64,000 nt of DNA, from positions 65,639-129,638 of the forward strand of contig CAWBOB010000007.1 of the NCBI GenBank assembly GCA_963790335.1, read 5' to 3'. How positions within the stretch are numbered: position 1 is the first letter of the stretch; each line of letters opens with the position of its first letter. This DNA comes from an uncultured Actinomycetes bacterium. Its GTDB lineage: Bacteria > Actinomycetota > UBA4738 > HRBIN12. Below the pieces are notes generated by a model. It saw only the letters and a list, made by a program, of their open reading frames with translations. It was not told the DNA's origin and did not search any database. The position numbers were made by a program, and so were the translations under genes. Positions 1 through 64,000 of this stretch are shown here, piece after piece.

Positions 1-2
1 GC

Positions 3-302
3 GGCACGGTCGACGTCGGCCTGGTGTTCACGTCGGACGGGAGCCTCGCCCGCCACGACCTGGTGCTGTTGCGGGACGACCGTGGCCTCCAGCCCGCTGA
101 GAGCATCGTGCCGCTCGTTCGGCGTGACGCCCTCGATCGCTTCGGAGCGGCCCTGGGTGAATCGTTCGATCGCGTGTCGTCGCAGCTGACCACCGACGAC
201 CTGCGCCGGTTGAACGCACTCGTGGCAGGGGGGGTGTCGGCCGACGACGCAGCTGCACGGTGGCTCGACGAGCACGGAGCCGGCACACCGACGCCCGGGT
301 AG
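3..302 (+). CDS. Glycine betaine/osmoprotectant ABC transporter substrate-binding protein, C-terminal part (5' truncated by window edge)
   Basis: VDVGLVFTSDG...LVLLRDDRGLQPAESIVPLVR...LTTDDLRRLN...AARWL is the typical OpuAC/OsmF C-terminus. Confidence 0.85.
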   Translation, partial: GTVDVGLVFTSDGSLARHDLVLLRDDRGLQPAESIVPLVRRDALDRFGAALGESFDRVSSQLTTDDLRRLNALVAGGVSADDAAARWLDEHGAGTPTPG

Positions 303-330
303 CATCTCGATCGCATCGGAAGGGAAGGAG
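300..330 (+). promoter_or_regulatory. Putative -10 element TAGCAT (300-305) and Shine-Dalgarno AAGGAG (325-330) for the PAP2-like/kinase operon
   Basis: TANNNT hexamer overlapping the upstream stop codon; SD 4 nt before GTG at 335. Confidence 0.5.
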
Positions 331-334
331 CGTC

Positions 335-2023
335 GTGGACGCCCTCGAACGGCCGAACCCCGGCACATCGGCGCGCCAGCGGCGCGTGCTCGGATCGAAG
401 GTGCGACGGCGCCCGTCGGGCGAGGCACCTCCCCTGCCCCGCGAGCTCGGCCGCACCGGCCGGTACTGGCTCTCCATCGCCGTGATCCTGATCGCGACGG
501 TGATCGGCATCGTGCTGTTCGATCCACTCCAGTACTTCTTCGAGCGCATGGACGCATCGATCCTCCAGTGGTTCGCTTCGTGGCGGAGCCAGGCCGTGGT
601 GGACGTCTTGACGGTCGTGGCGCTGCTCACCTCTCGATGGGTGATCCGGTCGCTCCGGTGGGCGACGATCGCGGCGTTGATCCTGGCGAAGCGCTGGCGG
701 CATCTGCTCGTGTTCATCGGCGCCTGCTTCGTCGAGGGCGCCTTGAGCTACCTGCTCGCTCAGTTCCTCGGGCGTCCTCGCCCGCTCGGCGCCTGGATCG
801 TCGGACCCTGGCAGGGCTACTCCCTGCCCTCGATCCCGATGTCGGCCCTCGCGGTCTCCCTGGTCGGCATGTCGTATTCCCTGATCCCGCATGGCAGGCA
901 TCGCGACATCGCGAAGTGGGGCACCGTGACCGCGCTGCTGCTGGCTGGTCTCGCCCGGGTCGCCCTCGGGTCGGATCACATCGGTGACGCCGTGCTCGGC
1001 GCCGTGCTCGGCGTCGCGGTCGGACTCACCGCCTTCCGATGGTTCACCCCCAACGACATCTTCCCGGTCACCTATGCAGGCGGGAAGTCGGCCCACCTCG
1101 ACGTCGGCGGCAGGCGCGGGGAAGCGATCGCCACGGCGGTACGGGACCAGCTGGGCTATCAGGTGCTCGAGGTGAAACCGGTCGGCTTGGCCGGCTCCGG
1201 GGGATCGACCCCCCTGCGTCTGCGGGTGACGGAGGAGGGGACGGGCGCCGAGCACCTGCTGTTCGCCAAGCTCTACGCCAAGAGTCACGTTCGCGCCGAC
1301 CGCTGGTACAAGCTCGGCCGCACCGTGCTCTACGGCAAGCTCGAGGACGAGAGCCCCTTCCAGACGGTGCGCCGATTCGTCGAGTACGAGGACTACACGC
1401 TCCGGCTGATGGAGGACTTCGGGCTGCCCGTCCCGAGGCCCTACGGCGTGCTCGAGATCACGCCTGAGCGCGAGTACATGATCGTGATGGAGTTCTTCGA
1501 CGGCGCGGTCGAGATCGGTGACGCCGAGATCGACGACGAGGTGATCCACCAAGGCCTGGCGTTGATCCGGGAGATGTGGGACGAGGGCCTCGCCCACCGC
1601 GACGTGAAGCCCGCCAACCTCATGGTCCGCGACGGGCAGCTCAAGCTGATCGACGTGTTCTTCGTGCAGGTGCGCCCCTCGCCGTGGCGGCAGGCGGTGG
1701 ACCTCGCCAACATGATGCTGGTGCTGGGCCTACGGACCGACGCGCACCGGGTCTACGAGCACGCGCTGCGGTACTTCACACCAGAGGAGATCGCCGAGGC
1801 GTTCGCCGCCACGCGAGGCATCGCGAGCCCGACCCAGCTGCGATCGATGATGAAGGCCGACCGTCGCGACCTGATGGCCGAGTTCCAGCGGCTCGCGCCG
1901 CATCGCGCGCCGCTCAAGATCCAGCGGTGGAGCATCCGCCGTGTGGGCCTCACGATCGCCGTCGTGCTGGTCGGCCTGATCGCGTTCGCCCTCGTGACGT
2001 CGAACTGGACGGTCTTCGCGTGA
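335..2023 (+). CDS. Membrane protein: degenerate PAP2-like TM domain fused to a protein-kinase-like (RIO/Kdo/APH superfamily) domain, with a C-terminal TM helix (paralog A)
   Basis: N-terminal TM bundle with PAP2 remnants (GRPRP, LPSIP, ARVALGSDHIGD); kinase motifs GLAGSGGS, LFAK, EYED, HRDVKPAN, LIDV; GTG start after SD. Confidence 0.85.
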   Translation: MDALERPNPGTSARQRRVLGSKVRRRPSGEAPPLPRELGRTGRYWLSIAVILIATVIGIVLFDPLQYFFERMDASILQWFASWRSQAVVDVLTVVALLTSRWVIRSLRWATIAALILAKRWRHLLVFIGACFVEGALSYLLAQFLGRPRPLGAWIVGPWQGYSLPSIPMSALAVSLVGMSYSLIPHGRHRDIAKWGTVTALLLAGLARVALGSDHIGDAVLGAVLGVAVGLTAFRWFTPNDIFPVTYAGGKSAHLDVGGRRGEAIATAVRDQLGYQVLEVKPVGLAGSGGSTPLRLRVTEEGTGAEHLLFAKLYAKSHVRADRWYKLGRTVLYGKLEDESPFQTVRRFVEYEDYTLRLMEDFGLPVPRPYGVLEITPEREYMIVMEFFDGAVEIGDAEIDDEVIHQGLALIREMWDEGLAHRDVKPANLMVRDGQLKLIDVFFVQVRPSPWRQAVDLANMMLVLGLRTDAHRVYEHALRYFTPEEIAEAFAATRGIASPTQLRSMMKADRRDLMAEFQRLAPHRAPLKIQRWSIRRVGLTIAVVLVGLIAFALVTSNWTVFA

Positions 2024-2595
2024 GGCGGCGCTCACTCGGCGTCGCCGGGTCGGTCGTGTTGCTCGCATTCACCGGTACCGCGTGCGTCGCCGACTTCGGC
2101 GCGCAACCGATCTGCTCGAAGCCGGAGGAGGCGGTCATGGTGCTCGTGGCCCAGTCGGTGCCGTCGGCCACCCGCCTGCCGTGCATCGCCGAGCTCCCCA
2201 TCGGGTGGATGTTCAGCGGGATCGACGTCAACGACGCCGGCACCACGCTGTGGCTCGACCACGACCGGGCCGGGGTCCATGCCCTCGAGGTCGAGCTCAT
2301 GAACAGCTGCGATACGTCGGCGGCCGTGGAGGTGCCCGCGGCGCCCGACGAGTTCGGCATGCGCGTCTATCAGGAGCCGACGAGCCTCGAGCCGTACTCC
2401 GGAACCCGGTGGCTGACCTTCGACGGCGGCTGCATCGTCTACCGATACCGCTTCGCGAACGACACGGAGTCGTCGCTGGTGCTCGAGGCCGACCGAGCGA
2501 TATCGTCGATCCCGCGCGCGACCATCGTGGCATGGATGCGTCGGCAGCTCGACGTCACGCTCTGCGGCGCCGGCGCGCCCGATTGCGTCGGATGA
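2020..2595 (+). CDS. Putative Cys-rich lipoprotein of unknown function
   Basis: GTGA overlap with the upstream stop; basic N-terminus, hydrophobic stretch and FTGTA-C22 lipobox-like site; six further Cys; GC3-rich codons. Confidence 0.7.
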   Translation: MRRRSLGVAGSVVLLAFTGTACVADFGAQPICSKPEEAVMVLVAQSVPSATRLPCIAELPIGWMFSGIDVNDAGTTLWLDHDRAGVHALEVELMNSCDTSAAVEVPAAPDEFGMRVYQEPTSLEPYSGTRWLTFDGGCIVYRYRFANDTESSLVLEADRAISSIPRATIVAWMRRQLDVTLCGAGAPDCVG

Positions 2596-3320
2596 GCACG
2601 GCGCCCGACATCCTCGTCCATCATCGGCGCGCCCTCGCCGTGGCGGTCGGACTCCTCGCGGTCCTCGCGTTCCTCCTCGTCGCGGTCGGGCGACACCCGG
2701 AGCAGCAGGCGCCGGCAACGACCCTGGCGGTGATCGGCCAGGTCGACGCATCGGTCGCTCGGTGGGCCGTCGATGTCCGGGCGGGGGCACTCACGGTGGT
2801 GTTCAAGGCGCTCAACCTGATCGGCGCGGGCATCGTCACGATCCCGCTGCGCATCGCCGCATCGATGTGGCTGCTCGTTCGCCGCCGGTTCGTCGCCTTC
2901 TCGGCGTTCGCCCTGACCTGGCTGGCCTCGGAGCTGCTCCTCACCTGGCTGAAGGTGTTCTTCCACCGGGGACGACCGGAGGGCTCGCTCGTCGAGACGT
3001 CGGGATTCTCGTTTCCGTCGGGGCACGCCGTGGCGGGAACGGCGCTCGCTGTCGCGCTCGTGCTGGTCTCGTTCCCGCCTGGTGAGCGCCGACGCAAGTG
3101 GGAGCTGCTCGCGGTCGCGTTCGCGTTCGTGATGGCCCTATCGCGCGTCTACCTCGCGGCGCACTGGCTCTCCGACGTCGTGACCGGTGTGGTGCTGGGA
3201 AGCAGCATCGCCCTCGGCTCGGCGGCGCTGGTGAGCGAGATCGTGAACCTGCTCGTCGCGCGCGGCGCGATCCGACGGGCGATGCCACCCGGCGATCCGT
3301 TGGATCCGCGCCTGAGCTAA
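2592..3320 (+). CDS. PAP2-family membrane phosphatase (undecaprenyl-diphosphatase/lipid phosphatase-like), intact active site
   Basis: ATGA coupling; all three PAP2 motifs present: KVFFHRGRP, PSGH, SRVYLAAHWLSD. Confidence 0.9.
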   Translation: MSTAPDILVHHRRALAVAVGLLAVLAFLLVAVGRHPEQQAPATTLAVIGQVDASVARWAVDVRAGALTVVFKALNLIGAGIVTIPLRIAASMWLLVRRRFVAFSAFALTWLASELLLTWLKVFFHRGRPEGSLVETSGFSFPSGHAVAGTALAVALVLVSFPPGERRRKWELLAVAFAFVMALSRVYLAAHWLSDVVTGVVLGSSIALGSAALVSEIVNLLVARGAIRRAMPPGDPLDPRLS

Positions 3321-3337
3321 CGACGAGCGTTCGGGCA

Positions 3338-4450
3338 TCACTGCCGGGACGGGATGCCCTCGTCTCCCTCGACGATCACGCCGTCTTCCGGCGAGCCACG
3401 GCGCCAGTCCTTCTTCGCCTTCCAGATCAGATAGGTGAACGCACCGAGCGGGATCTGCACGCCGTAGGTCAGGGCACGGAAGATCAGCACCGCCCCGACG
3501 ACCGCGGCCTTCTCGTCGGCGGGAGCGGCAGCCGCGAGCCCTCCGATGTACCCGAGGTCGATCACGCCCACACCGCCGGGCGTGATCGGCACGGCCGAGA
3601 GCAGCCGGCTGAACGCGAATACGGCGAACACCTCGGCCGTGCTCACGTCCTGCTCCGAGACCCCGAGGCTCCGCAGGGAGAGGAGCAGCACGAGCGCGAG
3701 GGCGAGGTGGCTGCCGACGGTGGTGATCGACAGTCGCAGCCACCGTCGCTCGACCAGGCCGATCGTGTCGGCCCTGAACCTCGCGGCGCCGTCGCCCATG
3801 TCGGTCTTCGGGGGCCTTCGGAACGCCCGCAGGAAGAACGAGATGACCCGGCCCAGACCGTCGCCGATGCGCCGAGCGAGACGCTCACTCGCGAAGAGCG
3901 CAGCGAGGAGACCGACCGCGACGGCCAGCACGATCACACCGACCGTTGCGGCGACGACGTAGGCCGAGCCGCTCTGCCCGGCGATCACGAGGAACACGAT
4001 CGACAGCACCGGCAACGCCAGCTTGGTGAAGATGTTCCAGATGCCGGTCACCCCGACGAAGAGGGTCACGTCGGTGCCGGTGAACCCCCACGACCTCAGG
4101 ATGGTGTACGTGAGTCCGACCGCGATGGCGCCCCCTCCGGGAAGCGTGTTCGCCACCGAGGTGGTCGTCTGCGTGATCACCGCCGCCTGCCCGAACCTGA
4201 GCCCGGGCAGGGCCGCCATGTTCGCCCACCAGTACGTGACCATGTTGAAGATCATCGCGGCGACGAGCCCTGCGAGCTCGAGGCCCGTGAGCGACTCGAA
4301 CGCCTTCCATACCGCGCCGTAGTCGGCCACCTTCGGGATCGCGAAGACGAAGATGCCGACGACGATCGCGAGCGAGATCAGACCCGACACGATCCGGCGG
4401 GCCGGCGAGTGGCGCTTCACCTGTGGAGATGCGGGGTCGGGCGACCTCAC
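3338..4450 (-). CDS. UPF0104/YbhN lysylphosphatidylglycerol-synthase TM-region (MprF flippase-like) protein, stand-alone
   Basis: Multi-TM; motifs NTLPGGGAIAVG, VPITPGGVGVIDLG, AVLIFRALTY typical of LPG_synthase_TM; no aminoacyl-transferase domain. Confidence 0.85.
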   Translation of the reverse strand: MRSPDPASPQVKRHSPARRIVSGLISLAIVVGIFVFAIPKVADYGAVWKAFESLTGLELAGLVAAMIFNMVTYWWANMAALPGLRFGQAAVITQTTTSVANTLPGGGAIAVGLTYTILRSWGFTGTDVTLFVGVTGIWNIFTKLALPVLSIVFLVIAGQSGSAYVVAATVGVIVLAVAVGLLAALFASERLARRIGDGLGRVISFFLRAFRRPPKTDMGDGAARFRADTIGLVERRWLRLSITTVGSHLALALVLLLSLRSLGVSEQDVSTAEVFAVFAFSRLLSAVPITPGGVGVIDLGYIGGLAAAAPADEKAAVVGAVLIFRALTYGVQIPLGAFTYLIWKAKKDWRRGSPEDGVIVEGDEGIPSRQ

Positions 4451-4487
4451 TCCGTACCGCGCTGACGCTGCTCGATCATGACTGGGC

Positions 4488-4541
4488 AGGATATCCCTTC
4501 ACCGCCTGGCTTGCGGGGGCCCCGGGACCCTCCGGTAGTCT
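4488..4541. promoter_or_regulatory. Back-to-back divergent -10 elements: TATCCT (minus, 4488-4493) and TAGTCT (plus, 4536-4541)
   Basis: The hexamers lie 8 nt before ATG 4479 (minus) and 7 nt before ATG 4549 (plus), the leaderless geometry. Confidence 0.55.
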
Positions 4542-4548
4542 GCGCGGC

Positions 4549-6210
4549 ATGAAGCGGCCCGTGGCTCCCGCGCCGGGCATGCGTGCGACATCCGAGCATC
4601 CGGTGCTCCCCCTGCGTCGCCCGTCGGGCCAGCCTCCACCACTTCCGCACACCTCGAACTCGGCCCGATGGTGGTGGGCCTTGGCCATCACGGTCGTGTT
4701 CGGCATCGTGCTCGAGCTGTGGGTCAGCCGTTCCGACGGCCTCCACACCTTCGGCGACGCCGTGTTGCGATCCTTCGAGGACATCCGCTCGGCTGCCGTG
4801 ACCGACGTCGCGAAGGTGGTCGCCGTGCTCACCACCTTCGGCGCCGTCCAGGTGCTTCGGCTCGCGCTTGCGGTCGTGCTGATCGTGACCAAGCGCGTGC
4901 GACACCTCGTGGTCGCGTTGGCGACCTTCGTCGTGAGCGACTGGCTCGTGCTGACGTTCCTCGACGTGCAACGTGCCCCCGGCGACGTCACGCCGTTGAT
5001 CGACGCCACGGACTTCCGGTTCCCCTCGTGGCCCATGACGGCGTTCGCCATCACGGTCTTCGCGATGCCGTTCGTGCTGGCGCCGGCCGGCCGCGCTAGG
5101 AGGCGGGCGATGGCCGGCGCGTGGACGATCGTGGTGCTCGTCGGGCTTGCGAGGCTCTACCTCGCAGCCGACTACCCGTCGAACGTGGCGTACGCGGCGC
5201 TGCTGAGCTGGGTGATCGACGAGACGCTTTTCCGATGGTTCACCCCCGACGACTCGTTTCCGGTCAGCTACCGGCGAGGGGGCAACGCCGCCCACCTCGA
5301 CCTCGGTGGTGCCCGCGCCGAGGCCGTGAAGCAGGCGATGGCCGATCAGGTGGGACTCGAGGTCACCGAGGTGGAGCCCTTCGGGCTGGAGGGGTCCGGC
5401 GGGTCGTCGCCGCTGCGCATGACGCTTGCCGACGGATCTCGGGTGTTCGGCAAGATCTACTCGACCAGTCACCTCCGCGCCGATCGTTGGTACCGCATCG
5501 GACGGACGATCCTGTACGGCAAGCTCGAGGACGAGACGCCGTTCGGCTCCGTGCGCCGCCTCGCGGAGTACGAGGACTATGCCCTGCGATATCTGGCGAT
5601 GAACGACGTCTCCGTCGCCGAGACCTGGGGGATCGTCGAGCTGACGCCCAACCGCGAGTACATGCTGGTGACGGAGTTCTTCGAGGACTCAAGGAACCTC
5701 GGCGACTCCCAGATCGACGACGTCGTCATCGACGAGGGTCTGCAGATGATCCGGCGATTCTGGGATGTCGGCGTGGCCCACCGAGACATCAAGCCGGCGA
5801 ACCTGCTGGTGCGGCGAGGCCACCTGCAGCTCGTCGACGTCTCCGGCCTCGAGGTGCGACCCACGCCCTGGCGCCAAGCGGTCGACCTCGCGAACATGAT
5901 GCTCACCCTCGCCGTGCAGACCGACCCGGATCGCGTGTACGGGCGGGCGACGGCCGTCTTCACCAGCGACGAGATCGCTGAGTCGTTCGCCTGCGCGGTG
6001 GGCATGGCCATCCCCACCGAGCTCGCAGGCCGGTTGAAGACCGATCCGCGACCGATCGTCGAACGCTTCAAGGAGCTCGCCCCCCCTCACCCACCGGTAT
6101 CGATCCAGACGTGGGACCTGCGGCGCGTGGCGCTCACCGTGACCGCCGGGGTGGGAAGCCTGGCGCTCGTTGCCATGGCGATCGCATCCCTGTTCGCCGG
6201 CCTGCGCTGA
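4549..6210 (+). CDS. Degenerate PAP2-like TM domain fused to a kinase-like domain (paralog B)
   Basis: Collinear with 335-2023: RRPSGQPPPLP, FPSWP, ARLYLAADYPSN, GLEGSGGS, HRDIKPAN, PWRQAVDLANMML; start supported by leaderless -10. Confidence 0.85.
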   Translation: MKRPVAPAPGMRATSEHPVLPLRRPSGQPPPLPHTSNSARWWWALAITVVFGIVLELWVSRSDGLHTFGDAVLRSFEDIRSAAVTDVAKVVAVLTTFGAVQVLRLALAVVLIVTKRVRHLVVALATFVVSDWLVLTFLDVQRAPGDVTPLIDATDFRFPSWPMTAFAITVFAMPFVLAPAGRARRRAMAGAWTIVVLVGLARLYLAADYPSNVAYAALLSWVIDETLFRWFTPDDSFPVSYRRGGNAAHLDLGGARAEAVKQAMADQVGLEVTEVEPFGLEGSGGSSPLRMTLADGSRVFGKIYSTSHLRADRWYRIGRTILYGKLEDETPFGSVRRLAEYEDYALRYLAMNDVSVAETWGIVELTPNREYMLVTEFFEDSRNLGDSQIDDVVIDEGLQMIRRFWDVGVAHRDIKPANLLVRRGHLQLVDVSGLEVRPTPWRQAVDLANMMLTLAVQTDPDRVYGRATAVFTSDEIAESFACAVGMAIPTELAGRLKTDPRPIVERFKELAPPHPPVSIQTWDLRRVALTVTAGVGSLALVAMAIASLFAGLR

Positions 6211-6231
6211 GGGAGGTCGCGGGTCGTCCGG

Positions 6232-7094
6232 TCATGCTCGTTGCAAGATCACGAGCGGCTTCGATCGCGGGCCGTCGTCTTCATACACGCCGATCAGCTC
6301 GCCGCCCGGCCCGAACACCGCGTGGGGCCCTCATGACCCGACGGGCCGAGCACCCGTCCATGGCCGGCGGCCGTCGCTTCCTCCGCCTCGAGCTCGAGCC
6401 TCGGAAGGTGCCACACCGCACGGTCGACGGGCAGCAGCCCCGGCTGCTCGCCGGGGGCCGAGGCCTCGGCCACGTCGAACGAGCCGATGCGGGTGCGCCG
6501 CAGGGCGGTCAGGTGCGCGCCGCAGCCGAGCAGGTCACCCACGTCGGCGGCGAGCGCTCGCACGTAGGTGCCGCCGCCACAGGCGACGACCAGGTCCACG
6601 TCGGCGCCTCGGCGCGCCACGACCTCGAACCGCTCTACGTGCACCGGGCGCGGCCCCGCTTCGAGCGACTCGCCTCGACGGGCAGCGTCGTAGAGTCGGC
6701 GGCCCCCGATCTTCACGGCCGAGAACGCCGGAGGGACCTGCAGCGAGTCCCCCACGAGCCCGGCGACCGCGCGCGCGAGCTCATCATCGTCCACGTGCAC
6801 CTGGGTGGTCGAGGTGACGTCGCCCTCGGCGTCGAGCGTGGTCGTTCGAACGCCCAGGCGCATCGTGGCCTCGTAGACCTTGGTCAGCTCGCCGAGGAAC
6901 CGCAGGAATCGTGTCGCTCGACCGACCCCCATCACGAGCAAGCCGGTGGCCATGGGATCCAACGTCCCCGCATGGCCGACCTTCTTCGTGGCCAGCCTGC
7001 GGCGGACGAGCGCGACCGCATCGTGGGAGGTGATGCCCCGCGGCTTGTCGATGAGCACGAGCCCCTCGGGACCGGGGGCCCCGGACGCCGTCAC
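6232..7094 (-). CDS. truB: tRNA pseudouridine(55) synthase TruB (apparent 1-nt frameshift near 6327)
   Basis: DKPRGITSHD, KVGHAGTLDPMATG, CGGGTYVRALA; the PUA tail continues in a shifted frame (AVFGPGGELIGVYE) to TGA at 6232. Confidence 0.95.
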
Positions 7095-8071
7095 GGGGCA
7101 GCCGGAGCCGTTCGCAGCGCGGCGACGAGCCGGTCGACCGTCTCAGCCGGACCGTGTGCCGACGTGTATCCCGCGGCGAGCCGGTGGCCGCCGCCGCCGA
7201 AGGCGGCGGCGGCGGCGGCGAGGTCGTGCGCTCCGCGCGATCGCACGCTCACCTTGAACCGACCGTCCTTCTGCTGTTTCACGATGGCCGCCACGTCGAC
7301 GTCACGGGCGGTGCGGATCACGTCGATCAGATCGTCGGTCTCGCCGGGTCCCACACCGGCCTGCTGCAGGTCGGCCTGGGTGAGATAGGTCCACACGAGA
7401 TCGGCGTCGGCCACGTGCTCGAGCCGTTCGAGGGCGACGCCCACCAGGCGTAGGTACGGCGCGGCGTTGTCCTCGTACAGGGCCTGCACGAGTCTCGCGT
7501 GGTCGAACGCATGCTCGCGGAGCCGGGCTGCGATGCGCAGCGTCTCGGGGGTGGTCGCCTCGTATTGGAACTTGCCGGTGTCGGTCACGAGTCCCGCGTA
7601 GAGGCACAGGGCGGTGTCGTCGGTCATCTCGCCGTGCATCGCCTCGATCAGGCGGAACACCATCTCGCAGGTCGACGACGCGTCGCCGTCGATCAGCGGG
7701 ATCGTGCCCAATCCGTCGTTCGACCGGTGGTGATCGATCCAGATCAGCTCGCCCGCCCGGTTCGCCACGTGCCCGAGCTGGCCCAGCCGGTCGAACGCGG
7801 CGCAGTCGCACGTCACCATGACGGCGGGCTCCCTCGGGAACTCCCTCGGCGGCACCAGGTGCTCGGAACCGGGCAGCATCGACGCCCATCGCGGAGGGTC
7901 CAGCGGATCGTTCGCGTACGAGCACGTGGTGCGGACCCCTCGTGAGCGCAGGAACGACGAGAGGCCGAGCATCGAGCCGAGCGCGTCGGCGTCGGGGTTC
8001 AGGTGGCACGCGAGTGCGACATCGGTCGCATCGCGCAACACCTCGGCGGCCCGCTCGAGCTCGACCGTCAT
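7091..8071 (-). CDS. nrnA: DHH/DHHA1 phosphoesterase (NrnA-like oligoribonuclease/pAp phosphatase)
   Basis: HLNPDADALGS, IDHHRSN, TDTGKF, FGGGGHRLAAG; located between rbfA and truB. Confidence 0.9.
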   Translation of the reverse strand: MTVELERAAEVLRDATDVALACHLNPDADALGSMLGLSSFLRSRGVRTTCSYANDPLDPPRWASMLPGSEHLVPPREFPREPAVMVTCDCAAFDRLGQLGHVANRAGELIWIDHHRSNDGLGTIPLIDGDASSTCEMVFRLIEAMHGEMTDDTALCLYAGLVTDTGKFQYEATTPETLRIAARLREHAFDHARLVQALYEDNAAPYLRLVGVALERLEHVADADLVWTYLTQADLQQAGVGPGETDDLIDVIRTARDVDVAAIVKQQKDGRFKVSVRSRGAHDLAAAAAAFGGGGHRLAAGYTSAHGPAETVDRLVAALRTAPAAP

Positions 8072-8424
8072 GTGCCGTCCTCCGACGCGTGCAGCCCGGC
8101 GATGAGCTCGTCGATGCGGCTGGCCTGCTCGTGGCTGGTGTCCTCCTCGAACTCGAGCTCGGGCAGGTACTTGAGCCGGACCTGGCGCCCGAGCACCGCC
8201 CGCAGGTGCGGCCTGGCCGACCGGAGGGCCGCTCTGGTGCCAGCCTTCTCCTTGTCCTCACCGAGCGTCGTGTAGGCCACCCACGCGTGGCGCAGGTCGG
8301 GCGAGACGGTGACCCCGAGCACGGTGACGAACCCCACCCGAGGGTCTTTCAGCTTCGGGATCTCCTGAGCGAGGATCTCTCGGAACTCCTCGCCGACGCG
8401 GTCGGTTCGCGCTCCCTGGGTCAT
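8068..8424 (-). CDS. rbfA: Ribosome-binding factor A
   Basis: RTDRVGEE...LKDPRVGFVT...VSPDLRHA...LKYLPELEF. Confidence 0.95.
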   Translation of the reverse strand: MTQGARTDRVGEEFREILAQEIPKLKDPRVGFVTVLGVTVSPDLRHAWVAYTTLGEDKEKAGTRAALRSARPHLRAVLGRQVRLKYLPELEFEEDTSHEQASRIDELIAGLHASEDGT

Positions 8425-8460
8425 GGCGGTCAGCCTACCTCGGCCGTCGTCGGCGCCACG

Positions 8461-8754
8461 TCAATCGTCCGGCGCATGCACCGTCACCGCTGCCTGGAGC
8501 ACTTCGACGGCGGGCCATGTGTCCACGAAGGCCGCGATCTCGTCGGCCACCCGGCGGAGGTGGTACTCCCGGCCGGCGACGGAGGCCACCGCGATCGTGG
8601 TGCGCTGCCAGAGATCGTGATGATCGACCTCCGACACGCTCACGTTGAACCGCTGGCGGATCGCAGCGGTCAGCGACTTCACGACGTGCCGCTTCTGCTT
8701 CAGCGAATGACTGTCGCGGATGCGCAGGTCGAACCGCTGCAGCGCGACGAGCAT
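8461..8754 (-). CDS. DUF503 family protein
   Basis: SHSLKQKRHVVKSL...RFNVSVSEVDHHDLWQR; canonical position after infB. Confidence 0.9.
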   Translation of the reverse strand: MLVALQRFDLRIRDSHSLKQKRHVVKSLTAAIRQRFNVSVSEVDHHDLWQRTTIAVASVAGREYHLRRVADEIAAFVDTWPAVEVLQAAVTVHAPDD

Positions 8755-10925
8755 CAGATCGAGCGTGCCACCTCACGCACCTCGTAGGCCTCGATCACGT
8801 CACCCTGCTTGATGTCCTGGAAGCCCTCGATCCCGATGCCGCACTCGTAGCCCGCAGCGACGTCGCGCACATCGTCCTTGAAGCGACGCAGGGATCCGAT
8901 GCGACCCTCGTAGACGACCACGCCGTCTCGCACGAGCCGAACGCGGGCATCCCGGGGGATCGTGCCCCGCGTGACGTAGCAGCCGGCCACGACCCCGATC
9001 CTCGGGACGCGGAACATCTCCCGCACCTCGGCCTGCCCGAGCTCGTGCTCCTGCTTCTCGGGCGCCAACATGCCCGACAAGGCCGCCTTGATGTCATCGA
9101 TGGCGTCGTAGATCACGCGGTACGTGCGGATGTCGACACCCTCACGTTCGGAAAGGTCGACCGCCTGCTTGTCGGGGCGCACGTTGAACCCGATCACGAT
9201 CGCCTCGGAGGCCATGGCGAGCGACACGTCGTTCTCCGTGATGCCGCCCGCCGCGCTCCGCACGATGTTGACGCGCACCTCGTCCTGCGGCAGCTTCAGG
9301 AACGCGTCGGTGAGCGCACCGAGCGATCCCTGCACATCGGCCTTCACCACCAGGTTCAGCTCCGGGATCTCCGCACGTTCTGCCTGACGCATCAGGTCGG
9401 ACAGGGTCGGCGGCCGGCTCACCACGAGATCCGCAGCACGCGCTTTCGCCTCGCGCTCCCCTGCCAGGTGGCGGGCTTCGCGCTCGTCGGCCACCTCGCG
9501 GAAGTCCTCGCCCGAGGCGGGCACCGCCTCCCACCCCAAGAGCTGCACCGGCTTCGACGGCCCGGCGACCTCGACGGTGGTGCCGTTCTCGTCCTGCATC
9601 GCGCGGATCTTGCAATACGTCGTGCCCGACACGAGCGCGTCGCCGATGTCGAGCGAGCCCCGCTGCACGAGCACGGTCGCGACGGGCCCGCGCCCCTTGT
9701 CGAGGTGCGCCTCGATCACGGTGCCTCGCGCGGGGCCGGTGGGCATGCCCTTGAGCTCCTCGAGATCGGCGACCAGCAGGATCGTCTCGAGCAAGGTGTC
9801 GAGGTTCATCTTCGCCTTCGCGGAAACGTCGACGAACTCGGTGTCACCGCCCCACTCCGACGGAACGAGGCCACGCTCGACCAGCTGCTGGCGGACCCGG
9901 GTGGGATCGGCCGCCTCCTTGTCGACCTTGTTCACGGCGACCACGACCGGCACCTGTGCGGCCTTCGCGTGGTCGAGCGCCTCGATCGTCTGGGGCATCA
10001 CGCCATCGTCGGCCGCCACCACGAGCACCGCGATGTCGGTGACCTGAGCACCTCGTGCGCGCATCGCCGTGAAGGCCTCGTGGCCCGGCGTGTCGATGAA
10101 CGTGATGTCGCGCTCGCCCACGTGCGCTTGGTAGGCACCGATGTGTTGGGTGATACCACCGAACTCGCCCGCCACGACATCGGTCTCGCGGATGGAGTCG
10201 AGCAACTTGGTCTTGCCGTGGTCGACGTGGCCCATGACGGTGACCACGGGGGGTCTCGTCACGAGCAACGACTCGTCGACCTCCTCGTCGGCGTCGTCGA
10301 GCACCTCGTCGGCGAGCCCGACGACCTCGGGTTCCATGCCGAGCTCGGCGGCGACCAGTCCGATGGCCTCGTCGGACAGCGAGGTGGTCGCGGTCGCCAT
10401 CTCACCGGCCAGGAAGAGGATCTTGACGATCTCGGCCGGCCCACGTCCGACCTTCTCGGCGATGGCCTGCGGGGTCGCGCCTCGCACGACACGCAGGCTC
10501 GGCACCTCGGGCTCGGCGGGGGTGCGCGCGAGCCTCGGGGGACGCCGGCCGCCCGGGGCGGCCGGGGCCGGCTCCGCGGACCGGACCGTGGCGGCCTGAG
10601 CCGGCTCGGCGGTAACGGGCGCCGGCGACGTCGCGGCAGCAGGGGTCGGCGCGGGTTCTGCAGCCTCGACGGGGCCGGCCGAGACGGGTGGCGCCGCAGG
10701 CGCCTTCGGCTTCGTCTTGGGCTTGCGCGGCGCCGGGGCCGGCTCGAGCACCTCCCGGCGTTTCGGGGCCTCGGTGGCCTTGCCTCCCGAGGCACGGAGC
10801 CGCGGCACCAGGTCCTCGGGCACGCTCGACGAGGCGGACTTGCCCGCCACGCCCATCTGCTCCAGCGTCGCCAGCAGTTCCTTGCTGGTGACACCGAGCT
10901 CCTTGGCCAGTTCGTGGACCCTCAC
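8754..10925 (-). CDS. infB: Translation initiation factor IF-2
   Basis: RVHELAKEL N-domain; GHVDHGKT, DTPGHEAF, NKVD G-domain motifs. Confidence 0.98.
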   Translation of the reverse strand: MRVHELAKELGVTSKELLATLEQMGVAGKSASSSVPEDLVPRLRASGGKATEAPKRREVLEPAPAPRKPKTKPKAPAAPPVSAGPVEAAEPAPTPAAATSPAPVTAEPAQAATVRSAEPAPAAPGGRRPPRLARTPAEPEVPSLRVVRGATPQAIAEKVGRGPAEIVKILFLAGEMATATTSLSDEAIGLVAAELGMEPEVVGLADEVLDDADEEVDESLLVTRPPVVTVMGHVDHGKTKLLDSIRETDVVAGEFGGITQHIGAYQAHVGERDITFIDTPGHEAFTAMRARGAQVTDIAVLVVAADDGVMPQTIEALDHAKAAQVPVVVAVNKVDKEAADPTRVRQQLVERGLVPSEWGGDTEFVDVSAKAKMNLDTLLETILLVADLEELKGMPTGPARGTVIEAHLDKGRGPVATVLVQRGSLDIGDALVSGTTYCKIRAMQDENGTTVEVAGPSKPVQLLGWEAVPASGEDFREVADEREARHLAGEREAKARAADLVVSRPPTLSDLMRQAERAEIPELNLVVKADVQGSLGALTDAFLKLPQDEVRVNIVRSAAGGITENDVSLAMASEAIVIGFNVRPDKQAVDLSEREGVDIRTYRVIYDAIDDIKAALSGMLAPEKQEHELGQAEVREMFRVPRIGVVAGCYVTRGTIPRDARVRLVRDGVVVYEGRIGSLRRFKDDVRDVAAGYECGIGIEGFQDIKQGDVIEAYEVREVARSI

Positions 10926-11197
10926 GCCGCTCCCATCCGCTCGATCTCGAGCATCAGCCTACCGACTTCCTCCAGACGCACACCCGTGCGGAGCGCCCTG
11001 GCGAGCACACCCGGACGCCTCGCCGCCACCAGACACGAAGGGTCCGGGTGCACGTACGCGCCGCGTCCTGGCGCCGATCCGTCGCGATCCAGTACCGGGC
11101 CGGGACCGCTCGAGACGATGCGGACGAGCGCGGCCTTGCCGGCGCGGGCACGGCAGCCCACGCACATCCGGACCGGTCCCGGTTCCTCGGCACTCAC
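10922..11197 (-). CDS. ylxR: YlxR/DUF448 family RNA-binding protein
   Basis: PVRMCVGCR...GRGAYVH...C; between nusA and infB. Confidence 0.92.
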   Translation of the reverse strand: MSAEEPGPVRMCVGCRARAGKAALVRIVSSGPGPVLDRDGSAPGRGAYVHPDPSCLVAARRPGVLARALRTGVRLEEVGRLMLEIERMGAA

Positions 11198-12407
11198 TCC
11201 CCCGCGGGGGCCCCCTCGACCTCGGCGGGCTCGACGACCTCAGCAGGCTCGCTGCTCGGCACCGGCTCGGCACCGGTCGGCCTCGGGCTCGGCCGGAACC
11301 TCGGCTGCTGCCTCCACGACCGTCGGTGACGTCTCGGCCGGTGGTGCCGATCGCGCGCGCGCCTCTTCGGCCACCTGTGCCTCGGACTTGATGTCGATGC
11401 GCCATCCCGTGAGCCGCGCGGCCAGGCGGGCGTTCTGCCCTTCCTTGCCGATCGCGAGGGAGAGCTGGTAGTCGGGCACGATCACCATCGCGGTGCCGGT
11501 CTCCTCGTTGATGCGCACCTCGCGCACCTTGGCCGGCTGCAGGGCGTTCGCGACGAACTCCGCTGTGTTCTCCGACCACGGCACCACGTCGATCTTCTCG
11601 CCCCGCAGCTCGTTGACGACCATGCGCACGCGCGAGCCCTTGGGCCCCACGCACGCGCCGACCGGGTCGACACCGGGTTCGTTGGAGAGCACGCCGATCT
11701 TCGAACGGTGGCCCGGCTCCCGCGCCACCGCCCTGATCTCGACGATGCCTTCGTCGACCTCCGGGAACCTCCATCGCGAAGAGCGCTCGCAGCAGACCCG
11801 GATGCGAGCGGCTCACGACGATCTGCGGACCCTTGGTGCCCTTGCGCACCTCGGTGATGTAGGCCTTGAGCCGCTCGCCGTGCCGGTACGGCTCGGTGGG
11901 CACCTGCTCGGCCTGGGGCAGCAACGCTTCCACCTTGCCCAGGTCGAGCAGCGTGTACCGGCGCTCCTGCTGCTGCACGATGCCGGTCACGACGTCGCCC
12001 TCGCGTCCGGCGAACTCCTCGTACGTCATCTCGCGTTCGGCGTCACGGAGCTTCTGGAAGATCACCTGCTTGGCGGTCTGGGCGCCGATGCGGCCCTTGA
12101 AGTCGTCGGTGACCTCGACCTCTTCCTCGCCGAGCACCTTCATCTCGAGGGTTGGGTCGGCGCCTTCCTCCTCGGCCGGCACCTCGATCTCCTCGAGATC
12201 CTGCTTCCACATGCGCAGGTCGCCGCTCTCGGGGTCGATCTCGGCGCGGAAGCCGACGAAGTCGTCGTCTGCGGTGGGGTTCTCCTGCTTCCACCACGTC
12301 TTGTAGGCCGAGGCCATCGCTTCGCCGAGACCGTGCAGGATGGTCTCGAAGGCGACGCCCTTCTCGCGTTCCAACTCCCGCAGCGCGGCGATCATCTCGG
12401 CGTTCAT
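11194..12407 (-). CDS. nusA: Transcription termination/antitermination factor NusA (frameshifts near 11765 and 11270)
   Basis: [22 protein letters not shown]1 domain, [43 protein letters not shown], split over frames. Confidence 0.95.
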
Positions 12408-12870
12408 GCGTTGCTCCTCTTCAGCTCGGCGCTCCAGTCGACGACGGTCCTCGCCGACGTGATGTCGGCATACGGCACGCGCAGCTCAGCGTCACCGATC
12501 GCGAGGGTGCACCCCTCGTCGTCGGCGGCGATCAGCGTGCCCGCATGGATCTTCGACCCCTCGACCTGCGCCTTCGTCTTCACCCTCACCTGCTCGCCCA
12601 CGCACCGCCGGTAGTGATCGGGCCGGCTCAGGGGCTCGCTCGATGCCCGGCGTGGCGACCTGCAGGTCGTACGTTCCGGTCTGCGGATCCCCGGCATCGA
12701 GGCGCTCGGAGATGCTGCGAGAGAGCCGGGCCAGCTCGTCGACGTCGATGCCGTCGGGGGCGTCGACCACCACTTGGAGGATCGCGCGACCCGCCTCGGT
12801 CGCCGTCGCACGTCGTACAGCTCGAACCCCTGCGCCTCACGACAGGCCTGAGCAGCGCTTCCGCTTCCAC
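12404..12870 (-). CDS. rimP: Ribosome maturation factor RimP (several frameshifts, about 12640-12840)
   Basis: EAEALLRPVV/EAQGFELYDV/DGIDVDELARLSRSISERLD/YDLQVATPGIER/PDHYRRCVGEQV pieced across frames; SD GGGAGG. Confidence 0.85.
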
Positions 12871-12895
12871 CGCTCGGACCCCTCCCTACGAACGA

Positions 12896-12919
12896 GAAGG
12901 TGGGCGCGAGCCCACCTTC
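12896..12919 (-). promoter_or_regulatory. rimP leader hairpin (GAAGGTGGGC-TCGC-GCCCACCTTC)
   Basis: Perfect 10-bp stem in the 5' UTR, between -10 TATACT (12951-12956) and the rimP SD; similar GTGGG/CCCAC hairpins are common upstream of rimP-nusA operons. Confidence 0.7.
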
Positions 12920-12998
12920 ACCACACTCCGTCAGCTCCTGTTCTGCATCGAGTATAGCCACGACCTGCGGGAGGGGGCCCGGACGAGCCCGGGGCGGG

Positions 12999-14721
12999 CT
13001 ACGGGGCGGCTACGGGAGCGGTCGCGAGGAGGTCCACCACGGCCGGGTGCGGCGCCGCCGAGCGGCGGCCTGGGAGCGCTCGCCGGTGGCGCGCAGCTTC
13101 AGGTCGACGGTGCCGTTCGCGATACCGCGCTTGCCGACCGTCACCTGCACGGGGTAGCCGATCAGGTCGGCGTCGGCGAACTTCACGCCGGCCCGCTCGT
13201 CGCGATCGTCCAGCGCCACGTCGACGCCGAGCTCGAGCAGCTCCTCGTAGATGCGCTCGGCCTCGGCCCGGACGGGCTCGTCGTCGGCGTTGGCGAGGAT
13301 CACGATCACCTGGAACGGCGCCATCTGCTTCGGCCACACGATGCCGTGCTCGTCGTGATGTTGCTCGACGAGCGCCGCGAGGATGCGCGTGATGCCGATG
13401 CCGTAGCTGCCCATCAGGTAGGGCTGGTCGGTCCCGTCCTCGTCCTGGAAGGTGGCGTGCAGCGGGTCCGAGTACCTCGCGCCGAGCTGGTAGATGTGGC
13501 CGACCACGATCGAGCGCCCCACCTCGAGCGCCCGCCGTCGTTGGGGCACCGATCGCCCTCGCGGATCTGCACCAGATCCTCCCAGCGATCGACGCGGAAG
13601 TCGCGACCACGTTGGCCCCGGTGACGTGCGCATCGGCGCGGTTCGCCCCGGTCACCCAGTTCGCTCCCGCCCGCACCGACGGGTCCGCGAACACCGTCAC
13701 GTCGTCGCCGAACCCATGCGGACCGACGTAGCCCTTCGCGTAGCCGAGCCGCTCGAAGTCGACATCGTCGAACGCGCGCACGACCTTGGGGAAGTGCAGC
13801 CGCGAGAGCTTCTTCTCGCTCACCTCGCGGTCGCCGGGCACGAGCACCGCGACCGCCTGCCCGTCGACGTCGAACATGATGTTCTTCAGGGTGGCGGACG
13901 CGTCGACGCCGAGCTGCGCTCGCGACCAGCTCGATCGTCGCCGCCCCCGGCGTCTCGACCTCCACCATCGGATCGAGCTCGGCATCCACGACGGGCGGCG
14001 CCATCTGCGGCGTCGCCGCCTCGGTGTCGGCGAGGTAGTCGCCGTTCGCGCATCGCACGAACAGATCCTCGCCAACGTCGGCGAGCGCCATGAACTCGTG
14101 GTTGACGTCTCCCCCGATCGTGCCCGGATCGGCTTCGACGATCACGTAGTCCAGCCCGATCCGGTCGAAGATGCGCTCGTACGCCTCGTACATCACGCGG
14201 TAGCTCTCCACCATGCCCGCTTCGTCACGGTCGAACGAGTAGGCGTCCTTCATCAGGAACTCGCGGCCGCGGAGCAACCCGAACCGGGGTCGCTTCTCGT
14301 CGCGGTACTTCCACTCGACCTGGAACAGGTTGATCGGCAGATCGCGGTAGCTGGGCAGATCGTCCGCGACGAGCGGCGCGAAGACCTCCTCATGGGTGGG
14401 GCCGAGTATCATCTCGCGCCCGTGGCGGTCCTCGAGCTTGAAGGCCTCGTTGCCGTAGACCTGCCATCGCCCGGTGGCCTTCCACGGATCGGCCGGCAGC
14501 ACGATCGGCACCCGCATCTCGATCGACCCGGCGGCCTCCATCTCCTCGCGGACGACCGCCTCGATCGTGCGCATGACACGCAGCGCGAGTGGCAGCGACG
14601 AGTACACGCCGGCGCTCACACGCCGCACGAAGCCCGCCCGCATCAGCAACCGGTGCGACGCGATCTCGGCGTCGGCCGGATCGTCGCGGAGCGTAGGCAC
14701 GAAGAGCTTCGAGAGACGCAT
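12999..14721 (-). CDS. proS: Proline--tRNA ligase, bacterial type with editing domain (about 4 frameshifts, 13060-13920)
   Basis: MRLSKLFVPTLRDDP, SHRLLMRAG, LGPTHEE, RDEKRPRFGLLRGREF, VGHIYQLG, MGSYGIGITR, DDRDERAGVKFADADLIG. Confidence 0.95.
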
Positions 14722-14784
14722 CAGGCGCACAGGATACCGGCGGGTCCGACGGTCATCGCCGTGGCTCGGCACACCCACCTCTCG

Positions 14785-14813
14785 TTGACGCGGCGTGGTG
14801 GGGCCGTCACAAT
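14785..14813 (+). promoter_or_regulatory. Sigma-70-type promoter TTGACG-17bp-CACAAT driving a leaderless transcript
   Basis: -35 at 14785-14790, -10 at 14808-14813, ATG 7 nt downstream at 14821. Confidence 0.75.
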
Positions 14814-14820
14814 CCCCGCC

Positions 14821-14889
14821 ATGTCGACGCTCGCCGCTCGCCGGGACTGGCGCGAGAACCTGCAGACCCCGGCGCTCACGCGCGTCTGA
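14821..14889 (+). CDS. Putative trp attenuator leader peptide MSTLAARRDWRENLQTPALTRV (22 aa, one Trp)
   Basis: Begins at the predicted TSS; TGG at 14848-14850; followed by a terminator hairpin and trpE. Confidence 0.65.
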   Translation: MSTLAARRDWRENLQTPALTRV

Positions 14890-14919
14890 CGACCGATCAC
14901 GCGACCCGCCAGACACCGT

Positions 14920-14952
14920 GACCCCGGGAGACCCCCGGGGTCGTTCGCGTTT
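14920..14952 (+). terminator. Attenuator terminator hairpin upstream of trpE
   Basis: GACCCCGGG (14920-14928) / CCCGGGGTC (14934-14942), a 9-bp stem followed by GTTCGCGTTT. Confidence 0.7.
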
Positions 14953-14979
14953 CCAGGGAGCGAGGGAGTTGAGGACACC

Positions 14980-16521
14980 GTGATGCCGCGCATCCAGCCC
15001 GATCGCGAGACGTTCGACCACCTCGCGGCCGAGTGGCCGCTCGTGCCGGTCTGGGCCGAGCTGCTGAGCGACGTGTCGACCCCGGTGGGCCTGTTCCCCG
15101 CGCTGGCCGGTGAGGGGCCCGGGCTCGTGCTCGAGTCGGTCGAGCGGTCGGAGCGATGGGGCCGCTACTCGTTCGTCGCCGGCGACCCTGCCGCGATCGT
15201 CGTTGGCGACGCCGACGGGGTACACATCCGCGACGCCGTGCGCGATCTGCCGATCGCGGGGTCGGCGCAGGCGCCGCGGCAGGCGCTGATCGAGATCGCC
15301 CGGTCGCTGCGCGCTCCACATCTTCCCGACCTTCCCGCCCTGACCGGAGGCCTCGTCGGATACGTCGCATACGAGGCGGCCGAGCTGCTCGACGGTCACC
15401 CCGTGCCGGACCCGGGGTCGGCGCCCGTGCCGCCCCTTGCCCTGCTCGTCATCGACCGCGCGATCGTGTTCGATCACTGGAAGCAGCGACTCCTGCTCGT
15501 CGCCCATGTGCCGGCGGGCCACTACGACGACGGCGTCGAAGCCGTGCTCGGGCTGGCCGAGCTGGTTCAGAAGGCCGAGGCCCCCGAGCTCGCGCCCGTG
15601 CCGAGCGCATCGTCGAACGTCGACGGGTCGCCCAACATGACCGACGAGCGGTACCGCGAGATCGTGCGGTCGTTCAAGGAACACATCGTCGCCGGCGACA
15701 TCTTCCAGGGGGTGGCCTCGAGACGGGTCACGTTCCCCGCCCCCGACGGAGGACTCGCGATCTACCGGCGGCTCCGCGTCGCGAACCCTGCCCCGTACAT
15801 GTTCCTCCTTCGCATGATGGGGATCGAGCTCGCCGGGTCGTCGCCCGAACCCCTCGTGCGCGTAGAGCGAGGCCGCGTGTCTACCCGTCCGATCGCAGGC
15901 ACGCGGGCTCGTGGCGAGACCGAGGTGCGCGACCGCCTGCTCGAGCGCGAGCTGCTCGACGATCCGAAGGAGCGAGCCGAGCACGCGATGCTGGTCGACC
16001 TCGCCCGAAACGACCTCGGCCGCGTCTGCGTGGCGGGAAGCGTCGCGCCGACACAGCTCATGGAGGTCGAGCGGTTCACGAAGGTGATGCACATCGTCTC
16101 CACGGTCGAGGGCGACCTGCGCGACGACATGCACCCGTTCGATGCGCTCGCGGTGACGTTCCCGGCGGGCACGCTGAGCGGCGCGCCCAAGCGCCGGGCG
16201 ATGGAGTTGATCGCCTCGCACGAGCCCGACGCGCGCGGGCCGTACGGCGGTGCGGTCGGCTACTGCGCCTTCCAGGGTGACCTCGACTTCTGCATCACGA
16301 TCCGCACGGCGGTCGTGAAGGGCGGTGAGGCCCACGTGCAAGCGGGAGCGGGCGTGGTCGCAGACTCCGACCCCCAGCGGGAGCTCGAGGAGACCGCGTC
16401 GAAGGCCTCGGCGCTGCTCCCCGCCGTGGCGCCGGCTGCACCCGTGGCCTCGCCTGCGTCGACGCTTCAGGTCGGGTCGGTCGCCTCGGGTAGCCTCGAC
16501 ACGGAGGAAGCCGGCCCGTGA
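14980..16521 (+). CDS. trpE: Anthranilate synthase component I
   Basis: LESVERSERWGRYSF, GDIFQGVAS, NPAPYMF, GSSPE, RPIAGT, KERAEHAMLVDLARND, FPAGTLSGAPK; Trp leader upstream favours TrpE over PabB. Confidence 0.9.
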   Translation: MMPRIQPDRETFDHLAAEWPLVPVWAELLSDVSTPVGLFPALAGEGPGLVLESVERSERWGRYSFVAGDPAAIVVGDADGVHIRDAVRDLPIAGSAQAPRQALIEIARSLRAPHLPDLPALTGGLVGYVAYEAAELLDGHPVPDPGSAPVPPLALLVIDRAIVFDHWKQRLLLVAHVPAGHYDDGVEAVLGLAELVQKAEAPELAPVPSASSNVDGSPNMTDERYREIVRSFKEHIVAGDIFQGVASRRVTFPAPDGGLAIYRRLRVANPAPYMFLLRMMGIELAGSSPEPLVRVERGRVSTRPIAGTRARGETEVRDRLLERELLDDPKERAEHAMLVDLARNDLGRVCVAGSVAPTQLMEVERFTKVMHIVSTVEGDLRDDMHPFDALAVTFPAGTLSGAPKRRAMELIASHEPDARGPYGGAVGYCAFQGDLDFCITIRTAVVKGGEAHVQAGAGVVADSDPQRELEETASKASALLPAVAPAAPVASPASTLQVGSVASGSLDTEEAGP

Positions 16522-17084
16522 TCCTGATCGTCGACCACTACGACTCGTTCACCTACAACCTGGTGCAGCTCGTCGAGGGCCTCGGCCATGTGACCGAGGT
16601 CGTCAAGAGCGATGCGGCGACGGCCGAGGAACTGGCCGCCCGTCATGCCGACGCGGTGATCCTGTCGCCTGGACCAGGGCGGCCCGAGGCCGCCGGGTGC
16701 TTCCCCGAGCTGCTCCACGTGCTGGCGCCTGAGGTTCCGGTGCTCGGCGTCTGCCTCGGGCACCAGGCGCTCGGCATGGAGTACGGAGGCACGGTCGACC
16801 GGACCGAACCCGTGCACGGCAAGGCCTCGACCGTGCACCACGACGGAGGCGGCATCTTCGACGGGGTTCCCGATCCGTTCGAAGCCGGCCGCTATCACTC
16901 CCTGGTCGTGGAGCGCGCCGACCTTCCCGACGCGCTCGCGCTGACCGCATGGACGGACGACGGTCTCGTCATGGGCACGCAGCACCGTGAGCTGCCGCGC
17001 TACGGCGTGCAGTTCCACCCGGAGAGCATCCTGACGCCACACGGCCCGGCGATCGTGCGCAACTTCCTCGCCCTCGTCCGCTGA
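16518..17084 (+). CDS. trpG: Anthranilate synthase component II (glutamine amidotransferase)
   Basis: DHYDSFTYNL, LSPGPG, GVCLGHQ, RYHSL, QFHPES; GTGA-coupled to trpE. Confidence 0.92.
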   Translation: MILIVDHYDSFTYNLVQLVEGLGHVTEVVKSDAATAEELAARHADAVILSPGPGRPEAAGCFPELLHVLAPEVPVLGVCLGHQALGMEYGGTVDRTEPVHGKASTVHHDGGGIFDGVPDPFEAGRYHSLVVERADLPDALALTAWTDDGLVMGTQHRELPRYGVQFHPESILTPHGPAIVRNFLALVR

Positions 17085-17154
17085 GCCCTCCTCGACCCCC
17101 ACCGTTCCGCCGGCTCCGTCGTGGTGCTACGGTCGCGCGAGGCAGAGGAGGACC

Positions 17155-17718
17155 ATGCGCGACGTGGCGAAGCGATACCTGGCGGCGCTCGACGAGCTCG
17201 ACCGGCATGTGCTCGCGATCGGGACGGGCCGGTGGTCGAGCCCCACGCCGTGTACCCAGTGGGACGTGCGGGCGCTCGTCGACCACCTGGTCTACGAGAC
17301 CCTCTGGGTGCCCGATCTGCTCGCGGGCGCCACCTTGGCCGATGTCGGCGATCGCTACGACGGCGACCGTCTGGGCGGGGATCCCGTGGCGGCATGGCGC
17401 TCGGCGAAGGCGGCGGCCTCCGAGAGCGCCCGCACGAGCCCGCTCGACGTTGCCGTCCACACGTCGGGCGGCGAGCTCACACCCCACGAGTACCTGACCC
17501 AGATGCTCTTCGACGCGGCGATCCACGGGTGGGATCTCGCCACCGCCATCGGCGTCGACCACACGATCCCCGACGACGTGGCGCGCGACCTCGAGGCGTG
17601 GTTCGGCCCGCAGGTCGAGGAGATGGTGGCCGCTCGCATCATCGCCGAGCCCGTGCCGGTGGGCTCGGACGCCGATGCGGCGACCCGCCTCATCGGGCTC
17701 TCAGGGCGCACGCCGTAG
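17155..17718 (+). CDS. TIGR03086-like metal-binding protein (DinB/MDMPI superfamily)
   Basis: PTPCTQWDVRALVDHL, IHGWDLATAIG; SD GAGGAGG. Confidence 0.85.
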   Translation: MRDVAKRYLAALDELDRHVLAIGTGRWSSPTPCTQWDVRALVDHLVYETLWVPDLLAGATLADVGDRYDGDRLGGDPVAAWRSAKAAASESARTSPLDVAVHTSGGELTPHEYLTQMLFDAAIHGWDLATAIGVDHTIPDDVARDLEAWFGPQVEEMVAARIIAEPVPVGSDADAATRLIGLSGRTP

Positions 17719-18675
17719 CGACGGACGCGGCCCTCGGCAGTCGGGACCGTACTCGAACGTCGCGCGGCCTCGCGAGACGCGGCACCCTCGTACGTCGACG
17801 GCCACGAATGCACTGGCCGGCACCCGCTTCAGCTGGTCGAGCAGCCCGTTGGTCCAGCCGTCGTCGACCGTGCCCTGGAAGTACCAATCGCTGCCGTTGT
17901 CGGCGACGATCATGCCGTATCGCTGCATCGCCAGCAGCACGACCTGGGCACGCGGCGTGAACCTCGAGATGTCGAAACCGGCCTTGAGACGGAACCGCGC
18001 ACCCATCGGCGGGCAGCGCCGGTCGGCCACGCCTGCTTGGTGGCGGGCGGGCCAGACGTAGCGGTTCGTCGTGCACGACACCGTGAACCTGAGCGCGTGC
18101 GCGATCTCGCCCGCCGCGACCTCGTCGAAGCGGACCAGCCCCGGGAAGATGGGCAGCCCCGCCGCGTCGGCACTCGTCCACCCGGCCGGCCGCAGGTCGT
18201 TCGAGCCGAGATCGAAGACCGCGCCGCTGCCCGCGCGTGGGTCGCCTCCGTTCCAGCGGGCATCGAACAGCTCGAACAGCGTGCAGGTGTCGCGGTCGAT
18301 CATCAAGGCGTGACGATCCGAGCCTGCCTCGATCGCGATGTCGGGGCCGAAGGGGTACGGGCCCGCGTCGCTCTCCGCGCGGTAGCGGAACCGCACCCGC
18401 ACGTCGGCGTGCGCGGCGCGGACGACGTCGAATGGGATGCCGTAGGAAGGTGGTCCGAAGTCGGGATGCAGATCGGTGGACCCGGCGTGGGCGCTGCGCT
18501 TCCAGACCGCACTCTTCGGATGCACCGGGAGACCGGAGACATCCATGTTCCACACGTTGTCCGGGCGGAACACCTCGCAGGAGCTGCCGGGCACCGGCAG
18601 ACCGTGAACCGGCGAGGCCGCCACCGGAACGACGATCGCGCCGGCCACGACGGCGGCGATGCAGGAACGTCTCAC
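17701..18675 (-). CDS. Conserved hypothetical secreted protein
   Basis: Signal peptide (AAVVAGAIVVPVAA); PDNVWN, ESDAGPYP, SDRH, WTSADAAGLPIFPGL, PPMG, DNGSDWY motifs; GC3-rich. Confidence 0.7.
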   Translation of the reverse strand: MRRSCIAAVVAGAIVVPVAASPVHGLPVPGSSCEVFRPDNVWNMDVSGLPVHPKSAVWKRSAHAGSTDLHPDFGPPSYGIPFDVVRAAHADVRVRFRYRAESDAGPYPFGPDIAIEAGSDRHALMIDRDTCTLFELFDARWNGGDPRAGSGAVFDLGSNDLRPAGWTSADAAGLPIFPGLVRFDEVAAGEIAHALRFTVSCTTNRYVWPARHQAGVADRRCPPMGARFRLKAGFDISRFTPRAQVVLLAMQRYGMIVADNGSDWYFQGTVDDGWTNGLLDQLKRVPASAFVAVDVRGCRVSRGRATFEYGPDCRGPRPSLRRAP

Positions 18676-18739
18676 GTCGGAGGTATCGGCTCGGGCGAGC
18701 CGGAAATCGAGCGCGATCTCCTCGCTATTCTCTTCTAGA

Positions 18740-19837
18740 CTAGTCGTGCGCTTCGCCCGCCGCCACCTTCTCGGCCGCCACCGCCCGGGCTTCGGCGAGC
18801 AGCGCGTCGACCAACTCGCCCTCAGGCACCTTGGCCACGACCTCTCCCTGGCGGATCACGAACCCGAGCCCGTTGCCGCTCGCGATGCCGACGTCGGCTT
18901 CCCTCGCCTCGCCGGGTCCGTTCACGACGCACCCCATCACCGCCACCCGCATCGGCACGGTGAAGCGCTCGCGCTCGATCGCCGCGTTGACCCGCTTCGT
19001 GAGCTCGAGCACGTTCACCTCGGCGCGACCGCACGACGGGCACGCGACGAGGTCGAGGCCGCGTCGTCGCAGACCGAGCGACTGCAGGATCGTCGTCGCG
19101 ACCTTGACCTCTTCCACCGGGTCGTCGGTCAGCGAGACGCGGATCGTGTCACCGATGCCCTCGGCGAGCAGCGTGCCGATGCCGACGGCGCTCTTCACGC
19201 CGCCCATGGGCATCGGGCCCGCCTCGGTCACACCCAGGTGCAGCGGGTAGTCGCACGCCTCGGCGAGCTGACGGTAGCTCTCGATCATCACGAGCGGGTT
19301 CGAGTGCTTGACCGAGATCTTGATGTCGAAGAAGTCCTCGTCCTCGAGGATGCGTGCCTCGCGGAGCGCACTCTCGACGAGCGCCTCCGGCGTCGGCGAT
19401 CCGAACCGGGCGAGCAGGGCGGGCTCCAGCGACCCGGCATTGACCCCGATGCGGATGGGCACCCCGCGCGCCTTGGCCTCGCGTGCGATCAACCGAACCT
19501 TGTCGTCGTAGCGGATGTTGCCGGGGTTGATGCGCAGACCCTGGATGCCCGCTTCCAACGCGGCCATGGCGTACTTCCATTGGAAATGGATGTCGGCAAC
19601 GACCGGCACCGTCGACTTGGCGGCGATGGCGACGAGGGCTTCGGCGTCCTCCCAGTGGGGCACCGCCACGCGCACGATGTCGACCCCGGTCGCGACGAGC
19701 GACGCGATCTGTTGCAAGGTGGCGTTGATGTCTGCGGTCTTCGTGGTGGTCATCGACTGGATCGAGACCGGCGCGTCGCCGCCGATCGCGACGCCGCCCA
19801 GATCGATCTGCCGGCTCTTCCTGCGCGCGATGTCCAC
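18740..19837 (-). CDS. ispG: 4-hydroxy-3-methylbut-2-en-1-yl diphosphate synthase
   Basis: [53 protein letters not shown]. Confidence 0.97.
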
Positions 19838-19871
19838 CGCTACCAGTCTCCCAGCTCGAGCGACGCCGGCC

Positions 19872-20321
19872 TCACGCCCCGAACACGTGGAACGTGATCG
19901 TGCGGTCCTTGGGCTCGTCCATCTCGAAGAAGATCAGCCGCTGCCAGGAGCCGAAGCCGGGCTCGCCGGCGATCACCGGGATCGAGTGCGACGTCGCCGA
20001 GAGCAGCATGGCCTTCACGTGCGCATGACCGTTCCGCCGCTCGTCGGGGTTCAGGTTCTGGGTGCGCACCTCGAAGTCGTCGTGGCGGTAGTAGACGCCG
20101 TCGTGCGGCACGAGCTCGGTCAGATGACGCCGGAAGTCGGCCATGGCGCCGTCTTCCCACTCGTTGATCAGCAGCGCACAGGTCGTGTGGGCGCAGAAGA
20201 CGATGGCCGCGCCGTCGACCACGCCGGAGTCCTTGATCGCTCGGCGCAGGTCGTCGGTGAGGTCGAGGAAATCGAAGCGCTCGGGCGCGTTGACGGTGAT
20301 CGTGCTCGTGGTGGAGATCAA
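19872..20321 (-). CDS. yjbQ: YjbQ/UPF0047 family protein (secondary thiamine-phosphate synthase-like)
   Basis: [30 protein letters not shown]; TTG start overlapping the kinase stop. Confidence 0.88.
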
Positions 20322-21711
20322 TGATCCCTCCTGGTCGGGGCCGCGGGAGCGACCTGGCCTCGGATCGGCAGTGAGACGGGAAGATCGAAGGTGAAGACGG
20401 CGCCGTGACCCGGCGCGCTCTCGGCGCGGATGACGCCGCCATGGGCCTCGACGACGGAGCGCGCGATGGCGAGCCCGATGCCCGTGCCGCCCCCGTCGTC
20501 CCTGGCCCTGGCGGCATCGACGCGATAGAAGCGTTCGAACAGACGCGGCAGGGCCTCGGCGGGGATGCCGACGCCGGTGTCGGCCACGCTCACCTCGACC
20601 GACCCGTTGTGCCGGCGCGCTTCGATACGCACCTCACCGCCTTCCGGCGTGAACCGCACCGCGTTGTCGACGAGGTTGAAGATGACCTGGTGCACACGTT
20701 CCGCGTCGGCCTCGATCGTTGGGAGATCGGCGGAGAGGGAGGTCACGATGCGCACCGCACGGTCGGCGCACGCGACCTCGATCTCCGAGCGCACGCGGTC
20801 GACGAGGGGCGCGAGCGCGACCGGCTCTCGCCGCAGCGGCACCTCGCCTGATTCCAGCTTCGACAGGTCGAGCAATTGCTCGACGAGACGTCCCAGCCGT
20901 TCCGACTGTGCCAGCATCACCTGGAGCGTGTGGTCGTTCGGCTGCTCGACACCATCGAGCAGGTTCTCGAGGTGCGCCCTGATCGCGGCGATCGGCGTCT
21001 TCAGCTCGTGCGAGACGTTCGCGACCAGATCGCGTCTGGACGCTTCGAGGTTCTCGAGCTCCCGGCTCATGCGGTTGAACGCCTCGGCGAGCTGGCCGAC
21101 CTCGTCACGGGTGGTGGTGTGGATGCGGGTCGAGTAGTCGCCCGTCTGCATGCGTCGGGATGCTTCGGCCATGTCGCGCAGCGGCTGCGTCATGCCGCGG
21201 GCGAGCCAGCGGGCGAGCACCAGGGCGATCACGGCGGCGATCGCTCCGGCCAGCAGGAACTGCCACCACACGCTCTGCAGGAACCCGAGGGTGGCGGAGA
21301 AGCGGCCGAGGGAGCCCCGGGTCGGCGATCGGTACAGCACGATCACGCTGCCGCCGTCGTCGGTGGGCACCGCTGCCCAGACCTTGTTCCGGTCGAGCAC
21401 CCCCCAACGGGGCACCCGCCCAGGCGTATCGGGCACCGTCACACCGAAGTCCGGACCCTCGACCGTGACCTCCCCGGTCACGCGCGCGCCGCACGACCAT
21501 CACGTCGTCGGGCGCAGCCGGTGAGCTCGCCGCTCGCGAGCTGTCGGGCGAGGGTCAGCGCGCGGATCGCCTCGGAGTCTCTCGGCGATTCCCGCAGCGC
21601 GAAGCCGATGAGGGCGTAGGAGATGACGATCGTGATCGCGACGGCGATGACGATCGTCGCCCCCAGCTTGCCGCGGATCGTGGGCAGGCGCCCGAGCGGC
21701 CGGGAGCTCAC
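20318..21711 (-). CDS. Membrane sensor histidine kinase, HAMP-HisKA-HATPase (frameshifts about 21485-21530)
   Basis: HAMP (DEVGQLAEAFNRM), H-box NVSHELKTP, N-box NLVDNAVRF, DTGVGI, GGTGIGLAI; TM1 is in the frame starting at 21711. Confidence 0.9.
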
Positions 21712-22412
21712 GACCGTTCCTGGAACGCGTACCCGACGCCGTGCACCGTGCGGATGAACCTGGGCTCGTTGCCGTCTTCGCCGAGCTTGCGCCGGATGCG
21801 CGCCACGTGCGAGTCGACCACCCGTCCGCCGGCGAAGTCACGGTAGCCCCAGACGCGATCCATGAGCTGGTCGCGCGAGAGCACGACGCCCGGATCGCGA
21901 GCCAGCGACAGCAGGATCTCGAACTCGAGCGGGGTGAGGCCGACGTCGTCGCCGTCGACCGTCACCCGGCGACGGCTCGGGTCCATCACCAGGCCACCGT
22001 GATCGATCGGTCCCGCGTCGCGCTGCTCACCCATGCGTTCCATGCGGCGCAGGATCGCTTTCACGCGCGCCGTGAGCTCTCGCAGGCTGAAGGGCTTCGT
22101 GAGGTAGTCGTCGGCGCCGACCGCGAACCCGCTCACCTTGTCGGCTTCCTCGGTCTTGGCCGTGAGCATCAGCACGGGGGTCCAGGTATCACGCTGGATC
22201 TGCTTGCAGACCTCCAGGCCGTCCATGCCGGGAAGCATCAGGTCGAGCACGACCAGATCGGGGTGCTGGCCGGCGTGCTGCTCGATCGCGTCGGGCCCGT
22301 CGAGCGCCACGAGCACCCGGAACCCCTCGGATTCGAGCCTCGCTCGGATCGCCTCGGCGATGGCTTCCTCGTCGTCGACGACGAGCACGGTCTGTTGGCT
22401 CACGTCGGCCAT
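21708..22412 (-). CDS. OmpR/PhoB-family response regulator
   Basis: VLVVDDE, LDLMLPGMDG, GADDYLTKPF, winged helix RVVDSHVARIRRKL...TVHGVGY; true start may be GTG 22403 (TACGAT -10 lies 7 nt upstream). Confidence 0.95.
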   Translation of the reverse strand: MADVSQQTVLVVDDEEAIAEAIRARLESEGFRVLVALDGPDAIEQHAGQHPDLVVLDLMLPGMDGLEVCKQIQRDTWTPVLMLTAKTEEADKVSGFAVGADDYLTKPFSLRELTARVKAILRRMERMGEQRDAGPIDHGGLVMDPSRRRVTVDGDDVGLTPLEFEILLSLARDPGVVLSRDQLMDRVWGYRDFAGGRVVDSHVARIRRKLGEDGNEPRFIRTVHGVGYAFQERS

Positions 22413-22503
22413 CGTAGCCCCGGGGCATGTCGGCAGTGCTCGCCGGGTGTTGAGAAATCGTGGTGCCCGTTCGCGCGCAACGCATCGCGAACGTCGGCCT
22501 CGC

Positions 22504-23652
22504 CTAGGGGAGCACGATGGGCTTGGTCACGTCGAGCACGATCGTGGCGCCGACGAACAGCACGAAGAACGCCATGACCGCGGCCGAGACCGGGATGAGC
22601 GTGCGCATGTCGACGGCCTTGCCGCGGATCTTCTCGATCAGCAGGGTCGCGAGGTGTCCCCCATCGAACGGCGGAAGCGGCACGAGGTTGATCAAGCCCA
22701 CGAACACGGTGACGAACCCGAAGAGCTGCAACAGGATCTCGACGGCGCCCGCTTCGCCGCTGATGACGCCGACCTGCTGGCTGATACCGACCACGCTCGT
22801 CGCGTCGTCGGGACGGCGTTCGTCGTCGCTGAAGAGCAGCCCGAACACCCTGCCGACCCCGCTCGGACCGAACACGCGCGCGACCTGGTGCCGCGTCTCC
22901 TCGATGGAGATGCCGACGTAGCGTACCCCTCCGATCAGGGCGGGACCGACCCCCTGTGGCTCGGGGTCGGGGGGCGCCACGATGACGCCCATGCGCCCAC
23001 GCGTCTCCCCTTCCACCTCTGCGAGCTCCGGCACCACGGACAAGGTCACCCGCCGCCCGTCGCGTTCCACGACGACCGCGAGCGGCTCGCCCGGGCGTTG
23101 CCTCACCTGTGACGTCACGATCTCGCCGAGCTGCTCGCTCGTGGGCTCGTCGACCTCGCCCAGCCGCACGAGCTGATCGCCCGCCATGAGACCTGCCGCG
23201 GCGGCGGGGCTCTCGTCGCCGTTCATGGTGGCTTCCACCGTGTCGATGACGATCGGCGTGAGCGGCGCGGTGCGGGGGTCACCGAAGACGGCGAGCCAGA
23301 CCGCGAAGATCAACGCCGCGACCACGAAGTGGGTCGCCGGGCCAGCGACGATCGTGATCGCGCGTTGCCAGATCGGCTTGGCCCCGTAGAGCCGCGGGGC
23401 ATCCTCGGGCGGGTTCTCCTCGTAGGGGTTCATCCCCGCGATCTTCACGTAGCCCCCGATGAAGATCGGCTTGACGCCGTACTCGAGTTCGCCCTTGCGC
23501 CGGGACCAGATCTTCCACGGCCCGAACCCCACGAAGTACTCCGTGACCTTCATGCCGAAGATGCGCGCGCTCACGAAGTGCCCCAGCTCGTGGATCGCGA
23601 TGATCACGGTGAGGAAGGGCAGGAAGATGAGGAAGCCGATGAGCAGATCCAT
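22504..23652 (-). CDS. RseP/RasP-like M50 zinc metalloprotease with PDZ domain
   Basis: IHELGH, GGYVKIAGM, AGPATHF, NLVPLPPFDGG; follows dxr. Confidence 0.92.
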   Translation of the reverse strand: MDLLIGFLIFLPFLTVIIAIHELGHFVSARIFGMKVTEYFVGFGPWKIWSRRKGELEYGVKPIFIGGYVKIAGMNPYEENPPEDAPRLYGAKPIWQRAITIVAGPATHFVVAALIFAVWLAVFGDPRTAPLTPIVIDTVEATMNGDESPAAAAGLMAGDQLVRLGEVDEPTSEQLGEIVTSQVRQRPGEPLAVVVERDGRRVTLSVVPELAEVEGETRGRMGVIVAPPDPEPQGVGPALIGGVRYVGISIEETRHQVARVFGPSGVGRVFGLLFSDDERRPDDATSVVGISQQVGVISGEAGAVEILLQLFGFVTVFVGLINLVPLPPFDGGHLATLLIEKIRGKAVDMRTLIPVSAAVMAFFVLFVGATIVLDVTKPIVLP

Positions 23653-23665
23653 GAGGGGGGAAGGG

Positions 23666-24823
23666 CTACCGCTCCTCGACGATCTCGGCAGCCCGCTGAC
23701 GTGCCCACGCATCGGCTCGCTCGATGCTCACGATGGAGACCACCGAGGCAGGCTCGTGCTCGTCGACGAGGGTCTGCACGAGCTCCACGATGCGGGTGAG
23801 CGCGATCTTGCCCTCGAGGAACGCCATCACCGCCACCTCGTTGGCGGCGTTCATGACGGCGGGGAACGTCGAGCCGAGCCCGCCGACCCGGTACGCGAGG
23901 TCGACCGCAGGGAACGCCTCACGGTCGACGGGCTCGAAGGTCAGCGGCCGCTCCGTGAGAGGCACCGGCTCGACCCCCGACGCGAGCCGGTCGGGCCAGC
24001 CGAGCGCGAGCTGGATCGGCAGGCGCATGTCGGGGGTGGCCATCTCGGCACGCAGGCTGCCGTCTCGGAACTCGGCCATCGCGTGCACGACACCCTCGGG
24101 ATGGATCAAGACGTGGATGGACGAGTACTCGAGATCGAACAGGTAGTGCGCCTCGATGACCTCGAGACCCTTGTTCATCAGCGTCGCCGAATCGATCGTG
24201 ATCTTCGGCCCCATCGACCACACCGGGTGCTGCAGGGCCTCCTTGACGCTGGCGCGGGAGAGTTCGTTGCGGGTCCACCCTCGGAAGGGGCCACCCGAAC
24301 CGGTGAGGACCACGCGCTTCACGTCCTCGCGTCGCTCCCCCCGCATCGCCATCGCGAGCGCGGCATGCTCGGAGTCGACGGGAAGCAGTCGTTCGGGCTC
24401 ACCCTTGATGAGGTCGGTCACGAGCTCGCCCCCGACGACCAGGCTCTCCTTGTTGGCGAGCGCCAGCGTCTTGCCGGACTGCAGCACGGCGAGGGTCGGC
24501 GCGAGACCCGCCGAGCCCACCAGGGCGTTGACCACCATGTCCGCCTCCGTCTCGGCAGCGAGCCGTTCGGCGGCGTCGGGACCCTCGATGATGTCGACGC
24601 CGGGCACGGAGCCGAGCTTGCGTCGCACATCGCCGGCGGCCGTCTCGTCGGCGATGGCGACGACCGGCGGAAGGAACTCGCGGATCTGGCCGGCCAACAG
24701 CTCGAGGTTGGTACCCCCCGCCGAGAGACCGACTGCCTTGAATCGCTCGGGATGGCGCCGCACGACGTCGAGGGCCTGCGTGCCCACCGAACCCGTCGAC
24801 CCCAGGATCGTCACCGATCTCAT
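23666..24823 (-). CDS. dxr: 1-deoxy-D-xylulose 5-phosphate reductoisomerase
   Basis: ILGSTGSVG, LANKESLV, PVDSEH, HPVWSMGPKITIDSATLMNKGLE. Confidence 0.97.
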   Translation of the reverse strand: MRSVTILGSTGSVGTQALDVVRRHPERFKAVGLSAGGTNLELLAGQIREFLPPVVAIADETAAGDVRRKLGSVPGVDIIEGPDAAERLAAETEADMVVNALVGSAGLAPTLAVLQSGKTLALANKESLVVGGELVTDLIKGEPERLLPVDSEHAALAMAMRGERREDVKRVVLTGSGGPFRGWTRNELSRASVKEALQHPVWSMGPKITIDSATLMNKGLEVIEAHYLFDLEYSSIHVLIHPEGVVHAMAEFRDGSLRAEMATPDMRLPIQLALGWPDRLASGVEPVPLTERPLTFEPVDREAFPAVDLAYRVGGLGSTFPAVMNAANEVAVMAFLEGKIALTRIVELVQTLVDEHEPASVVSIVSIERADAWARQRAAEIVEER

Positions 24824-24888
24824 GGTTCCAAGCCTACCCCGAGGTTGCCGCAACGCTCGCAACGACCGAGCGGCCCCCGGCCCGTCCG

Positions 24889-26565
24889 TCAGACGATGAT
24901 GATGCGGTACAGGAAGAACGCTGCAGGCGCCACGAACAGCACGGAGTCGATCCGGTCGAGCACCCCGCCATGGCCGGGCAGGATGCTCCCCATGTCCTTG
25001 ATGCCCATGTCGCGCTTGACGAGCGATTCGGCCAGATCGCCGAAGGTGGCCGCCGCCGCGACCACGATGCCGAGCAACAGCGCCTCGACGCGCAACTCCT
25101 TGAAGGGATCGACGAACGAGGTCACGAGCGTGACCGCCACCACGACGGTCACGAGCGTTCCCACGATGACACCTTCGACCGACTTGTTGGGGCTCACCGT
25201 TGGGGCCAATGGCCGCTCGAAGAACTGCCCTCCCCACACCGAGCCGGAGAGGAACGCGGCGGTATCGAAGACGAACGTCAACCCGATCACGCTCAGCACG
25301 AGCGAGACACCGCTCTCCCCTTCGAGCAGCACGAGCAGGTAGCTGCCGAGCAGCGGCACCCAGGCCATGTTGAGCACGGTGAGCCCGATGTTGGCGGCGA
25401 CATCCTTCCGGTGCCCCGACGGCCCACAGATGAACCACAGGAACGTGGCCGCCACCCCGAGCGCGAACATCGCGAGCACGGCGCTCTCTCCACGGAAGTA
25501 TGCCGCGGCAAGCATCAGCGCTCCGGCGATGAGGCCCACGGCCGTGGCGGGCTGGCGATGATGCCTCACCATGACTCCGAACAGCTCGCCCTGCGCCACG
25601 AGCACGATCGCGCCGGCGAGCAGCCCGAACAGCCAGTTCTCGATCAGCAGCGACGCGATGGCGGCGATCGCGAGGATGCCCCCGGTCATGAACGCCGCCG
25701 GCACGTCACGTTCGTCGGGAGCCGGGCCTCGGCGGTCGACCTCGAGCGCGCCGGGCTCCTGCCAGCTGGGTCCACCGAGACCCTCGGCGCCGACCAAGAC
25801 CGGTTCGTGCTCCGGCTCCGGCTCGGCGAGATCCGTGAGGATGTCGTGCTCGACCTCGTCGGGACCGAGCTCCCCCAAGGTCGTGCTGCTCGCCGCAGGC
25901 GCATCCACCGGATCGTCGGCGCCACCGGGAGACTCGACATCGCCCATCAGCTCGTCGATCGTCGCGATGGGTGCCGTCTCGAGGCCGGGGCCATCGGTGT
26001 CGCCGACGACCGTCACGTCGGCGTATCCCTGATCGTCTTCGGCCGCGGGCTCCCACTCCCTTCCCGGATCGGTCGCGCGACCGTCGTCTCCACCCTCGAA
26101 CAATCCAGCCTGGTCGGGGCCGGGCTCGGCGGAGGCCGCGGCCTCGTCGCCGCCGCCGTCGTCGTCGTCGTCGACCATGTCGCCCACCTCGACGACGCGA
26201 TCGGGCTCGGGCGCCTCGGCGTGCCCGGCATCGGCGAAGCCCTCGTCGATCTCGTCGTCGACGCCGATACCCTCGATCGTCTCGAGGACGGTCGTGTCGT
26301 ACCAATCCTCATCGTCGATCTCGTCGCCCTCGAGCACGTCGTCGGATCCGGGATCGGCGACGACGTCGGTCGGGCCGGAGACCGAGGCCGGCTCGGCCTC
26401 GACTTCGGCATCGGTATCGTCGGCCATCACCGAGACGTGTTCCTCGCTCGGGGTCTCTCGAGCGCCGGCCGAGGCCGGCTCGTCCCACTCCACGTCCTTG
26501 ATGGGCGCGAAGAACTTGTCGAGATCCTCGAACAGGTCGTCGCCGTCGCGCTCGTTGCCCGCCAC
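24889..26565 (-). CDS. cdsA: Phosphatidate cytidylyltransferase with a long acidic N-terminal extension
   Basis: C-terminal CTP_transf_1 motifs DTAAF, SPNKSVEG, GDLAESLVKRDMGIKDMGSILPGHGGVLDRIDS; GTG overlaps the frr stop. Confidence 0.93.
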   Translation of the reverse strand: MAGNERDGDDLFEDLDKFFAPIKDVEWDEPASAGARETPSEEHVSVMADDTDAEVEAEPASVSGPTDVVADPGSDDVLEGDEIDDEDWYDTTVLETIEGIGVDDEIDEGFADAGHAEAPEPDRVVEVGDMVDDDDDGGGDEAAASAEPGPDQAGLFEGGDDGRATDPGREWEPAAEDDQGYADVTVVGDTDGPGLETAPIATIDELMGDVESPGGADDPVDAPAASSTTLGELGPDEVEHDILTDLAEPEPEHEPVLVGAEGLGGPSWQEPGALEVDRRGPAPDERDVPAAFMTGGILAIAAIASLLIENWLFGLLAGAIVLVAQGELFGVMVRHHRQPATAVGLIAGALMLAAAYFRGESAVLAMFALGVAATFLWFICGPSGHRKDVAANIGLTVLNMAWVPLLGSYLLVLLEGESGVSLVLSVIGLTFVFDTAAFLSGSVWGGQFFERPLAPTVSPNKSVEGVIVGTLVTVVVAVTLVTSFVDPFKELRVEALLLGIVVAAAATFGDLAESLVKRDMGIKDMGSILPGHGGVLDRIDSVLFVAPAAFFLYRIIIV

Positions 26566-27125
26566 TAGACCTCCATGAGCTCCTGCTCCTTGTGCTGCTG
26601 GATCTCGTCGATCCCGCCCACGTGCCGATCGGTCAGCTTCTGGAGCTCTTTCTCTCCTCGCACCAGGTCATCTTGGGAGATGCCGCCCTCTCGCTCAAGC
26701 TTCTCCATGTCTTCCTTGGCGTGGCGCCGAACGTTGCGAACGGCGACCCTGCCCTCTTCCGCCCGGGTATGGACCTGTTTCACGAGGTCCCTGCGCCGAT
26801 CCTCGGTGAGGGCCGGGAAGGCCAGGCGGATCATCTGCCCGTCGTTCGACGGTGTGATGCCCAGGTCGCTCGACTGGATGGCCTTCTCGATCGCCCCGAT
26901 CGCCCCCTTGTCGAACGGCTGCACGGCCAGCAGGCGAGGTTCCGGCACGGTGATCGACGCGAGCTGATTCAACGGCACCGGCGTTCCGTAGTACTCCACG
27001 GTGACGCGGTTCAGCACGGCGGGGGTCGCCCGGCCGGTGCGGATCGCCGAGAGCTCGTCCTTGAGATGGGTGACCGCCTGCTCCATCTTGTGGTCGGCAT
27101 CCTTGAGCGTGGAATCGATCGTCAT
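26565..27125 (-). CDS. frr: Ribosome recycling factor
   Basis: IRTGRATP, YYGTPVPLNQLA, PSNDG, VRNVRR. Confidence 0.97.
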   Translation of the reverse strand: MTIDSTLKDADHKMEQAVTHLKDELSAIRTGRATPAVLNRVTVEYYGTPVPLNQLASITVPEPRLLAVQPFDKGAIGAIEKAIQSSDLGITPSNDGQMIRLAFPALTEDRRRDLVKQVHTRAEEGRVAVRNVRRHAKEDMEKLEREGGISQDDLVRGEKELQKLTDRHVGGIDEIQQHKEQELMEV

Positions 27126-27134
27126 GGGGCTCCT

Positions 27135-27863
27135 TCAGTGCACGAGCGTGCCGATCGGCTCGCCGTTGACCACACGGCTGATGTTGCCCTCCTGGCGCAG
27201 GTTGAACACGATGATCGGAAGCTTGTTCTCCATGCAGAGCGAGATGGCGGTCGCGTCCATGACCTGGTAGCCCTCCTTCAGCACCTCGACGTACTCGATC
27301 TCGTCGAAGCGCTCGGCGTCGGCGTCGAGCACGGGGTCGGCGTTGTAGACGCCATCGACCTTGGTGCCCTTGAGCAGGGCATCGGCGCCGATCTCGAGTG
27401 CCCGCTGGGCTGCGCAGGTGTCGGTGGAGAAGTACGGCACGCCGAGCCCCGCGGCGAAGATCACGACCCGCCCCTTCTCGAGGTGCCGGCGAGCGCGCAG
27501 CGGTGTGAAGGGCTCCGCGAGCTGCGTCATGGAGATGGCGGTCTGCACCCGGGTCGTGACGTGGATCTTCTCGAGGGCGTCCTGCAGGGCGAGTGCGTTC
27601 ATGACCGTCGCGAGCATGCCCATGTAGTCGGCGCGATTGCGATCGATACCCGGCGCCTGACGGCCGCGCCAGATGTTGCCACCCCCCACGACCACCGCGG
27701 TCTGCACCCCGAGGTCGACGACCTCGGCCAGTTGGCGTGCGACGAGTGCCGTCGCATCGGTGTTGATGCCGTACTCGGCGTCGCCCGGAGCGAACGCCTC
27801 CCCGGAGAGCTTCAGCAGCACGCGTCCGTAATGCGCCCGCGGCGTGCCCTCCGTCTCGGACAT
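27135..27863 (-). CDS. pyrH: Uridylate kinase
   Basis: [41 protein letters not shown]. Confidence 0.97.
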
Positions 27864-27908
27864 CTACCCCCCGTTCCTCTCTCGTGATGCGGTCTGCGCT
27901 GAACGACC

Positions 27909-28550
27909 TTACGCCTCGGTCGGCTCCGGTGCCGCGTCGTCGGCCGCGTCGCCGAGCTTGAAGCGCGCGAATCGTCGGATCGCGATGCGCTCTCCCACCT
28001 TCGCGGAGGTCTCGTCGAGGAGCTGCTGCACCGTCTTCGAGTCGTCCTTCACGTAGGGCTGTTCGAGCAGCACCGTGTCCCGCATGAAGGCATCGAGCTT
28101 GCCGGTCACGATCGTGCCGATGATGTGATCGGGCTTGCCGGATTCCTTGGCCTGCACCTCGGCGATGTGGCGCTCGCGATCGAGCTCGCCCGACGGTACC
28201 TCGTCACGCGTGAGGAACCTCGGCGCCGACGGACTGGCGATGTGCAACGCGACGTCTTTCACGAGCTTGCGGAAGTCGTCGGTGTTGGCCACGAAGTCGG
28301 TCTCGCAATTGACCTCGACGAGCACGCCGACCGTGTTGTTGAAGTGGACGTAGGCGTCGACGAGGCCTTGGTTGGCCGACCGCCCCGCGCGCTTGGCCAC
28401 CGACGCGAGGCCCTTCTCTCGCAACAGCTCCACGGCACGGTCGAGGTCGCCGTCGGCCTCGATGAGGGCCTTCTTGCAGTCCATCATGCCGGCGCCCGTG
28501 GCGTCGCGGAGCTGCTTGACCTCGGCAGCGGTCGGTGACACGGCGCTCAT
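27909..28550 (-). CDS. tsf: Elongation factor Ts (short form, 213 aa)
   Basis: [44 protein letters not shown]. Confidence 0.97.
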
Positions 28551-29503
28551 GTGCCCTCCTCGGGCGTGCCGCCGGCCGCCGCGCCGACGGGTTCGGCGAC
28601 GACCGACTCGTCGCTCGCGGGGGGCGGCGCGGGCTCGGCCTCGTCCTCGGCCGGCGCCTCAGGGACGTCCGGCTCGAAGACGGTGCTCTTGGCGATGGCG
28701 GCGGCATCTTCAGGCGACGGTGTCTCGGACTCCTCGACCCTGGCCGGAGCCGCGGTCGACCTCGGGCCGGCGGGTGCCCCCGCTCGAGCGGGAGCCGCGG
28801 CTTCGGCCGGTTGGTCCTTGGCCATGCCGTAGCCCTCGGCGAGCGCGTCGGCGACCACGCGGGCCACCAGGCTCACGGCCCGGATCGCATCGTCGTTGCC
28901 CGGGATGGGGAAGTCGACCTCGTCGGGATCGCAGTTGGTGTCGACGATCGCGATGACCGGGATGCCAAGCTTCCTCGCCTCGTTGACGGCGATGTGCTCC
29001 TTCTTCGTGTCGATCACGAAAACCGCGTCGGGAAGCCGCTCGAGGTCCTGGATGCCGCCGAGGTTGCGCGTCAGCTTGTCGCGCTCGTGGCGCAGACGGA
29101 TGGCTTCCTTCTTCGGCAGGTAGTCGAGGGCTCCGGTCCGCTCCATCTCGTGCAGCTCACGCAGACGGAGCAGGCGCTTGGAGATCGTGGAGAAGTTCGT
29201 GAGCATGCCGCCCAGCCAGCGGTTGTTGACGAACGGCATGCCGACGCGCGTGGCGTGCTCGTGCACGACTTCCTGAGCCTGCTTCTTCGTGCCGATGAAG
29301 AGCACGATGCCGCGGCGGCGGCCGAGCCCCTGCACGAACTCATGGGTCTCCTCGAGGCCCGCGAGGGACTTCTCGAGGTCGATGATGTAGATGCCGGAAC
29401 GCTCCCCGTACAGGAACCGCTGCATCTTCGGGTTCCACCGGCGAGTCTGGTGGCCGAAGTGCACGCCCGCCTCGAGGAGCTCCCGCCTGGTGACGACAGG
29501 CAC
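28547..29503 (-). CDS. rpsB: 30S ribosomal protein S2
   Basis: [50 protein letters not shown]; SD AAGGAGG before GTG 29503. Confidence 0.98.
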
Positions 29504-29644
29504 GAAGCCCTCCTTCTCGGTTGTTGTCCTCCGCCCGGATCGTTCCGTCACCGGCCAGCCCATGCGATGCGAGGGCGGGACCCCGGCGATGCGGTCCCCA
29601 GGCGTGTGAGCTCGGCGCTCGGCGCCGGCCCGGGGAGTCTAGCA
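29504..29644 (-). promoter_or_regulatory. rpsB promoter (extended -10 TGCTAGACT, 29636-29644) and structured 5' leader (likely S2 autoregulatory element)
   Basis: TGn-TAGACT; a roughly 125-nt GC-rich leader with hairpins, CACACGC near the 5' end and ACAACC-GAGAAGGAGG before the start. Confidence 0.6.
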
Positions 29645-29713
29645 GCACGCCTGGAGCGGGCGGACGGGCCGCGGGTGGCTCCGCGGAGGTGCAACCGTCG
29701 GGGTTTGGACCGC

Positions 29714-30674
29714 TCAGCGCCGGGCGCGCTCCGGCCTGCGCCGAGGCGCCGCCCCGGGCACCTCCCCCGCCACCGAGAGGTACCGGAACGCGACGGCGGC
29801 CTGCATGGCCACGTGCATCAGGTTCGCGACGAGCACGACGACCCAGGCGGCCACGTTCGGGTTGACCCCTAGCTCGGAGCCGGGCTTGCCCGGCGCGACC
29901 AACAGCGCCACCGACCCGACGACGTAGACGGCGGCCAGCGACAGGTTCCCCGAGCCGGGAAGCCGCGCCGCCCTGACGGATCGACCCATGGCGTCGCTCA
30001 TCCGGCGTCCCTCGTCGGCGGCGATGACCAGCGCGAAGCTCAGCAGGTAGACGCCACCGACGAGGGTCGCGAGCTGGATCAGCAGCACGAACGCGGGGCC
30101 GAGCAGCGGACCCAGCAGGCTTCCGATCGTGAGCAACCCCACCCCGGCGACGTTGACCGCGAGTGCCACCGGCAGGGCTCGGAGCGCTCGGACCAGGGTC
30201 CAGCGCCCGAGCGGCGACGCCCGGAGCACTTCCACGATCGCGGCCACCAGGAGCGCCTGGATCGCGGCGCGAACGACGACGAACCCGAGGATCGCGAAGA
30301 ACCCTCCTCGAAGCCCGAACAACGCCGTCGAGAGGGTCGCATCGAAGCTCGTTCCGATCGGCGGCAGCGCCAGGGCGGTCACGAAGAGCGCGAACGGACC
30401 CTCGTAGCCAAGCGCGAGCGCCACCAGCCAGAGGGCGACCACGGTGGCCAAGGTCGCGGCGAGCACGATCGGCGTTCCCGCCACGGTCACCACGCCGCGG
30501 ACAAGCGAGGTGCGGATGCGCGGCATCGACGTGGAGCCTGCACCCCGGGGCGCGAAGATGGAGTCGAGCAGGCCGCGGCGCCTGGCGTGGCTCGGCCGCC
30601 GAGCCGTTCCCCTGGGCGGGCCGCTGGTGGGCGGTGCTCGGCCGAGCACGCTTGCCTCTGTTCTTGTTCGTCAT
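29714..30674 (-). CDS. Hypothetical multi-pass membrane protein (start 30674 with a probable frameshift, or 30526)
   Basis: About six hydrophobic helices in the 29714-30526 frame; ATG 30674 overlaps the upstream stop (ATGA). Confidence 0.65.
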
Positions 30675-32236
30675 GGGGTCGGATCCTCGTCTTCCCAGGG
30701 GTCGCGCATCGGTTCGTCACCGGCGTCCTCGTCGACGTCACCGATGACCGCGGGCCCCATGCGCTTGCCGAGCAGGAGTCCGAGGGATCCCACGACCACG
30801 ACCACCGCCGCGATCGCGAGCGCCATCGATCCCAGCATCGAACCGATCGCGAGCGTCGTCGGCGACGCTTCGGAAACGAGCATGGCGCCGGGATCGTGCT
30901 CATAGGCCTCCATCCCGTTCAGGCCTCGGGCTCGCACCACGATCAACCGATCGCCGGCCACCGCCAGCGCCCGGATCGGGGAGCCGTCGGCGAGGCGCCG
31001 CCACACGAGTTCCCCGGTCCCGATCGAGATCGCGCCGAGCTCGCCCTCGAACGTGGGCACCAGCAGGAAGTCCCCGACCACCGCCGACACGCTGCCGATC
31101 GTCGTGGAGTTCAAGGCGAAGTCCCAGCGCCGATCGCCTGAGACGGGGTCGAAGGCTCGCACGTGCCCGACCGGGTCGACCACCATCACCGCCGTCGGCG
31201 TGACGAGCGGCGGCGTGATCACGTCGAACGCCGCGTTCATCCGCGTGCTCCACAGCTCCGAGCCGTCGGCGGGATCGATGGCGACCACCGATGTCTCGGC
31301 CAGCCCCGTGAAGATGGTGAAGATGCGCTCGCCGTCGCTCGAGGCTGCCGAGACCACCGCCGAGGCAGCGGTCGGCTCGTGACGCCACCGTTCGTCGCCC
31401 GAAGCGGCGTCGAGCGAGACGACCACGGGCGAGGAGTCGCCGTCGCCCTGCAGGCTCACGAGGACCTGTCCGTCGGAGGAAGCGATCGAGGTCACGAGCG
31501 GAGCGTCGAGCGTCGTGGTCCACGCCACCGAGCCATCGGTGAGGTCGACGGCCGTGACGACACCCCCGTTGCCGCCGACGAACGCGAGATCACCCTCGAC
31601 GGTCACGCCCGTGCGGCTCACCGCATCGAGCGCCACGGCCTTCCACGGACGCTGCTGGGTCGCGACGTCGAACGCGGCGAGGTACGACGGTGCCGGATCG
31701 TCGCCTGCGTCGGAAGTGGATCCGCCGCCCGGCGTCGGCTCGGTCGAGGCGGAGGGTGTCGTCGGGGGGGAAGCGGGCTCGCCGCCCACCGCCGGTGCCT
31801 CGGGCGGTCCATCGCCCCAACCCTCGGTGTAGACGGCCAGCGGACCGCCGGCGCTCTCGGCGATCGCTGCGGCGACCGGAGGGCCGAGGTCGCGGGGCAC
31901 CGAGAACGCCTGCTCGCCCGAGGACACATCGACGCCGACGACCTGCTCGGGGCCGACCACGACCGCGATGTCACCGGCGATCACCGGCGCGGAGAGGCCG
32001 AACCGCGCATCGGGGCCACCGGGAGGGATCGGCGTGCGCCACGCGCGCCGGAAGCCGGGCTCGGGACCGCCGGACGCCACTCCGGTCTTGCCGGGGCCAC
32101 CTTGGAACTGGGTCCAGGCCACACCGGCCTGCGCCGCGGCGACGCCTGCGCCGGTCAGCGCGAGGAAGCAGGCCGTGGCGACGACCGCGCTCCCCGCTCG
32201 TCCCATGCCCGTTCGCCCCCCGCGCAGGGGCATCAT
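30671..32236 (-). CDS. PQQ-like (BamB-type) beta-propeller surface protein with signal peptide and C-terminal TM anchor
   Basis: WTQFQGGPGKTG, repeated A(F/V)D..(T/S)G...W motifs, C-terminal hydrophobic helix and acidic tail; start may be 32206. Confidence 0.8.
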   Translation of the reverse strand: MMPLRGGRTGMGRAGSAVVATACFLALTGAGVAAAQAGVAWTQFQGGPGKTGVASGGPEPGFRRAWRTPIPPGGPDARFGLSAPVIAGDIAVVVGPEQVVGVDVSSGEQAFSVPRDLGPPVAAAIAESAGGPLAVYTEGWGDGPPEAPAVGGEPASPPTTPSASTEPTPGGGSTSDAGDDPAPSYLAAFDVATQQRPWKAVALDAVSRTGVTVEGDLAFVGGNGGVVTAVDLTDGSVAWTTTLDAPLVTSIASSDGQVLVSLQGDGDSSPVVVSLDAASGDERWRHEPTAASAVVSAASSDGERIFTIFTGLAETSVVAIDPADGSELWSTRMNAAFDVITPPLVTPTAVMVVDPVGHVRAFDPVSGDRRWDFALNSTTIGSVSAVVGDFLLVPTFEGELGAISIGTGELVWRRLADGSPIRALAVAGDRLIVVRARGLNGMEAYEHDPGAMLVSEASPTTLAIGSMLGSMALAIAAVVVVVGSLGLLLGKRMGPAVIGDVDEDAGDEPMRDPWEDEDPTP

Positions 32237-32364
32237 GGAGCCACGGCTCCTGGAGTCGGGATCGCGACCGGCGTCGTCAAGGCGGCGCCATGGTAGATGG
32301 CCGGGCGTTGCTTCACTCGCGCCACGCCCGCCTCGGATCTCGATGCATGCGCCGCCGGGCGCCG

Positions 32365-32872
32365 TCAGGCGACGAGCGGCGCCAGCCTGATCAGGCCGCT
32401 CACGTCGATCGGAGCGAGGTAGTCGAGCGGGTCGACGTACGCATCATCGAGCTTCACACCCAGGTGCAGGTTGGCCACCAGGTCGCCGGTATGCCCGAGT
32501 CCGGTGCGCACGACCGGGTCGCCTTGCGCGACGAGGTCGCCGCGGCGCACGAGCAGCGCCGACACCCATGAGTAGGTCGACTCGAGTCCGGCGCCGTGAT
32601 CGATCGTGAGGAAGAGGCGCCCCCCGACGGGGCCGGCGAAGACCACGCGTCCGTCGGCCGGGGCCACGGCCACGCTTCCCGCGACGGCGGCGATGTCGAT
32701 GCCCCGGTGGCCCGAGCCGAACGGAGACGCCGGCGGGTCGAACCCACGGATCACGGGGCCGGTCACCGGCCACGTCCAGGTTCCCGCGGCGACCGCAGGC
32801 GGTGCCGTCGCCCAGGTCAGGGTGACGACGACCAACGTCATCGCGAGAGCTGGTTCGGCAGAGCTGACGCAT
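32365..32872 (-). CDS. M23-family peptidase (murein hydrolase/activator); leaderless start 32872 with a probable frameshift, in-frame ATG at 32841
   Basis: WTWPVTG, GHRGIDI, TIDHG, TYS, HLG, YVDPLDYL; TACCGT -10 lies 7 nt before ATG 32872. Confidence 0.85.
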
Positions 32873-32907
32873 GGTGCCGACGGTAGCCGAGCCCCTCGAG
32901 ACGCACC

Positions 32908-32921
32908 GTGACGCGCGTCAC
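32908..32921. promoter_or_regulatory. Perfect palindrome GTGACGCGCGTCAC (CRP-like GTGA-N6-TCAC), copy 1
   Basis: 22 nt upstream of the M23 -10 (32880-32885); extends to a 16-bp perfect palindrome (32907-32922). Confidence 0.7.
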
Positions 32922-32951
32922 GTTGGCGGCAGGATGTTCGGGCGGTACCGC

Positions 32952-33866
32952 CTACTCGACCTCGGTCAGCTGACCCCGCAGCCCGCCAACCGCCTTCGTG
33001 TGGATCTGGCAGACGCGTGACTCGGTCACACCGAGGATCTCCCCGATCTCGGCGAGCGTGAGCCCCTCGAAGTAGTAGAGCGTGACCACGATCTTCTCCC
33101 GCTCGGAGAGCTCGTTGATCGCGGCGGCAAGCAGGCTCCTCGTCTCCTGCGATTCGACGCCCGACGTGGGATCGAGGCCACGGTCGGCGAGCGTGTCGAT
33201 CAGCGACACCTGCTCACCTCGGTCGGCACCCACCGACACCAGCTCGTCGAGTGCGAGCACCGAGACGAACGAGATCTGTGAGACCACGTCGTGCAGCTCG
33301 CGGCGCGTGATGCCGAGACGCTCGGCCATCTCCTGCTCGCTCGGCTGCCGCTTCAGCATGGCTTCGAGGTCGGTGTGCGCCTTCTCGATCTCCCGAGCCT
33401 TGAACCGGATCGAGCGCGGCACCCAGTCCATGGCCCGCAGCTCATCGATGATCGCGCCCTTGATGCGTGGGATCGCATACGTCTCGAACTTGTTGCCGCG
33501 GCCGGGCTCGAACTTGGTGAGGGCATCGATCAGGCCGAACATGCCGTAGCTCACGAGGTCGGCCTGTTCGACGCTCGCCGGAAGCCCGGTCGCGACCCTG
33601 CTCGCCACGTACTTCACGAGCGGGGCGTAATGCAGGATGAGCTTCTCGCGCGACTCGTCGTCGCCCGTGCTCTTGAAACCGTGCCAGTGGCCCCCGAGCT
33701 CATCGTCGACGTGCGGTGGGACGGTGATGGTCGGGTCGAAGGACGCGGCAGCCTTGCCGCCTGCCTTGGCACCGACCTTCGCCCGGGTCTTCACGGCCGT
33801 CTTCGCGCCGGACTTCGCAGCCGGCTTGGGCGGGGCCTTGGTGGCCGTCTTCTTCGCGGTCGGCAC
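32952..33866 (-). CDS. whiG: FliA/WhiG-family (sigma-28) RNA polymerase sigma factor
   Basis: HYAPLVKYVASRV, DLVSYGMFGLIDA, FETYAIPRIKGAIIDELRAMDWVPRS, LYYFEGLTLAEIG, TESRVCQIH; xerC-whiG-rpsB synteny. Confidence 0.9.
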   Translation of the reverse strand: MPTAKKTATKAPPKPAAKSGAKTAVKTRAKVGAKAGGKAAASFDPTITVPPHVDDELGGHWHGFKSTGDDESREKLILHYAPLVKYVASRVATGLPASVEQADLVSYGMFGLIDALTKFEPGRGNKFETYAIPRIKGAIIDELRAMDWVPRSIRFKAREIEKAHTDLEAMLKRQPSEQEMAERLGITRRELHDVVSQISFVSVLALDELVSVGADRGEQVSLIDTLADRGLDPTSGVESQETRSLLAAAINELSEREKIVVTLYYFEGLTLAEIGEILGVTESRVCQIHTKAVGGLRGQLTEVE

Positions 33867-33869
33867 GAC

Positions 33870-34818
33870 TCAGGCCCTCGGGTGAGACCGCTCGTAGACC
33901 TGGAACAACCGAGCACGAGACACGTGGGTGTAGCGCTGCGTGGTCGCAACGCTGGCGTGTCCCAACAGTTCCTGTACGGCTCGGATGTCGGCTCCCCCTT
34001 CCAACAGGTGCGTGGCGAACGAGTGCCGCAGGGTGTGCGGGGTCACCCGCCGGCCCGGCAGCACTGTACCGCCATATCGTTCCACCATCGTACGGATGTC
34101 CCTCGAGCTGAAGGGTTTCTTGCGACGGTTGTGGAAGAGGTGTGCGGAGCCAACGGGAGCGAGCGTCGCACGCCCTTCACGGAGGAAGGCTCGAACGGCC
34201 TCGACCGCGTAGTCGGACATGGGCACCTCGCGCTCCTTGGCGCCCTTGCCCATCACGCTCACCCGGCCCCGGTCGAGATCGACGCGGTCGACGCGTGAGG
34301 CTCGCGACCTCGCCCACGCGCAGGCCCGAGCCGTACATGAGCTCGAGCGCGGCGACGTCACGCAGGGCGATCGCGCGGTCGACCGGCGTGGGCTCGGCAT
34401 CGGGGTCGCGGTCGACACCTGACGGGGCCTCGGCCAGCGCGGCAGCTTCCTGCTGGCGGAGCACGGTCGGAAGGCGGTTCACGACCTTCGGGCGCCCGAG
34501 CAACAGCGACGGATCCTCGATGACTCGGCCGTCGGCGAGCGCCCATCGGTAGAACGTGTGGATCGTGCCCACCCGGCGCGCGATCGACGCGCGCGCGTAT
34601 CCGAGCGTGTGCTGCTGTGCGAGGAAGCGTCGCAGCAGCGGATAGCGCACGTCGGCGAGGGAGGTGCCGCCCCGGTGCAGGAACGTGGCGAGCTGCGTCA
34701 GATCTCGCCGGTACGCGTCGACCGTGTGCCGCGACAGGTGGCGCTCGAGCGTGAGATGCGCCGTGAACGCGTCGATCAGCGTACGGTCGGCCCGGGGAAG
34801 CTCGTCGGCGGAAGGCAC
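33870..34818 (-). CDS. xerC: Tyrosine recombinase XerC (frameshift near 34295)
   Basis: [55 protein letters not shown]; follows dprA. Confidence 0.9.
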
Positions 34819-34853
34819 GTGGAGAGCTTGCCACGGCGCCGCACCCTCGACGG

Positions 34854-36051
34854 TCAGCCGGCGCCGGAAACCGATGCGGCGCCGGCTGCTGACGTCACCC
34901 GGCGCTCGTACCGCCCTCCCACGCTCCGCACGAGCCCCTTGAGCTCGAGCGAGAGCAGCGCGGTGGTGACCGCGGGCGGCGCCAGGGTGGTCGAGACCGA
35001 GATCGCATCGGGAAGCCCCGACGCTCCCAGGGCCTCGTAGACCCGACGCTCGTCGCCCGACAGGTTCGGGGGCGGCTCGAGCCGCAGCCGCTCCGTGTAA
35101 CCGAGGTCGTCGAGCAGGTCGTCGGCGCCACGGATCATCGTCGCGCCATCACGGATCAGCGCGAGCGGGATCTCTGCGAGCGGGCTCGTGACCTGGCCGG
35201 GCACGGCGAACACGTCACGGCCCAGATCGAGCGCGTGGTCGACCGAGATCATCGATCCGCTGCCGTGGGCCCCCTCGACCACCACGAGCGCACGCCCCAG
35301 GGCGGCGACGAGGCGGTTCCGCGCCGGGAACCGGAACGCCTCGGCCGCGACGCCCGGCGCGTACTCGCTCACGACCGCACCCGCCGCAGCGATGCGCGCG
35401 ACCAGCTCGGAGCTTCCTTTCGGGTACGGCAGATCGTGACCCGACCCGAGCACGGCGATGCTCGTGCCACCCGAGGCCAGCGCGCCACGGTGCGAAGCGG
35501 CGTCGATGCCCCTGGCAGCCCCGCTCACCACGCACACCCCCACGCCACCGAGCCCGGCGCCGACGCTCATCGCCACCTCGTTGCCGGTCGGCGAGCAGTT
35601 GCGCGCGCCCACGACGGAGACCCGCTCGGGCAGCTCGGTCAGCGGCGTTCCCGAGACGTAGAGCCCGACGGGAGGATCGTGCAGCAGCTCGAGGAACACG
35701 GGCAGATACTCGTCGTCGGCCGGCGTCACGAACCGCACCCCCAACGCCGACGCCTCGCGCTCCACACCCGCCGCATCGAGCGTCTCGGGCCCAGACCCGG
35801 TCGGCCTCGCTGCCCGCGGCGCCCGCCCGTATCGCGGCGAGGCTCGCCTCGGCGGTGCCTTCGCTCCACGCGAGCTCGTGGAGCTGGAAGGGCTTCATGC
35901 CCCGCAGGGCGGAGAGCACCAGCAGGGCTTCGCGCGCGCCCTCGCCGCTCGCGTACCCGTCGGGGAACCCCGGCGGCACGTCGAGGGCTCGCCTCGGCAC
36001 GTCGCCCCGCCGTGGTCGGCGTGCGCCGGGTGCCGGCGCTTCAACCGACAC
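34854..36051 (-). CDS. dprA: DNA-processing protein DprA (frameshift near 35790)
   Basis: VVGARNCS, VVSGAARGIDAASH, VSEYAPG, FPARNRLVA, VVEGAHGSGS, VFAVPG; the N-terminus is in the frame starting GTG 36051. Confidence 0.93.
34855..34888 (-). terminator. 12-bp stem hairpin at the dprA 3' end (possible terminator of comM-dprA)
   Basis: CAGCCGGCGCCG (34855-34866) / CGGCGCCGGCTG (34877-34888); no clear U-tract. Confidence 0.45.
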
Positions 36052-37576
36052 GGGTGAGACCCTCCATCACCACGCCGTCGCGGTAGGAGAGCGCCTCGGA
36101 GACGTGTGCGCTGTCGACCACGTCGGCGCCGTCGAGGTCGGCGACCGTGCGAGCGACCTTGATCGCGCGGTCGAAGCCGCGCCCGGTGAGCCCGAACCGG
36201 TCCACCGCCCCGCCCAACAGCCCCTCGGCCGACCGTGTGAGCCGCACCAGCCGCCGCGCGATCGGCCCCGGCAGGTATGCGTTGCAGGCCACACCGTACT
36301 CCGCCCATCTCGCGCGCTGGCGGTCGCGCGCCCGCTGCACACGGTCGCGGATCACGATGGATGGCTCGCCCTGACCGCCTCCCATGAGCTCCTGCTTCGT
36401 GAGACGCGGAACCCGCAGGCGCAGGTCGATGCGGTCGAGGAGCGGCCCCGAGAGCTTCTGCCGGTACTGGTCGACCCGATCGGACCGGCAGCGGCAGTGC
36501 CGCCGCGGGTCGCCCTCGAACCCGCACGGGCACGGGTTCGCGGCGGCGACCAGCGTGAACCGCGCCGGGAAGGCGACCGAGCCGACGGCCCGGGTCACGA
36601 CCACCCCGCCATCCTCGAGCGGCTGGCGGAGCCCTTCGATCGCGTCGCGCCGGAACTCGGTGAGCTCGTCGAGGAACAGCACCCCGTGGTGGGCGAGCGA
36701 GACCTCGCCCGGACGCAGGTAGCCCGTGCCGCCCCCGAGCAGCCCGGTCAGGGAGATCGAATGGTGCGGTGCGCGGAACGGCCGGGCACGCAGCACGCCG
36801 CGCCCCGCGAGCAGCCCGGCGACCGAGTGCAGCTGGGTCGCCTCGAGCGCCTCGTCGCGCGAGAGGCTCGGCAGGATCGTCGTCATGCGCCGAGCGAGCA
36901 TCGTCTTGCCCGCGCCGGGCGAGCCGACCATCAGCACGTTGTGGCCACCAGCTGCGGCGACCTCGAGGGCTCGTCGGGCCTGCGTCTGCCCGCGCACGTC
37001 ACTGAAGTCCACGTCGCTCGGCGCGTCGGCCTCGAGCGATGCTTCGCCGATCTCGGGCGGCTGCCAGGTTCCCTTCAGGAAGCCGACCACCTCGGCGAGC
37101 GTCGAGACCGCGACGACGCGCAGCCGATCGACCTGGGCCGCCTCGAGCGCGTTCACCGCAGGCACGATCACCCCGTCGAGCTTCGCGCGCGCTGCGGCGA
37201 TCGCCACCGAGAGCACGCCGGGCGTCGGCATGAGCTCGCCCTTGAGCGAGAGCTCGCCGGCGAGCGCGAACCTGCCGAGCAGGGTCACGGGAAGCTGCGC
37301 GGTCGCCGCCAGCACGCCGGTGGCGACGGGAAGGTCGAGTCCCGGACCTTCCTTGCGGAGGTTGCCGGGCGCGAGGTTGACGACCACCCGGCGCAGCGGC
37401 CACTCGAGCTTCTGGCTCTCGACCGCCGGCCGGATGCGCTCACACGCGTCGCGCACCGCGGCCCCCGGGAGCCCGGTGAGCGTGAGCGAGGGAAGCCCCC
37501 GACCCACGTGCGCTTCCACGGTCACGAGGTGTCCACCCACCCCGAGCACCGAGACGCCGAGCACCCGTCCGTACAT
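36041..37576 (-). CDS. comM: ComM/YifB Mg-chelatase-like AAA+ helicase
   Basis: NLAPGNLRKEGPGLDL, GHNVLMVGSPGAGKT, PFRAPHH, PGEVSLAHHGVLFLDE, NPCPCG, SGPLLDRID. Confidence 0.95.
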   Translation of the reverse strand: MYGRVLGVSVLGVGGHLVTVEAHVGRGLPSLTLTGLPGAAVRDACERIRPAVESQKLEWPLRRVVVNLAPGNLRKEGPGLDLPVATGVLAATAQLPVTLLGRFALAGELSLKGELMPTPGVLSVAIAAARAKLDGVIVPAVNALEAAQVDRLRVVAVSTLAEVVGFLKGTWQPPEIGEASLEADAPSDVDFSDVRGQTQARRALEVAAAGGHNVLMVGSPGAGKTMLARRMTTILPSLSRDEALEATQLHSVAGLLAGRGVLRARPFRAPHHSISLTGLLGGGTGYLRPGEVSLAHHGVLFLDELTEFRRDAIEGLRQPLEDGGVVVTRAVGSVAFPARFTLVAAANPCPCGFEGDPRRHCRCRSDRVDQYRQKLSGPLLDRIDLRLRVPRLTKQELMGGGQGEPSIVIRDRVQRARDRQRARWAEYGVACNAYLPGPIARRLVRLTRSAEGLLGGAVDRFGLTGRGFDRAIKVARTVADLDGADVVDSAHVSEALSYRDGVVMEGLTRVG

Positions 37577-37613
37577 CGCCGGTGACGCTAGAGCCGCGAG
37601 GCCGGCGCGTTCG

Positions 37614-37627
37614 GTGACGCGCGTCAC
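37614..37627. promoter_or_regulatory. Perfect palindrome GTGACGCGCGTCAC, copy 2, in the comM/decarboxylase divergent promoter
   Basis: Identical to 32908-32921; 23 nt upstream of the comM -10 TAGCGT (37585-37590). Confidence 0.7.
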
Positions 37628-37669
37628 GTCCGGCGCGAGGTCGCCGGCGTCGCTGCTAGCCTCGCCGCC

Positions 37670-39205
37670 GTGTCAGAGCGCTTCGACTGGAGCCCCGAGC
37701 CCGAGCTGATCGACGTGCGCGACGAGGCGCGCAGCCGCCCCGCGCTCGAGGCGCTCGGCGAGCAGACCTGGCGCGAGGCGCTCGACTGGCTCTACGGCGA
37801 GGCCATGCGCCGCCCGATCCTCGTGCGCACCTACCCCGAGGCACGCACGGCGTTCTTCGGCGCGAGCAACGGTCCAGCTGCGGCGCCGGCATCCCCGACG
37901 ACATGGACCGAGGTGCTCGCCGAGTTCCGGGAGCGGGTCGCACCCGCCACCTACAACGCGCAGCATCCGGGCTCGTTCAGCTACTTCACCCCTCCCCCGC
38001 TGCCGAGCTCGATCGCCGGCGACGTGCTGGCGCAATGGCTCCACCAGGGTGTCGACGTTTGGCACGCGGGTCCGATCGGCACCTTCGTCGAGGAAGAGGT
38101 CACCGCCTGGCTCCGCGACCTCGTGGGGTTCGGCCCCGACGGCTGGGGTGTGCTCACGAGCGGCGGGGTCATGGCCAACGTCATGGCGATGACGGTCGCC
38201 AGAGACGTCTGGCTCGCGAAGCTCCGCGGCATCGCCGGCGCCCCGCGCGGCGCCGACCTCGAGGGCGTACGGGTCTACGCGAGCGACCAGACGCACTTCT
38301 CGATCGCCCGCGCTCTCGGGGTGCTCGGCTTCCCTCGGGAGACGCTCGTCGTGATCGAAAGCGACGAGCGGTTCCGGCTCCAGCCAACGCCCGTGGCGGA
38401 GGCGATCGAGCGCGACCGTGCGGCCGGGCTGACGCCCCTCGCGATCGCGGGCGTCGCGGGGTCGACGAACACGGGCTCGGTCGACGACACGGTGGGGCTC
38501 GCCGACGTGGCCGAACGGGAAGGCGTGTGGCTGCACGTCGACGCCGCCTACGGGGGGGCAGCCCGGCTCTCGACCCGCGACGGTCACCGGGTGCCGGGAC
38601 TCGAGCGTGCCGACAGCGTCACGATCGACCCGCACAAGTGGTTCTTCCAGGCCTACGACATCGGGGCGCTGGTGGTGCGCCGGCGCGAGGACCTGCTGAG
38701 CACCTTCCACTCGTCGCCCGAGTACTACGCGTCGAGCCGTCCCGAGGACGAGCCGCTCAACTGGTACCAGTACTCGCTCGAGGGCACGCGCCGCTTCCGC
38801 GCCCTCAAGCTCTGGATGAGCTGGAAGCAGGTCGGCTCCGCGGGCTTCGGCGCCCTGATCGAGCAGAACGACGACCTGGCCGCCTACCTCGCCGGCCGCT
38901 GTCGCGACGAGCCCGACCTCGAGGCGGTGCCCGCCGAGCCCGAGCTGAGCATCGTCTGCTTCCGGCACCTGCCGTCGGGGTGCGAGCAGTGGCCAGCCGA
39001 GGTGCTCGACGACTACCAGGCTCGCCTGCAGCGGGCCCTCGAGATCAGCGGGGAAGCCTGGGTGAGCGTGACCACGCTGCGCGGCCGTACGTTCCTGCGA
39101 GCAGGCGTCGTGAACTACCTGTCGACCGAAGACGACGTCGACCTCATGATCGACACCCTTCGGAAGCTGTCAGGCGACGTGATCCGAGCGCTCGACCTCG
39201 GCTGA
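37670..39205 (+). CDS. PLP-dependent group II decarboxylase (aromatic amino acid / diaminobutyrate decarboxylase family)
   Basis: QHPGSFSYF, SGGVMAN, SDQTHFS, GSTNTGSVD, WLHVDAAYGG, DPHKW (PLP Lys), RRFRALKLW; leaderless TGC-TAGCCT promoter. Confidence 0.92.
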   Translation: MSERFDWSPEPELIDVRDEARSRPALEALGEQTWREALDWLYGEAMRRPILVRTYPEARTAFFGASNGPAAAPASPTTWTEVLAEFRERVAPATYNAQHPGSFSYFTPPPLPSSIAGDVLAQWLHQGVDVWHAGPIGTFVEEEVTAWLRDLVGFGPDGWGVLTSGGVMANVMAMTVARDVWLAKLRGIAGAPRGADLEGVRVYASDQTHFSIARALGVLGFPRETLVVIESDERFRLQPTPVAEAIERDRAAGLTPLAIAGVAGSTNTGSVDDTVGLADVAEREGVWLHVDAAYGGAARLSTRDGHRVPGLERADSVTIDPHKWFFQAYDIGALVVRRREDLLSTFHSSPEYYASSRPEDEPLNWYQYSLEGTRRFRALKLWMSWKQVGSAGFGALIEQNDDLAAYLAGRCRDEPDLEAVPAEPELSIVCFRHLPSGCEQWPAEVLDDYQARLQRALEISGEAWVSVTTLRGRTFLRAGVVNYLSTEDDVDLMIDTLRKLSGDVIRALDLG

Positions 39206-39412
39206 CCGCCGATCGGGCCGCCGCGTCAGTGGGACCGCCGGCTCGCGCCGACGAGCGCGTTCGGGCTCGCGGGCGACGACGTTCGACTGGAGCGCGAGGA
39301 TGTCGATACCCTCGATCGGCTTGCCCTCGACGCGCTGGCGCAGCCCGGAGTTGTCCCACGGCCGCTCCACGGGTCGCGGCTCCTCGGCTTCGGCACGCCG
39401 GTCGCTCCTCAT
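39170..39412 (-). CDS. Small hypothetical protein (MRSDRRAEAEEPRPVERPWDNSGLRQRVEGKPIEGIDIL...)
   Basis: Strong GC3 bias over about 60 codons; TACCAT -10 lies 8 nt before the ATG; 3' end uncertain (overlaps the decarboxylase end). Confidence 0.55.
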   Translation of the reverse strand: MRSDRRAEAEEPRPVERPWDNSGLRQRVEGKPIEGIDILALQSNVVAREPERARRREPAVPLTRRPDRRSAEVERSDHVA

Positions 39413-39526
39413 GATGCGGGATGGTAGGTCGCTCCATGACACGCGCGCCACGGTCGGATGAGCACGATCGATGCGACCGAGGTTCGATCCGGACATGGCC
39501 ATTCGGTGTAGGCCGGTGCCACCTCG

Positions 39527-39898
39527 TCAGAACGCGTCTTCGAAGAGCTCCACCTCGATGGATCCCTCCGGCGACGATCCGGTGCGAACGGCGACGCTCG
39601 CCACATCGAAGCGCACGCAGAGCGGGCCGATGCCGTGCGTGAGCAGGAAGACCTCGGCGAGGGACCGCAGCTTCCGCCGCTTGCGGGCGTCGACCGCATC
39701 GAACCCAACCCCGCGGCTCGAGCCACGACGGGTCTTGACCTCGCAGAACACCAGCACGTCGCGCCGGCGCAGCACCAGATCGATCTCGCCGAGGCTGCAC
39801 CGCCAGTTGCTCGCCACGAGCGAGAACCCGCGGCGCCGGTAGAGGTCGAGCGCCGCCCGCTCGCCCCTGGCCCCGAGATCGGAACGCGCGTCGGACAC
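39527..39898 (-). CDS. yraN: YraN/UPF0102 family nuclease
   Basis: LGARGE, NWRCSLGEIDLV, VFCEVKTR, RFDVASV; leaderless TACGGT -10 supports GTG 39898. Confidence 0.92.
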   Translation of the reverse strand: MSDARSDLGARGERAALDLYRRRGFSLVASNWRCSLGEIDLVLRRRDVLVFCEVKTRRGSSRGVGFDAVDARKRRKLRSLAEVFLLTHGIGPLCVRFDVASVAVRTGSSPEGSIEVELFEDAF

Positions 39899-39964
39899 GA
39901 CGAGGACCGTAGAGGCGAGGTGTGACACGAAGCGCCGGAAGCGGCGCTCCCGATCGCGAGACCG

Positions 39965-40282
39965 CTAGGGCGTCGATGGTGCGTCGGGGATCGTCGTGGG
40001 CTCGTCGCGCTTCGCGAGCTCCTCGACGTTCACGTCGCGGCGGGTCATGACCCGCACCGTCGAGACGAACCGTGCCGGGCGGAACATGTCCCACACCCAC
40101 GCGTCGGTGAGGTCGACCTGCACCCATCCATCGCCGGTCGGGGTGAGCTGCACCTGGTTCGCCAGGTAGAACCGGCGTTCGGTCTCGATGACGTAGGTGA
40201 ACATCGGGAGCACGTCGCGGTACTCGCGATACAGCTCCAGCTCGCGTTCCTCTTCGAACCGCTCGATGTCGTCGTCGCTCAT
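39965..40282 (-). CDS. DUF2469 family protein
   Basis: EERELELYREYRDV...FTYVIETERRFYLAN...DAWVWDMFRPARFV...EEL. Confidence 0.92.
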   Translation of the reverse strand: MSDDDIERFEEERELELYREYRDVLPMFTYVIETERRFYLANQVQLTPTGDGWVQVDLTDAWVWDMFRPARFVSTVRVMTRRDVNVEELAKRDEPTTIPDAPSTP

Positions 40283-40295
40283 GCGACCCAGCTTC

Positions 40296-40979
40296 TCACG
40301 CAGGCGCCTGAACCCCATCGGCCGGCCAGGGCCGGGCGGCCATCCCTGCGAACAGCGACGGCTGCGCGCAGGGAGCGAACGACATGCGGTGCACGGATGT
40401 CGGGCCGTGCTGATCGAGCGCCTCCAGGTGTTCGGGCGTGCCGTAGCCCTTGTTGTGATCGAACCCGAACTCGGGGAAGCGCCGATGCAGCCGGCGCATG
40501 ATGCGATCGCGCGTGACCTTGGCCACGATCGAGGCCGCCGCCACGCTGGCGCTCACCGCATCGCCCTTCTTCACGCCGATCGACGGGCACGGGATGCGCG
40601 GCACAGGGAACCCGTCGGTCAGCACGTAGTCGGGCTCAAGCGCCTTCGCCGCCCTGCGCAGCAGCGCGATGTTCGACCGGTGCAGCCCGCGGGCGTCGAT
40701 CGCGGCCGGCTCAGCCTTGCAGGCGATCCAGGCTGCCGCCGCGACGATGCGTTCGTACTGGGTCTCGCGCTGCGGCTCGGTGAGCATCTTCGAGTCGTTG
40801 ATGCCGTCGATGTCGAACCGATCGGGAAGGATCACCGCCGCGGCCACGAGCGGCCCGGCGAGCGCGCCGCGGCCGGCCTCGTCGGCGCCCGCCACACGCG
40901 TGAACCCCTGGGCGGCGAGGAGCCGCTCGTACCGGTCCATCGATCGGCTCGACCGTTGCATCGCTCCAGGAGCCTTCAT
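40296..40979 (-). CDS. rnhB: Ribonuclease HII
   Basis: VAGADEAGRGALAGP, INDSK, TDG, KGDAVSASVAAASIVAKVTRD, KGYGT, HRMSF. Confidence 0.96.
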   Translation of the reverse strand: MKAPGAMQRSSRSMDRYERLLAAQGFTRVAGADEAGRGALAGPLVAAAVILPDRFDIDGINDSKMLTEPQRETQYERIVAAAAWIACKAEPAAIDARGLHRSNIALLRRAAKALEPDYVLTDGFPVPRIPCPSIGVKKGDAVSASVAAASIVAKVTRDRIMRRLHRRFPEFGFDHNKGYGTPEHLEALDQHGPTSVHRMSFAPCAQPSLFAGMAARPWPADGVQAPA

Positions 40980-41632
40980 CGCACGACCCCGATGCGATCG
41001 ACCGGCCACATGCGCAGGAACGTCACGCCGATCAGCTTGTCGATCGGCACGAGGCCGGTGCAGTCGGGAGGATCGCACCGCGAGTCGCCGGAGTTCCCTC
41101 TGTTGTCACCCAAGACGAACAGCATGCCATCGGGCACCGTCACTGGCCGGTAGGGGCTCTTCGGAACCGGCTGGTTCAAGTACGGCTCGTCGACGGGCGC
41201 GCCGTTGACGAAGAGCGTGCCCGAACGGTCGATCTCGACGACGTCGCCGGGGAGTCCCGCCACGCGCTTCACGAAGTCGTCGTGGGGAGGGTTCGCAACG
41301 CCGAGGGTCTCGCCGAGCCAGTGCAGCGCTCCGCCGACGACGCCGCGATCGGGTGTGGTGCCGTCGGGCCCCTCGAACACCACCACGTCGCCCCGGTCGA
41401 CGTCGTCGAGCCGCAGACAGATGCGACACACGACGATGCGGTCGCCCTTCCGCAGCGTTGGCACCATCGAGGACGACGGGATCGAGAACGCCTGCACCAG
41501 CAGGAGCTTGATGACGATCGCGAGTACGAGCGCGACGCCCACGAGCACCGGCAGCTCGTGCCAGCGGCCGTGCCAGCGCGCTTCGGAGTGCGGATCGGGG
41601 GGCTCGGCGGCGCCGGGCAGCCGACCGGCCAC
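40976..41632 (-). CDS. lepB: Signal peptidase I
   Basis: IPSSSMVPTL, GDVVVF, FVKRVAGLPGD, GDNRGNSGDSR. Confidence 0.95.
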   Translation of the reverse strand: MAGRLPGAAEPPDPHSEARWHGRWHELPVLVGVALVLAIVIKLLLVQAFSIPSSSMVPTLRKGDRIVVCRICLRLDDVDRGDVVVFEGPDGTTPDRGVVGGALHWLGETLGVANPPHDDFVKRVAGLPGDVVEIDRSGTLFVNGAPVDEPYLNQPVPKSPYRPVTVPDGMLFVLGDNRGNSGDSRCDPPDCTGLVPIDKLIGVTFLRMWPVDRIGVVR

Positions 41633-41635
41633 CGG

Positions 41636-42181
41636 TCAGGCCTCGGCCTTCTCCTCGTCGGCGGCCTCGATGGCCTCCGTCTCGTCGGCCTCGACCGCGT
41701 CCGACACCTCGGCCTCGGAGGCCTCGATCACGTCGGTCTCGTCCGCGCCCTCGTCGGGCTCGTCGGCCGCTTCCTCGGCGGCTGCCTCCTGGGCGGCGAG
41801 CGCCGCGGCATCCTCCATGGCAGCCAGCTTGACCTCGTCGATGCGGCGCTCCTTGATGCGCGCCTTCTTGCCGCGCAGCTCGCGCAGGTAGTAGAGCTTG
41901 GCACGGCGCACCTGCCCGCGGCTCACGATCTCGAGCTTGGCGATCGAGGGCGAGTGCACCGGGAAGGTGCGCTCCACGCCGACCCCGAACGAGATCTTGC
42001 GGACCGTGAACGTCTCGCGCAGCCCGCCGTTCTGCCTGCCGATCACGACGCCCTGGAACACCTGAACGCGCTCGCGACTTCCCTCGACCACCCGCACGTG
42101 CACCTTCACGGTGTCACCTGGGCGGAAACTCGGGATGTCGCTGCGCAGGAATGACTTCTCGACGAGATCGGTCTTGTTCAT
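41636..42181 (-). CDS. rplS: 50S ribosomal protein L19 with an acidic C-terminal tail
   Basis: [39 protein letters not shown]. Confidence 0.97.
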
Positions 42182-42195
42182 GGCAACGGCCGCCG

Positions 42196-42204
42196 ATTGT
42201 ACCA
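42196..42204 (-). promoter_or_regulatory. rplS extended -10 promoter TGGTACAAT
   Basis: Near-consensus TGn-TACAAT 14 nt before the ATG. Confidence 0.7.
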
Positions 42205-42787
42205 GCGGCCTTTCCCCACCCAGCCGGGCGAACTCAGGCTGGTGGAGACACTGGAGCCTTCGAACGACCGCGTGAGGCAGACTCGACCGATGCGATCGGC
42301 GTTCCTCCCGGCATGCGGCTCGACTGATCGCCGGAATGCCCGCGCGGTCGTGGGTCGCCGGCGACGGACCACGGCTTCTGACCGCCTGTCGAGGCGGGAG
42401 TCAACGTCGCCCGCGACAAGACGAGCTCACCCCGGAGGTATCCTTGGCTCGCCGACGGACAGCTCGCCAGGCGGACCGCGAGTCCGACTACCGCGCCCGA
42501 CACGACGAAGAGGAGACAACCCAGGGGCGAATCAGCCCCTCCATCCACGAGGGTCGCTCCAGCGTCGACGTAGGGCCAATTGTCATCCCTTTGCTCGGCC
42601 GACGTTTCATCGGGAGGCTGCGCCCGTATCTCGCCTGCATGGGCGCAGGATAGTGGCGGCGCCACGTCGATCCCGGTTCTGAACGTCGTGGACGAGATAT
42701 GGGGGCAGGGACTTCCCAGAACTTGGCAGCTCGACGACCCGTCGGTTCAACGATGTTCGCGACCGCACCTCACCGTGAGCCGCCCTC

Positions 42788-43475
42788 CTACCCTGAACCG
42801 TCCTCTCCCGGAAGATCGGGGCGGTTGCGGCGGGTCTTGGCCTCTGCCGCTTCGCGGCGCCAGCGCTCGATCTCGGCGTGGTTGCCACCCAGCAGCACCT
42901 CGGGAACGGCCAACCCCCGAAACTCGCGCGGACGCGTGTACTGCGGATGCTCGACCAGGCTCGGCTCGCTGAACGAGTCGCGCTCGTGCGACTCCTCGCG
43001 GCCGATCACGCCGGGCACGAGGCGGGTGACAGCTTCGATCAGTACGAGTGCGGGCAGCTCGCCGCCCGAGAGCACGTAGTCGCCGATCGAGACTTCCTCG
43101 GCCGGAAGCCCTTCGGCCACACGCTCGTCGACGCCCTCGTAGCGCCCGCAGAGCAGGGTGAGGTGGGGCTCGGCGGCGAGCTCGCGCACGAGCCCCTGGG
43201 TCGAGCCGGCGCCCGGCGGGCGAGAGCAGCAGCGCGCGCCCGCGGTCGGGGTCGAGCGATTCGACCGCGCGGAACCACACGTCGGCGCGCATCACCATGC
43301 CGGCCCCGCCTCCGAACGGGGTGTCGTCGACCGATCGGTGCACATCGTCGGTGTGATCACGCAGATCGTGCACACGTACGTCGATCACGCCTGCTTCGAT
43401 CGCCTTGCCCAGCAGGCTCTCGCCGAGCGGCCCCGATACGAGGTCGGGGAAGATCGTGAAGACGTCGATGCGCAC
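42788..43475 (-). CDS. trmD: tRNA (guanine-N1)-methyltransferase (frameshift near 43200)
   Basis: DVFTIFP, VDDTPFGGGAGMVM, LCGRYEGVDER, SIGDYVLSGGE, EHPQYTRP. Confidence 0.95.
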
Positions 43476-43503
43476 CTCGCGGAGGCTACCGCGCGCGCAG
43501 GGT

Positions 43504-44012
43504 CTATCCGGGCGCGGTCAGACCCGGGACGTCGCGCACCACGATGCACTTGGCTTCGATGTCGACCTCGACGATCACGTCGCGGATCGCGGGAACGAGC
43601 GTCTCGGCGCCCCCGGCGTCCACGGCCACCCACAGGTCGTTCGCCGGGTTCGGGATGACGTCCGACACGATGCCGAGCGAGCGTCCCGACTCAGTGACGA
43701 CGTCGCAGCCCTCGAGCTGGAACGGCCAGTACTCCCCCCGGGAAGCTCGGGCAGCCACGATTCGGGCACGACCAGCACGGTGCCGCGGAGCGCCTCGGCA
43801 CCGGTGCGGTCTTCGACACCTGCGAACTTCACGAGCAGCCGCCGGCCGTGAGGCTGGGAACGCTCGATCTCGAGCGAGCGGCCGCTCTGGGTGAAGATGG
43901 TCGCGCCCGCGGCGAACCGCGTGGGCTCGTCCGAACGGATCTCGACCGCGACCTCGCCCTTGATGCCGTGGGCCCTGGTGACGTGTCCGACGACGACGGT
44001 CGGCTCGGCCAC
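43504..44012 (-). CDS. rimM: 16S rRNA processing protein RimM (frameshift near 43740)
   Basis: VGHVTRAHGIKGEV, DRTGAEALRG, EYWPFQLEG, PANDLW, LVPAI. Confidence 0.92.
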
Positions 44013-44013
44013 C

Positions 44014-44244
44014 TCAGTCGGCGATGTCGACGTAGGCGCTGGTGCCTTCGCGGGTCGCGGCGGCGCGCACGACCGCTCGGATCGCTTTGGCGGTGCGACC
44101 GCCTTTGCCGATCACCTTGCCCATGTCGTCGGGTGCCACGTGCACGGTGTACCGGAAGCCGCGATCGTCTTCGGACTCGGTGACCTCGACGGCGTCGGGG
44201 TCGTCGACCAGCTCGCTCACGAGGAAGTCGACCAGATCCCGCAC
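44014..44244 (-). CDS. khpA: KH-domain RNA-binding protein (KhpA/UPF0109)
   Basis: [29 protein letters not shown]. Confidence 0.93.
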
Positions 44245-44247
44245 GAG

Positions 44248-44789
44248 TTACTCCTCGGTGGCCTCGGGCTCGGCGAGCCTCGGGCTCGGCGAGCCTCGGC
44301 CTCGGCGGCCTCGGGCTCGGGTTCGCGCCTCGCGAGCTTCGGCGGAGCCTCGGGCTCGGGCGCAGCCTCGGCTCGGCTCCGCGGGCGCTGCGGCTGCGCG
44401 GCTCGGGCTCGGGCGGTGGCGTTGCCGGCTTCCTCGGCTGCCGCCGCAGCCTTGGCGGCCGCCTTCTTCGAGACCTTGGGCGCGGCGGACTCGGCGTCGC
44501 GCACCCGCACCTGGCCGGCGGCGCTCGGACGCTCGGCCACGAACGTGTCCCAGATGCCCACCTTCGCCATGAGGTTGCGAACCTGGTCGCTCGGCTGGGC
44601 GCCGACCCGCAACCAATGCAGGGCGCGCGCCTCGTCGATCTCGATCAGGCTCGGATCCTCGAGCGGGTGGTACTTGCCGATGTTCTCGATGAAGCGGCCG
44701 TCGCGCGGCGAGCGCTGGTCGGCCACCACGACGCGGTAGAAGGGTCGCTTGGTGGCCCCCAGGCGTCGAAGTCGTATGCGTGTCGACAT
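44248..44789 (-). CDS. rpsP: 30S ribosomal protein S16 with an Ala/Glu/Pro-rich tail (frameshifts in the tail)
   Basis: [46 protein letters not shown]; stop TAA at 44248-44250. Confidence 0.95.
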
Positions 44790-44815
44790 GTCGTTCCCGT
44801 CCCTCGTTCGCGGGT

Positions 44816-46184
44816 CTACCGCTTCGGCAGCTTCACCGAGGGAACCCGCACGGCTCCCGGCATGCCGGCCATGCCCGGCATGCGTTTGCCCCCCATCATG
44901 GAGCGCATCATCTTCCTCGCGCCCTCGAAATCCTTGAGCAGCGAGTTGACGTCGGCGGTCGTGACACCGGATCCGTTCGCGATCCGCAGACGCCGCGACC
45001 CGCTGATGATACCGGGTTCGCGCCGCTCGGCCGGGGTCATCGACAGGATCATCGCCTCGGCGCGCTTCAGCTCACCGTCGTCGATCGCGTCGGCCATCTG
45101 CTTCATGGCGTTCTTGCCCCCCGGCATGCCCGGCAGCATCTTCAACAGGTCGCCCATCGAGCCGAGCTTCTGCACCTGGCGGAGCTGATCGAGGAAGTCC
45201 TCGAACGTGAACGTGCCCGCCATCAGGTTCTCCGCGCTCTTCTGCGCCTGCTCGATGTCGAGCGTCTCCTGCGCCTTGTCGATCAGCGTGAGCACGTCGC
45301 CCATGCCGAGGATGCGCCCCGCCATGCGGTCGGGGTAGAAGGGCTCGAGGTCGGCGGGCTTCTCCCCGGTGCCGACGAAGTAGACGGGCCGGCCGGTGAC
45401 GGCGGTGATCGACAGAGCCGCGCCGCCCGCGAGCGTCACCGTCGAGCTTGGTCAGCACGAACCCCGTCGTGTCGACCTCGCGCATGAACTCGCGCGCCTG
45501 CACGACCGCGTCCTGGCCGGTCATCGCGTCGGCCGCCATCAGCACGTGCTGCGGCTTCGTGACGTCCTTGATCCTGCGGGCCTGCTTCATCATCTCGGCG
45601 TCGACGTGCAGCCGGCCGGCGGTGTCGATGATGACCACGTCGGCGTCCTGGCGATCGGCCTCCTTCAGGCCCTGCTTCGCGAGCTTCACCGGATCCTTGC
45701 CCTCGGACCAGACCGGAACCCCGATCTCGCGGCCGAGCGTGCGCAGCTGCTCGATCGCAGCGGGCCGCTCCAGGTCGGCCGCGATCAGCAGCGGGCGCCT
45801 GCCCTTGCCCTTGAGGTGGGTCGCGATCTTCGCGCACGCGGTCGTCTTGCCCGACCCCTGCACGCCGGCCATCATGATCACCGCGGGACGCGCGCCGCCG
45901 AGCTCGAAGGCGCGGTGCTCCCCTCCCAGCGTGACGGTGAGTTCCTCGTTCACGACCTTCACCACCTGCTGGCCCGGCGTGAGGCTCTTCATGACCTCTT
46001 CGGACAGCGCTCGCTCGCGGACCCGTGCCAGGAAGTCGTCGGCCACCTCGAGCGCGACGTCGGCCTCGAGCAGCGCGGTCCGCATGTCGGCCAGCGCGTT
46101 GTCCACCTGTTTGGGATGGAGCTTGCCGCGGGAACGCAGCTTCCGGAAGGTGCCGTCGAGCCGTTCCGTGAGGGTGTCGAACAT
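44816..46184 (-). CDS. ffh: Signal recognition particle protein Ffh (frameshift near 45428)
   Basis: [33 protein letters not shown]|[36 protein letters not shown]. Confidence 0.96.
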
Positions 46185-46277
46185 GATGCCTCGTCGTCGT
46201 CGGTGGCAGGCGGGCGCGTGCGCCGCTTCCATCGGAAGCCGGCGGTCGACGCCGGAGCGGGGGTCGGGTGGTGCGGC

Positions 46278-46287
46278 TAGGATTCTA
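46278..46287. promoter_or_regulatory. Overlapping divergent -10 elements TAGGAT (plus) and TAGAAT (minus) for the histidine kinase and ffh
   Basis: Hexamers at 46278-46283 and 46282-46287. Confidence 0.5.
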
Positions 46288-46300
46288 CCCGGGGGTGCAC

Positions 46301-46993
46301 ATGGCGAGTTCCGAGGTGCGGGAGATGAGCGTGGTCGCCATGGCGAACCACGAGATGCGCACGCCGCTCGCCGCGATCCGTGGCTTCGTCGACATGCTGC
46401 AGCGCAAGCGCGCCGAGCTGAGCGACGACGAGATCGACGAGTACCTCACCATCATCTCGATCCAGACCGACCGGCTCATCAGGCTCGCCGACGACCTCAT
46501 CACGGTGGAGAGCCTCGACGACCCTGACCGATCGATCGAGCACGAGCCGATCGTGCTGGTGCCCGCGCTGGAGCAGCTCGTGCGGGAGCTGCCGGGCGGT
46601 GACCGTGTGAAGCTCCGCATCTCGGCGAGCGCGCCGCCGACGATCGAGTCCGACGCCCTCCGGCTCGCCCAGGTGCTCACGAACCTGCTCACGAACGCGC
46701 TGAAGTACTCCGAGGCCGACGTCACCGTCGAAGCGGAGGCCGACGGAGAAGGCAACGTGGCGATCTCGGTGATCGACCACGGGATCGGCATCGCCGACGA
46801 CGAGCGCGAGCGCGTCTTCGAGCCGTTCTACCGAACCGCCGAAGGCGCGCGGTCGGCCGAGGGCTCTGGCCTGGGTCTGGCGATCGCCCGCGCGTTCGTC
46901 GCCGCGCTCGGAGGCGACATCGCGGCGCTGCCCACCGCTGGAGGCGGCACGACCTTCCGCGTCAGGCTTCCGGTGCACGCGCCGGCGCGCTGA
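46301..46993 (+). CDS. Cytoplasmic histidine kinase core lacking any sensor or TM domain
   Basis: H-box ANHEMRTPL about 15 aa from the N-terminus; N-box TNLLTNALKYS; DHGIGI; FEPFYR; GSGLGLAIA. Confidence 0.88.
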   Translation: MASSEVREMSVVAMANHEMRTPLAAIRGFVDMLQRKRAELSDDEIDEYLTIISIQTDRLIRLADDLITVESLDDPDRSIEHEPIVLVPALEQLVRELPGGDRVKLRISASAPPTIESDALRLAQVLTNLLTNALKYSEADVTVEAEADGEGNVAISVIDHGIGIADDERERVFEPFYRTAEGARSAEGSGLGLAIARAFVAALGGDIAALPTAGGGTTFRVRLPVHAPAR

Positions 46994-47351
46994 GCACCTG
47001 CTCGACCGTGTTCAGCAGCGTGATGGGGCTGAAGGGCTTCGTGAAGTACTCGTCGGCCCCGATCGCCATCGCCCGCCCGCGGCCTTCCTCGCCGTCGGCC
47101 GTGACCACGATGACCCTGATGCCTGCCGTGGCAGGGTCGCCACGGACCTCGGCGAGCACCTCGGCCCCGCTCGACCCGGGCATGTTCATGTCGAGGAAGA
47201 CGAGATCCGGCGCGTCGGCCCGCATCATCTCCAGCGCACGCTGACCGTCGGCCGCCTCGTCGATATCGAAGCCCTCGCCCTCGAGCACGAGACGCATGGC
47301 CTCGCGCATGGTGGGGTGGTCCTCGACGATCAGGATCCTCGCGTTGGGCAC
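46962..47351 (-). CDS. Single-domain response regulator (CheY-like)
   Basis: ILIVEDH, LVFLDMNMPG, VVTA, YFTKPF; no output domain; SD directly after the ftsY stop. Confidence 0.9.
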   Translation of the reverse strand: MPNARILIVEDHPTMREAMRLVLEGEGFDIDEAADGQRALEMMRADAPDLVFLDMNMPGSSGAEVLAEVRGDPATAGIRVIVVTADGEEGRGRAMAIGADEYFTKPFSPITLLNTVEQVLSAPARAPEA

Positions 47352-47362
47352 CGTTTCCCTTC

Positions 47363-48418
47363 CTAGTCCGACAGCAGGCGGTCGGCGAACGCCGCCGCCT
47401 CGAACGGACGCAGGTCGTCCGCGCCCTCGCCGACGCCGACGAACCGAACCGGCACGCCGAGCTCCTGCCGCACCGCGAGCACGATGCCCCCCTTCGCCGA
47501 TCCGTCGGTCTTGGTGAGCACCACGCCGGTCACCTCGACCGCGTCGGTGAAGGCCCGCGCCTGTGCGATGCCATTCTGACCCGTCTGAGCGTCGAGCACG
47601 AGCAGGGTCTCGTCGACCTCGGCACCCGCCTTCTCGATGACGCGCCCGATCTTGCCGAGCTCGTCCATGAGCGGCGTCTTCGTGTGCAGGCGGCCTGCCG
47701 TATCGACGATCACCACGTCGGAGCCCCGGGCGGTCGCCGCCGTCACGGCGTCGAAGGCCACGGCACCGGGGTCGGCGCCGCGGTCCTGGCTCACGAGGTG
47801 CGCGCCTGCGCGCGTGGCCCAGACCTCGAGCTGCTCGCCCGCGGCGGCCCTGAACGTGTCGGCGGCCGCGAGGCTCACCTGACGGCCCTCGCCCGTGAGC
47901 CGCTTCGCGAGCTTGCCGATCGTCGTGGTCTTGCCGGAGCCGTTCACCCCTACGACCAGGACGACGCCCGGGCGACCGCTCGGCAGGTGCAGGAGCTCGT
48001 CGGGTCCGAGGATCGCAACGATCTCGTCGTGGAGCATCGACACGGGGTCTGCACCCGCCGCGAAGCCCGCCCGGACCCGGCCGACGAGCTCGGTCGCGGC
48101 CTTCGGACCGACATCGGCCTTGACGAGCAGATCCTCGAGGGCGCGCCAGGTGTCGTCGCCGGCGCCGCCCGAGAACAGCGCCTTGACCCGCGACCCCAAG
48201 CCGTCGCGGCGGAAGACGCCACCCGAAGGCCTCGGCTCGCCTCGCAGGGGCTCAGGCCGCTGCGGCGCCGGGTGCGTCGCGGCCGATGGAAGGACGCGAT
48301 CCCCGCCCGGGCGCGCAGGGTCACCGTCGCGCGAGCGTCGTCTGCTGGCGACGAGCCCTGCCGACACCGCCACGACCGCGACCGCCAGCACGGCGAACAG
48401 GATGATGCCGATCTCCAC
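47363..48418 (-). CDS. ftsY: SRP receptor FtsY (N-terminal TM anchor)
   Basis: [44 protein letters not shown]; leaderless GTG 48418. Confidence 0.95.
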
Positions 48419-48428
48419 GGGCGCGAGG

Positions 48429-51400
48429 CTAGCCGACCCGTTCGCCCTGCGGCACCTCGTCGGCCGCCGGGGGAACGTCGACCACCTGTTCACCGCCCTC
48501 GAGCCTGGCGTCGGACTCGATCGGGGTGGTGTGCTCCAGCCGCTGCGCCACCACCTTCGTGGTGCCGTCACGGTTGAGCGAGATGCCGTACATCATCGCG
48601 GCGATCTCCATCGTGCGCTTCTGGTGCGTCACGACCAGGACCTGCGACTCGCGTGCGAAGCCCTCGGTCAACCGCAGGAACCGGTGCAGGTTCACGTCGT
48701 CGAGGGCCGGTTCGACCTCGTCCATCAGGTAGAAGGGCGAGGGCCGGGCCGTGAAGATCGCGAACAGGAACGCGAGCGCGGTGAGCGAACGCTCGCCACC
48801 CGAGAGCAACGAGATGCGCTTGACCCGCTTGCGGCCGGGACTGGCCTCGATCTCGATGCCACTGATGAGCGGCTGAGCGGGGTCGGTGAGCACGAGCCGC
48901 CCGTCACCACCAGGGAAGAGCTCCTTGACGATGCGCTCGAACTGCAGGGCCACGTCGCGGTACGCGGTGGTGAACGTCTCGGTGATCTCGTGGTCGACCC
49001 GTGCGATCACATCGAGCAGGTCGCGACGAGCCTTCTTCACGTCGTCGAGCTCGCGCGTCATGAAGTCGTGACGTTCCTGCACCGCCTCGAACTCGCCGGT
49101 CGCGAGCAGGTTCACGCGCCCGAGCAGGGCCAGCCGACGCTGCACCAGGTCGGAACGCTTCTGCAGGGTCTCGACGGAGTCCTCGTCGGTGAGCTCGGCG
49201 ACGAGCGCCTGCGGGTCGGCCTGGTGCCCCTCGCGGATCAGCCGTTCGGCTTCGCGGATGCGCCGCTCGATGTCGCCCCTCGTGCGATCGTCGTCCTCGT
49301 AGGCATCGCGCAGGCGTTCGAGCTCGGTCGAGGCCTCGCGCCAGGTGCGGTTGACCTCGGCCTCCCGCTCGGCCGCCTCACGCTCGGCCGCCGCCGCGAC
49401 GTCACGGGCGGCCGCAGCCTCGGTCGCCGCCGTCTCGGCGAGCGCGACCTGGCCGGCCGCGACCTCGCGAGCGGCTTCGGCGGCCTCGAGCGCGGCGCGC
49501 ATCGCGACCGGGTCATGGGTCGCGAGCTCGTCACGCTCGCGGCGGAGCTCGAGCAGACGCGCGTCGTGCGAGGAGCGGTCTCGGCGCAGGGTCTCGACGG
49601 CGACGCGAGCCGAGACCGGCTGCTGCGGAAGCGGCGGCAGGTCGGGAACCTCGCCGACGACCGCGGGCCCGAGGGAGAGGAGCCGCTCACGGGCGACACC
49701 CACCGACTCGTCGAGCGCGGCGAGGCGCTGCGCGAGCAGTTCCTCTTCCTTGCGCATCGCCGACAGGTCACGATCGAGCCCCGCCAGACGCTCGGCCACG
49801 GCCGTGATCTCGATATCGGCGGCCTCGATCTGCTCGCGCAGGAACCCGACCTCGCCCGCGATCTCGTCGAGACGCTCACGCTTGGGGCGCAGGGCGTTGA
49901 TCGTGGCCGTGAGGTCGTGGGCGACCACCTGCAGCTCGGCTCGGATCTCCCGCGAGCGTGCGTCGGCCTGCGCGGCCGTGTGGATCACCGCGGGCCCGAC
50001 GAGCACGCCCTCGGGGGTCACGAACGACGACGTGGGGTGAGCGCGCTGCTTCTCGGCCGCCTCCTCCACGCTCCCGGCGAGGTAGACATCGCGGAGCACC
50101 GTGCTCGCGATGCCGCGGGCCGCCGGCTGGGCGTCGACCGCTGCGAGGAGCTTGCGTTCCCCCGACAATCCGAGCGGCACCGGCCCTCCCGAGGCGATCG
50201 CGAGGATCGCACCGTCACCATCGGGCGCGTCGGCAAGCGCCTGCTCGGCGTCGTCGTAGACCACCGCGTCGGCGAGTGGACCGATCGCCGCCACCAGCGC
50301 CCGCTCGAGTCCGGGCTCGACCTCGAGCAGATCCTTCAGCAGGCCCACGGCGCGCGTGGCGTGGCCCTCGAGGAAGCGGGAGCCGGCGGTCTCCTCGATG
50401 TCTTGCCGCCGGGCCTCGAGCAGGTCACGGCGAGCCTCGTGGCGGCGGCGGACGTCGTCGAGCTCCTCGATCTTGTCGGCGAGCCTGCGCCGCTCGGTCT
50501 CGAGCGCCGACAGCTTCTCGGTCATCGGGGCCGACTGCTCGTCGAACGTCTCGATCTCGGCCTCGAGGCCGGAGCGCTCCGTCTCGGTCTCGGCGATGCG
50601 CTCGCGCACGGCGGCCAGCGAGGTCGCGAGCCGCTCACGCTCACGTTCGCTCGAGGCCACCGATCGTTCCAGTGCCTCGATCTCGGCGCGGCGCCCCGCG
50701 GCGTCTTCGGCGGCCCGTCGTCGCAGGTCCTCGATCCTGTGTCGTTCCTCCTCCGCCTCGCGGAAGGCGCGCTCGGCCTCCTCGAGCTCGCGCTCGCGCG
50801 CGTCGAGTTCGCCGGCGGCCCGAGCGAGGTCACCGTCGATGCGGGCGATCTCGTCGTCGACGGCGTCGATGCGCGCGGTGCGCGAAGCCTGCGACGCGAG
50901 CTGCTCCCGGGCCGCGCCCTCGTGTTCCACCGATTCACGCAACGCTCGGTCGGCGCGACGACGGTCCTCCGCCGTGCGGCGGAAGGAGAGCTCGGCGTCG
51001 GCGAGGGCCGTCGACGCCTGCGCTCGGGCGTCGGCGGCCGCGAGCACGTCGCCGTCGAGCGCGTCGAGCCGCTCGCGCGCGCCCGGCGCGCTCGTCGAGA
51101 CCTCGCTGCCACCCTTCCGCTCGGCGCTCCCGCTCATGCACCAGGGCGCGCAGGCGCGCCGCGGCGAGCCTGCGTGACAGGCGACTCGGCCTCGGCCGGT
51201 CAGGCGTTCGTGCTTGCCGGCCATCTCGGCCTGCTGCTGCAACGGCTTCAGCTGGCGGCGGAGCTCCGACACGACGTCGCCGAGCCGCACCAGGTCGTGG
51301 TCGAGGTTCCCGAGCTTGCGCTCGGCTCGCTCCTTGCGTCGGCGATGCTTCGCGATGCCGGCGGCTTCCTCGATGTAGCGGCGTCGATCCTCGGGCTTGG

Positions 51401-51854
51401 CGTTGAGCACCTCTTCGAGCTGGCCCTGGCCGACGACCGTGTGCAGCGCGCGGCCGATGCCGGTCTCCGACAACAGCTCCTGCACGTCGAGCAGTCGCAC
51501 GACGCGGCCGTTGATGCGGTACTCGGAGTCGCCCGAGCGGAAGATCGTGCGCGCCACCTCGATCTCGCTCATCGGCACCGGGATGCGCCCCGCCGAGTTA
51601 TCGATCACGAGCTTCACCTCGGCCATGCCGAGGGCGGGGCGAGAGGGCGTGCCCGCGAAGATGACGTCGGCCATGTTCCCGCCCCGAAGCGACCGCGCAC
51701 CCTGCTCCCCGAGCACCCAGCTGATCGCGTCGACGAGGTTGGACTTGCCCGACCCGTTCGGCCCCACGATCACCGAGACGCCAGGCATGAATTCGAGCAC
51801 CGTCTTGTCCGCGAAGGACTTGAACCCGCGGATCGTGATCGATCTCAGGAACAT
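48429..51854 (-). CDS. smc: Chromosome segregation ATPase SMC (compensating frameshifts about 51070-51190)
   Basis: GFKSFAD, GPNGSGKSN, coiled coils and hinge, LLSGGERSL, MDEVE, VTHQK. Confidence 0.95.
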   Translation of the reverse strand: MFLRSITIRGFKSFADKTVLEFMPGVSVIVGPNGSGKSNLVDAISWVLGEQGARSLRGGNMADVIFAGTPSRPALGMAEVKLVIDNSAGRIPVPMSEIEVARTIFRSGDSEYRINGRVVRLLDVQELLSETGIGRALHTVVGQGQLEEVLNAKPEDRRRYIEEAAGIAKHRRRKERAERKLGNLDHDLVRLGDVVSELRRQLKPLQQQAEMAGKHERLTGRGRVACHAGSPRRACAPWCMSGSAERKGGSEVSTSAPGARERLDALDGDVLAAADARAQASTALADAELSFRRTAEDRRRADRALRESVEHEGAAREQLASQASRTARIDAVDDEIARIDGDLARAAGELDARERELEEAERAFREAEEERHRIEDLRRRAAEDAAGRRAEIEALERSVASSERERERLATSLAAVRERIAETETERSGLEAEIETFDEQSAPMTEKLSALETERRRLADKIEELDDVRRRHEARRDLLEARRQDIEETAGSRFLEGHATRAVGLLKDLLEVEPGLERALVAAIGPLADAVVYDDAEQALADAPDGDGAILAIASGGPVPLGLSGERKLLAAVDAQPAARGIASTVLRDVYLAGSVEEAAEKQRAHPTSSFVTPEGVLVGPAVIHTAAQADARSREIRAELQVVAHDLTATINALRPKRERLDEIAGEVGFLREQIEAADIEITAVAERLAGLDRDLSAMRKEEELLAQRLAALDESVGVARERLLSLGPAVVGEVPDLPPLPQQPVSARVAVETLRRDRSSHDARLLELRRERDELATHDPVAMRAALEAAEAAREVAAGQVALAETAATEAAAARDVAAAAEREAAEREAEVNRTWREASTELERLRDAYEDDDRTRGDIERRIREAERLIREGHQADPQALVAELTDEDSVETLQKRSDLVQRRLALLGRVNLLATGEFEAVQERHDFMTRELDDVKKARRDLLDVIARVDHEITETFTTAYRDVALQFERIVKELFPGGDGRLVLTDPAQPLISGIEIEASPGRKRVKRISLLSGGERSLTALAFLFAIFTARPSPFYLMDEVEPALDDVNLHRFLRLTEGFARESQVLVVTHQKRTMEIAAMMYGISLNRDGTTKVVAQRLEHTTPIESDARLEGGEQVVDVPPAADEVPQGERVG

Positions 51855-51887
51855 GTGATCGGATGCTAACAGGCGTGTGATTCCCGT

Positions 51888-51951
51888 CTTGGAAGCGCTA
51901 CCGCCTCCGGCTGCTTGAGCGCGGCGCTTGGAAGCGCTCCCGCCTTCGGCT
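51888..51951. repeat. 25-bp imperfect direct repeat, two copies, upstream of the smc promoter
   Basis: CTTGGAAGCGCTACCGCCTCCGGCT (51888-51912) vs CTTGGAAGCGCTCCCGCCTTCGGCT (51927-51951), 23/25 identical, 14-nt spacer. Confidence 0.8.
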
Positions 51952-52220
51952 CAGCGGGTGACGCGGAAGCCGGTCTCACCGGTGGGTGCGGCGTCTTCGA
52001 CCTCGACATGCTCGACCACCGCGTGCGGTGGACCGCCGGAGCACCACGACACCATCGCGGCCACCGCCTCGGGAGCGCCTTCGAACTCGGCTTCCACGTG
52101 ACCGTCGAGGGTGTTGCGGACCCACCCGGCGAGGCCGAGCGCGCGTGCCCGCTCGGCGCACGTCGCCCGGTAGAAGACGCCCTGCACCCTGCCGCGCACG
52201 ACCACGCGCACCCTCCGCAT
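51951..52220 (-). CDS. acyP: Acylphosphatase
   Basis: VRGRVQGVFYR, GWVRNTLDGHVE; start at 52220 or 52229. Confidence 0.93.
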   Translation of the reverse strand: MRRVRVVVRGRVQGVFYRATCAERARALGLAGWVRNTLDGHVEAEFEGAPEAVAAMVSWCSGGPPHAVVEHVEVEDAAPTGETGFRVTR

Positions 52221-52277
52221 CGATCCCATGGTGTCAGCTCCCGATCTCACCATGCCGCTTCGGTACCCTGTGCGGCG

Positions 52278-52864
52278 ATGGTCACCTACGACGCCCGCAC
52301 GGCCCTGCTGGTGGTCGACGTGCAGAACGACTTCGCCGACCCGGGGGAAGCCTCTACGTCGAGGGCGGCGAGCACATCGTGCCGGCGGTCAACGCCGAGG
52401 TCGAGAAGGCCCGCAGCCATGGTGCACTCGTCATCTACACGCAGGATTGGCACCCCGAGCACACACCACACTTCCAGCGCGACGGGGGCATCTGGCCGGT
52501 GCACTGCGTGCAGGACACCGTCGGCGCTGCGTTCCATCCCGACCTGCTGGTGACCGACCACGAGGTGATCCGCAAGGGCCACGACGGGCGCGACGGCTAC
52601 TCGGGCTTCAGCGTGCGCGATCCGATCTCGGGTGAGCGAGGTGACACGCTCTTGCAGGCCCTGCTCGAGACGCACAGCGTCGAACGGCTCGTGATCTGTG
52701 GGCTGGCGACCGACTACTGCGTGGTCGAGACGGTGCTCGACGCCCGCATGCTGGGCTACCCGGTCGAGGTGCTGGGCGACGCGGTCCGTGCGGTCGAGCT
52801 GCAACCGGGCGACGGTGCCGCGGCCCTGTCGCGCATGCGCGACGCCGGCGCCGACGTCGTCTGA
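52278..52864 (+). CDS. pncA: Nicotinamidase/isochorismatase-family cysteine hydrolase (frameshift near 52343)
   Basis: ALLVVDVQNDF, GSLYV, TQDWHP, WPVHCVQ, KG...GYSGF, GLATDYCV. Confidence 0.85.
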
Positions 52865-52880
52865 GCGCCGCCGGCGCCCC

Positions 52881-53723
52881 TCAGCTCTGGCACTGCGGGC
52901 AATAGAAGGAGGTGCGCTGGGAGATCTTCACGCTCTCGATCGGGGTTCGGCACCGCCGGCACGGGAGCCCGACCCGTCCGTAGACCTTGAGCTCCGGGCC
53001 GTACTCGCCGGGCGCGCCGAACAGGTCGACGTAGGCCTCGTCGTCGAGCGTCGTGCCCCGGAGCTTGATCGCCTCCTGCAGCACCTCCTGCATCGCGCGA
53101 TACAGCCGGCGGACCTCCTGTGAGGACAATGCGTCGCTCATGCGATCGAAGCGGATGCCCGCGTGGAACAGGACCTCGTCGGAGTAGATGTTGCCGAGGC
53201 CGGCGATGAACTTCTGGTCCATCAGCAGCGTCTTCATCTTGGCCGCACGATCGGCCAGCAGGAACTGGAAGGTCGGCCACGTGAACACCTGGTCGAGCGG
53301 GTCGATCGCGAGGTGCTGCAGCTCCTTGATCTTGCCGAGCTCGTCGGCGGTCGCGACGAACATCTCGCCGAACGTGCGTGGATCGACGAAGCGCAGGTCA
53401 CCTCGCTGCTGGAACGTCAGCACCACGTGGGTGTGCGGCGGCATCGCCACCCGGCCCGTGCCGCGGTGGAACTGACCGCTCATGCCGAAATGGGTGACGA
53501 GCACCTCCCCGGAGTCGAGCGTCAGCAACAGGTACTTGCCTCGTCGCTCGACCTTCGTGATCTTGCGTCCGACGACCCTCGACGTGAACTCCTTGCGGGT
53601 CTTGTGACGGCGGATCACCCGCATGGCGTTCTTGGAGGACTTGACCTCGGCCGCCTTGATGCGCAGACCGACGACGTCCTTCTCGAGATCTCGTCGCATC
53701 ACTTCGACTTCAGGCAGCTCCAC
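52881..53723 (-). CDS. mutM: Formamidopyrimidine-DNA glycosylase
   Basis: MELPEVE, RRGKYL, HFGMSG, DPRTFG, LMDQKFIAGLGNIYSDE, CRRC...CPQCQ zinc finger. Confidence 0.95.
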   Translation of the reverse strand: MELPEVEVMRRDLEKDVVGLRIKAAEVKSSKNAMRVIRRHKTRKEFTSRVVGRKITKVERRGKYLLLTLDSGEVLVTHFGMSGQFHRGTGRVAMPPHTHVVLTFQQRGDLRFVDPRTFGEMFVATADELGKIKELQHLAIDPLDQVFTWPTFQFLLADRAAKMKTLLMDQKFIAGLGNIYSDEVLFHAGIRFDRMSDALSSQEVRRLYRAMQEVLQEAIKLRGTTLDDEAYVDLFGAPGEYGPELKVYGRVGLPCRRCRTPIESVKISQRTSFYCPQCQS

Positions 53724-53735
53724 GTGGTCTCCCCC

Positions 53736-54548
53736 TCACGAGCCTCGCGCCTCCGGTGCGAGACGCTCGGACAGACGAGTGAACGCCTGATGCGCGGCCC
53801 GCTGCTCGGCCTCCTTCTTGGACCGGCCCACGCCGGACCCCATCGACTCGCCGCCGAGATGCACGGTGGCCGTGAACTCCTTCTCGTGGTCCGGGCCCCG
53901 CTCTTCGAGCCGGTACTCGGGCATCGAGCGCAACGTCTGCGAGGCGAGCTCCTGCAGGATCGTCTTGTAGTCGCGATCGCCCTCCCCCCGCACGTAGGCC
54001 TGCATGCGCGGGCGGAAGAGCCGCTCGATGAGCTCGGTCGCCACGCCGAGACCGCGATCGAGGTACACGGCGCCGAACACCGCCTCGAGCGCGTCGGCGA
54101 GGATCGAGGACTTGTCGCGGCCCCCGCTCTGCTCCTCGCCCTTGCCGAGCCGCACGAGGTCGCCGAGACCCAGCGAGCGCGCGACCTCGGCCAGGGCCGA
54201 CATGTTCACGATCGCCGCTCGCAGCTTGGCGAGCGCGCCCTCGGGAAGATCGGGGTGCTCCGAATAGGCCATGTCGGTGACGACCAGCCCCAGCACGGAG
54301 TCACCGAGGAACTCGAGCCGCTCGTTCGTCACCCGCAGACCCTGCTCGAACGCGTACGAACGGTGGGTGAGCGCCGCCTCGCGCAGCGCCACATCGGTGA
54401 GGGTCACACCGAGGGCACCGTCGAGCGCCTCCGGGGGTACGAGCGAACCGCTCGGGGAGTCACCGGGGCCGCCGGGGTCGGACCCGCCCCCCGATGCGGG
54501 ACGAGCGGGGTCGGACCCGGCGCGCATGCCGGCCTGGGCTTCGGTCAC
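53736..54548 (-). CDS. rnc: Ribonuclease III
   Basis: [56 protein letters not shown]. Confidence 0.96.
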
Positions 54549-54554
54549 GACGGA

Positions 54555-54731
54555 CTACTCGACCTCGACCGCTTGGCGGCCGGCGTAGTACCCGCAGTTG
54601 CCGCACACGCGATGGGAAAGCTTCGGCTGCTTGCACTGCGGACACTCGGCGTAGGCGGGAGCCTTCGCCTTCCAATTCGCTGCGCGCTTGTCTCCGCGCG
54701 ACTTGCTCTGCTTCTTCTTCGGAACCGCCAT
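54555..54731 (-). CDS. rpmF: 50S ribosomal protein L32 (zinc-ribbon form)
   Basis: MAVPKKKQSKSR...CPQC...HRVCGNCGYY. Confidence 0.96.
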   Translation of the reverse strand: MAVPKKKQSKSRGDKRAANWKAKAPAYAECPQCKQPKLSHRVCGNCGYYAGRQAVEVE

Positions 54732-54778
54732 CGATGTTCGCTCCTTCGGTCGGTCGTGATGTTTCGTCGTGGGGTGTG

Positions 54779-55294
54779 TCAGTGGTCCTCGAGCGTGGGC
54801 ACGAGCTGCTCGAGCGCCGCCCACCGCGGGTCGACCTCGGCGTGGCCGGGACACTCGCCGAGGTTGCGATCGCCCCCGCAGACCGGGCAGAGGCCCTGGC
54901 AGTCGGGCCGGCACAGCGGGGAGAAGGGCAACTCGACACCGAGCGCGTCGCGCACCATCTGGTCGAGCGCGAGCTCCGCGTGCTCGCGATCGAGCGGATA
55001 GTCGTCGGTGTCGTCGTCGGGCTCCGGCACGAACATCTCGTGCACCTCGACGGTGAAGGGGCGCTCGAACTCCACGAGGCACCGCGCGCAGCGAAGGCCG
55101 AGCAGCCCGCGCAGGGTGCCCGAGACCAGCATGCCCTCGACCAGCGCTTCCAGCAGCAGGTCGGCCGATACGGCCACATCGTCGCGCACCTTCGCGAGCT
55201 CGGTGCCGAGCTCCTCGATCGGCCACTCGGCGCGGACCGGCCTCGACGCGCCCGGATGGCCTATGAGGTCGCGCACGTCCAGCGGCGCGATCAT
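54779..55294 (-). CDS. yceD: YceD/DUF177 family 23S rRNA accumulation protein
   Basis: CARCL, LCRPDCQGLCPVCG, DPRWAALEQL; upstream of rpmF. Confidence 0.9.
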   Translation of the reverse strand: MIAPLDVRDLIGHPGASRPVRAEWPIEELGTELAKVRDDVAVSADLLLEALVEGMLVSGTLRGLLGLRCARCLVEFERPFTVEVHEMFVPEPDDDTDDYPLDREHAELALDQMVRDALGVELPFSPLCRPDCQGLCPVCGGDRNLGECPGHAEVDPRWAALEQLVPTLEDH

Positions 55295-55884
55295 CGCTGC
55301 TCCTCGTCGTACAGGGGCGTCTCGCCCCGGGCCGGCCGCTCGTCGTGCTCACCGGAGCCTTGGTCGGGCTCCCCGAACTCCTGGGCCGCGGCGGTACCGG
55401 GCGTGCGAAGCTTCTCGCGACCGACCTCCACCTGGTCGAGGGTCTTGGCGAGCGCGCGCACCGACGCCTGGGAATCCTCGAGGGTGCGGCGGAGCGCGAC
55501 CTCGAACTGTGCGAGCTTGCCGTCGACGTACTCCTCGGCCTCGCGGCGCATCGACCGCGCCTGCTCGGCCGCCTCGTCGAGCAAGCGTTCGGCCTCCTCG
55601 CCGGCTCGAACCACGACCTCCTGCTGGCGGGCCATCGTCAGCTGCTCGGCTCGAGCCTGCTCCACGATGCCCTCGGCCTCCGTGCGAGCCTTGGAGAGCA
55701 GATCGTCGCGATCCTTCACGATCCATCGGGCCTGCTCGATCTCGGCGGGAAGCGACTCCTGCATCTCGACGATCAGGTCGAGCACCTCGTCACGATTGAC
55801 GAGCACCGACGACGACAGCGGCATCGCCTTGGCCTCACGCACCATCTCGTCGAGCTGGGTGAGGCGCGTCGTGATGTCCATCAT
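55291..55884 (-). CDS. DivIVA-like coiled-coil protein (SepIVA/Rv2927c-like)
   Basis: LDEMVREAKAMPLSSSVLVNRDEVL...LPAEIEQARWIV, EAEEYVDGKL; coaD-X-yceD synteny. Confidence 0.8.
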   Translation of the reverse strand: MMDITTRLTQLDEMVREAKAMPLSSSVLVNRDEVLDLIVEMQESLPAEIEQARWIVKDRDDLLSKARTEAEGIVEQARAEQLTMARQQEVVVRAGEEAERLLDEAAEQARSMRREAEEYVDGKLAQFEVALRRTLEDSQASVRALAKTLDQVEVGREKLRTPGTAAAQEFGEPDQGSGEHDERPARGETPLYDEEQR

Positions 55885-56372
55885 CGCCCCCCCGGCGTCG
55901 CCACGCGCGCCAGCAGCTGCGTGCGCACCTCGTCGGGCACGAGCCCATCCACGTCGCCGCCGAAGCGAGCGACTTCCTTGACGAGCGAGCTCGACAGGAA
56001 GGACCAGGAAGGATCCGTGGGCATGAACAGGGTCTCGATGTCGCCGAGGCGGTGGTTCATCTGCGCCATCTGGATCTCGAATTCGTAGTCGGAAACCGCC
56101 CGCAGCCCCTTCACGATCACCGCGTCGCCACGGCCGCGCGCGAACTCGACGAGCAACCCCGCGAACGCCGCCACCTCGACGTGCGGCATACCGGCGCAGG
56201 CCTTCTCGAGCATGGCCACGCGCTCGTCGATGGAGAACACCGGTTGCTTCGCCGGGTTCTCGAGCACCGCCACCACCACGGTTTCGAACGTCTGGCTGGC
56301 GCGCTCGATGATGTCGAGATGGCCGTTGGTGACGGGGTCGAACGTCCCCGGACACAGGGCGGTCAGACCCAT
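55881..56372 (-). CDS. coaD: Phosphopantetheine adenylyltransferase
   Basis: CPGTFDPVTNGHLDII, NPAK, KGLRAVSDYEFE, FLSSSLVKEVA. Confidence 0.97.
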   Translation of the reverse strand: MGLTALCPGTFDPVTNGHLDIIERASQTFETVVVAVLENPAKQPVFSIDERVAMLEKACAGMPHVEVAAFAGLLVEFARGRGDAVIVKGLRAVSDYEFEIQMAQMNHRLGDIETLFMPTDPSWSFLSSSLVKEVARFGGDVDGLVPDEVRTQLLARVATPGGR

Positions 56373-56953
56373 GGAACCTCCATGCTTCGAGGCCTGCTTG
56401 TCGGCCGGAACAGGATCACGAGGCTGTCGCCGTAGCGGAGCCGCCTCGCGACGGTCCAGTGTAGCGGAATGACAACGTTGGAACTCTTCTGACTCCGGGT
56501 CAGCACGACGGTCGAGTCCCCGCCGCGGAGCCAGCCCCCGGCGAGCGCACCGAGCACGGGGTCGAGCTCGTCGGCGGCCAGGTCGTAGGGGGGATCGCAG
56601 ATCACCAGGTCGTAGGGGGCGCCGGGTCGCTCCTCGCGCGCCAGGAACCGAGCGATGTCCTGCACCTGGACCTGCCCACGTGCCTCGAGCTTCGTGATGG
56701 CGAGGTTGCGCTCGATCGTGCGCCCGGCGGCGCGTGCGTGATCCACGAACGTGGCCGCCGCCGCGCCGCGCGAGAGCGCCTCGATGCCCGCTGCGCCGGT
56801 GCCGGCATACAGATCCAGCACGATCGCGTCGTCGAGCACGCCGGGGCCGAGGCTCGAGAAGAGCCCCTCCCGGGCGCGGTCGGAGATCGGTCGCACGCCG
56901 GCGGGCACCGGTGCCAGACGCACCCCCTTCGCGGAGCCTGCGACGATGCGCAT
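56363..56953 (-). CDS. rsmD: 16S rRNA (guanine966-N2)-methyltransferase
   Basis: MRIVAGSAKG, RPISDRAREGLFS, LDLYAGTG, EALSRGA, DPPY. Confidence 0.95.
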   Translation of the reverse strand: MRIVAGSAKGVRLAPVPAGVRPISDRAREGLFSSLGPGVLDDAIVLDLYAGTGAAGIEALSRGAAAATFVDHARAAGRTIERNLAITKLEARGQVQVQDIARFLAREERPGAPYDLVICDPPYDLAADELDPVLGALAGGWLRGGDSTVVLTRSQKSSNVVIPLHWTVARRLRYGDSLVILFRPTSRPRSMEVPWV

Positions 56954-57023
56954 GCCCAGAGGGTAGCCATGCCGTCGACCCTCGCCGGCGGGCTTCCTGC
57001 CCGCTCCTGTTCACCCCCGGCCG

Positions 57024-59228
57024 CTACGAACGGAAGAGCCAGTCGATCGAGCGCTCGAATCGGCGGCGCAGCTCGCCGAGCAGCTCCGGGTGCCGATCGA
57101 GGGCAGGATCGCGCTCGATCAGTGCGAACGCTCGCGTTCGAGCCCGCGCGACCAGGGGCATGTCGTCGGCCAGGCGCGCGAGCCGAAGGTCGGGCATGCC
57201 CGACTGTTTGGTGTCGAACAAGGTTCCTTCCCCCCGCAGGCGAAGGTCCTCGTCGGCGAGCTCGAACCCGTCGGTGGTGCGGACCATGGCGTCGATGCGC
57301 GCCCGTGCGTCGACGTTGTCAGCATCGGACTCGTCGAACAGCACGCAGGTGCTGGGGTGCTCGCCACGACCGATGCGTCCGCGGAGCTGATGCAGCTGCG
57401 CGAGCCCGAACCGCTCTGCGTTCTCCACGAGCATCACCGTGGCGTTCGGAACGTCGACACCCACCTCGATGACGGTGGTCGAGATCAGCAGGTCGGCCTC
57501 ACCGGAGCGGAACCGCTGCATGATCGTCTCCTTGTCCTTCGGACGCATGCGCCCGTGCAGGAGCTCGAGGCGGAGATCGGGGAAGACCTCGGTGGCGAGC
57601 CGCTCGGCCTCGGTCTCGGCGGCCTTGGACTGCGTTCGGTTGCCCTCGTCGATGGCGGCACAGACGACGAAGGCCTGGCGGCCCGCTCCGACCTCGGCGC
57701 GCACGAGCTCGTACGCGGCTTCGCGCTCGGCCGGCACCCGCGCCGCCACGGTCTCGATCGGCCGGCGGCCGGCCGGGAGCTCGTCGAGCACGACCACATC
57801 GAGGTCTCCGTAGTAGGTGAGCGCGAGGGTCCGCGGGATCGGCGTGGCCGTCATGATCAGCACGTCGGCCTCACCGCCCTTGCGCTTCAGCTCGGTGCGC
57901 TGATGCAGACCGAAGCGGTGCTGCTCGTCGACGACCGCGAGACTGAGATCCGCGAACGTCACGGCGTCCTGCACGAGGGCGTGGGTGCCGATCACGAGGT
58001 CGACGGCGCCCTCGGCGACCCCGTCGATCACGCGCTGGCGGTCCTTGCCGGTCACGGCCCCCGTGAGCAAGGCGTAGGTCACGGGGGGTCGCCGGCCGGC
58101 GGGAGCGTCGGCCTCATCGAGGGCATCGAGCAGCGACGGCTGCCGGTCGCCGTGATCTCCGGCGACCGAGGCGACCTCGAGGTAGGGCGCGCCTCCCATC
58201 GGGTCGAGCAGCGCCTGCACCGACCGGAAGTGCTGCCCGGCCAGCACCTCGGTGGGCGCCATGATCGCTGCCTGATGGCCGGAGTCGATCGCGATCAGGG
58301 CAGCGTGCACCGCGACGAGCGTCTTGCCGGACCCCACGTCGCCCTGCAACAGCACGTTCATCGGACGTGAGCGCGCCATCGCGGCCTCGACCTCGCCCAT
58401 GGCCCGGCGCTGCGCCTCGGTGGGCTCGAACGGCACCGTCGCGAGCAGCGCCCGCGCGTTCGGTCCGGGTCCATCGTGCGCCACGCCGGCGCTCTCGGCT
58501 TCCACCCGGTGCTTGCGGAACGCCACCCCGAGCTCGAGCGTGAACAGCTCGTCGAACTTCAGCCGTTCCCGGGCGCGGGCGAGCGCCCGGCCGTCGGCGG
58601 GGAAATGGATGTCGCGCGCCGCCCGGTCGTAGGACCCGAGCCCCTCGACCTCGACGATCTCGGACGGCAGCGGATCCTCGAGCGGGCCGAGGCGCTCGAA
58701 GGCTCGATAGAGGAGCTCCCTGATCGTGCGCGTCGTGATGCCGTCGGTGGCCGGGTGCACGGGGGTGATGCGTCCCGTGTGCACGAGGTCGGCCTCGTCG
58801 CCGCGCAGGAACTCGACCTCTTGCTTCGCCAGTTGCAGCTTGCCCTTGTACAGCGTCGTGACGCCCGAGACCGCGAGCTCCGCGCCTTCCCGATACATCG
58901 TCGCGGTCCAGGGCTGGTTGAAGAACATCAGGTCGAGGAAGCCGGTCCCGTCGCCGACCTTCACCGTCACGATCGTCTGCCGCCGGTTGCGCGCGGCACG
59001 CTTGACCACCGACCGCACGCGCACGATCACCGTCACGTAGGCGCCGATCTTCACCTCGCCGATCGTCTCGACGCGCGACCGGTCGATGTAGCGGCGCGGA
59101 TAGTGGTGCACGAGATCGCCGACGGTACGGATCTCGAACGCGCTCTCGGCGAGCACCTCGTGGGCTGGAGCGCCCTTGGTGCGGAAGCCGGAACGCCGCC
59201 GCGCGAGCGTTGGGTCGATGTCGAGCAC
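57024..59228 (-). CDS. recG: ATP-dependent DNA helicase RecG
   Basis: HHYPRRY, LKFDELF, LQGDVGSGKT, MAPTEVLA, DEQHRFG, MTATPIPR, QLHQLRGRIGRG, DLRLRGEG. Confidence 0.97.
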   Translation of the reverse strand: MLDIDPTLARRRSGFRTKGAPAHEVLAESAFEIRTVGDLVHHYPRRYIDRSRVETIGEVKIGAYVTVIVRVRSVVKRAARNRRQTIVTVKVGDGTGFLDLMFFNQPWTATMYREGAELAVSGVTTLYKGKLQLAKQEVEFLRGDEADLVHTGRITPVHPATDGITTRTIRELLYRAFERLGPLEDPLPSEIVEVEGLGSYDRAARDIHFPADGRALARARERLKFDELFTLELGVAFRKHRVEAESAGVAHDGPGPNARALLATVPFEPTEAQRRAMGEVEAAMARSRPMNVLLQGDVGSGKTLVAVHAALIAIDSGHQAAIMAPTEVLAGQHFRSVQALLDPMGGAPYLEVASVAGDHGDRQPSLLDALDEADAPAGRRPPVTYALLTGAVTGKDRQRVIDGVAEGAVDLVIGTHALVQDAVTFADLSLAVVDEQHRFGLHQRTELKRKGGEADVLIMTATPIPRTLALTYYGDLDVVVLDELPAGRRPIETVAARVPAEREAAYELVRAEVGAGRQAFVVCAAIDEGNRTQSKAAETEAERLATEVFPDLRLELLHGRMRPKDKETIMQRFRSGEADLLISTTVIEVGVDVPNATVMLVENAERFGLAQLHQLRGRIGRGEHPSTCVLFDESDADNVDARARIDAMVRTTDGFELADEDLRLRGEGTLFDTKQSGMPDLRLARLADDMPLVARARTRAFALIERDPALDRHPELLGELRRRFERSIDWLFRS

Positions 59229-59381
59229 CGGCGACCCCAGCGTGAGGGGGGACGCGATGGGCTCACCCGCATGCGCCTCGGTTCGCTCGAGCGCTCACGC
59301 TCCGGTTGTATCACGCGGCGGGCACCCTCCCGGCTGCCGCGCCTCGGCGGGCCGACGTCGCGCCGCGCCTACCATGGACCC

Positions 59382-59942
59382 ATGCCCCGCAGGGTCGTCA
59401 TCGTGATCTCGGTCGTCGTCGCCGCGATCGTCGCGTTCGCCATCGTCGCGCGCGACGACGGCTCGCCCGGCAGCGCCGACGTGTCGGCGTCCCCCGCCCT
59501 CCTCGCGGTCGACGGTGTCACGGGCCTGCCCGAGACGGTCGCCGAGCTCCCCGTCGTCGACGCGCCGGGCTTCCGCTCCCTGATGGCGGAGCTCCGCGGC
59601 ACCCCGGTGGTCGTGAACCTCTGGGCCGCGTGGTGCGAGCCCTGCGAGGTGGAGATGCCGAGGCTGACCGAGGCGGCGCTCGCCCACCCCGGCGTGCAGT
59701 TCATCGGCATCGACACGCTCGATTCGCGGGAGAGCGCCGAGGCCTTCATCGAGGAGTACTCGGTTCCGTTCCCATCGCTGTTCGATCCCCAGGGAACGGT
59801 CCGCACCGAGCTCGACAGCATCGGTCTGCCGGTCACGGCCTTCTTCGACGCCGGGGGGAACCAGGTCGCGAAGGTCGACGGCGAGCTCTCCCAGGGTGAG
59901 CTCGACCGACGTCTCGCGGAGATCGACGCGATCGAGGGGTGA
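59382..59942 (+). CDS. TlpA/ResA-like membrane-anchored thiol-disulfide oxidoreductase
   Basis: N-terminal TM; VVNLWAAWCEPC, GLPVTAF; leaderless TACCAT -10. Confidence 0.88.
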   Translation: MPRRVVIVISVVVAAIVAFAIVARDDGSPGSADVSASPALLAVDGVTGLPETVAELPVVDAPGFRSLMAELRGTPVVVNLWAAWCEPCEVEMPRLTEAALAHPGVQFIGIDTLDSRESAEAFIEEYSVPFPSLFDPQGTVRTELDSIGLPVTAFFDAGGNQVAKVDGELSQGELDRRLAEIDAIEG

Positions 59943-59966
59943 AGCCTTTGGTAGCCTGCTCGGTCT

Positions 59967-60167
59967 ATGGCTGCCGTCTGCGATATCTGTGGCAAGAAGC
60001 CGTTCTTCGGCAAGGCCGTGACCTTCTCGCACAAGCGGAACAACCGTCGCTGGGATCCCAACGTGCAGCGGGTGCGGGCGCTCGTCGACGGCACCCCGCG
60101 TCGGGTGTACGCCTGCACCTCGTGCATCAAGGGCGGCAAGGTCACGCGCATCCCTCGCTCGGCCTGA
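59967..60167 (+). CDS. rpmB: 50S ribosomal protein L28 (zinc-ribbon form)
   Basis: CDICGK...SHKRNNRRWDPNVQ...CTSCIK. Confidence 0.95.
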   Translation: MAAVCDICGKKPFFGKAVTFSHKRNNRRWDPNVQRVRALVDGTPRRVYACTSCIKGGKVTRIPRSA

Positions 60168-60276
60168 CCCGACTGGGTCGCACCGGTTCCTGAACGGCGT
60201 TCGGTAGACTTCACGGCCTGCGCACCGTCGCCACGCTCGACGTCTGCGCGTCAAACGATGCCGGCGAGGAGGCCCC

Positions 60277-61785
60277 GTGGCAGAGGTTCTGGTCGACCCC
60301 ACCCCAGAGGATCTCAGGAAGTTCACCGAGGAGATGCCCGAGACGCGCATCTCCGAGTTCGGCAACACCAACACCCAGACGACGGTGCTCTCTCGCAGTG
60401 CCGCCAGCACCTACGTGGTGGACCGCGAATCGAGCGGCAAGACCATGTCACGTGAGGACTACGAGGCGATCGCGACCCGTCAAGACGCCTACATCGCGGA
60501 ACACGACATGCTCCAGATCGACGGCTACATCGGCAACGACCCCGAGCTGCGCACGGCCGCGCGGCTGCTCATGGAGAAGCGCTACGCGAACATCGCCGGC
60601 ATGCAGCAGAAGCTCTACTTCGAGCGCGACGACGCCGGCCCGGGCTGGGAACCTCAGGTGCAGGTCATCTACACACCCGGTCTCGATGCGCCGGGCTATC
60701 CCGACGATCGCGTGATCGCCGTCGATCTCGACCACTACGTCACGCGAGTGCTCAACTCGGACTACTTCGGTGAGTCCAAGAAGGGCGGCCTGCGCATGTG
60801 GAACGACATCGTCTACAACAAGGGCGGGCTCGCACTCCACGCAGGCCTCAAGGTGATCCCGACGGGGGCCGGCGACAAGGTCTTCATGATCATCGGCCTG
60901 TCGGGCACGGGCAAGACGACCACGACCTTCACCACCCAGAACGGATCGCTGCCGATCCAGGACGACTTCGTCGGCCTGATGCCGGGCGGCCGGGCCTACG
61001 GCACCGAGAACGGCTGCTTCGCGAAGACCTTCGCGCTCAACCCCGACTTCGAGCCCTCGATCCACGGTGCGGTGGTCAAGCCCACGACGTACATGGAGAA
61101 CGTCTTCCAGGACGGCGACGGCGTGGTCGACTTCGACAACGAGCACTACACGAAGAACGGCCGCGCGGTCTTCTCGATGGACGACCTGCTCGCCCACGGC
61201 GACGCCCGGGACGTCGGTCCCGTCGACTACCTGCTGATCCTCAACCGCAACGAGAACATCATCCCGGCGGTGTCGCGGCTGAACCAGGAACAAGCCGCGG
61301 CGTTCTTCATGCTCGGGGAGACGACCGGCACCGCGGCCGGCGGCGCGTCGGAAGAGGGCAAGTTCCTGCGCGTGCCGGGCACGAACCCCTTCTTCCCGCT
61401 CCCCCACGGTCTGCAGGGCAACCGGCTGCTGGAGCTGCTCGCCACGCACCCCATCGAGACGTACCTGCTCAACACCGGGCGCGTCGGCGGCAAAGACGAC
61501 GACGAGCGTTCGAAGAAGCTGCGCATCCCCGACACATCGGCGTGCGTGCGAGGCATCGCCGACCGGTCGATCGAGTTCGAGTCCGACCCCGACTTCGGCT
61601 ACGAGGTCGCGACCTCCGTGCCAGATCTCGACGACGATCACAAGCTGCAGCCCCGCACGCTCTACGAGCAGCAGGGCCGCGCCGACGACTACGCCGCGAT
61701 CGTCGAGCGGCTGAAGAGCGAGCGTGTGGAGCACCTGCGGCAGTTCACGGAGCTGAGCGAGGAGATCATCAGCGCCGTCGGCTGA
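60277..61785 (+). CDS. pckA: Phosphoenolpyruvate carboxykinase (ATP), divergent
   Basis: YFGESKK, LHAG, Walker A GLSGTGKTT, IQDD, ENGCFAKT, TKNGR, NPFF, LLNTG; SD AGGAGG. Confidence 0.82.
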   Translation: MAEVLVDPTPEDLRKFTEEMPETRISEFGNTNTQTTVLSRSAASTYVVDRESSGKTMSREDYEAIATRQDAYIAEHDMLQIDGYIGNDPELRTAARLLMEKRYANIAGMQQKLYFERDDAGPGWEPQVQVIYTPGLDAPGYPDDRVIAVDLDHYVTRVLNSDYFGESKKGGLRMWNDIVYNKGGLALHAGLKVIPTGAGDKVFMIIGLSGTGKTTTTFTTQNGSLPIQDDFVGLMPGGRAYGTENGCFAKTFALNPDFEPSIHGAVVKPTTYMENVFQDGDGVVDFDNEHYTKNGRAVFSMDDLLAHGDARDVGPVDYLLILNRNENIIPAVSRLNQEQAAAFFMLGETTGTAAGGASEEGKFLRVPGTNPFFPLPHGLQGNRLLELLATHPIETYLLNTGRVGGKDDDERSKKLRIPDTSACVRGIADRSIEFESDPDFGYEVATSVPDLDDDHKLQPRTLYEQQGRADDYAAIVERLKSERVEHLRQFTELSEEIISAVG

Positions 61786-61806
61786 GCCCGGTGACGCGGC
61801 CGATCG

Positions 61807-62460
61807 TCATCGGCCGGCCGAGGCAGCTCGCAGCGCGTCGCGCACCTGGTCGTCGGTCGTCTGGTCGAACCGCACGTACCACTGCCCCACCGCCCGAAGG
61901 TTCCGGGGCGTCAGCAGGATCACGCACCGATCGCACTCGGCCGCGAGGCGGCGCTCGACGCCGGCCGGCCCCACCGGGGCCGCCATGATCACGCTCGACG
62001 CGCCCGTGGCCCGTGCCCAGCGCAGCGCGGCCACCGCCGTGACCCCAGTGGCGATGCCGTCGTCGACCACCACCGCGGTGGCGTCGTGGACATGCGCCGG
62101 TGGCGAGCCACGGCGGTAGGCCGCGGTGCGCCGGTCGATCTCGGCCTCCTGGCGGCGGGCCTCGCGCTCGACGTACGCGTCGTCGACACCCACGGCTCGC
62201 ATGATGCCCCGATCGACGACGCGCACCCCCGGGGCCACGGCGCCGATGCCGAGCTCAGGGTTGCCCGGCGCTCCCAGCTTCCTCGGGATCACCACGTCGA
62301 GGGGGGCACCGACAGCCCTGGCCACCTCGGCGGCGACGATCACGCCGCCGCGCGCGACCCCGAGCACCACCACCGGTGGCTCGACCGTGCCGGCGAGCGC
62401 CGCCCCGAGGCGCCGGCCGGCGTCGGTGCGATCCTCGAACAGCTGCGACTCCCGCACCAC
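61807..62460 (-). CDS. Phosphoribosyltransferase-family protein
   Basis: FEDRTDAGRRL, GVARGGV, RKLGAPGNPELGIGAV, VVDDGIATG, WYVRFDQTTD. Confidence 0.88.
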   Translation of the reverse strand: MVRESQLFEDRTDAGRRLGAALAGTVEPPVVVLGVARGGVIVAAEVARAVGAPLDVVIPRKLGAPGNPELGIGAVAPGVRVVDRGIMRAVGVDDAYVEREARRQEAEIDRRTAAYRRGSPPAHVHDATAVVVDDGIATGVTAVAALRWARATGASSVIMAAPVGPAGVERRLAAECDRCVILLTPRNLRAVGQWYVRFDQTTDDQVRDALRAASAGR

Positions 62461-62534
62461 CGAAGGATGCGCGTTGCGCCCGGCGCTCGTCCACCGATAG
62501 CATCACCGTCTCAACGAGCTCGGAGGGGGCACCG

Positions 62535-62768
62535 GTGGTTCACGCGTACATCCTGATCCAGACCGAGGTGGGCAAGGCGGCGTCGGTGGCCGATGCGGTA
62601 CGGGACATCGGGGGGGTCGCCGAGGCCGAGGACGTGACCGGCCCCTACGACGTGATCGTGCGCGCCGAGGCGAAGACCGTCGACGAGCTGGGCAAGCTCG
62701 TGGTCGCACGCATCCAGGCGATCGAGGGCATCACCCGCACGCTCACGTGCCCCGTGGTGCATCTGTAG
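62535..62768 (+). CDS. Stand-alone Lrp/AsnC ligand-binding-domain protein
   Basis: [34 protein letters not shown]; convergent with ddl as in other actinobacteria. Confidence 0.9.
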   Translation: MVHAYILIQTEVGKAASVADAVRDIGGVAEAEDVTGPYDVIVRAEAKTVDELGKLVVARIQAIEGITRTLTCPVVHL

Positions 62769-63903
62769 CCTTGGCCCGCTCGGCATCGTGGCGCTCGACC
62801 GCGAGGTCGATCAGCCGCTCGATCAGCTGGTCGTAGGCGAGGCCGCTCGCCTCCCAGAGCTTGGGGTACATGCTGATCGCGGTGAACCCCGGGATCGTGT
62901 TGATCTCGTTGACGAAGAGCTCGTCGCCCCGCAGGAAGAAGTCGACGCGCGCCATGCCCCAGCACTCGATCGCTCGGAAGGCAGCCACGGCCATGCGCTG
63001 GATGCGGGCCTGCACCTCGGCGTCGATGCGGGCCGGTACGTCGAGCCGCGCGCCCGCTTCGTCGAGGTACTTCGACGCGTAGTCGTAGAACTCGTGACCG
63101 GTCGGCACGATCTCGCCGCAGACCGAGGCCACGGGGTCGTCGTTGCCGAGCACCGCGCACTCGATCTCGCGCACCGGCTCGAAGCCGTGCTCGACCACGG
63201 CCTTGCGGGCGAACCGGAACGCTTCCTCCATCGAGGCGTCGAGCTCGCCGGCGTGGTGCGCCTTCGTGATGCCCACCGATGAGCCGAGGGTCGCGGGTTT
63301 CACGAAGACCGGGTATCCGAGCGCTGCGACCCGAGCCGCCACGCCCTCGGCGTCCTCGAGCCACTCGGGCTCCCGCACGACGTCCCACGGGCCCACCGGC
63401 AGGCCCGCGGCGGTGAACAACACCTTCTGCACGGCCTTGTCCATGCCGATCGCGGATCCGAGCACACCTGCTCCGACGTAGGGCACATCGGCCAGCTCCA
63501 GCATGCCCTGCACCGCGCCGTCCTCACCCATGGGGCCGTGGAGCACGGGCAGGACGACGTCGATCGGAGCCCGGCTGCCGTCGGCCGAGACGAGCGCGCG
63601 TGAGGCGCCACCGCGCTCGAGCGCGACGTCGGAGCCGATGTCGTCGGAGGCCGCAACATGCGGGAGCTGCCCGGTCTCCGACGGCAACGCCGGGGGACCC
63701 GGCATGAGCCGCCAAGCGCCCTCGCGCGTGATGCCGACCGGCACGACCTCGAACCGAGCCGGATCGAGGGCGTCGATCACGGATCGGGCCGAGATGCAGC
63801 TGATCTCGTGCTCGGCCGACCGCCCCCCGAACACCACCGCCACCCGACGGCGTCGTTCGGCCGTGGAGGATGCGTCGGGCTCGGGCACGGGCGGCTCGCT
63901 CAC
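62743..63903 (-). CDS. ddl: D-alanine--D-alanine ligase
   Basis: [53 protein letters not shown]. Confidence 0.96.
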
Positions 63904-64000
63904 ACCGCGTCCAGCGCCTGCTCGATGTCGGCGAGGATGTCGTCGGCGTCCTCGATGCCGACGCTCACCCGCACCAGGCCGTCGGCGATGCCCGCCGCCC
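63900..64000 (-). CDS. Trans-sulfuration PLP enzyme (cystathionine gamma-synthase/lyase family), C-terminal end only
   Basis: [29 protein letters not shown]. Confidence 0.85.

Follow-up and report, generated by a model that had tools for sequence, protein, structure and literature searches.

A predicted conserved membrane module of uncultured Actinomycetota built around a kinase with an inactivated PAP2 domain

The analysed stretch of DNA (64,000 nt, hereafter the window) comes from an uncultured soil actinobacterium and carries a gene module located between truB and rpsO-pnp. The original prediction described five genes, connected by GTGA/ATGA overlaps and by a convergent/divergent layout, and all of this is present in the sequence. 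KinA (positions 335-2023, forward strand, 562 aa) is preceded by a ribosome-binding site, GGAAGGAG, at 323-330. Its TGA codon (2021-2023) overlaps the GTG start (2020-2022) of the gene for a Cys-rich lipoprotein (2020-2595, forward strand, 191 aa), whose own TGA (2593-2595) overlaps the ATG (2592-2594) of a small, putatively active PAP2 protein (2592-3320, forward strand, 242 aa). The UPF0104 gene (3338-4450, reverse strand, 370 aa) is convergent with the PAP2 gene, leaving a 17-nt gap, and is divergent from KinB (4549-6210, forward strand, 553 aa). In addition, the 3' end of a gene coding for an OpuAC-type lipoprotein occupies positions 3-302 of the forward strand and stops 32 nt before KinA. 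Together with KinA, the Cys-rich lipoprotein and PAP2 genes it probably forms one operon. KinB appears to have a promoter of its own. When the UPF0104-KinB intergenic regions of eight loci were aligned, a conserved hexamer emerged that reads TAGTCT here (4536-4541, forward strand) and TAGGCT in relatives. Based on this alignment, it may represent the -10 element of the KinB promoter. The hexamer ends 7 nt before the KinB ATG, and the KinB mRNA is probably leaderless.

KinA and KinB are paralogs, as had been proposed: they share 46% identity over 543 aa (E = 6e-152), and the motifs originally quoted for the pair are common to both. KinA is composed of a cytoplasmic RRPSGEAPPLP motif (aa 25-35), a 6-TM pseudo-PAP2 domain (~aa 40-245), an intact kinase domain of RIO/Bud32 shape (~aa 250-525), whose HRDVKPAN loop is Hanks-type, and, at the C-terminus, a TM helix (~aa 535-556), the kinase domain having membrane anchorage at both ends. 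Pfam matches are PAP2 and RIO1/Pkinase/APH/Kdo for KinA, and PAP2 and Pkinase for KinB. The proposal that the PAP2 domains of the kinases are pseudo-enzymes, while the small PAP2 is intact, is borne out. At the three PAP2 motif positions KinA reads AQFLGRPRP, PSIP and ARVALGSDHIGD, and KinB reads DVQRAP, PSWP and ARLYLAADYPSN. Neither protein retains a catalytic His, and none of 50 aligned family members has a His at either site. Other residues of the domain are kept in the family, including the C1 Arg (43/46), the C2 Pro-Ser (44/47 and 40/47) and, less strictly, the C3 Arg (30/47).

The catalytic residues of the kinase domain, on the other hand, are 96-100% conserved in about 50 members of the KinA family (K312 in 47/48, E352 in 48/48, HRD in 49-50/50, K425 in 48/50, N428 in 49/50 and D440 in 50/50). 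The catalytic loop, HRDVKPANLMV, is of the Hanks Ser/Thr type (HRDxKxxN). An activation loop, a P+1 loop and an APE motif are all missing from the KinA domain, the spacer from the DFG-type Asp to the alpha-F Asp is just 16 residues long, and the Pfam Pkinase score (24 bits) is below the cut-off (31.7). The closest fold matches are RIOK1 (4otp, TM-score of 0.59 normalised to the target) and PRPK/Bud32 (6wqx_D, 0.56), with ordinary protein kinases and APH ranking next. The initial label of a Kdo/WaaP-type kinase is a weak one, as the Kdo profile fails its cut-off (E = 0.009), RIO1 is the top match and the loop is of the Hanks type. In RIO and Bud32 proteins ATPase activity predominates, and the substrates of APH and Kdo kinases are small molecules. 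The N-terminal motif is RRPSG in 34 and RRPTG in 6 of 44 members. N-terminal additions found in the family include a receiver domain, a receiver with a LuxR HTH domain, and a STAND NTPase with TPR. KinA-type members were found in uncultured Actinomycetota only.

The Cys-rich lipoprotein has a signal peptide, a lipobox (FTGTAC) and six further conserved Cys residues, and has no match in Pfam, NCBIfam or PDB sequences. Its origin is suggested by relatives of KinA, many of which are single chains consisting of a dead PAP2 domain, a kinase, a TM helix and an ectodomain. The lipoprotein aligns with the C-terminal ectodomain of one such chain, P0121, over 158 aa (47% identity, E = 2e-43), and this ectodomain follows the kinase in about 39 of 150 cluster representatives. 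Judging by these alignments, the lipoprotein is the KinA ectodomain, split off and translationally coupled; the lipobox and the overlapping start are retained in most of the orthologs shown. AF2 modeled a single-chain relative confidently as a single assembly (pLDDT 90.4, pTM 0.85), in which the N-terminal motif has low confidence and lies outside the kinase.

Pfam OpuAC matches both the fragment in the window (E = 3e-16) and the full-length gene (L133:9324-10301, 325 aa, lipobox LAGC; E = 2.7e-44). The genes further upstream, on the opposite strand, are limited to pnp, an M16 peptidase and dapB. No ABC permease or ATPase is encoded there, and the protein is an orphan binding lipoprotein. The gene lies beside KinA homologs in nearly all of 80 loci with the same gene order, 19 of 29 short loci and 5 of 20 distant ones. 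By this distribution it is the sixth conserved member of the module.

The small PAP2 (Pfam PAP2, 64 bits) has all three motifs intact (KVFFHRGRP, PSGH and SRVYLAAHWLSD). Its closest solved structures are B. subtilis PgpB/YodM (5jki, E = 9e-12) and Aquifex LpxE (6ebu), and E. coli PgpB is of the same kind. It is thus predicted to be an active lipid-phosphate phosphatase of the PgpB/YodM/LpxE type; the substrates of solved members are C55-PP and PGP. The host genome also codes for BacA and six other PAP2 proteins, and no DgkA-type kinase was found in it. The UPF0104 protein is a predicted stand-alone, MprF-flippase-like membrane protein, matched over its full length by PF03706 (LPG_synthase_TM, 68 bits) and scoring 42.5 bits against the TIGR00374 cut-off of 43.2. 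It is one of only two UPF0104-type genes in the genome.

A survey of gene neighborhoods supports the idea of one functional membrane module, albeit of six genes rather than five. Eighty loci of other MAGs, with KinA identities as low as 59%, show the same gene order. The UPF0104 subfamily occurs in 44 of 46 KinA-positive and 27 of 355 KinA-negative genomes (Fisher p = 2e-37, a statistic that ignores relatedness), and within the window's own family the corresponding numbers are 18/18 and 0/5 (p = 3e-5). In 26 of the 46 genomes, representing six families, UPF0104 lies no more than ~3.5 kb from the KinA homolog. Among 20 wider loci (distant genomes or paralogs), 17 have the ectodomain either adjacent to the kinase or in one chain with it, 9 have UPF0104 at a distance of up to ~3 kb, and 5 have an active PAP2 nearby, a number that rises to 7 when small PAP2 genes in L122 and L127 are included. 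A considerable share of the loci in both sets, however, lack UPF0104 and the active PAP2. KinB is found in about 14 of the 80 loci (L006, L008-L011, L013-L019, L041 and L073). Its pseudo-PAP2 domain is more degenerate than that of KinA, the kinase is intact and followed by a C-terminal TM helix, and there is no ectodomain partner of its own. From this pattern KinB is a recent lineage-specific duplicate outside the core module.

Anticipated Rosetta-stone fusions were also found. Apart from P0121, they include P0156, a single chain comprising an active PAP2, a dead PAP2-kinase and the start of the ectodomain (E = 6e-34). Its N-terminal PAP2 is 42% identical to the small PAP2 over 198 aa. Moreover, a 41%-identical homolog of the UPF0104 protein forms one chain with an active PAP2 domain and a related kinase, and triple fusions of PplT (UPF0104), active PAP2 and a RIO/Kdo/APH-like kinase number in the hundreds in metagenomes. 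Actinomadura madurae carries one of them, in which the kinase of the first unit is degenerate, with GWS at the DFG position. The kinase and PAP2 of the triple fusions are only distantly related to KinA (33% over 64 aa, E = 0.002) and to the small PAP2 (E = 0.019), respectively. In L113 and L120, a gene for an active PAP2-kinase stands beside the KinA homolog and UPF0104.

Taken together, these data indicate that the six parts form one conserved functional module. As they are fused into single proteins in other genomes, a joint role is very probable, in which they either act on a phosphorylated membrane lipid or respond to one. It might be argued that they are merely inherited together, as an island flanked by truB and rpsO-pnp, and share no function. 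Indeed, the 80 closest loci also have truB, nrnA and OpuAC in common, and therefore much of the synteny reflects relatedness. We nevertheless regard this as highly improbable, since fusions are known for every pair of parts, the adjacency survives rearranged order and strand in six families, and all five KinA-negative genomes of the window's own family jointly lack KinA and the UPF0104 subfamily.

The original prediction named both a write/erase/flip machine and a signaling unit; the receiver, LuxR HTH and STAND-TPR fusions, and the identity of the lipoprotein as the kinase's own ectodomain, tilt the choice toward signaling. The reading we favor, with about an even chance of being correct, is that KinA-type proteins are receptor-like kinases for a phospholipid or polyprenyl-(pyro)phosphate, with the dead PAP2 domain and the ectodomain as the sensing parts. 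KinA has a receptor-like order: a cytoplasmic tail, a PAP2-fold membrane domain, the kinase, a TM helix and an extracytoplasmic disulfide-rich domain. With the phosphate-binding Arg and Pro-Ser kept and both His residues gone, the PAP2-fold domain, oriented to the outer leaflet as in live PAP2 enzymes, would bind a phosphorylated membrane lipid without hydrolysis; the ectodomain lipoprotein, and possibly also the orphan binding protein, would take part in this binding. The likeliest ligand would be a substrate or product of the partner phosphatase, such as polyprenyl-(pyro)phosphate, PGP or PA. Its occupancy would be relayed to the cytoplasmic kinase, which might then phosphorylate either another protein or its own chain, the conserved RRP[S/T]G tail being a possible site in the latter case. 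The live PAP2 and the PplT-type flippase would be lipid-handling partners, either driven by the signal or feeding it. The conservation of the kinase residues, the Hanks-type loop, the RRP[S/T]G motif, the conserved orphan lipoprotein and the confident single-chain model also speak for a receptor, as does the OmpR/HAMP-kinase/HtrA set beside one relative. Several features do not sit easily with a receptor. The peptide-binding apparatus is missing from the kinase, which is nearest to RIO/Bud32, the tethering of the kinase at both ends fits a lipid substrate equally well, recurrent signaling partners such as FHA or PP2C are missing among the neighbor genes, the N-terminal motif is undocked in the model, and the single-chain fusions of active PAP2, kinase and flippase resemble an enzyme machine rather than a sensor.

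The character of the kinase, its double tethering and the triple fusions, along with the type of the small PAP2 and the apparent lack of a DgkA-type kinase, favor a strong if tentative rival, the write/erase/flip module of the original prediction, in the form of a lipid phosphate cycle or a carrier-lipid recycling machine. Here the kinases would phosphorylate an inner-leaflet lipid (e.g., polyprenol to polyprenyl-P or PA to DGPP), PplT/UPF0104 would flip it and the outward-facing PAP2 would dephosphorylate it, or the order would be reversed for C55-PP recycling, with the dead PAP2 as a lipid-holding or hand-over domain; the active PAP2-kinase genes of L113 and L120 are consistent with such a cycle. 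Yet the triple-fusion counterparts are distant, the catalytic loop is of the protein-kinase type, the regulatory fusions and dedicated ectodomain are typical receptor traits, BacA and six other PAP2 genes are already available to the cell, and many loci do without UPF0104 or the active PAP2. An unlikely alternative would be a switch in which, after the manner of RIO and Bud32, the kinase-like domain mainly hydrolyzes ATP or autophosphorylates, and so drives or gates a conformational change that, through the dead PAP2, regulates the flippase or the live PAP2 as a putative pseudoenzyme-enzyme pair, phosphorylating no external substrate. Although the RIOK1 and PRPK/Bud32 matches, the dead and live PAP2 tandem of P0156 and the degenerate kinases of some PplT fusions agree with this, all of the phosphotransfer residues, the HRDxK Lys among them, are kept with hardly any exception.

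We found no published description of the module, in line with its having been proposed as undescribed. Its components nonetheless have familiar counterparts. Like M. tuberculosis PknB (1mru), KinA has HRDVKPAN, the beta3 Lys, the alphaC Glu, the Mg-binding Asp, membrane anchorage and an extracytoplasmic domain. Its fold matches the Hanks kinases as well as the RIO/Bud32 ones (4otp, 6wqx). Unlike in PknB, the kinase lies between a 6-TM domain and a TM helix instead of at the N-terminus, and the presumed sensor combines a pseudo-phosphatase with a new Cys-rich domain in place of PASTA or similar domains. In Mycobacterium and Corynebacterium, a solute-binding lipoprotein (GlnH), a membrane transducer (GlnX) and a cytoplasmic kinase (PknG) are encoded together. 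The window has a similar set of components, a likeness of layout for which we claim no homology: its transducer and kinase would be one chain, the transducer is PAP2-fold and the binding protein is OpuAC-type. The UPF0104 protein belongs with the PplT proteins (the MprF flippase domain, E. coli YbhN), although, in contrast to MprF, it has no aminoacyl-PG synthase domain. Fusions of a protein kinase domain to PplT in several Actinobacteria are described in a preprint (bioRxiv 10.1101/2022.03.11.483950), and resemble those found here with the 41%-identical PplT; a partner made of a dead-PAP2 kinase and an ectodomain does not appear in the passages searched. M. tuberculosis Rv0585c had been suggested to be a kinase-LPG_synthase_TM fusion, for which our literature search found no evidence; one study mentions it only in a list, next to Sap and a Sap-like protein, of factors that contribute to MmpL-dependent lipid export (PMC6656915). 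Finally, one relative of the module adjoins an OmpR/HAMP-kinase/HtrA set that may be likened to MprAB-PepD.

All the genes of the original prediction are present in the region, and the ORFs and the sequence reproduce its overlaps and its convergent and divergent layout. KinA, the first of two membrane kinases with a PAP2-like domain (335-2023, + strand), is preceded by the ribosome-binding site GGAAGGAG. Its TGA is overlapped (GTGA) by the GTG start, at 2020, of a + strand gene for a 191-aa Cys-rich lipoprotein, whose own TGA is overlapped (ATGA) by the ATG start, at 2592, of a gene for a 242-aa PAP2 protein (2592-3320, + strand). The UPF0104 gene (3338-4450, - strand) converges on the PAP2 gene across a 17-nt gap, and the second kinase gene, KinB (4549-6210, + strand), diverges from it. 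The proposed paralogy of KinA and KinB is borne out by 46% identity over 543 aa (E = 6e-152). When the five proteins were searched with Pfam and NCBIfam models, as the prediction had suggested, PAP2, kinase-like and LPG_synthase_TM domains were returned; KinA matched PAP2 together with RIO1, Pkinase, APH and Kdo, and KinB matched PAP2 and Pkinase. The lipoprotein had no Pfam or NCBIfam match at E <= 0.1 and no PDB sequence-profile match better than E = 1. The G+C content of the window is ~69%, and consensus scans of positions 1-7000 revealed no sigma-70-type promoter and no intrinsic terminator. A TAGTCT/TAGGCT hexamer at 4536-4541, kept in related loci (L006, L008-L010, L013, L017), ends 7 nt before the KinB ATG (5-8 nt in the relatives). 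KinB is probably translated without a leader, in which case translation would begin at the ATG at 4549 rather than at a GTG lying upstream (4423).

When 1.84 billion cluster representatives were searched for relatives of the kinases (E <= 0.001), 1,833 clusters were obtained. Many full-length relatives are ~700-735 aa long and carry, past the last TM helix, an extra C-terminal 150-170 residues homologous to the window lipoprotein; in one such single-chain kinase (P0121) this domain is 47% identical to the lipoprotein over 158 aa (E = 2e-43). The ectodomain follows the kinase in about 39 of the 150 representatives listed. In the window lineage it has its own signal peptide and lipobox, and most orthologues shown have an overlap between its start codon and the stop of the kinase gene. 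Homology to the C-terminal domain of the relatives, combined with this overlap, points to a true gene fission, and on these sequence grounds the lipoprotein is KinA's own ectodomain, split off. The lipobox, read by eye, is LLAFTGTAC in the window and LSGASC, LGASSC, SGTVAC, FAGAAC and similar in orthologues; by the same inspection a signal peptide and a lipobox Cys are present both in the product of gene 2020-2595 and in an OpuAC-type protein encoded upstream of KinA. Six further Cys are conserved in the lipoprotein, so that three disulfides would be possible. An AF2 model of a single-chain relative, based on a 77-row alignment (pLDDT 90.4, pTM 0.85), consists of eight PAP2-type helices, the kinase domain, one TM helix and an alpha/beta ectodomain; a model obtained from the single sequence of the same fused relative (pLDDT 37) was discarded.

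As the signature of an active PAP2 enzyme we took the motifs C1 (KxxxxxxRP), C2 (PSGH) and C3 (SRxxxxxHxxxD), with both catalytic His present. The corresponding positions read AQFLGRPRP, PSIP and ARVALGSDHIGD in KinA and DVQRAP, PSWP and ARLYLAADYPSN in KinB, and neither protein has the His pair that activity requires. The fold match is retained: with Pfam PAP2, KinA scores 33.6 bits and KinB, under the cut-off, 22.8 bits. Both His are also missing throughout the family: among 50 full-length members, down to about 35-40% identity, they occur in 0/47 sequences at C2 and 0/47 at C3. The claim of a pseudo-PAP2 in both kinases is thus upheld, and the two domains are, judged by their motifs, pseudo-enzymes. 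Residues that contact phosphate are largely kept (C1 Arg, 43/46; C2 Pro, 44/47; C2 Ser, 40/47; C3 Arg, 30/47). Together with the loss of both His, this is the profile expected of a domain that would bind a phosphate ester and not cleave it. Before the first TM helix lies a nearly invariant, cytoplasmic RRP[S/T]GxxPPLP motif (KinA aa 25-35, window 407-439; KinB aa 23-33), modeled by AF2 with low confidence. Of 44 members, 34 have Ser and 6 have Thr at its variable position, and this basophilic RRxS-like site could serve for autophosphorylation or docking.

The kinase domain of KinA, by its residues, is intact. The Hanks-type catalytic set (GSGGST, K312, E352, HRDVKPAN and D440) is present, each element being 96-100% conserved in the 50 members (K312, 47/48; E352, 48/48; H421, 50/50; R422 and D423, 49/50; K425, 48/50; N428, 49/50; D440, 50/50). 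The catalytic loop, HRDVKPANLMV, is of the Hanks Ser/Thr type, and its HRDVKPAN differs from the HxDLSxxN of RIO kinases. The Mg-binding Asp (D440) and the alpha-F Asp (D456) are just 16 residues apart, so that an activation loop, a P+1 loop and an APE motif are all lacking. This absence and the Pfam Pkinase scores (24.2 bits for KinA and 19.9 bits for KinB against a cut-off of 31.7) place both proteins outside the canonical Hanks family. KinA exceeds the RIO1 cut-off (28.3 versus 22 bits) and KinB is unmatched by this profile; scores with the NCBIfam Bud32 equivalog models are far under their cut-offs. Foldseek searches with the whole model of the single-chain relative returned kinases exclusively, the nearest being RIOK1 (4otp, target-normalised TM 0.59) and PRPK/Bud32 (0.56), with PknB and APH(3')-IIa only slightly behind. 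The Kdo/WaaP label applied earlier could not be sustained, since PF06293 scores below its cut-off in KinA (15.9 versus 21.3 bits, E = 0.009) and does not match KinB. By these comparisons KinA and KinB lie outside active PAP2 enzymes, canonical Hanks kinases and Kdo/WaaP, and the parts of the module come from known superfamilies (PAP2, protein-kinase-like, PplT and OpuAC). A defense-system reading of the window was rejected, as PADLOC gave only weak generic kinase-loop matches (e.g. PD-T4-6 and PglW).

The small PAP2 protein was predicted to be active, and indeed its three catalytic motifs are complete (KVFFHRGRP, PSGH and SRVYLAAHWLSD) and it scores 64.2 bits against PF01569 (cut-off 27.2). 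Gene 2592-3320 thus encodes a putatively active PAP2 enzyme; among solved structures it is closest to B. subtilis PgpB/YodM (5jki, E = 9e-12) and LpxE. The window's genome also codes for BacA and six other PAP2 proteins, and no DgkA-type kinase was found in it; this inventory neither requires nor contradicts a role in carrier-lipid metabolism. Three other PAP2 loci of the genome (L141-L143) gave no match to the kinase part of fusion proteins. UPF0104 matches PF03706 essentially end to end (68 bits, cut-off 33.4, model positions 2-302) and belongs to the PplT/LPG_synthase_TM family of flippase-like proteins. MprF has a C-terminal aminoacyl-PG synthase domain, whereas the 370-aa window protein comprises the TM region only and reaches 42 bits with the MprF model NF033480 against a 600-bit cut-off. 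There are just two UPF0104 genes in the genome. The other one (L134, G000:C8, about 440,000-441,200) is split between two frames, which could reflect an assembly frameshift or a pseudogene; considered as a possible fusion, it was ruled out, being stand-alone with an apparent frameshift.

The fusion survey proposed in the original prediction revealed kinase-ectodomain, PAP2-kinase and PplT-PAP2-kinase proteins. In P0156 (924 aa), an active PAP2 with 42% identity to that of the window (E = 6e-34) is linked to a dead PAP2-kinase and the start of an ectodomain. At another locus (L138), an active PAP2 and a kinase-like domain share one chain with a PplT domain 41% identical to the window UPF0104. 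Such triple fusions number in the hundreds in metagenomes and are present in a cultured genus: a 1,243-aa protein of Actinomadura madurae consists of PplT and two PAP2-kinase units. The PAP2 and kinase parts of the triple fusions are distant from those of the window (E = 0.019 and 0.002), and the insert signature F[AV]K...RxDxx[YF][KR]...LY...EDExP is common to both. The PplT preprint independently mentions kinase-PplT fusions in Actinobacteria (bioRxiv 10.1101/2022.03.11.483950). Rv0585c, given earlier as a possible example of a kinase-flippase fusion, is not described with this architecture in the papers found to mention it; PMC6656915 has it only in a list, where it stands with Sap and a Sap-like protein among the factors in MmpL-dependent export of lipids. 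At two loci (L113, about 11550-12808, + strand; L120, 12258-14198, + strand) an active PAP2 is fused to a kinase that is RIO-like and has the loop HGDLxxxN. These genes adjoin a KinA homologue and UPF0104, so that the live- and dead-phosphatase forms of the family stand side by side. STAND domains are found in some relatives, and dead-PAP2 kinases with an N-terminal STAND NTPase and TPR, receiver or complete NarL-type response regulator were also seen (P0127, P0130, P0187, P0138, P0142); in the last of these, which has a receiver and a LuxR HTH, the module would carry a transcription factor tethered to the membrane.

The order OpuAC-KinA-lipoprotein-PAP2-(UPF0104)-truB-nrnA is repeated in 80 loci, which by itself could reflect shared descent. 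A functional link is supported by more distant loci, the phyletic pattern and the fusions. In 20 wider loci, from other families or paralogous copies, kinase and ectodomain are found together in 17, a UPF0104 gene is no more than about 3 kb away in 9 and an active PAP2 is present in 5 (7 if small PAP2 genes at L122 and L127 are counted); gene order and strand vary. The phylum was sampled evenly with 401 genomes, and a KinA homologue is present in 46 of them. The UPF0104 subfamily is present in 44 of these 46 and in 27 of the 355 others (Fisher p = 2e-37, uncorrected for relatedness), and within the window's own family the counts are 18/18 versus 0/5 (p = 3e-5). Coordinates place the KinA homologue and UPF0104 within about 3.5 kb of each other in 26 of the 46 genomes, representing six families. 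The partners therefore do recur in other genomes, as the co-occurrence survey called for earlier was meant to test. KinB, a recent duplicate, is confined to about 14 of the 80 loci.

The OpuAC-type protein upstream of KinA has a clear domain match (152 bits) and the lipobox VALAGC (LAGC). Its gene is neighbored by pnp, M16 peptidase and dapB genes on the other strand, followed by KinA. No ABC permease or ATPase genes lie beside it at the locus, which sets it apart from OpuA/OpuC uptake systems. It occurs near the kinase in 5 of the 20 wider loci and 19 of 29 short loci. In a distant relative (L118:10317-14755) the OpuAC-type gene adjoins the kinase and is followed by genes for an OmpR-type response regulator, a histidine kinase with a HAMP domain and an HtrA-like PDZ protease, a set that we read as resembling the MprAB-PepD and CseBC envelope-stress sets.

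What has to be explained is a module of topology-compatible architecture, in which a dead phosphatase is joined to an intact kinase. The original prediction offered either a write/erase/flip lipid module or a signaling unit; this interpretation is supported in part, in that its module and pseudo-PAP2 domains stand, and between the two readings we favor signaling. With confidence that is about evenly balanced, we regard KinA as a receptor-like kinase that uses the dead PAP2 and the ectodomain as its sensor. These two, perhaps with the orphan binding protein, would bind a phosphorylated lipid of the outer leaflet, one akin to what the partner PAP2 acts on, and would control the kinase on the cytoplasmic side; lipid handling would fall to the live PAP2 and PplT. 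The receiver, receiver-LuxR and STAND-TPR fusions suggest such a role, as do the protein-kinase-type loop, the conserved RRP[S/T]G site, the dedicated ectodomain and the OmpR/HAMP-kinase/HtrA set adjoining one relative. However, the kinase is RIO/Bud32-like, without a peptide-binding platform, and is tethered to the membrane at both ends, and the one-chain relatives with live PAP2 and PplT look enzymatic. For these reasons a cycle in which a lipid is phosphorylated, flipped and dephosphorylated by the module stays a serious, if less likely, rival. An ATPase-switch model seems improbable.

Extending the receptor reading, it is possible, at a likelihood well short of even, that KinA-type proteins are an unrecognized class of bacterial receptor kinases. 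Their dead PAP2 would provide an intramembrane site for a phosphorylated envelope lipid, e.g. a polyprenyl-(pyro)phosphate carrier, assisted by a new disulfide-rich ectodomain (here the lipoprotein) and the orphan binding protein, and they would be part of a wider Actinomycetota PAP2-kinase-PplT superfamily coupling ATP use to lipid handling or recycling. The literature searched contained no paper describing a dead-PAP2 kinase with this ectodomain, or a PAP2-kinase or pseudophosphatase kinase family. The PAP2-PIK module of Segetibacter (bioRxiv 10.64898/2026.09.18.752743) was rejected as a precedent, as it has another kinase family and a lineage-specific neighborhood. The family is large: at 50% identity it comprises no fewer than 1,833 clusters, its proteins run into the thousands, and databases label them only as 'phosphatase PAP2 family protein' or 'Bud32'. 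A lipid-sensing role of the dead PAP2, if true, would make it a clear example of how a pseudo-phosphatase can be turned into a receptor, and would give bacteria a new way to monitor carrier lipids or phospholipids of the outer leaflet. If the enzymatic reading is true, the PAP2-kinase-PplT set would either run a lipid phosphate cycle coupled to ATP or serve to recycle carrier lipids, bearing on bacterial lipid flipping and on polyprenol re-phosphorylation in Actinomycetota. In addition, the fusions supply concrete partner predictions for UPF0104 proteins, few of which have an assigned substrate.

All near relatives of the locus come from MAGs of uncultured, largely soil-derived Actinomycetota, and the 120 profile-search matches listed included no cultured host of KinA-type proteins. 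The six-gene cassette (window 1-8100 plus L133, G000:C7:55640-66640) lies on the opposite strand between truB and pnp, like an inserted island in an otherwise conserved nusA-infB-rbfA-nrnA-truB ... pnp region; its placement inside nusA-infB-rbfA-truB-rpsO-pnp rests on ORF reading, rpsO itself not being among the identified genes. Another genome from the same genus has, on the truB side (L126, G183:C1:954000-973000), only a KinB-like kinase followed by PAP2 and UPF0104, with no lipoprotein gene, and KinA-like single-chain copies with the ectodomain are found at other loci of that genome: paralogues have been reshuffled between loci.

Follow-up and report, generated by a model that had tools for sequence, protein, structure and literature searches.

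The CRP-S/Sxy(TfoX) regulon of Haemophilus influenzae, Vibrio cholerae and E. coli is small and dedicated to competence (summarized in PMC8467076). In Streptococcus pneumoniae and Legionella pneumophila, genotoxic stress induces the competence genes (Charpentier, Polard and Claverys 2012, as cited in PMC7617703). Transformation of Micrococcus luteus requires the tad genes and comEA-comEC (PMC4322843), and neither a competence master regulator nor a promoter box is known for it (PMC8467076, PMC12849477). In addition, the activator PafBC acts via the RecA-NDp promoter, the motif of which is widespread in Actinobacteria (PMC6789036, PMC8223512).

We analyzed a 64-kb window (the whole stretch of DNA under study) of a 3.07-Mb assembly, in which the palindrome GTGACGCGCGTCAC precedes both comM and the gene of a secreted M23 metallopeptidase (Table 1). 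An exact search of the assembly returned these two copies, both intergenic and upstream of minus-strand genes, which confirmed the identity and positions given in the preliminary description. Markov models put the expected number of copies at 0.08-0.23 for the genome and 0.002-0.005 for the window, so that the pair is indeed unlikely to have arisen by chance, as had been claimed. The 11/14 match also reported there at 39438-39451, located between two convergent gene ends, is what chance would yield: a search allowing up to three mismatches gave 16 matches against 19.8 expected. The core GTGAC-N4-GTCAC occurs 17 times in the genome against approximately 4.9 expected copies, and 12 of the 17 are non-coding in a genome with ~17% non-coding DNA (binomial P = 1.5e-6); for the swapped control GTCAC-N4-GTGAC, the figure in the focal genome is 0 of 10. 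The dprA gene starts ~40 nt after comM, and the two genes are probably co-transcribed. Between dprA and the M23 gene, the xerC-like gene and whiG occupy the same strand with only short gaps, so transcription from the comM promoter may also read through.

Table 1 Features of the comM-dprA and M23 loci in the window
Feature	Position	Strand	Remarks
comM box, GTGACGCGCGTCAC	37614..37627	-	Centre ~-42.5 relative to the standard -10 position, or -44.5 from the ATG
comM -10 element, TAGCGT	37585..37590	-	23 nt past the box, 8 nt ahead of ATG 37576
comM (YifB/ComM Mg-chelatase-like AAA+ ATPase)	36041..37576	-	Predicted leaderless; Pfam Mg_chelatase, ChlI, Mg_chelatase_C; NCBIfam TIGR00368, 525.7 bits
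dprA	34854..36000	-	Pfam DNA_processg_A, DprA_WH; TIGR00732
xerC-like recombinase gene	33870-34818	-	Pfam Phage_integrase; frame break near 34293
whiG (WhiG sigma factor)	32952-33866	-	Pfam Sigma70 r2/r3/r4; NCBIfam WhiG equivalog 350.9 bits (cut-off 343)
M23 box, GTGACGCGCGTCAC	32908..32921	-	Centre ~-41.5 to -42.5; 30 nt past the whiG stop codon
M23 -10 element, TACCGT	32880..32885	-	22 nt past the box, 7 nt ahead of ATG 32872
Secreted M23 metallopeptidase gene	32365..32872	-	Pfam Peptidase_M23; main ORF 32365-32841

Frame breaks affect dprA (near 35785, where the frame switches relative to the L004 and L002 proteins), comEA, the M23 gene and the regulator gene described below. The leaderless M23 start claimed earlier, ATG 32872, is out of frame in this assembly with the M23 ORF, which opens at ATG 32841 and whose main frame is open as far as 32874; in relatives, the ORF begins at the leaderless ATG, and the start itself is probably right. 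Because relatives begin there and housekeeping genes of the focal assembly are also frame-broken, the M23 break is most likely an indel error in the assembly. The broken housekeeping genes point to assembly indels for all four genes, genuine decay of these genes being a possible alternative.

The box is part of a rigid promoter architecture. On the 3' side of GTGAC-N4-GTCAC, TAnnnT occurred solely at offsets 22-24 (8 cases, against ~0.3 per other offset), and the eight focal-genome promoters thus found, all intergenic, share one architecture, in most of which an ATG follows 5-9 nt past the -10 element. Analysis of 54 distinct genus sites gave the consensus box cGTGACGnnCGTCAC-nG and the consensus -10 element TAGCGT. 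The G that lies two bases from the box on its promoter-proximal side (position 37612 for comM), which was not demanded by the search pattern, is invariant in the 54 sites and coincides with the -33 G of a would-be -35 hexamer; the box promoters themselves have no -35 hexamer. The spacing between box and -10 element is 22 nt in nearly all of ~90 sites across genera and rarely 23-24 nt, and that of the M23 box is kept at exactly 22 nt across genera and families. Because the box lies exactly 22 nt upstream of a TAGCGT-type -10 element, its overlap with the -35 region is class II-like. These data bear out the earlier claims that the M23 and comM boxes lie 22 and 23 nt upstream of leaderless -10 elements and, with centres at about -41.5 to -44.5, at the position of a class II activator. 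Judging from the nearby start codons, the mRNAs of the box promoters are mostly predicted to be leaderless.

In the focal genome, the box precedes comM-dprA, comEA-comEC, an orphan gene for CpaB (a Flp/Tad pilus assembly protein), the genes of the M23 and a secreted M15-type peptidase, and a few others. Matches were found in 17 of 18 genus genomes, with 2-8 in each, and a reversed control pattern gave none in the 18. In these 17 genomes, the box with its 22-nt spacing stands ahead of the gene families named above and additionally of DUF222-HNH nucleases: behind 40 retrieved sites lie comM (6), comEA (6), CpaB (6), M23 (5), M15 (4), DUF222-HNH (6+3) and, in one relative, a TadZ-like gene (1). 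Each of the 14 comEA genes detected in the focal genome and in genus relatives carried the box, which also stood at the matching place upstream of comM in genus relatives. The box is thus a real promoter element at a fixed position before uptake and processing genes and two wall hydrolases across a group of uncultured soil actinobacteria, and by gene annotation the predicted regulon is a small, conserved set for DNA uptake and processing together with wall-opening enzymes. The genome-wide scan proposed earlier hence gave few matches that include comEA-comEC, comM-dprA and CpaB, but no good box was found in the focal genome at recA and the ssb-like gene, which lie outside the palindrome regulon, and the main Tad locus has no clear one; the 'competence' set is therefore incomplete. 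As to the three points on which the preliminary description had let its proposal depend, genome-wide hits do fall at DNA-uptake genes, the motif is not a dispersed repeat, and it is conserved upstream of comM, as well as of the M23 gene and comEA, throughout the genus; outside the genus, however, comM often stands behind a direct DNA-damage promoter instead of the palindrome.

The likeliest reader of the box is probably a CRP/FNR-family protein of ~200 aa with Pfam domains cNMP_binding and HTH_Crp_2. Among solved structures, its closest matches are those of GlxR and M. tuberculosis CRP (E ~1e-23, full length); it is ~30% identical to the CRP-family proteins compared, and it scores under every NCBIfam equivalog cut-off. 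The recognition helix is of the CRP type, R-E-x-x-x-R, with R, E and R invariant in 8 orthologues, and the candidate is the sole CRP-family gene product of the focal genome with such a helix. A C-terminal tail, PS(C/W)xx(I/M)(R/K)LHxPQ, is conserved in the orthologues. No box was found upstream of the candidate's own gene, which therefore offers no clue to autoregulation. Instead, TGTCGGnn-N8-TAnnnT, a promoter of the RecA-NDp type, lies upstream of the gene in 12 of 12 genus and ~57 of 58 actinobacterial orthologues. In the focal genome, the RecA-NDp motif is non-coding in 35 of 40 copies, stands ahead of recA, uvrB, uvrC, a UvrD-like helicase gene, lhr, the ssb-like gene, dnaN and mpa, and is accompanied by a pafB-pafC-like WYL pair. 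The exact RecA-NDp consensus is reportedly given in Gamulin et al. 2004.

Moreover, the promoter type switches with the candidate. Where the regulator is present (families f1, f2, f3, f6 and f7, and at least 13 additional genomes), the palindrome of the M23 gene stands 22 nt ahead of the -10 element; comEA, examined in the family genomes, also carries the palindrome, with the exception of G030. The box in sister families reads TGTGA-N6-TCACA. In the families without an intact regulator (f5, f8), comEA and the M23 gene directly carry TGTCAnnn-N8 followed by the -10 element. In one genome (G022), a regulator-like gene is interrupted by an internal stop codon, and the promoters are of the direct type. 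In 7 of 8 families, the choice between palindrome and direct RecA-NDp promoter tracks the presence of the candidate. We therefore propose that DNA damage or ssDNA would render PafBC active, that PafBC would drive synthesis of the CRP-like activator via the RecA-NDp promoter of its gene, and that the activator, binding as a dimer to the putative site cGTGACGnnCGTCAC-nG, would turn on a competence-like regulon. This cascade is the best explanation of the data, and we hold it to be fairly probable. Because the gene of the likeliest reader itself carries a DNA-damage promoter, this cascade could provide the phylum with its first testable circuit of competence control.

The same cascade might have another outcome than transformation, namely a DNA-damage/envelope response (division arrest or wall remodelling, nuclease, repair) in which ComEA, ComEC, DprA and ComM would act in repair, a tangible if tentative possibility. 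The genes comEA, comEC, dprA and comM occur almost universally in Actinomycetota, a phylum whose members are mostly not known to be transformable. Such a response would also fit the com genes and M23 gene of sister families, which belong directly to the RecA-NDp set with recA and uvr, the DUF222-HNH nucleases of the regulon and the main Tad locus without a clear box. However, the boxed genes represent canonical uptake and processing machinery with a pilus assembly protein and, in one relative, a TadZ-like gene product, and it is Flp/Tad pili and comEA/EC that M. luteus needs for transformation (PMC4322843), all of which favors transformation as the outcome of the proposed cascade.

Recognition of the box by a different CRP/FNR paralogue or by some unrelated dimeric factor, with the RecA-NDp-driven protein controlling something else, is unlikely. 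The link between candidate and box is drawn from helix chemistry and co-occurrence, and four genomes with a boxed M23 gene lack a detected regulator (G005, G021, G037, G041), but missing copies fit the incompleteness of these MAGs (77% complete for G005, 83% for G021; no figure for G037 and G041). A CRP paralogue with the helix 'GGSRENVTR', also R-E-x-x-x-R, is widespread in the order; however, it is present also in families without the box (G025), its focal counterpart has an altered helix while the box is unaltered, and the promoter switch tracks the candidate. Improbable as well is a classical mode in which a global cAMP-CRP recognizes the box and couples competence to the nutritional state, as in Haemophilus and Vibrio. 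The core GTGA-N6-TCAC near -41.5, the sister-family box and the many cNMP-binding proteins encoded in the genome would suit it, but ~8 sites per genome of one architecture are unlike a global regulon, and in the canonical CRP-like protein of the focal genome, the helix is RQSVNQ, in which the Glu and the second Arg needed to read GTGA are absent. Furthermore, the candidate lacks the phosphate-binding, cAMP-contacting Arg of the R[ST]A motif in 8 of 8 orthologues, reaches 32.7 bits against an NCBIfam CRP cut-off of 266, and is encoded behind a DNA-damage-type promoter; neither its sequence nor this promoter gave evidence for cAMP or nutritional control. Thus, a CRP-family reader at the class II position, as suggested in the preliminary description, is the best-supported mechanism, and control by cAMP is not retained.

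Still somewhat less probable is that the box serves as the operator of a repressor blocking the -35 region, in which case the genes would be derepressed rather than activated. The box does overlap this region, and many actinobacterial promoters function with a -10 element alone. Nevertheless, repressors need no spacing as fixed as that of nearly all ~90 sites, the invariant G at -33 suggests that the site is recognized jointly with sigma region 4, and the same genes stand behind an activator-type (PafBC) promoter in regulator-less families. Binding of PafBC itself to the palindrome, the proximal half of which (cGTCACgG) resembles the RecA-NDp core TGTCACTG, is very improbable in spite of this likeness and of the same genes alternating between the two promoter types. 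The PafBC motif lies 8 nt from the -10 element in these genomes, as in the mycobacterial RecA-NDp consensus, whereas the box lies 22 nt away; RecA-NDp-promoter genomes without the CRP-like gene have no box at these genes, and the PafBC motif is non-palindromic (PMC6789036) whereas the box is a perfect dyad. A chance repeat, dispersed REP-like element or whiG terminator, to which a palindrome rich in GC might be ascribed in a genome of 70% GC and with one copy after the whiG stop codon, is refuted by the excess over expectation, the 17 largely non-coding core copies, the fixed phasing to the -10 element and retention in dozens of genomes with diverged flanks, and no terminator loop or T-run was found around GTGACGCGCGTCAC in the inspected sequence.

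Compared with the CRP-S regulon, the system shares a GTGA...TCAC palindrome upstream of comM, dprA, comEA-type and pilus genes and a small, dedicated regulon, but it occurs in another phylum, its candidate reader is a separate small paralogue without the cAMP-binding Arg rather than the global CRP, its input is apparently regulator synthesis from a PafBC-type promoter rather than cAMP, and its promoters are leaderless with only a -10 element at fixed 22-nt spacing. The candidate belongs to the fold family of the CRP/GlxR proteins (Rv3676, PDB 3D0S/3I54; C. glutamicum GlxR, PDB 4CYD/3R6S) and shares their helix start 'SRE(T/S)V'; it differs in lacking the FGE...R[TS]SA cAMP pocket, in its conserved tail and in a tiny rather than global putative regulon. 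As in the mycobacterial PafBC/RecA-NDp system, TGTCGGTG-N8-TAnnnT precedes recA, uvrB, uvrC, lhr and an ssb-like gene, with adjacent WYL genes. In contrast, the regulon here includes a CRP-family transcription factor as an apparent second tier, with comEA, comM and the M23 peptidase gene as direct members in sister families; we found no report of either in the literature searched. Genotoxic stress as a putative trigger is common to S. pneumoniae and L. pneumophila, which, however, have no LexA SOS system and rely on ComX or other circuits, unlike the WYL-domain activator acting on a CRP-like activator proposed here. Finally, M. luteus is the only studied actinobacterial transformation system, and the Flp/Tad and ComEA/ComEC gene types are common to both.

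The 14-mer palindrome GTGACGCGCGTCAC (core GTGAC-N4-GTCAC; hereafter the box) occurs exactly at 32908-32921 and 37614-37627 of the window, as the preliminary description had it, with no further copy in the 3.07 Mb, 11-contig assembly, where 0.23 (first-order Markov) or 0.08 (second-order) copies were expected per genome and 0.002-0.005 per window. Both copies head promoters on the minus strand. The comM promoter consists of the box, 23 nt, TAGCGT, 8 nt and ATG, and the M23 peptidase promoter of the box, 22 nt, TACCGT, 7 nt and ATG 32872, in agreement with the two distances to the -10 elements described previously. In this assembly the M23 domain frame opens at ATG 32841 and ATG 32872 is out of frame; in all relatives examined the M23 ORF starts at the leaderless start codon. 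The M23 frame break is most likely an assembly indel, and alignment of the 5' end with relatives gave no position for it, the signal-peptide region being too divergent.

Compared with the proteins of three relatives, frame switches were also found in dprA (~35785), xerC (~34293) and two housekeeping genes (~43220 and ~43740), indicating that the assembly is rich in indels. Besides the M23 break (32841-32872), others relative to intact orthologues lie in comEA (C1:~97,560; C numbers denote contigs of the focal genome, the window being C7:65639-129638) and in the CRP-like gene treated below (C8:~261,150 and ~261,530), and CpaB reads into uppP at C6:~102,750. Where examined, frame breaks occur at ~1 per 3-4 kb, a rate indicative of indel errors in a long-read assembly, so that caution is needed with gene models of this genome.

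Coordinates of window genes, box promoters and TGTC-N4-N8-TAnnnT promoters in the focal genome
Class	Feature	Position	Remark
Window gene	M23 peptidase	32365-32841/32872	minus
Window gene	WhiG sigma factor	32952-33866	minus
Window gene	XerC-like recombinase	33870-34818	minus
Window gene	dprA	34854 to ~36000	minus
Window gene	comM	36041-37576	minus
Window gene	PLP-dependent decarboxylase	37670-39205	divergent from comM
Box promoter	comM-dprA	window	
Box promoter	M23 peptidase	window	
Box promoter	comEA-comEC	C1:97801	comEC 94706-97114
Box promoter	secreted M15_4 peptidase	C1:54606	with leader
Box promoter	orphan CpaB equivalog, then uppP	C6:103496	
Box promoters	two paralogous membrane coiled-coil proteins	C8:624869 and C8:626001	
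Box promoter	remnant locus	C1:379607	
TGTC-N4-N8-TAnnnT	recA	C2:457634	
TGTC-N4-N8-TAnnnT	uvrB	C2:223983	
TGTC-N4-N8-TAnnnT	uvrC	C2:238309	
TGTC-N4-N8-TAnnnT	lhr	C1:17405	
TGTC-N4-N8-TAnnnT	ssb-like	C2:325665	
TGTC-N4-N8-TAnnnT	dnaN	C8:488645	
TGTC-N4-N8-TAnnnT	mpa	C2:264581	
TGTC-N4-N8-TAnnnT	UvrD-like helicase		
TGTC-N4-N8-TAnnnT	yraN	window 39906-39927	

Across the focal genome, with gene positions taken from crude codon-model calls made for this analysis, GTGAC-N4-GTCAC was found in 17 copies against ~4.9 expected. Twelve of the 17 are non-coding compared with ~17% non-coding DNA (P = 1.5e-6), and the swapped control dyad GTCAC-N4-GTGAC has 10 copies, none outside genes. When sites with at most one mismatch were counted, TAnnnT followed the box at offsets of 22 (5 sites), 23 (2) and 24 nt (1) and at practically no other. 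All eight promoters defined by the box and a phased -10 are intergenic, and most have an ATG 5-9 nt past the -10, so that their mRNAs would be leaderless. The preliminary description had considered that the motif might be a dispersed REP-like repeat; this, like a chance repeat, is ruled out by copy number, with only two exact copies, and by the phasing of the 17 core copies to -10 boxes. Its weaker 11/14 site at 39438-39451 falls away, since it lies between two convergent gene ends, the wrong placement for a box, and matches with at most three mismatches are at chance level (16 versus 19.8 expected). One pair of copies, at C1:422505 near the contig end and at C11:44149 inside its contig, shows the same box in reverse complement with identical flanks beside identical cNMP-domain genes, and is probably a repeat or contig overlap.

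A logo of 54 distinct sites reads cGTGACGnnCGTCAC-G-G-N20-TAGCGT-CG, in which the second base past the dyad is G in 54/54 sites without having been demanded by the search. This invariant G falls at the -33 G position of a -35 hexamer, the rest of which is unconserved. The spacing is 22 nt in nearly all sites; with the -10 taken as positions -12 to -7 from the predicted starts, the box is centred at -41.5, in line with the class II position proposed earlier. Judged from sequence, the fixed phasing, the -35 overlap and the one retained sigma contact together have the layout of a class II activator site. The GTGA-N6-TCAC core of a CRP-type dyad is exact at both window sites, with the full TGTGA...TCACA in families f2 and f6 of the order (f1-f8 being the families sampled), and the genus sites carry added inner specificity, GTGACG..CGTCAC.

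Other identities of the box were rejected. It might serve the divergent PLP-decarboxylase gene beside comM, but relatives that combine this same gene with a RecA-NDp promoter (described below) at comM have no box. An ECF-type -35 (GGAAC) right after the box is not conserved in the 54-site logo. The Rex operator (GTGAA-N4-TTCAC) occurs at separate sites in the focal genome; the BldD box (TNAC-N5-GTNA) has the wrong spacing. A whiG terminator is excluded by the perfect dyad, which leaves no loop, and by the lack of a T-run after it, and LexA, GlnR, MtrA and WhiG-type promoters, compared by their known motifs, do not fit.

Two further elements deserve description in their own right. Intergenic GTGAA-N4-TTCAC sites at C3:82854, C3:96944 and C7:242667 resemble the actinobacterial Rex operator and form a motif class of their own, which a loose GTGA-N6-TCAC scan would pool with the box. 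The PLP-decarboxylase gene has an extended -10, TGCTAGCCT (window 37654-37672), 7 nt before its GTG, and is thus predicted to be leaderless as well; its product has diaminobutyrate decarboxylase as best NCBIfam match, well below the cut-off, and the gene occurs in some relatives only.

The pattern GTGAC-N4-GTCAC-N21-24-TAnnnT has matches in 17 of 18 same-genus genomes (2-8 each), and the reversed control pattern in none. Among 40 box sites fetched from seven genomes, the genes behind the box are comM (6), comEA (6), CpaB (6), M23 (5), the M15 peptidase (4), DUF222-HNH nucleases of group A (6) and group B (3) and a TadZ/CpaE-like gene (1), with three unassigned; the six comM sites confirm in relatives what had been suggested for comM from the window. 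Moreover, every comEA gene detected in the genus, that of the focal genome included, is boxed (14/14), mostly with 22-nt spacing. The anticipated presence of the motif at DNA-uptake genes is thereby borne out: comEA-comEC and comM-dprA stand behind one box and one architecture, both in the focal genome and across the genus, pointing to co-regulation of ComEC/ComEA with DprA/ComM. The expectation extended to recA and ssb failed, both being outside the box regulon, and for pilin/tad genes the picture is mixed: the box precedes the orphan CpaB equivalog in 6/6 genomes examined and a TadZ-like gene in a single genome, but the main Tad locus stays outside, with only an imperfect box (GTGACGCTCCTCAC, 21 nt, TAGCGA) and a poor -10 at C7:495498. 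That Tad/Flp locus (C7:485,000-497,000) is complete, with flp, tadE/G-like, cpaB, tadZ, tadA, tadB and tadC, and has three response-regulator genes ahead of it.

Several members of the set have features of their own. DUF222-HNH is the family to which the 13E12 repeat proteins of mycobacteria belong; both nuclease groups are regular box-regulon members in the genus (relatives' loci L132, L143, L147, L154, L160; L127, L138, L164), and the focal genome seemingly keeps only a remnant at C1:379573. The two adjacent coiled-coil paralogues (C8:624869-625311 and C8:626001-626407) are membrane-anchored, carry (R/A)(I/F)D(G/D)-type repeats and each have a perfect box promoter; none was seen among the relatives' fetched box sites. 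Between its -10 and its GGAGG ribosome site, the M15 peptidase gene carries a conserved leader rich in C, tCCTCCCACCTCCCCC (C1:54546-54578; L148, L151, L157, L163), and this leader could possibly pair with the ribosome site and so exert translational control. Similar C-rich leaders lie upstream of the CRP-like gene and, in sister families, upstream of comEA and M23.

In other genera, comM carries TGTCGGTG-N8-10-TAnnGT where the box would be, which is the RecA-NDp motif by its consensus, reportedly given by Gamulin et al. in 2004. In the focal genome, TGTC-N4-N8-TAnnnT has 40 copies, 35 of them outside genes, among them the promoters tabulated here, and several of the genes are leaderless. A pafB-pafC-like pair of adjacent WYL-domain genes is also encoded, and together with this gene set it indicates a large PafBC-type regulon apart from the palindrome regulon. 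In mycobacteria, RecA-NDp is the motif by which PafBC activates the DNA-damage regulon (PMC6789036, PMC8223512). Within the window, yraN (UPF0102) has a RecA-NDp-type promoter, TGTCACAC-N8-TACGGT (39896-39927, minus), followed 7 nt on by a leaderless GTG. Thus yraN, the ancestral neighbour of comM, retains the DNA-damage promoter, and comM, split off by the inserted PLP-decarboxylase gene, is on the palindrome.

A candidate regulator is encoded on C8 (~260,915-261,560), behind one of three strict RecA-NDp matches of the focal genome, by a CRP/FNR-family gene that indels break in this assembly. Its orthologues of ~200-217 aa have a cNMP-binding-like N-terminal beta-barrel, then a C-terminal Crp-type HTH and a conserved C-terminal tail. 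With 29.7 bits for PF00027 (cut-off 27.5), 41.6 bits for PF13545 (cut-off 27) and GlxR and M. tuberculosis CRP as best solved matches of the full-length profile (E ~1e-23), the predicted protein is a member of the CRP/FNR transcription factor family. In CRP, the R-E-x-x-x-R residues of the recognition helix read the GTGA half-site; here R168, E169 and R173 do not vary among 8 orthologues, and SRE(S/T)xxR is found in ~70 orthologues with no exception. The helix is RQSVNQ or RRASVT in the remaining CRP-like genes of the focal genome, whose canonical CRP gene is rejected as reader of the box for its RQSVNQ helix. Nor is the candidate a cAMP receptor protein proper (CRP/GlxR). The FGE segment of the cAMP pocket is absent or altered in its orthologues, AQA, SAA, ARA or SLV takes the place of R[ST]A in 8/8 so that the phosphate-binding Arg is missing, and the score against NCBIfam CRP is 32.7 bits (cut-off 266), with NtcA and PtrA cut-offs also far from reached.

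Upstream of the candidate gene, a TGTCGGTG-like element stands exactly 8 nt before TAnnnT; DNA-repair genes share this element, and pafBC is present. TGTCGGnn-N8-TAnnnT precedes the gene in 12/12 genus orthologues and, among sequences from a public genome collection, in ~57/58 actinobacterial orthologues and in no Chloroflexota homologue. Distant orthologues were reached by alignment-based search, a single-protein scan yielding close relatives only.

A survey of eight families of the order plus 18 further genomes revealed a switch between promoter types. In f1, f2, f3, f6 and f7, the regulator is present behind RecA-NDp, and comEA and M23 have (T)GTGA-N6-TCAC(A) exactly 22 nt from the -10, save that no box was recognised at comEA of genome G030 and that M23 was not retrieved for G020 and G024. 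In f8 and in G028 of f5, no copy of the regulator was found and comEA and M23 carry TGTCAnnn-N8 and then the -10; G022 of f5 has the same direct type on both genes together with a regulator copy that has an internal stop and lacks the RecA-NDp promoter. The one fragmentary genome of f4 is mixed, with a box at M23, RecA-NDp at comEA and no regulator found. At least 13 of the 18 further genomes have the regulator, with M23 boxed wherever the region was covered, and one, which is the same genome as G025 of f8, lacks both regulator and box and has M23 behind a RecA-NDp promoter. G037 and G041 have the box without a detectable regulator, as has, similarly, the genus member G005 (77% complete); ~4 regulator misses among ~35 box-bearing MAGs would be expected from incompleteness, yet these are still exceptions. 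In f3, the promoter-proximal half-site is GCAC at both comEA and M23, a hint that site and protein drifted together. Compared in this way, sister families differ by a clear-cut rewiring of promoters.

Building on what was observed of the motif (its statistics and architecture), of the genes behind it and their conservation, of the regulator (its family, helix and promoter) and of the phyletic pattern, we propose the following scheme. DNA damage, the presumed signal by analogy with mycobacteria, would render PafBC active, and PafBC would drive synthesis of the CRP-like protein from its RecA-NDp promoter. This protein, which we pair with the box and expect to activate rather than repress, would bind as a dimer at about -41.5 and recruit RNA polymerase to promoters with a -10 only. 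The output would comprise the DNA receptor ComEA and channel ComEC, the ssDNA handlers DprA and ComM and the pilus assembly protein CpaB, and also two secreted peptidoglycan peptidases and HNH nucleases, with natural transformation as the presumed outcome. Sister families hold the same genes directly in the PafBC regulon, so damage coupling looks ancestral and the second tier a rewiring. We thus tentatively raise the possibility that an order-level clade of uncultured soil Actinomycetota ties transformation to DNA damage, with PafBC acting directly on comEA-comEC, comM-dprA and a wall hydrolase in some families and elsewhere, including the focal genus, through a dedicated cAMP-independent CRP-like 'com-box' activator at -41.5. 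If true, the phylum would gain its first described competence master regulator and promoter box, and with them an example of a regulon handed over between activators.

In Micrococcus luteus, the only studied system of the phylum, Tad pili and ComEA/EC are needed (PMC4322843), and no regulator or promoter box is known (PMC8467076, PMC12849477); a link of PafBC to competence or com genes was not found in the literature searched. Our results supply a scannable promoter box, a regulon of defined content (the uptake channel and DNA receptor, DprA and ComM, the pilus assembly protein, the two wall hydrolases and the HNH nucleases) and a named candidate regulator with the PafBC DNA-damage response as predicted input, all testable in vitro or in a surrogate host although the organisms are uncultured. 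They would also add a second-tier transcription factor and DNA-uptake genes to the PafBC regulon, and, if damage truly induces transformation in abundant soil actinobacteria, would bear on gene movement through soil communities. Damage-induced competence is documented for Streptococcus pneumoniae and Legionella pneumophila, as cited in PMC7617703, but their circuits are unrelated to the system described here. The CRP-S/Sxy regulon of Gammaproteobacteria follows the most similar logic; the present system differs from it in its input and in its reader, which here is a dedicated paralogue and is unlikely to bind cAMP.
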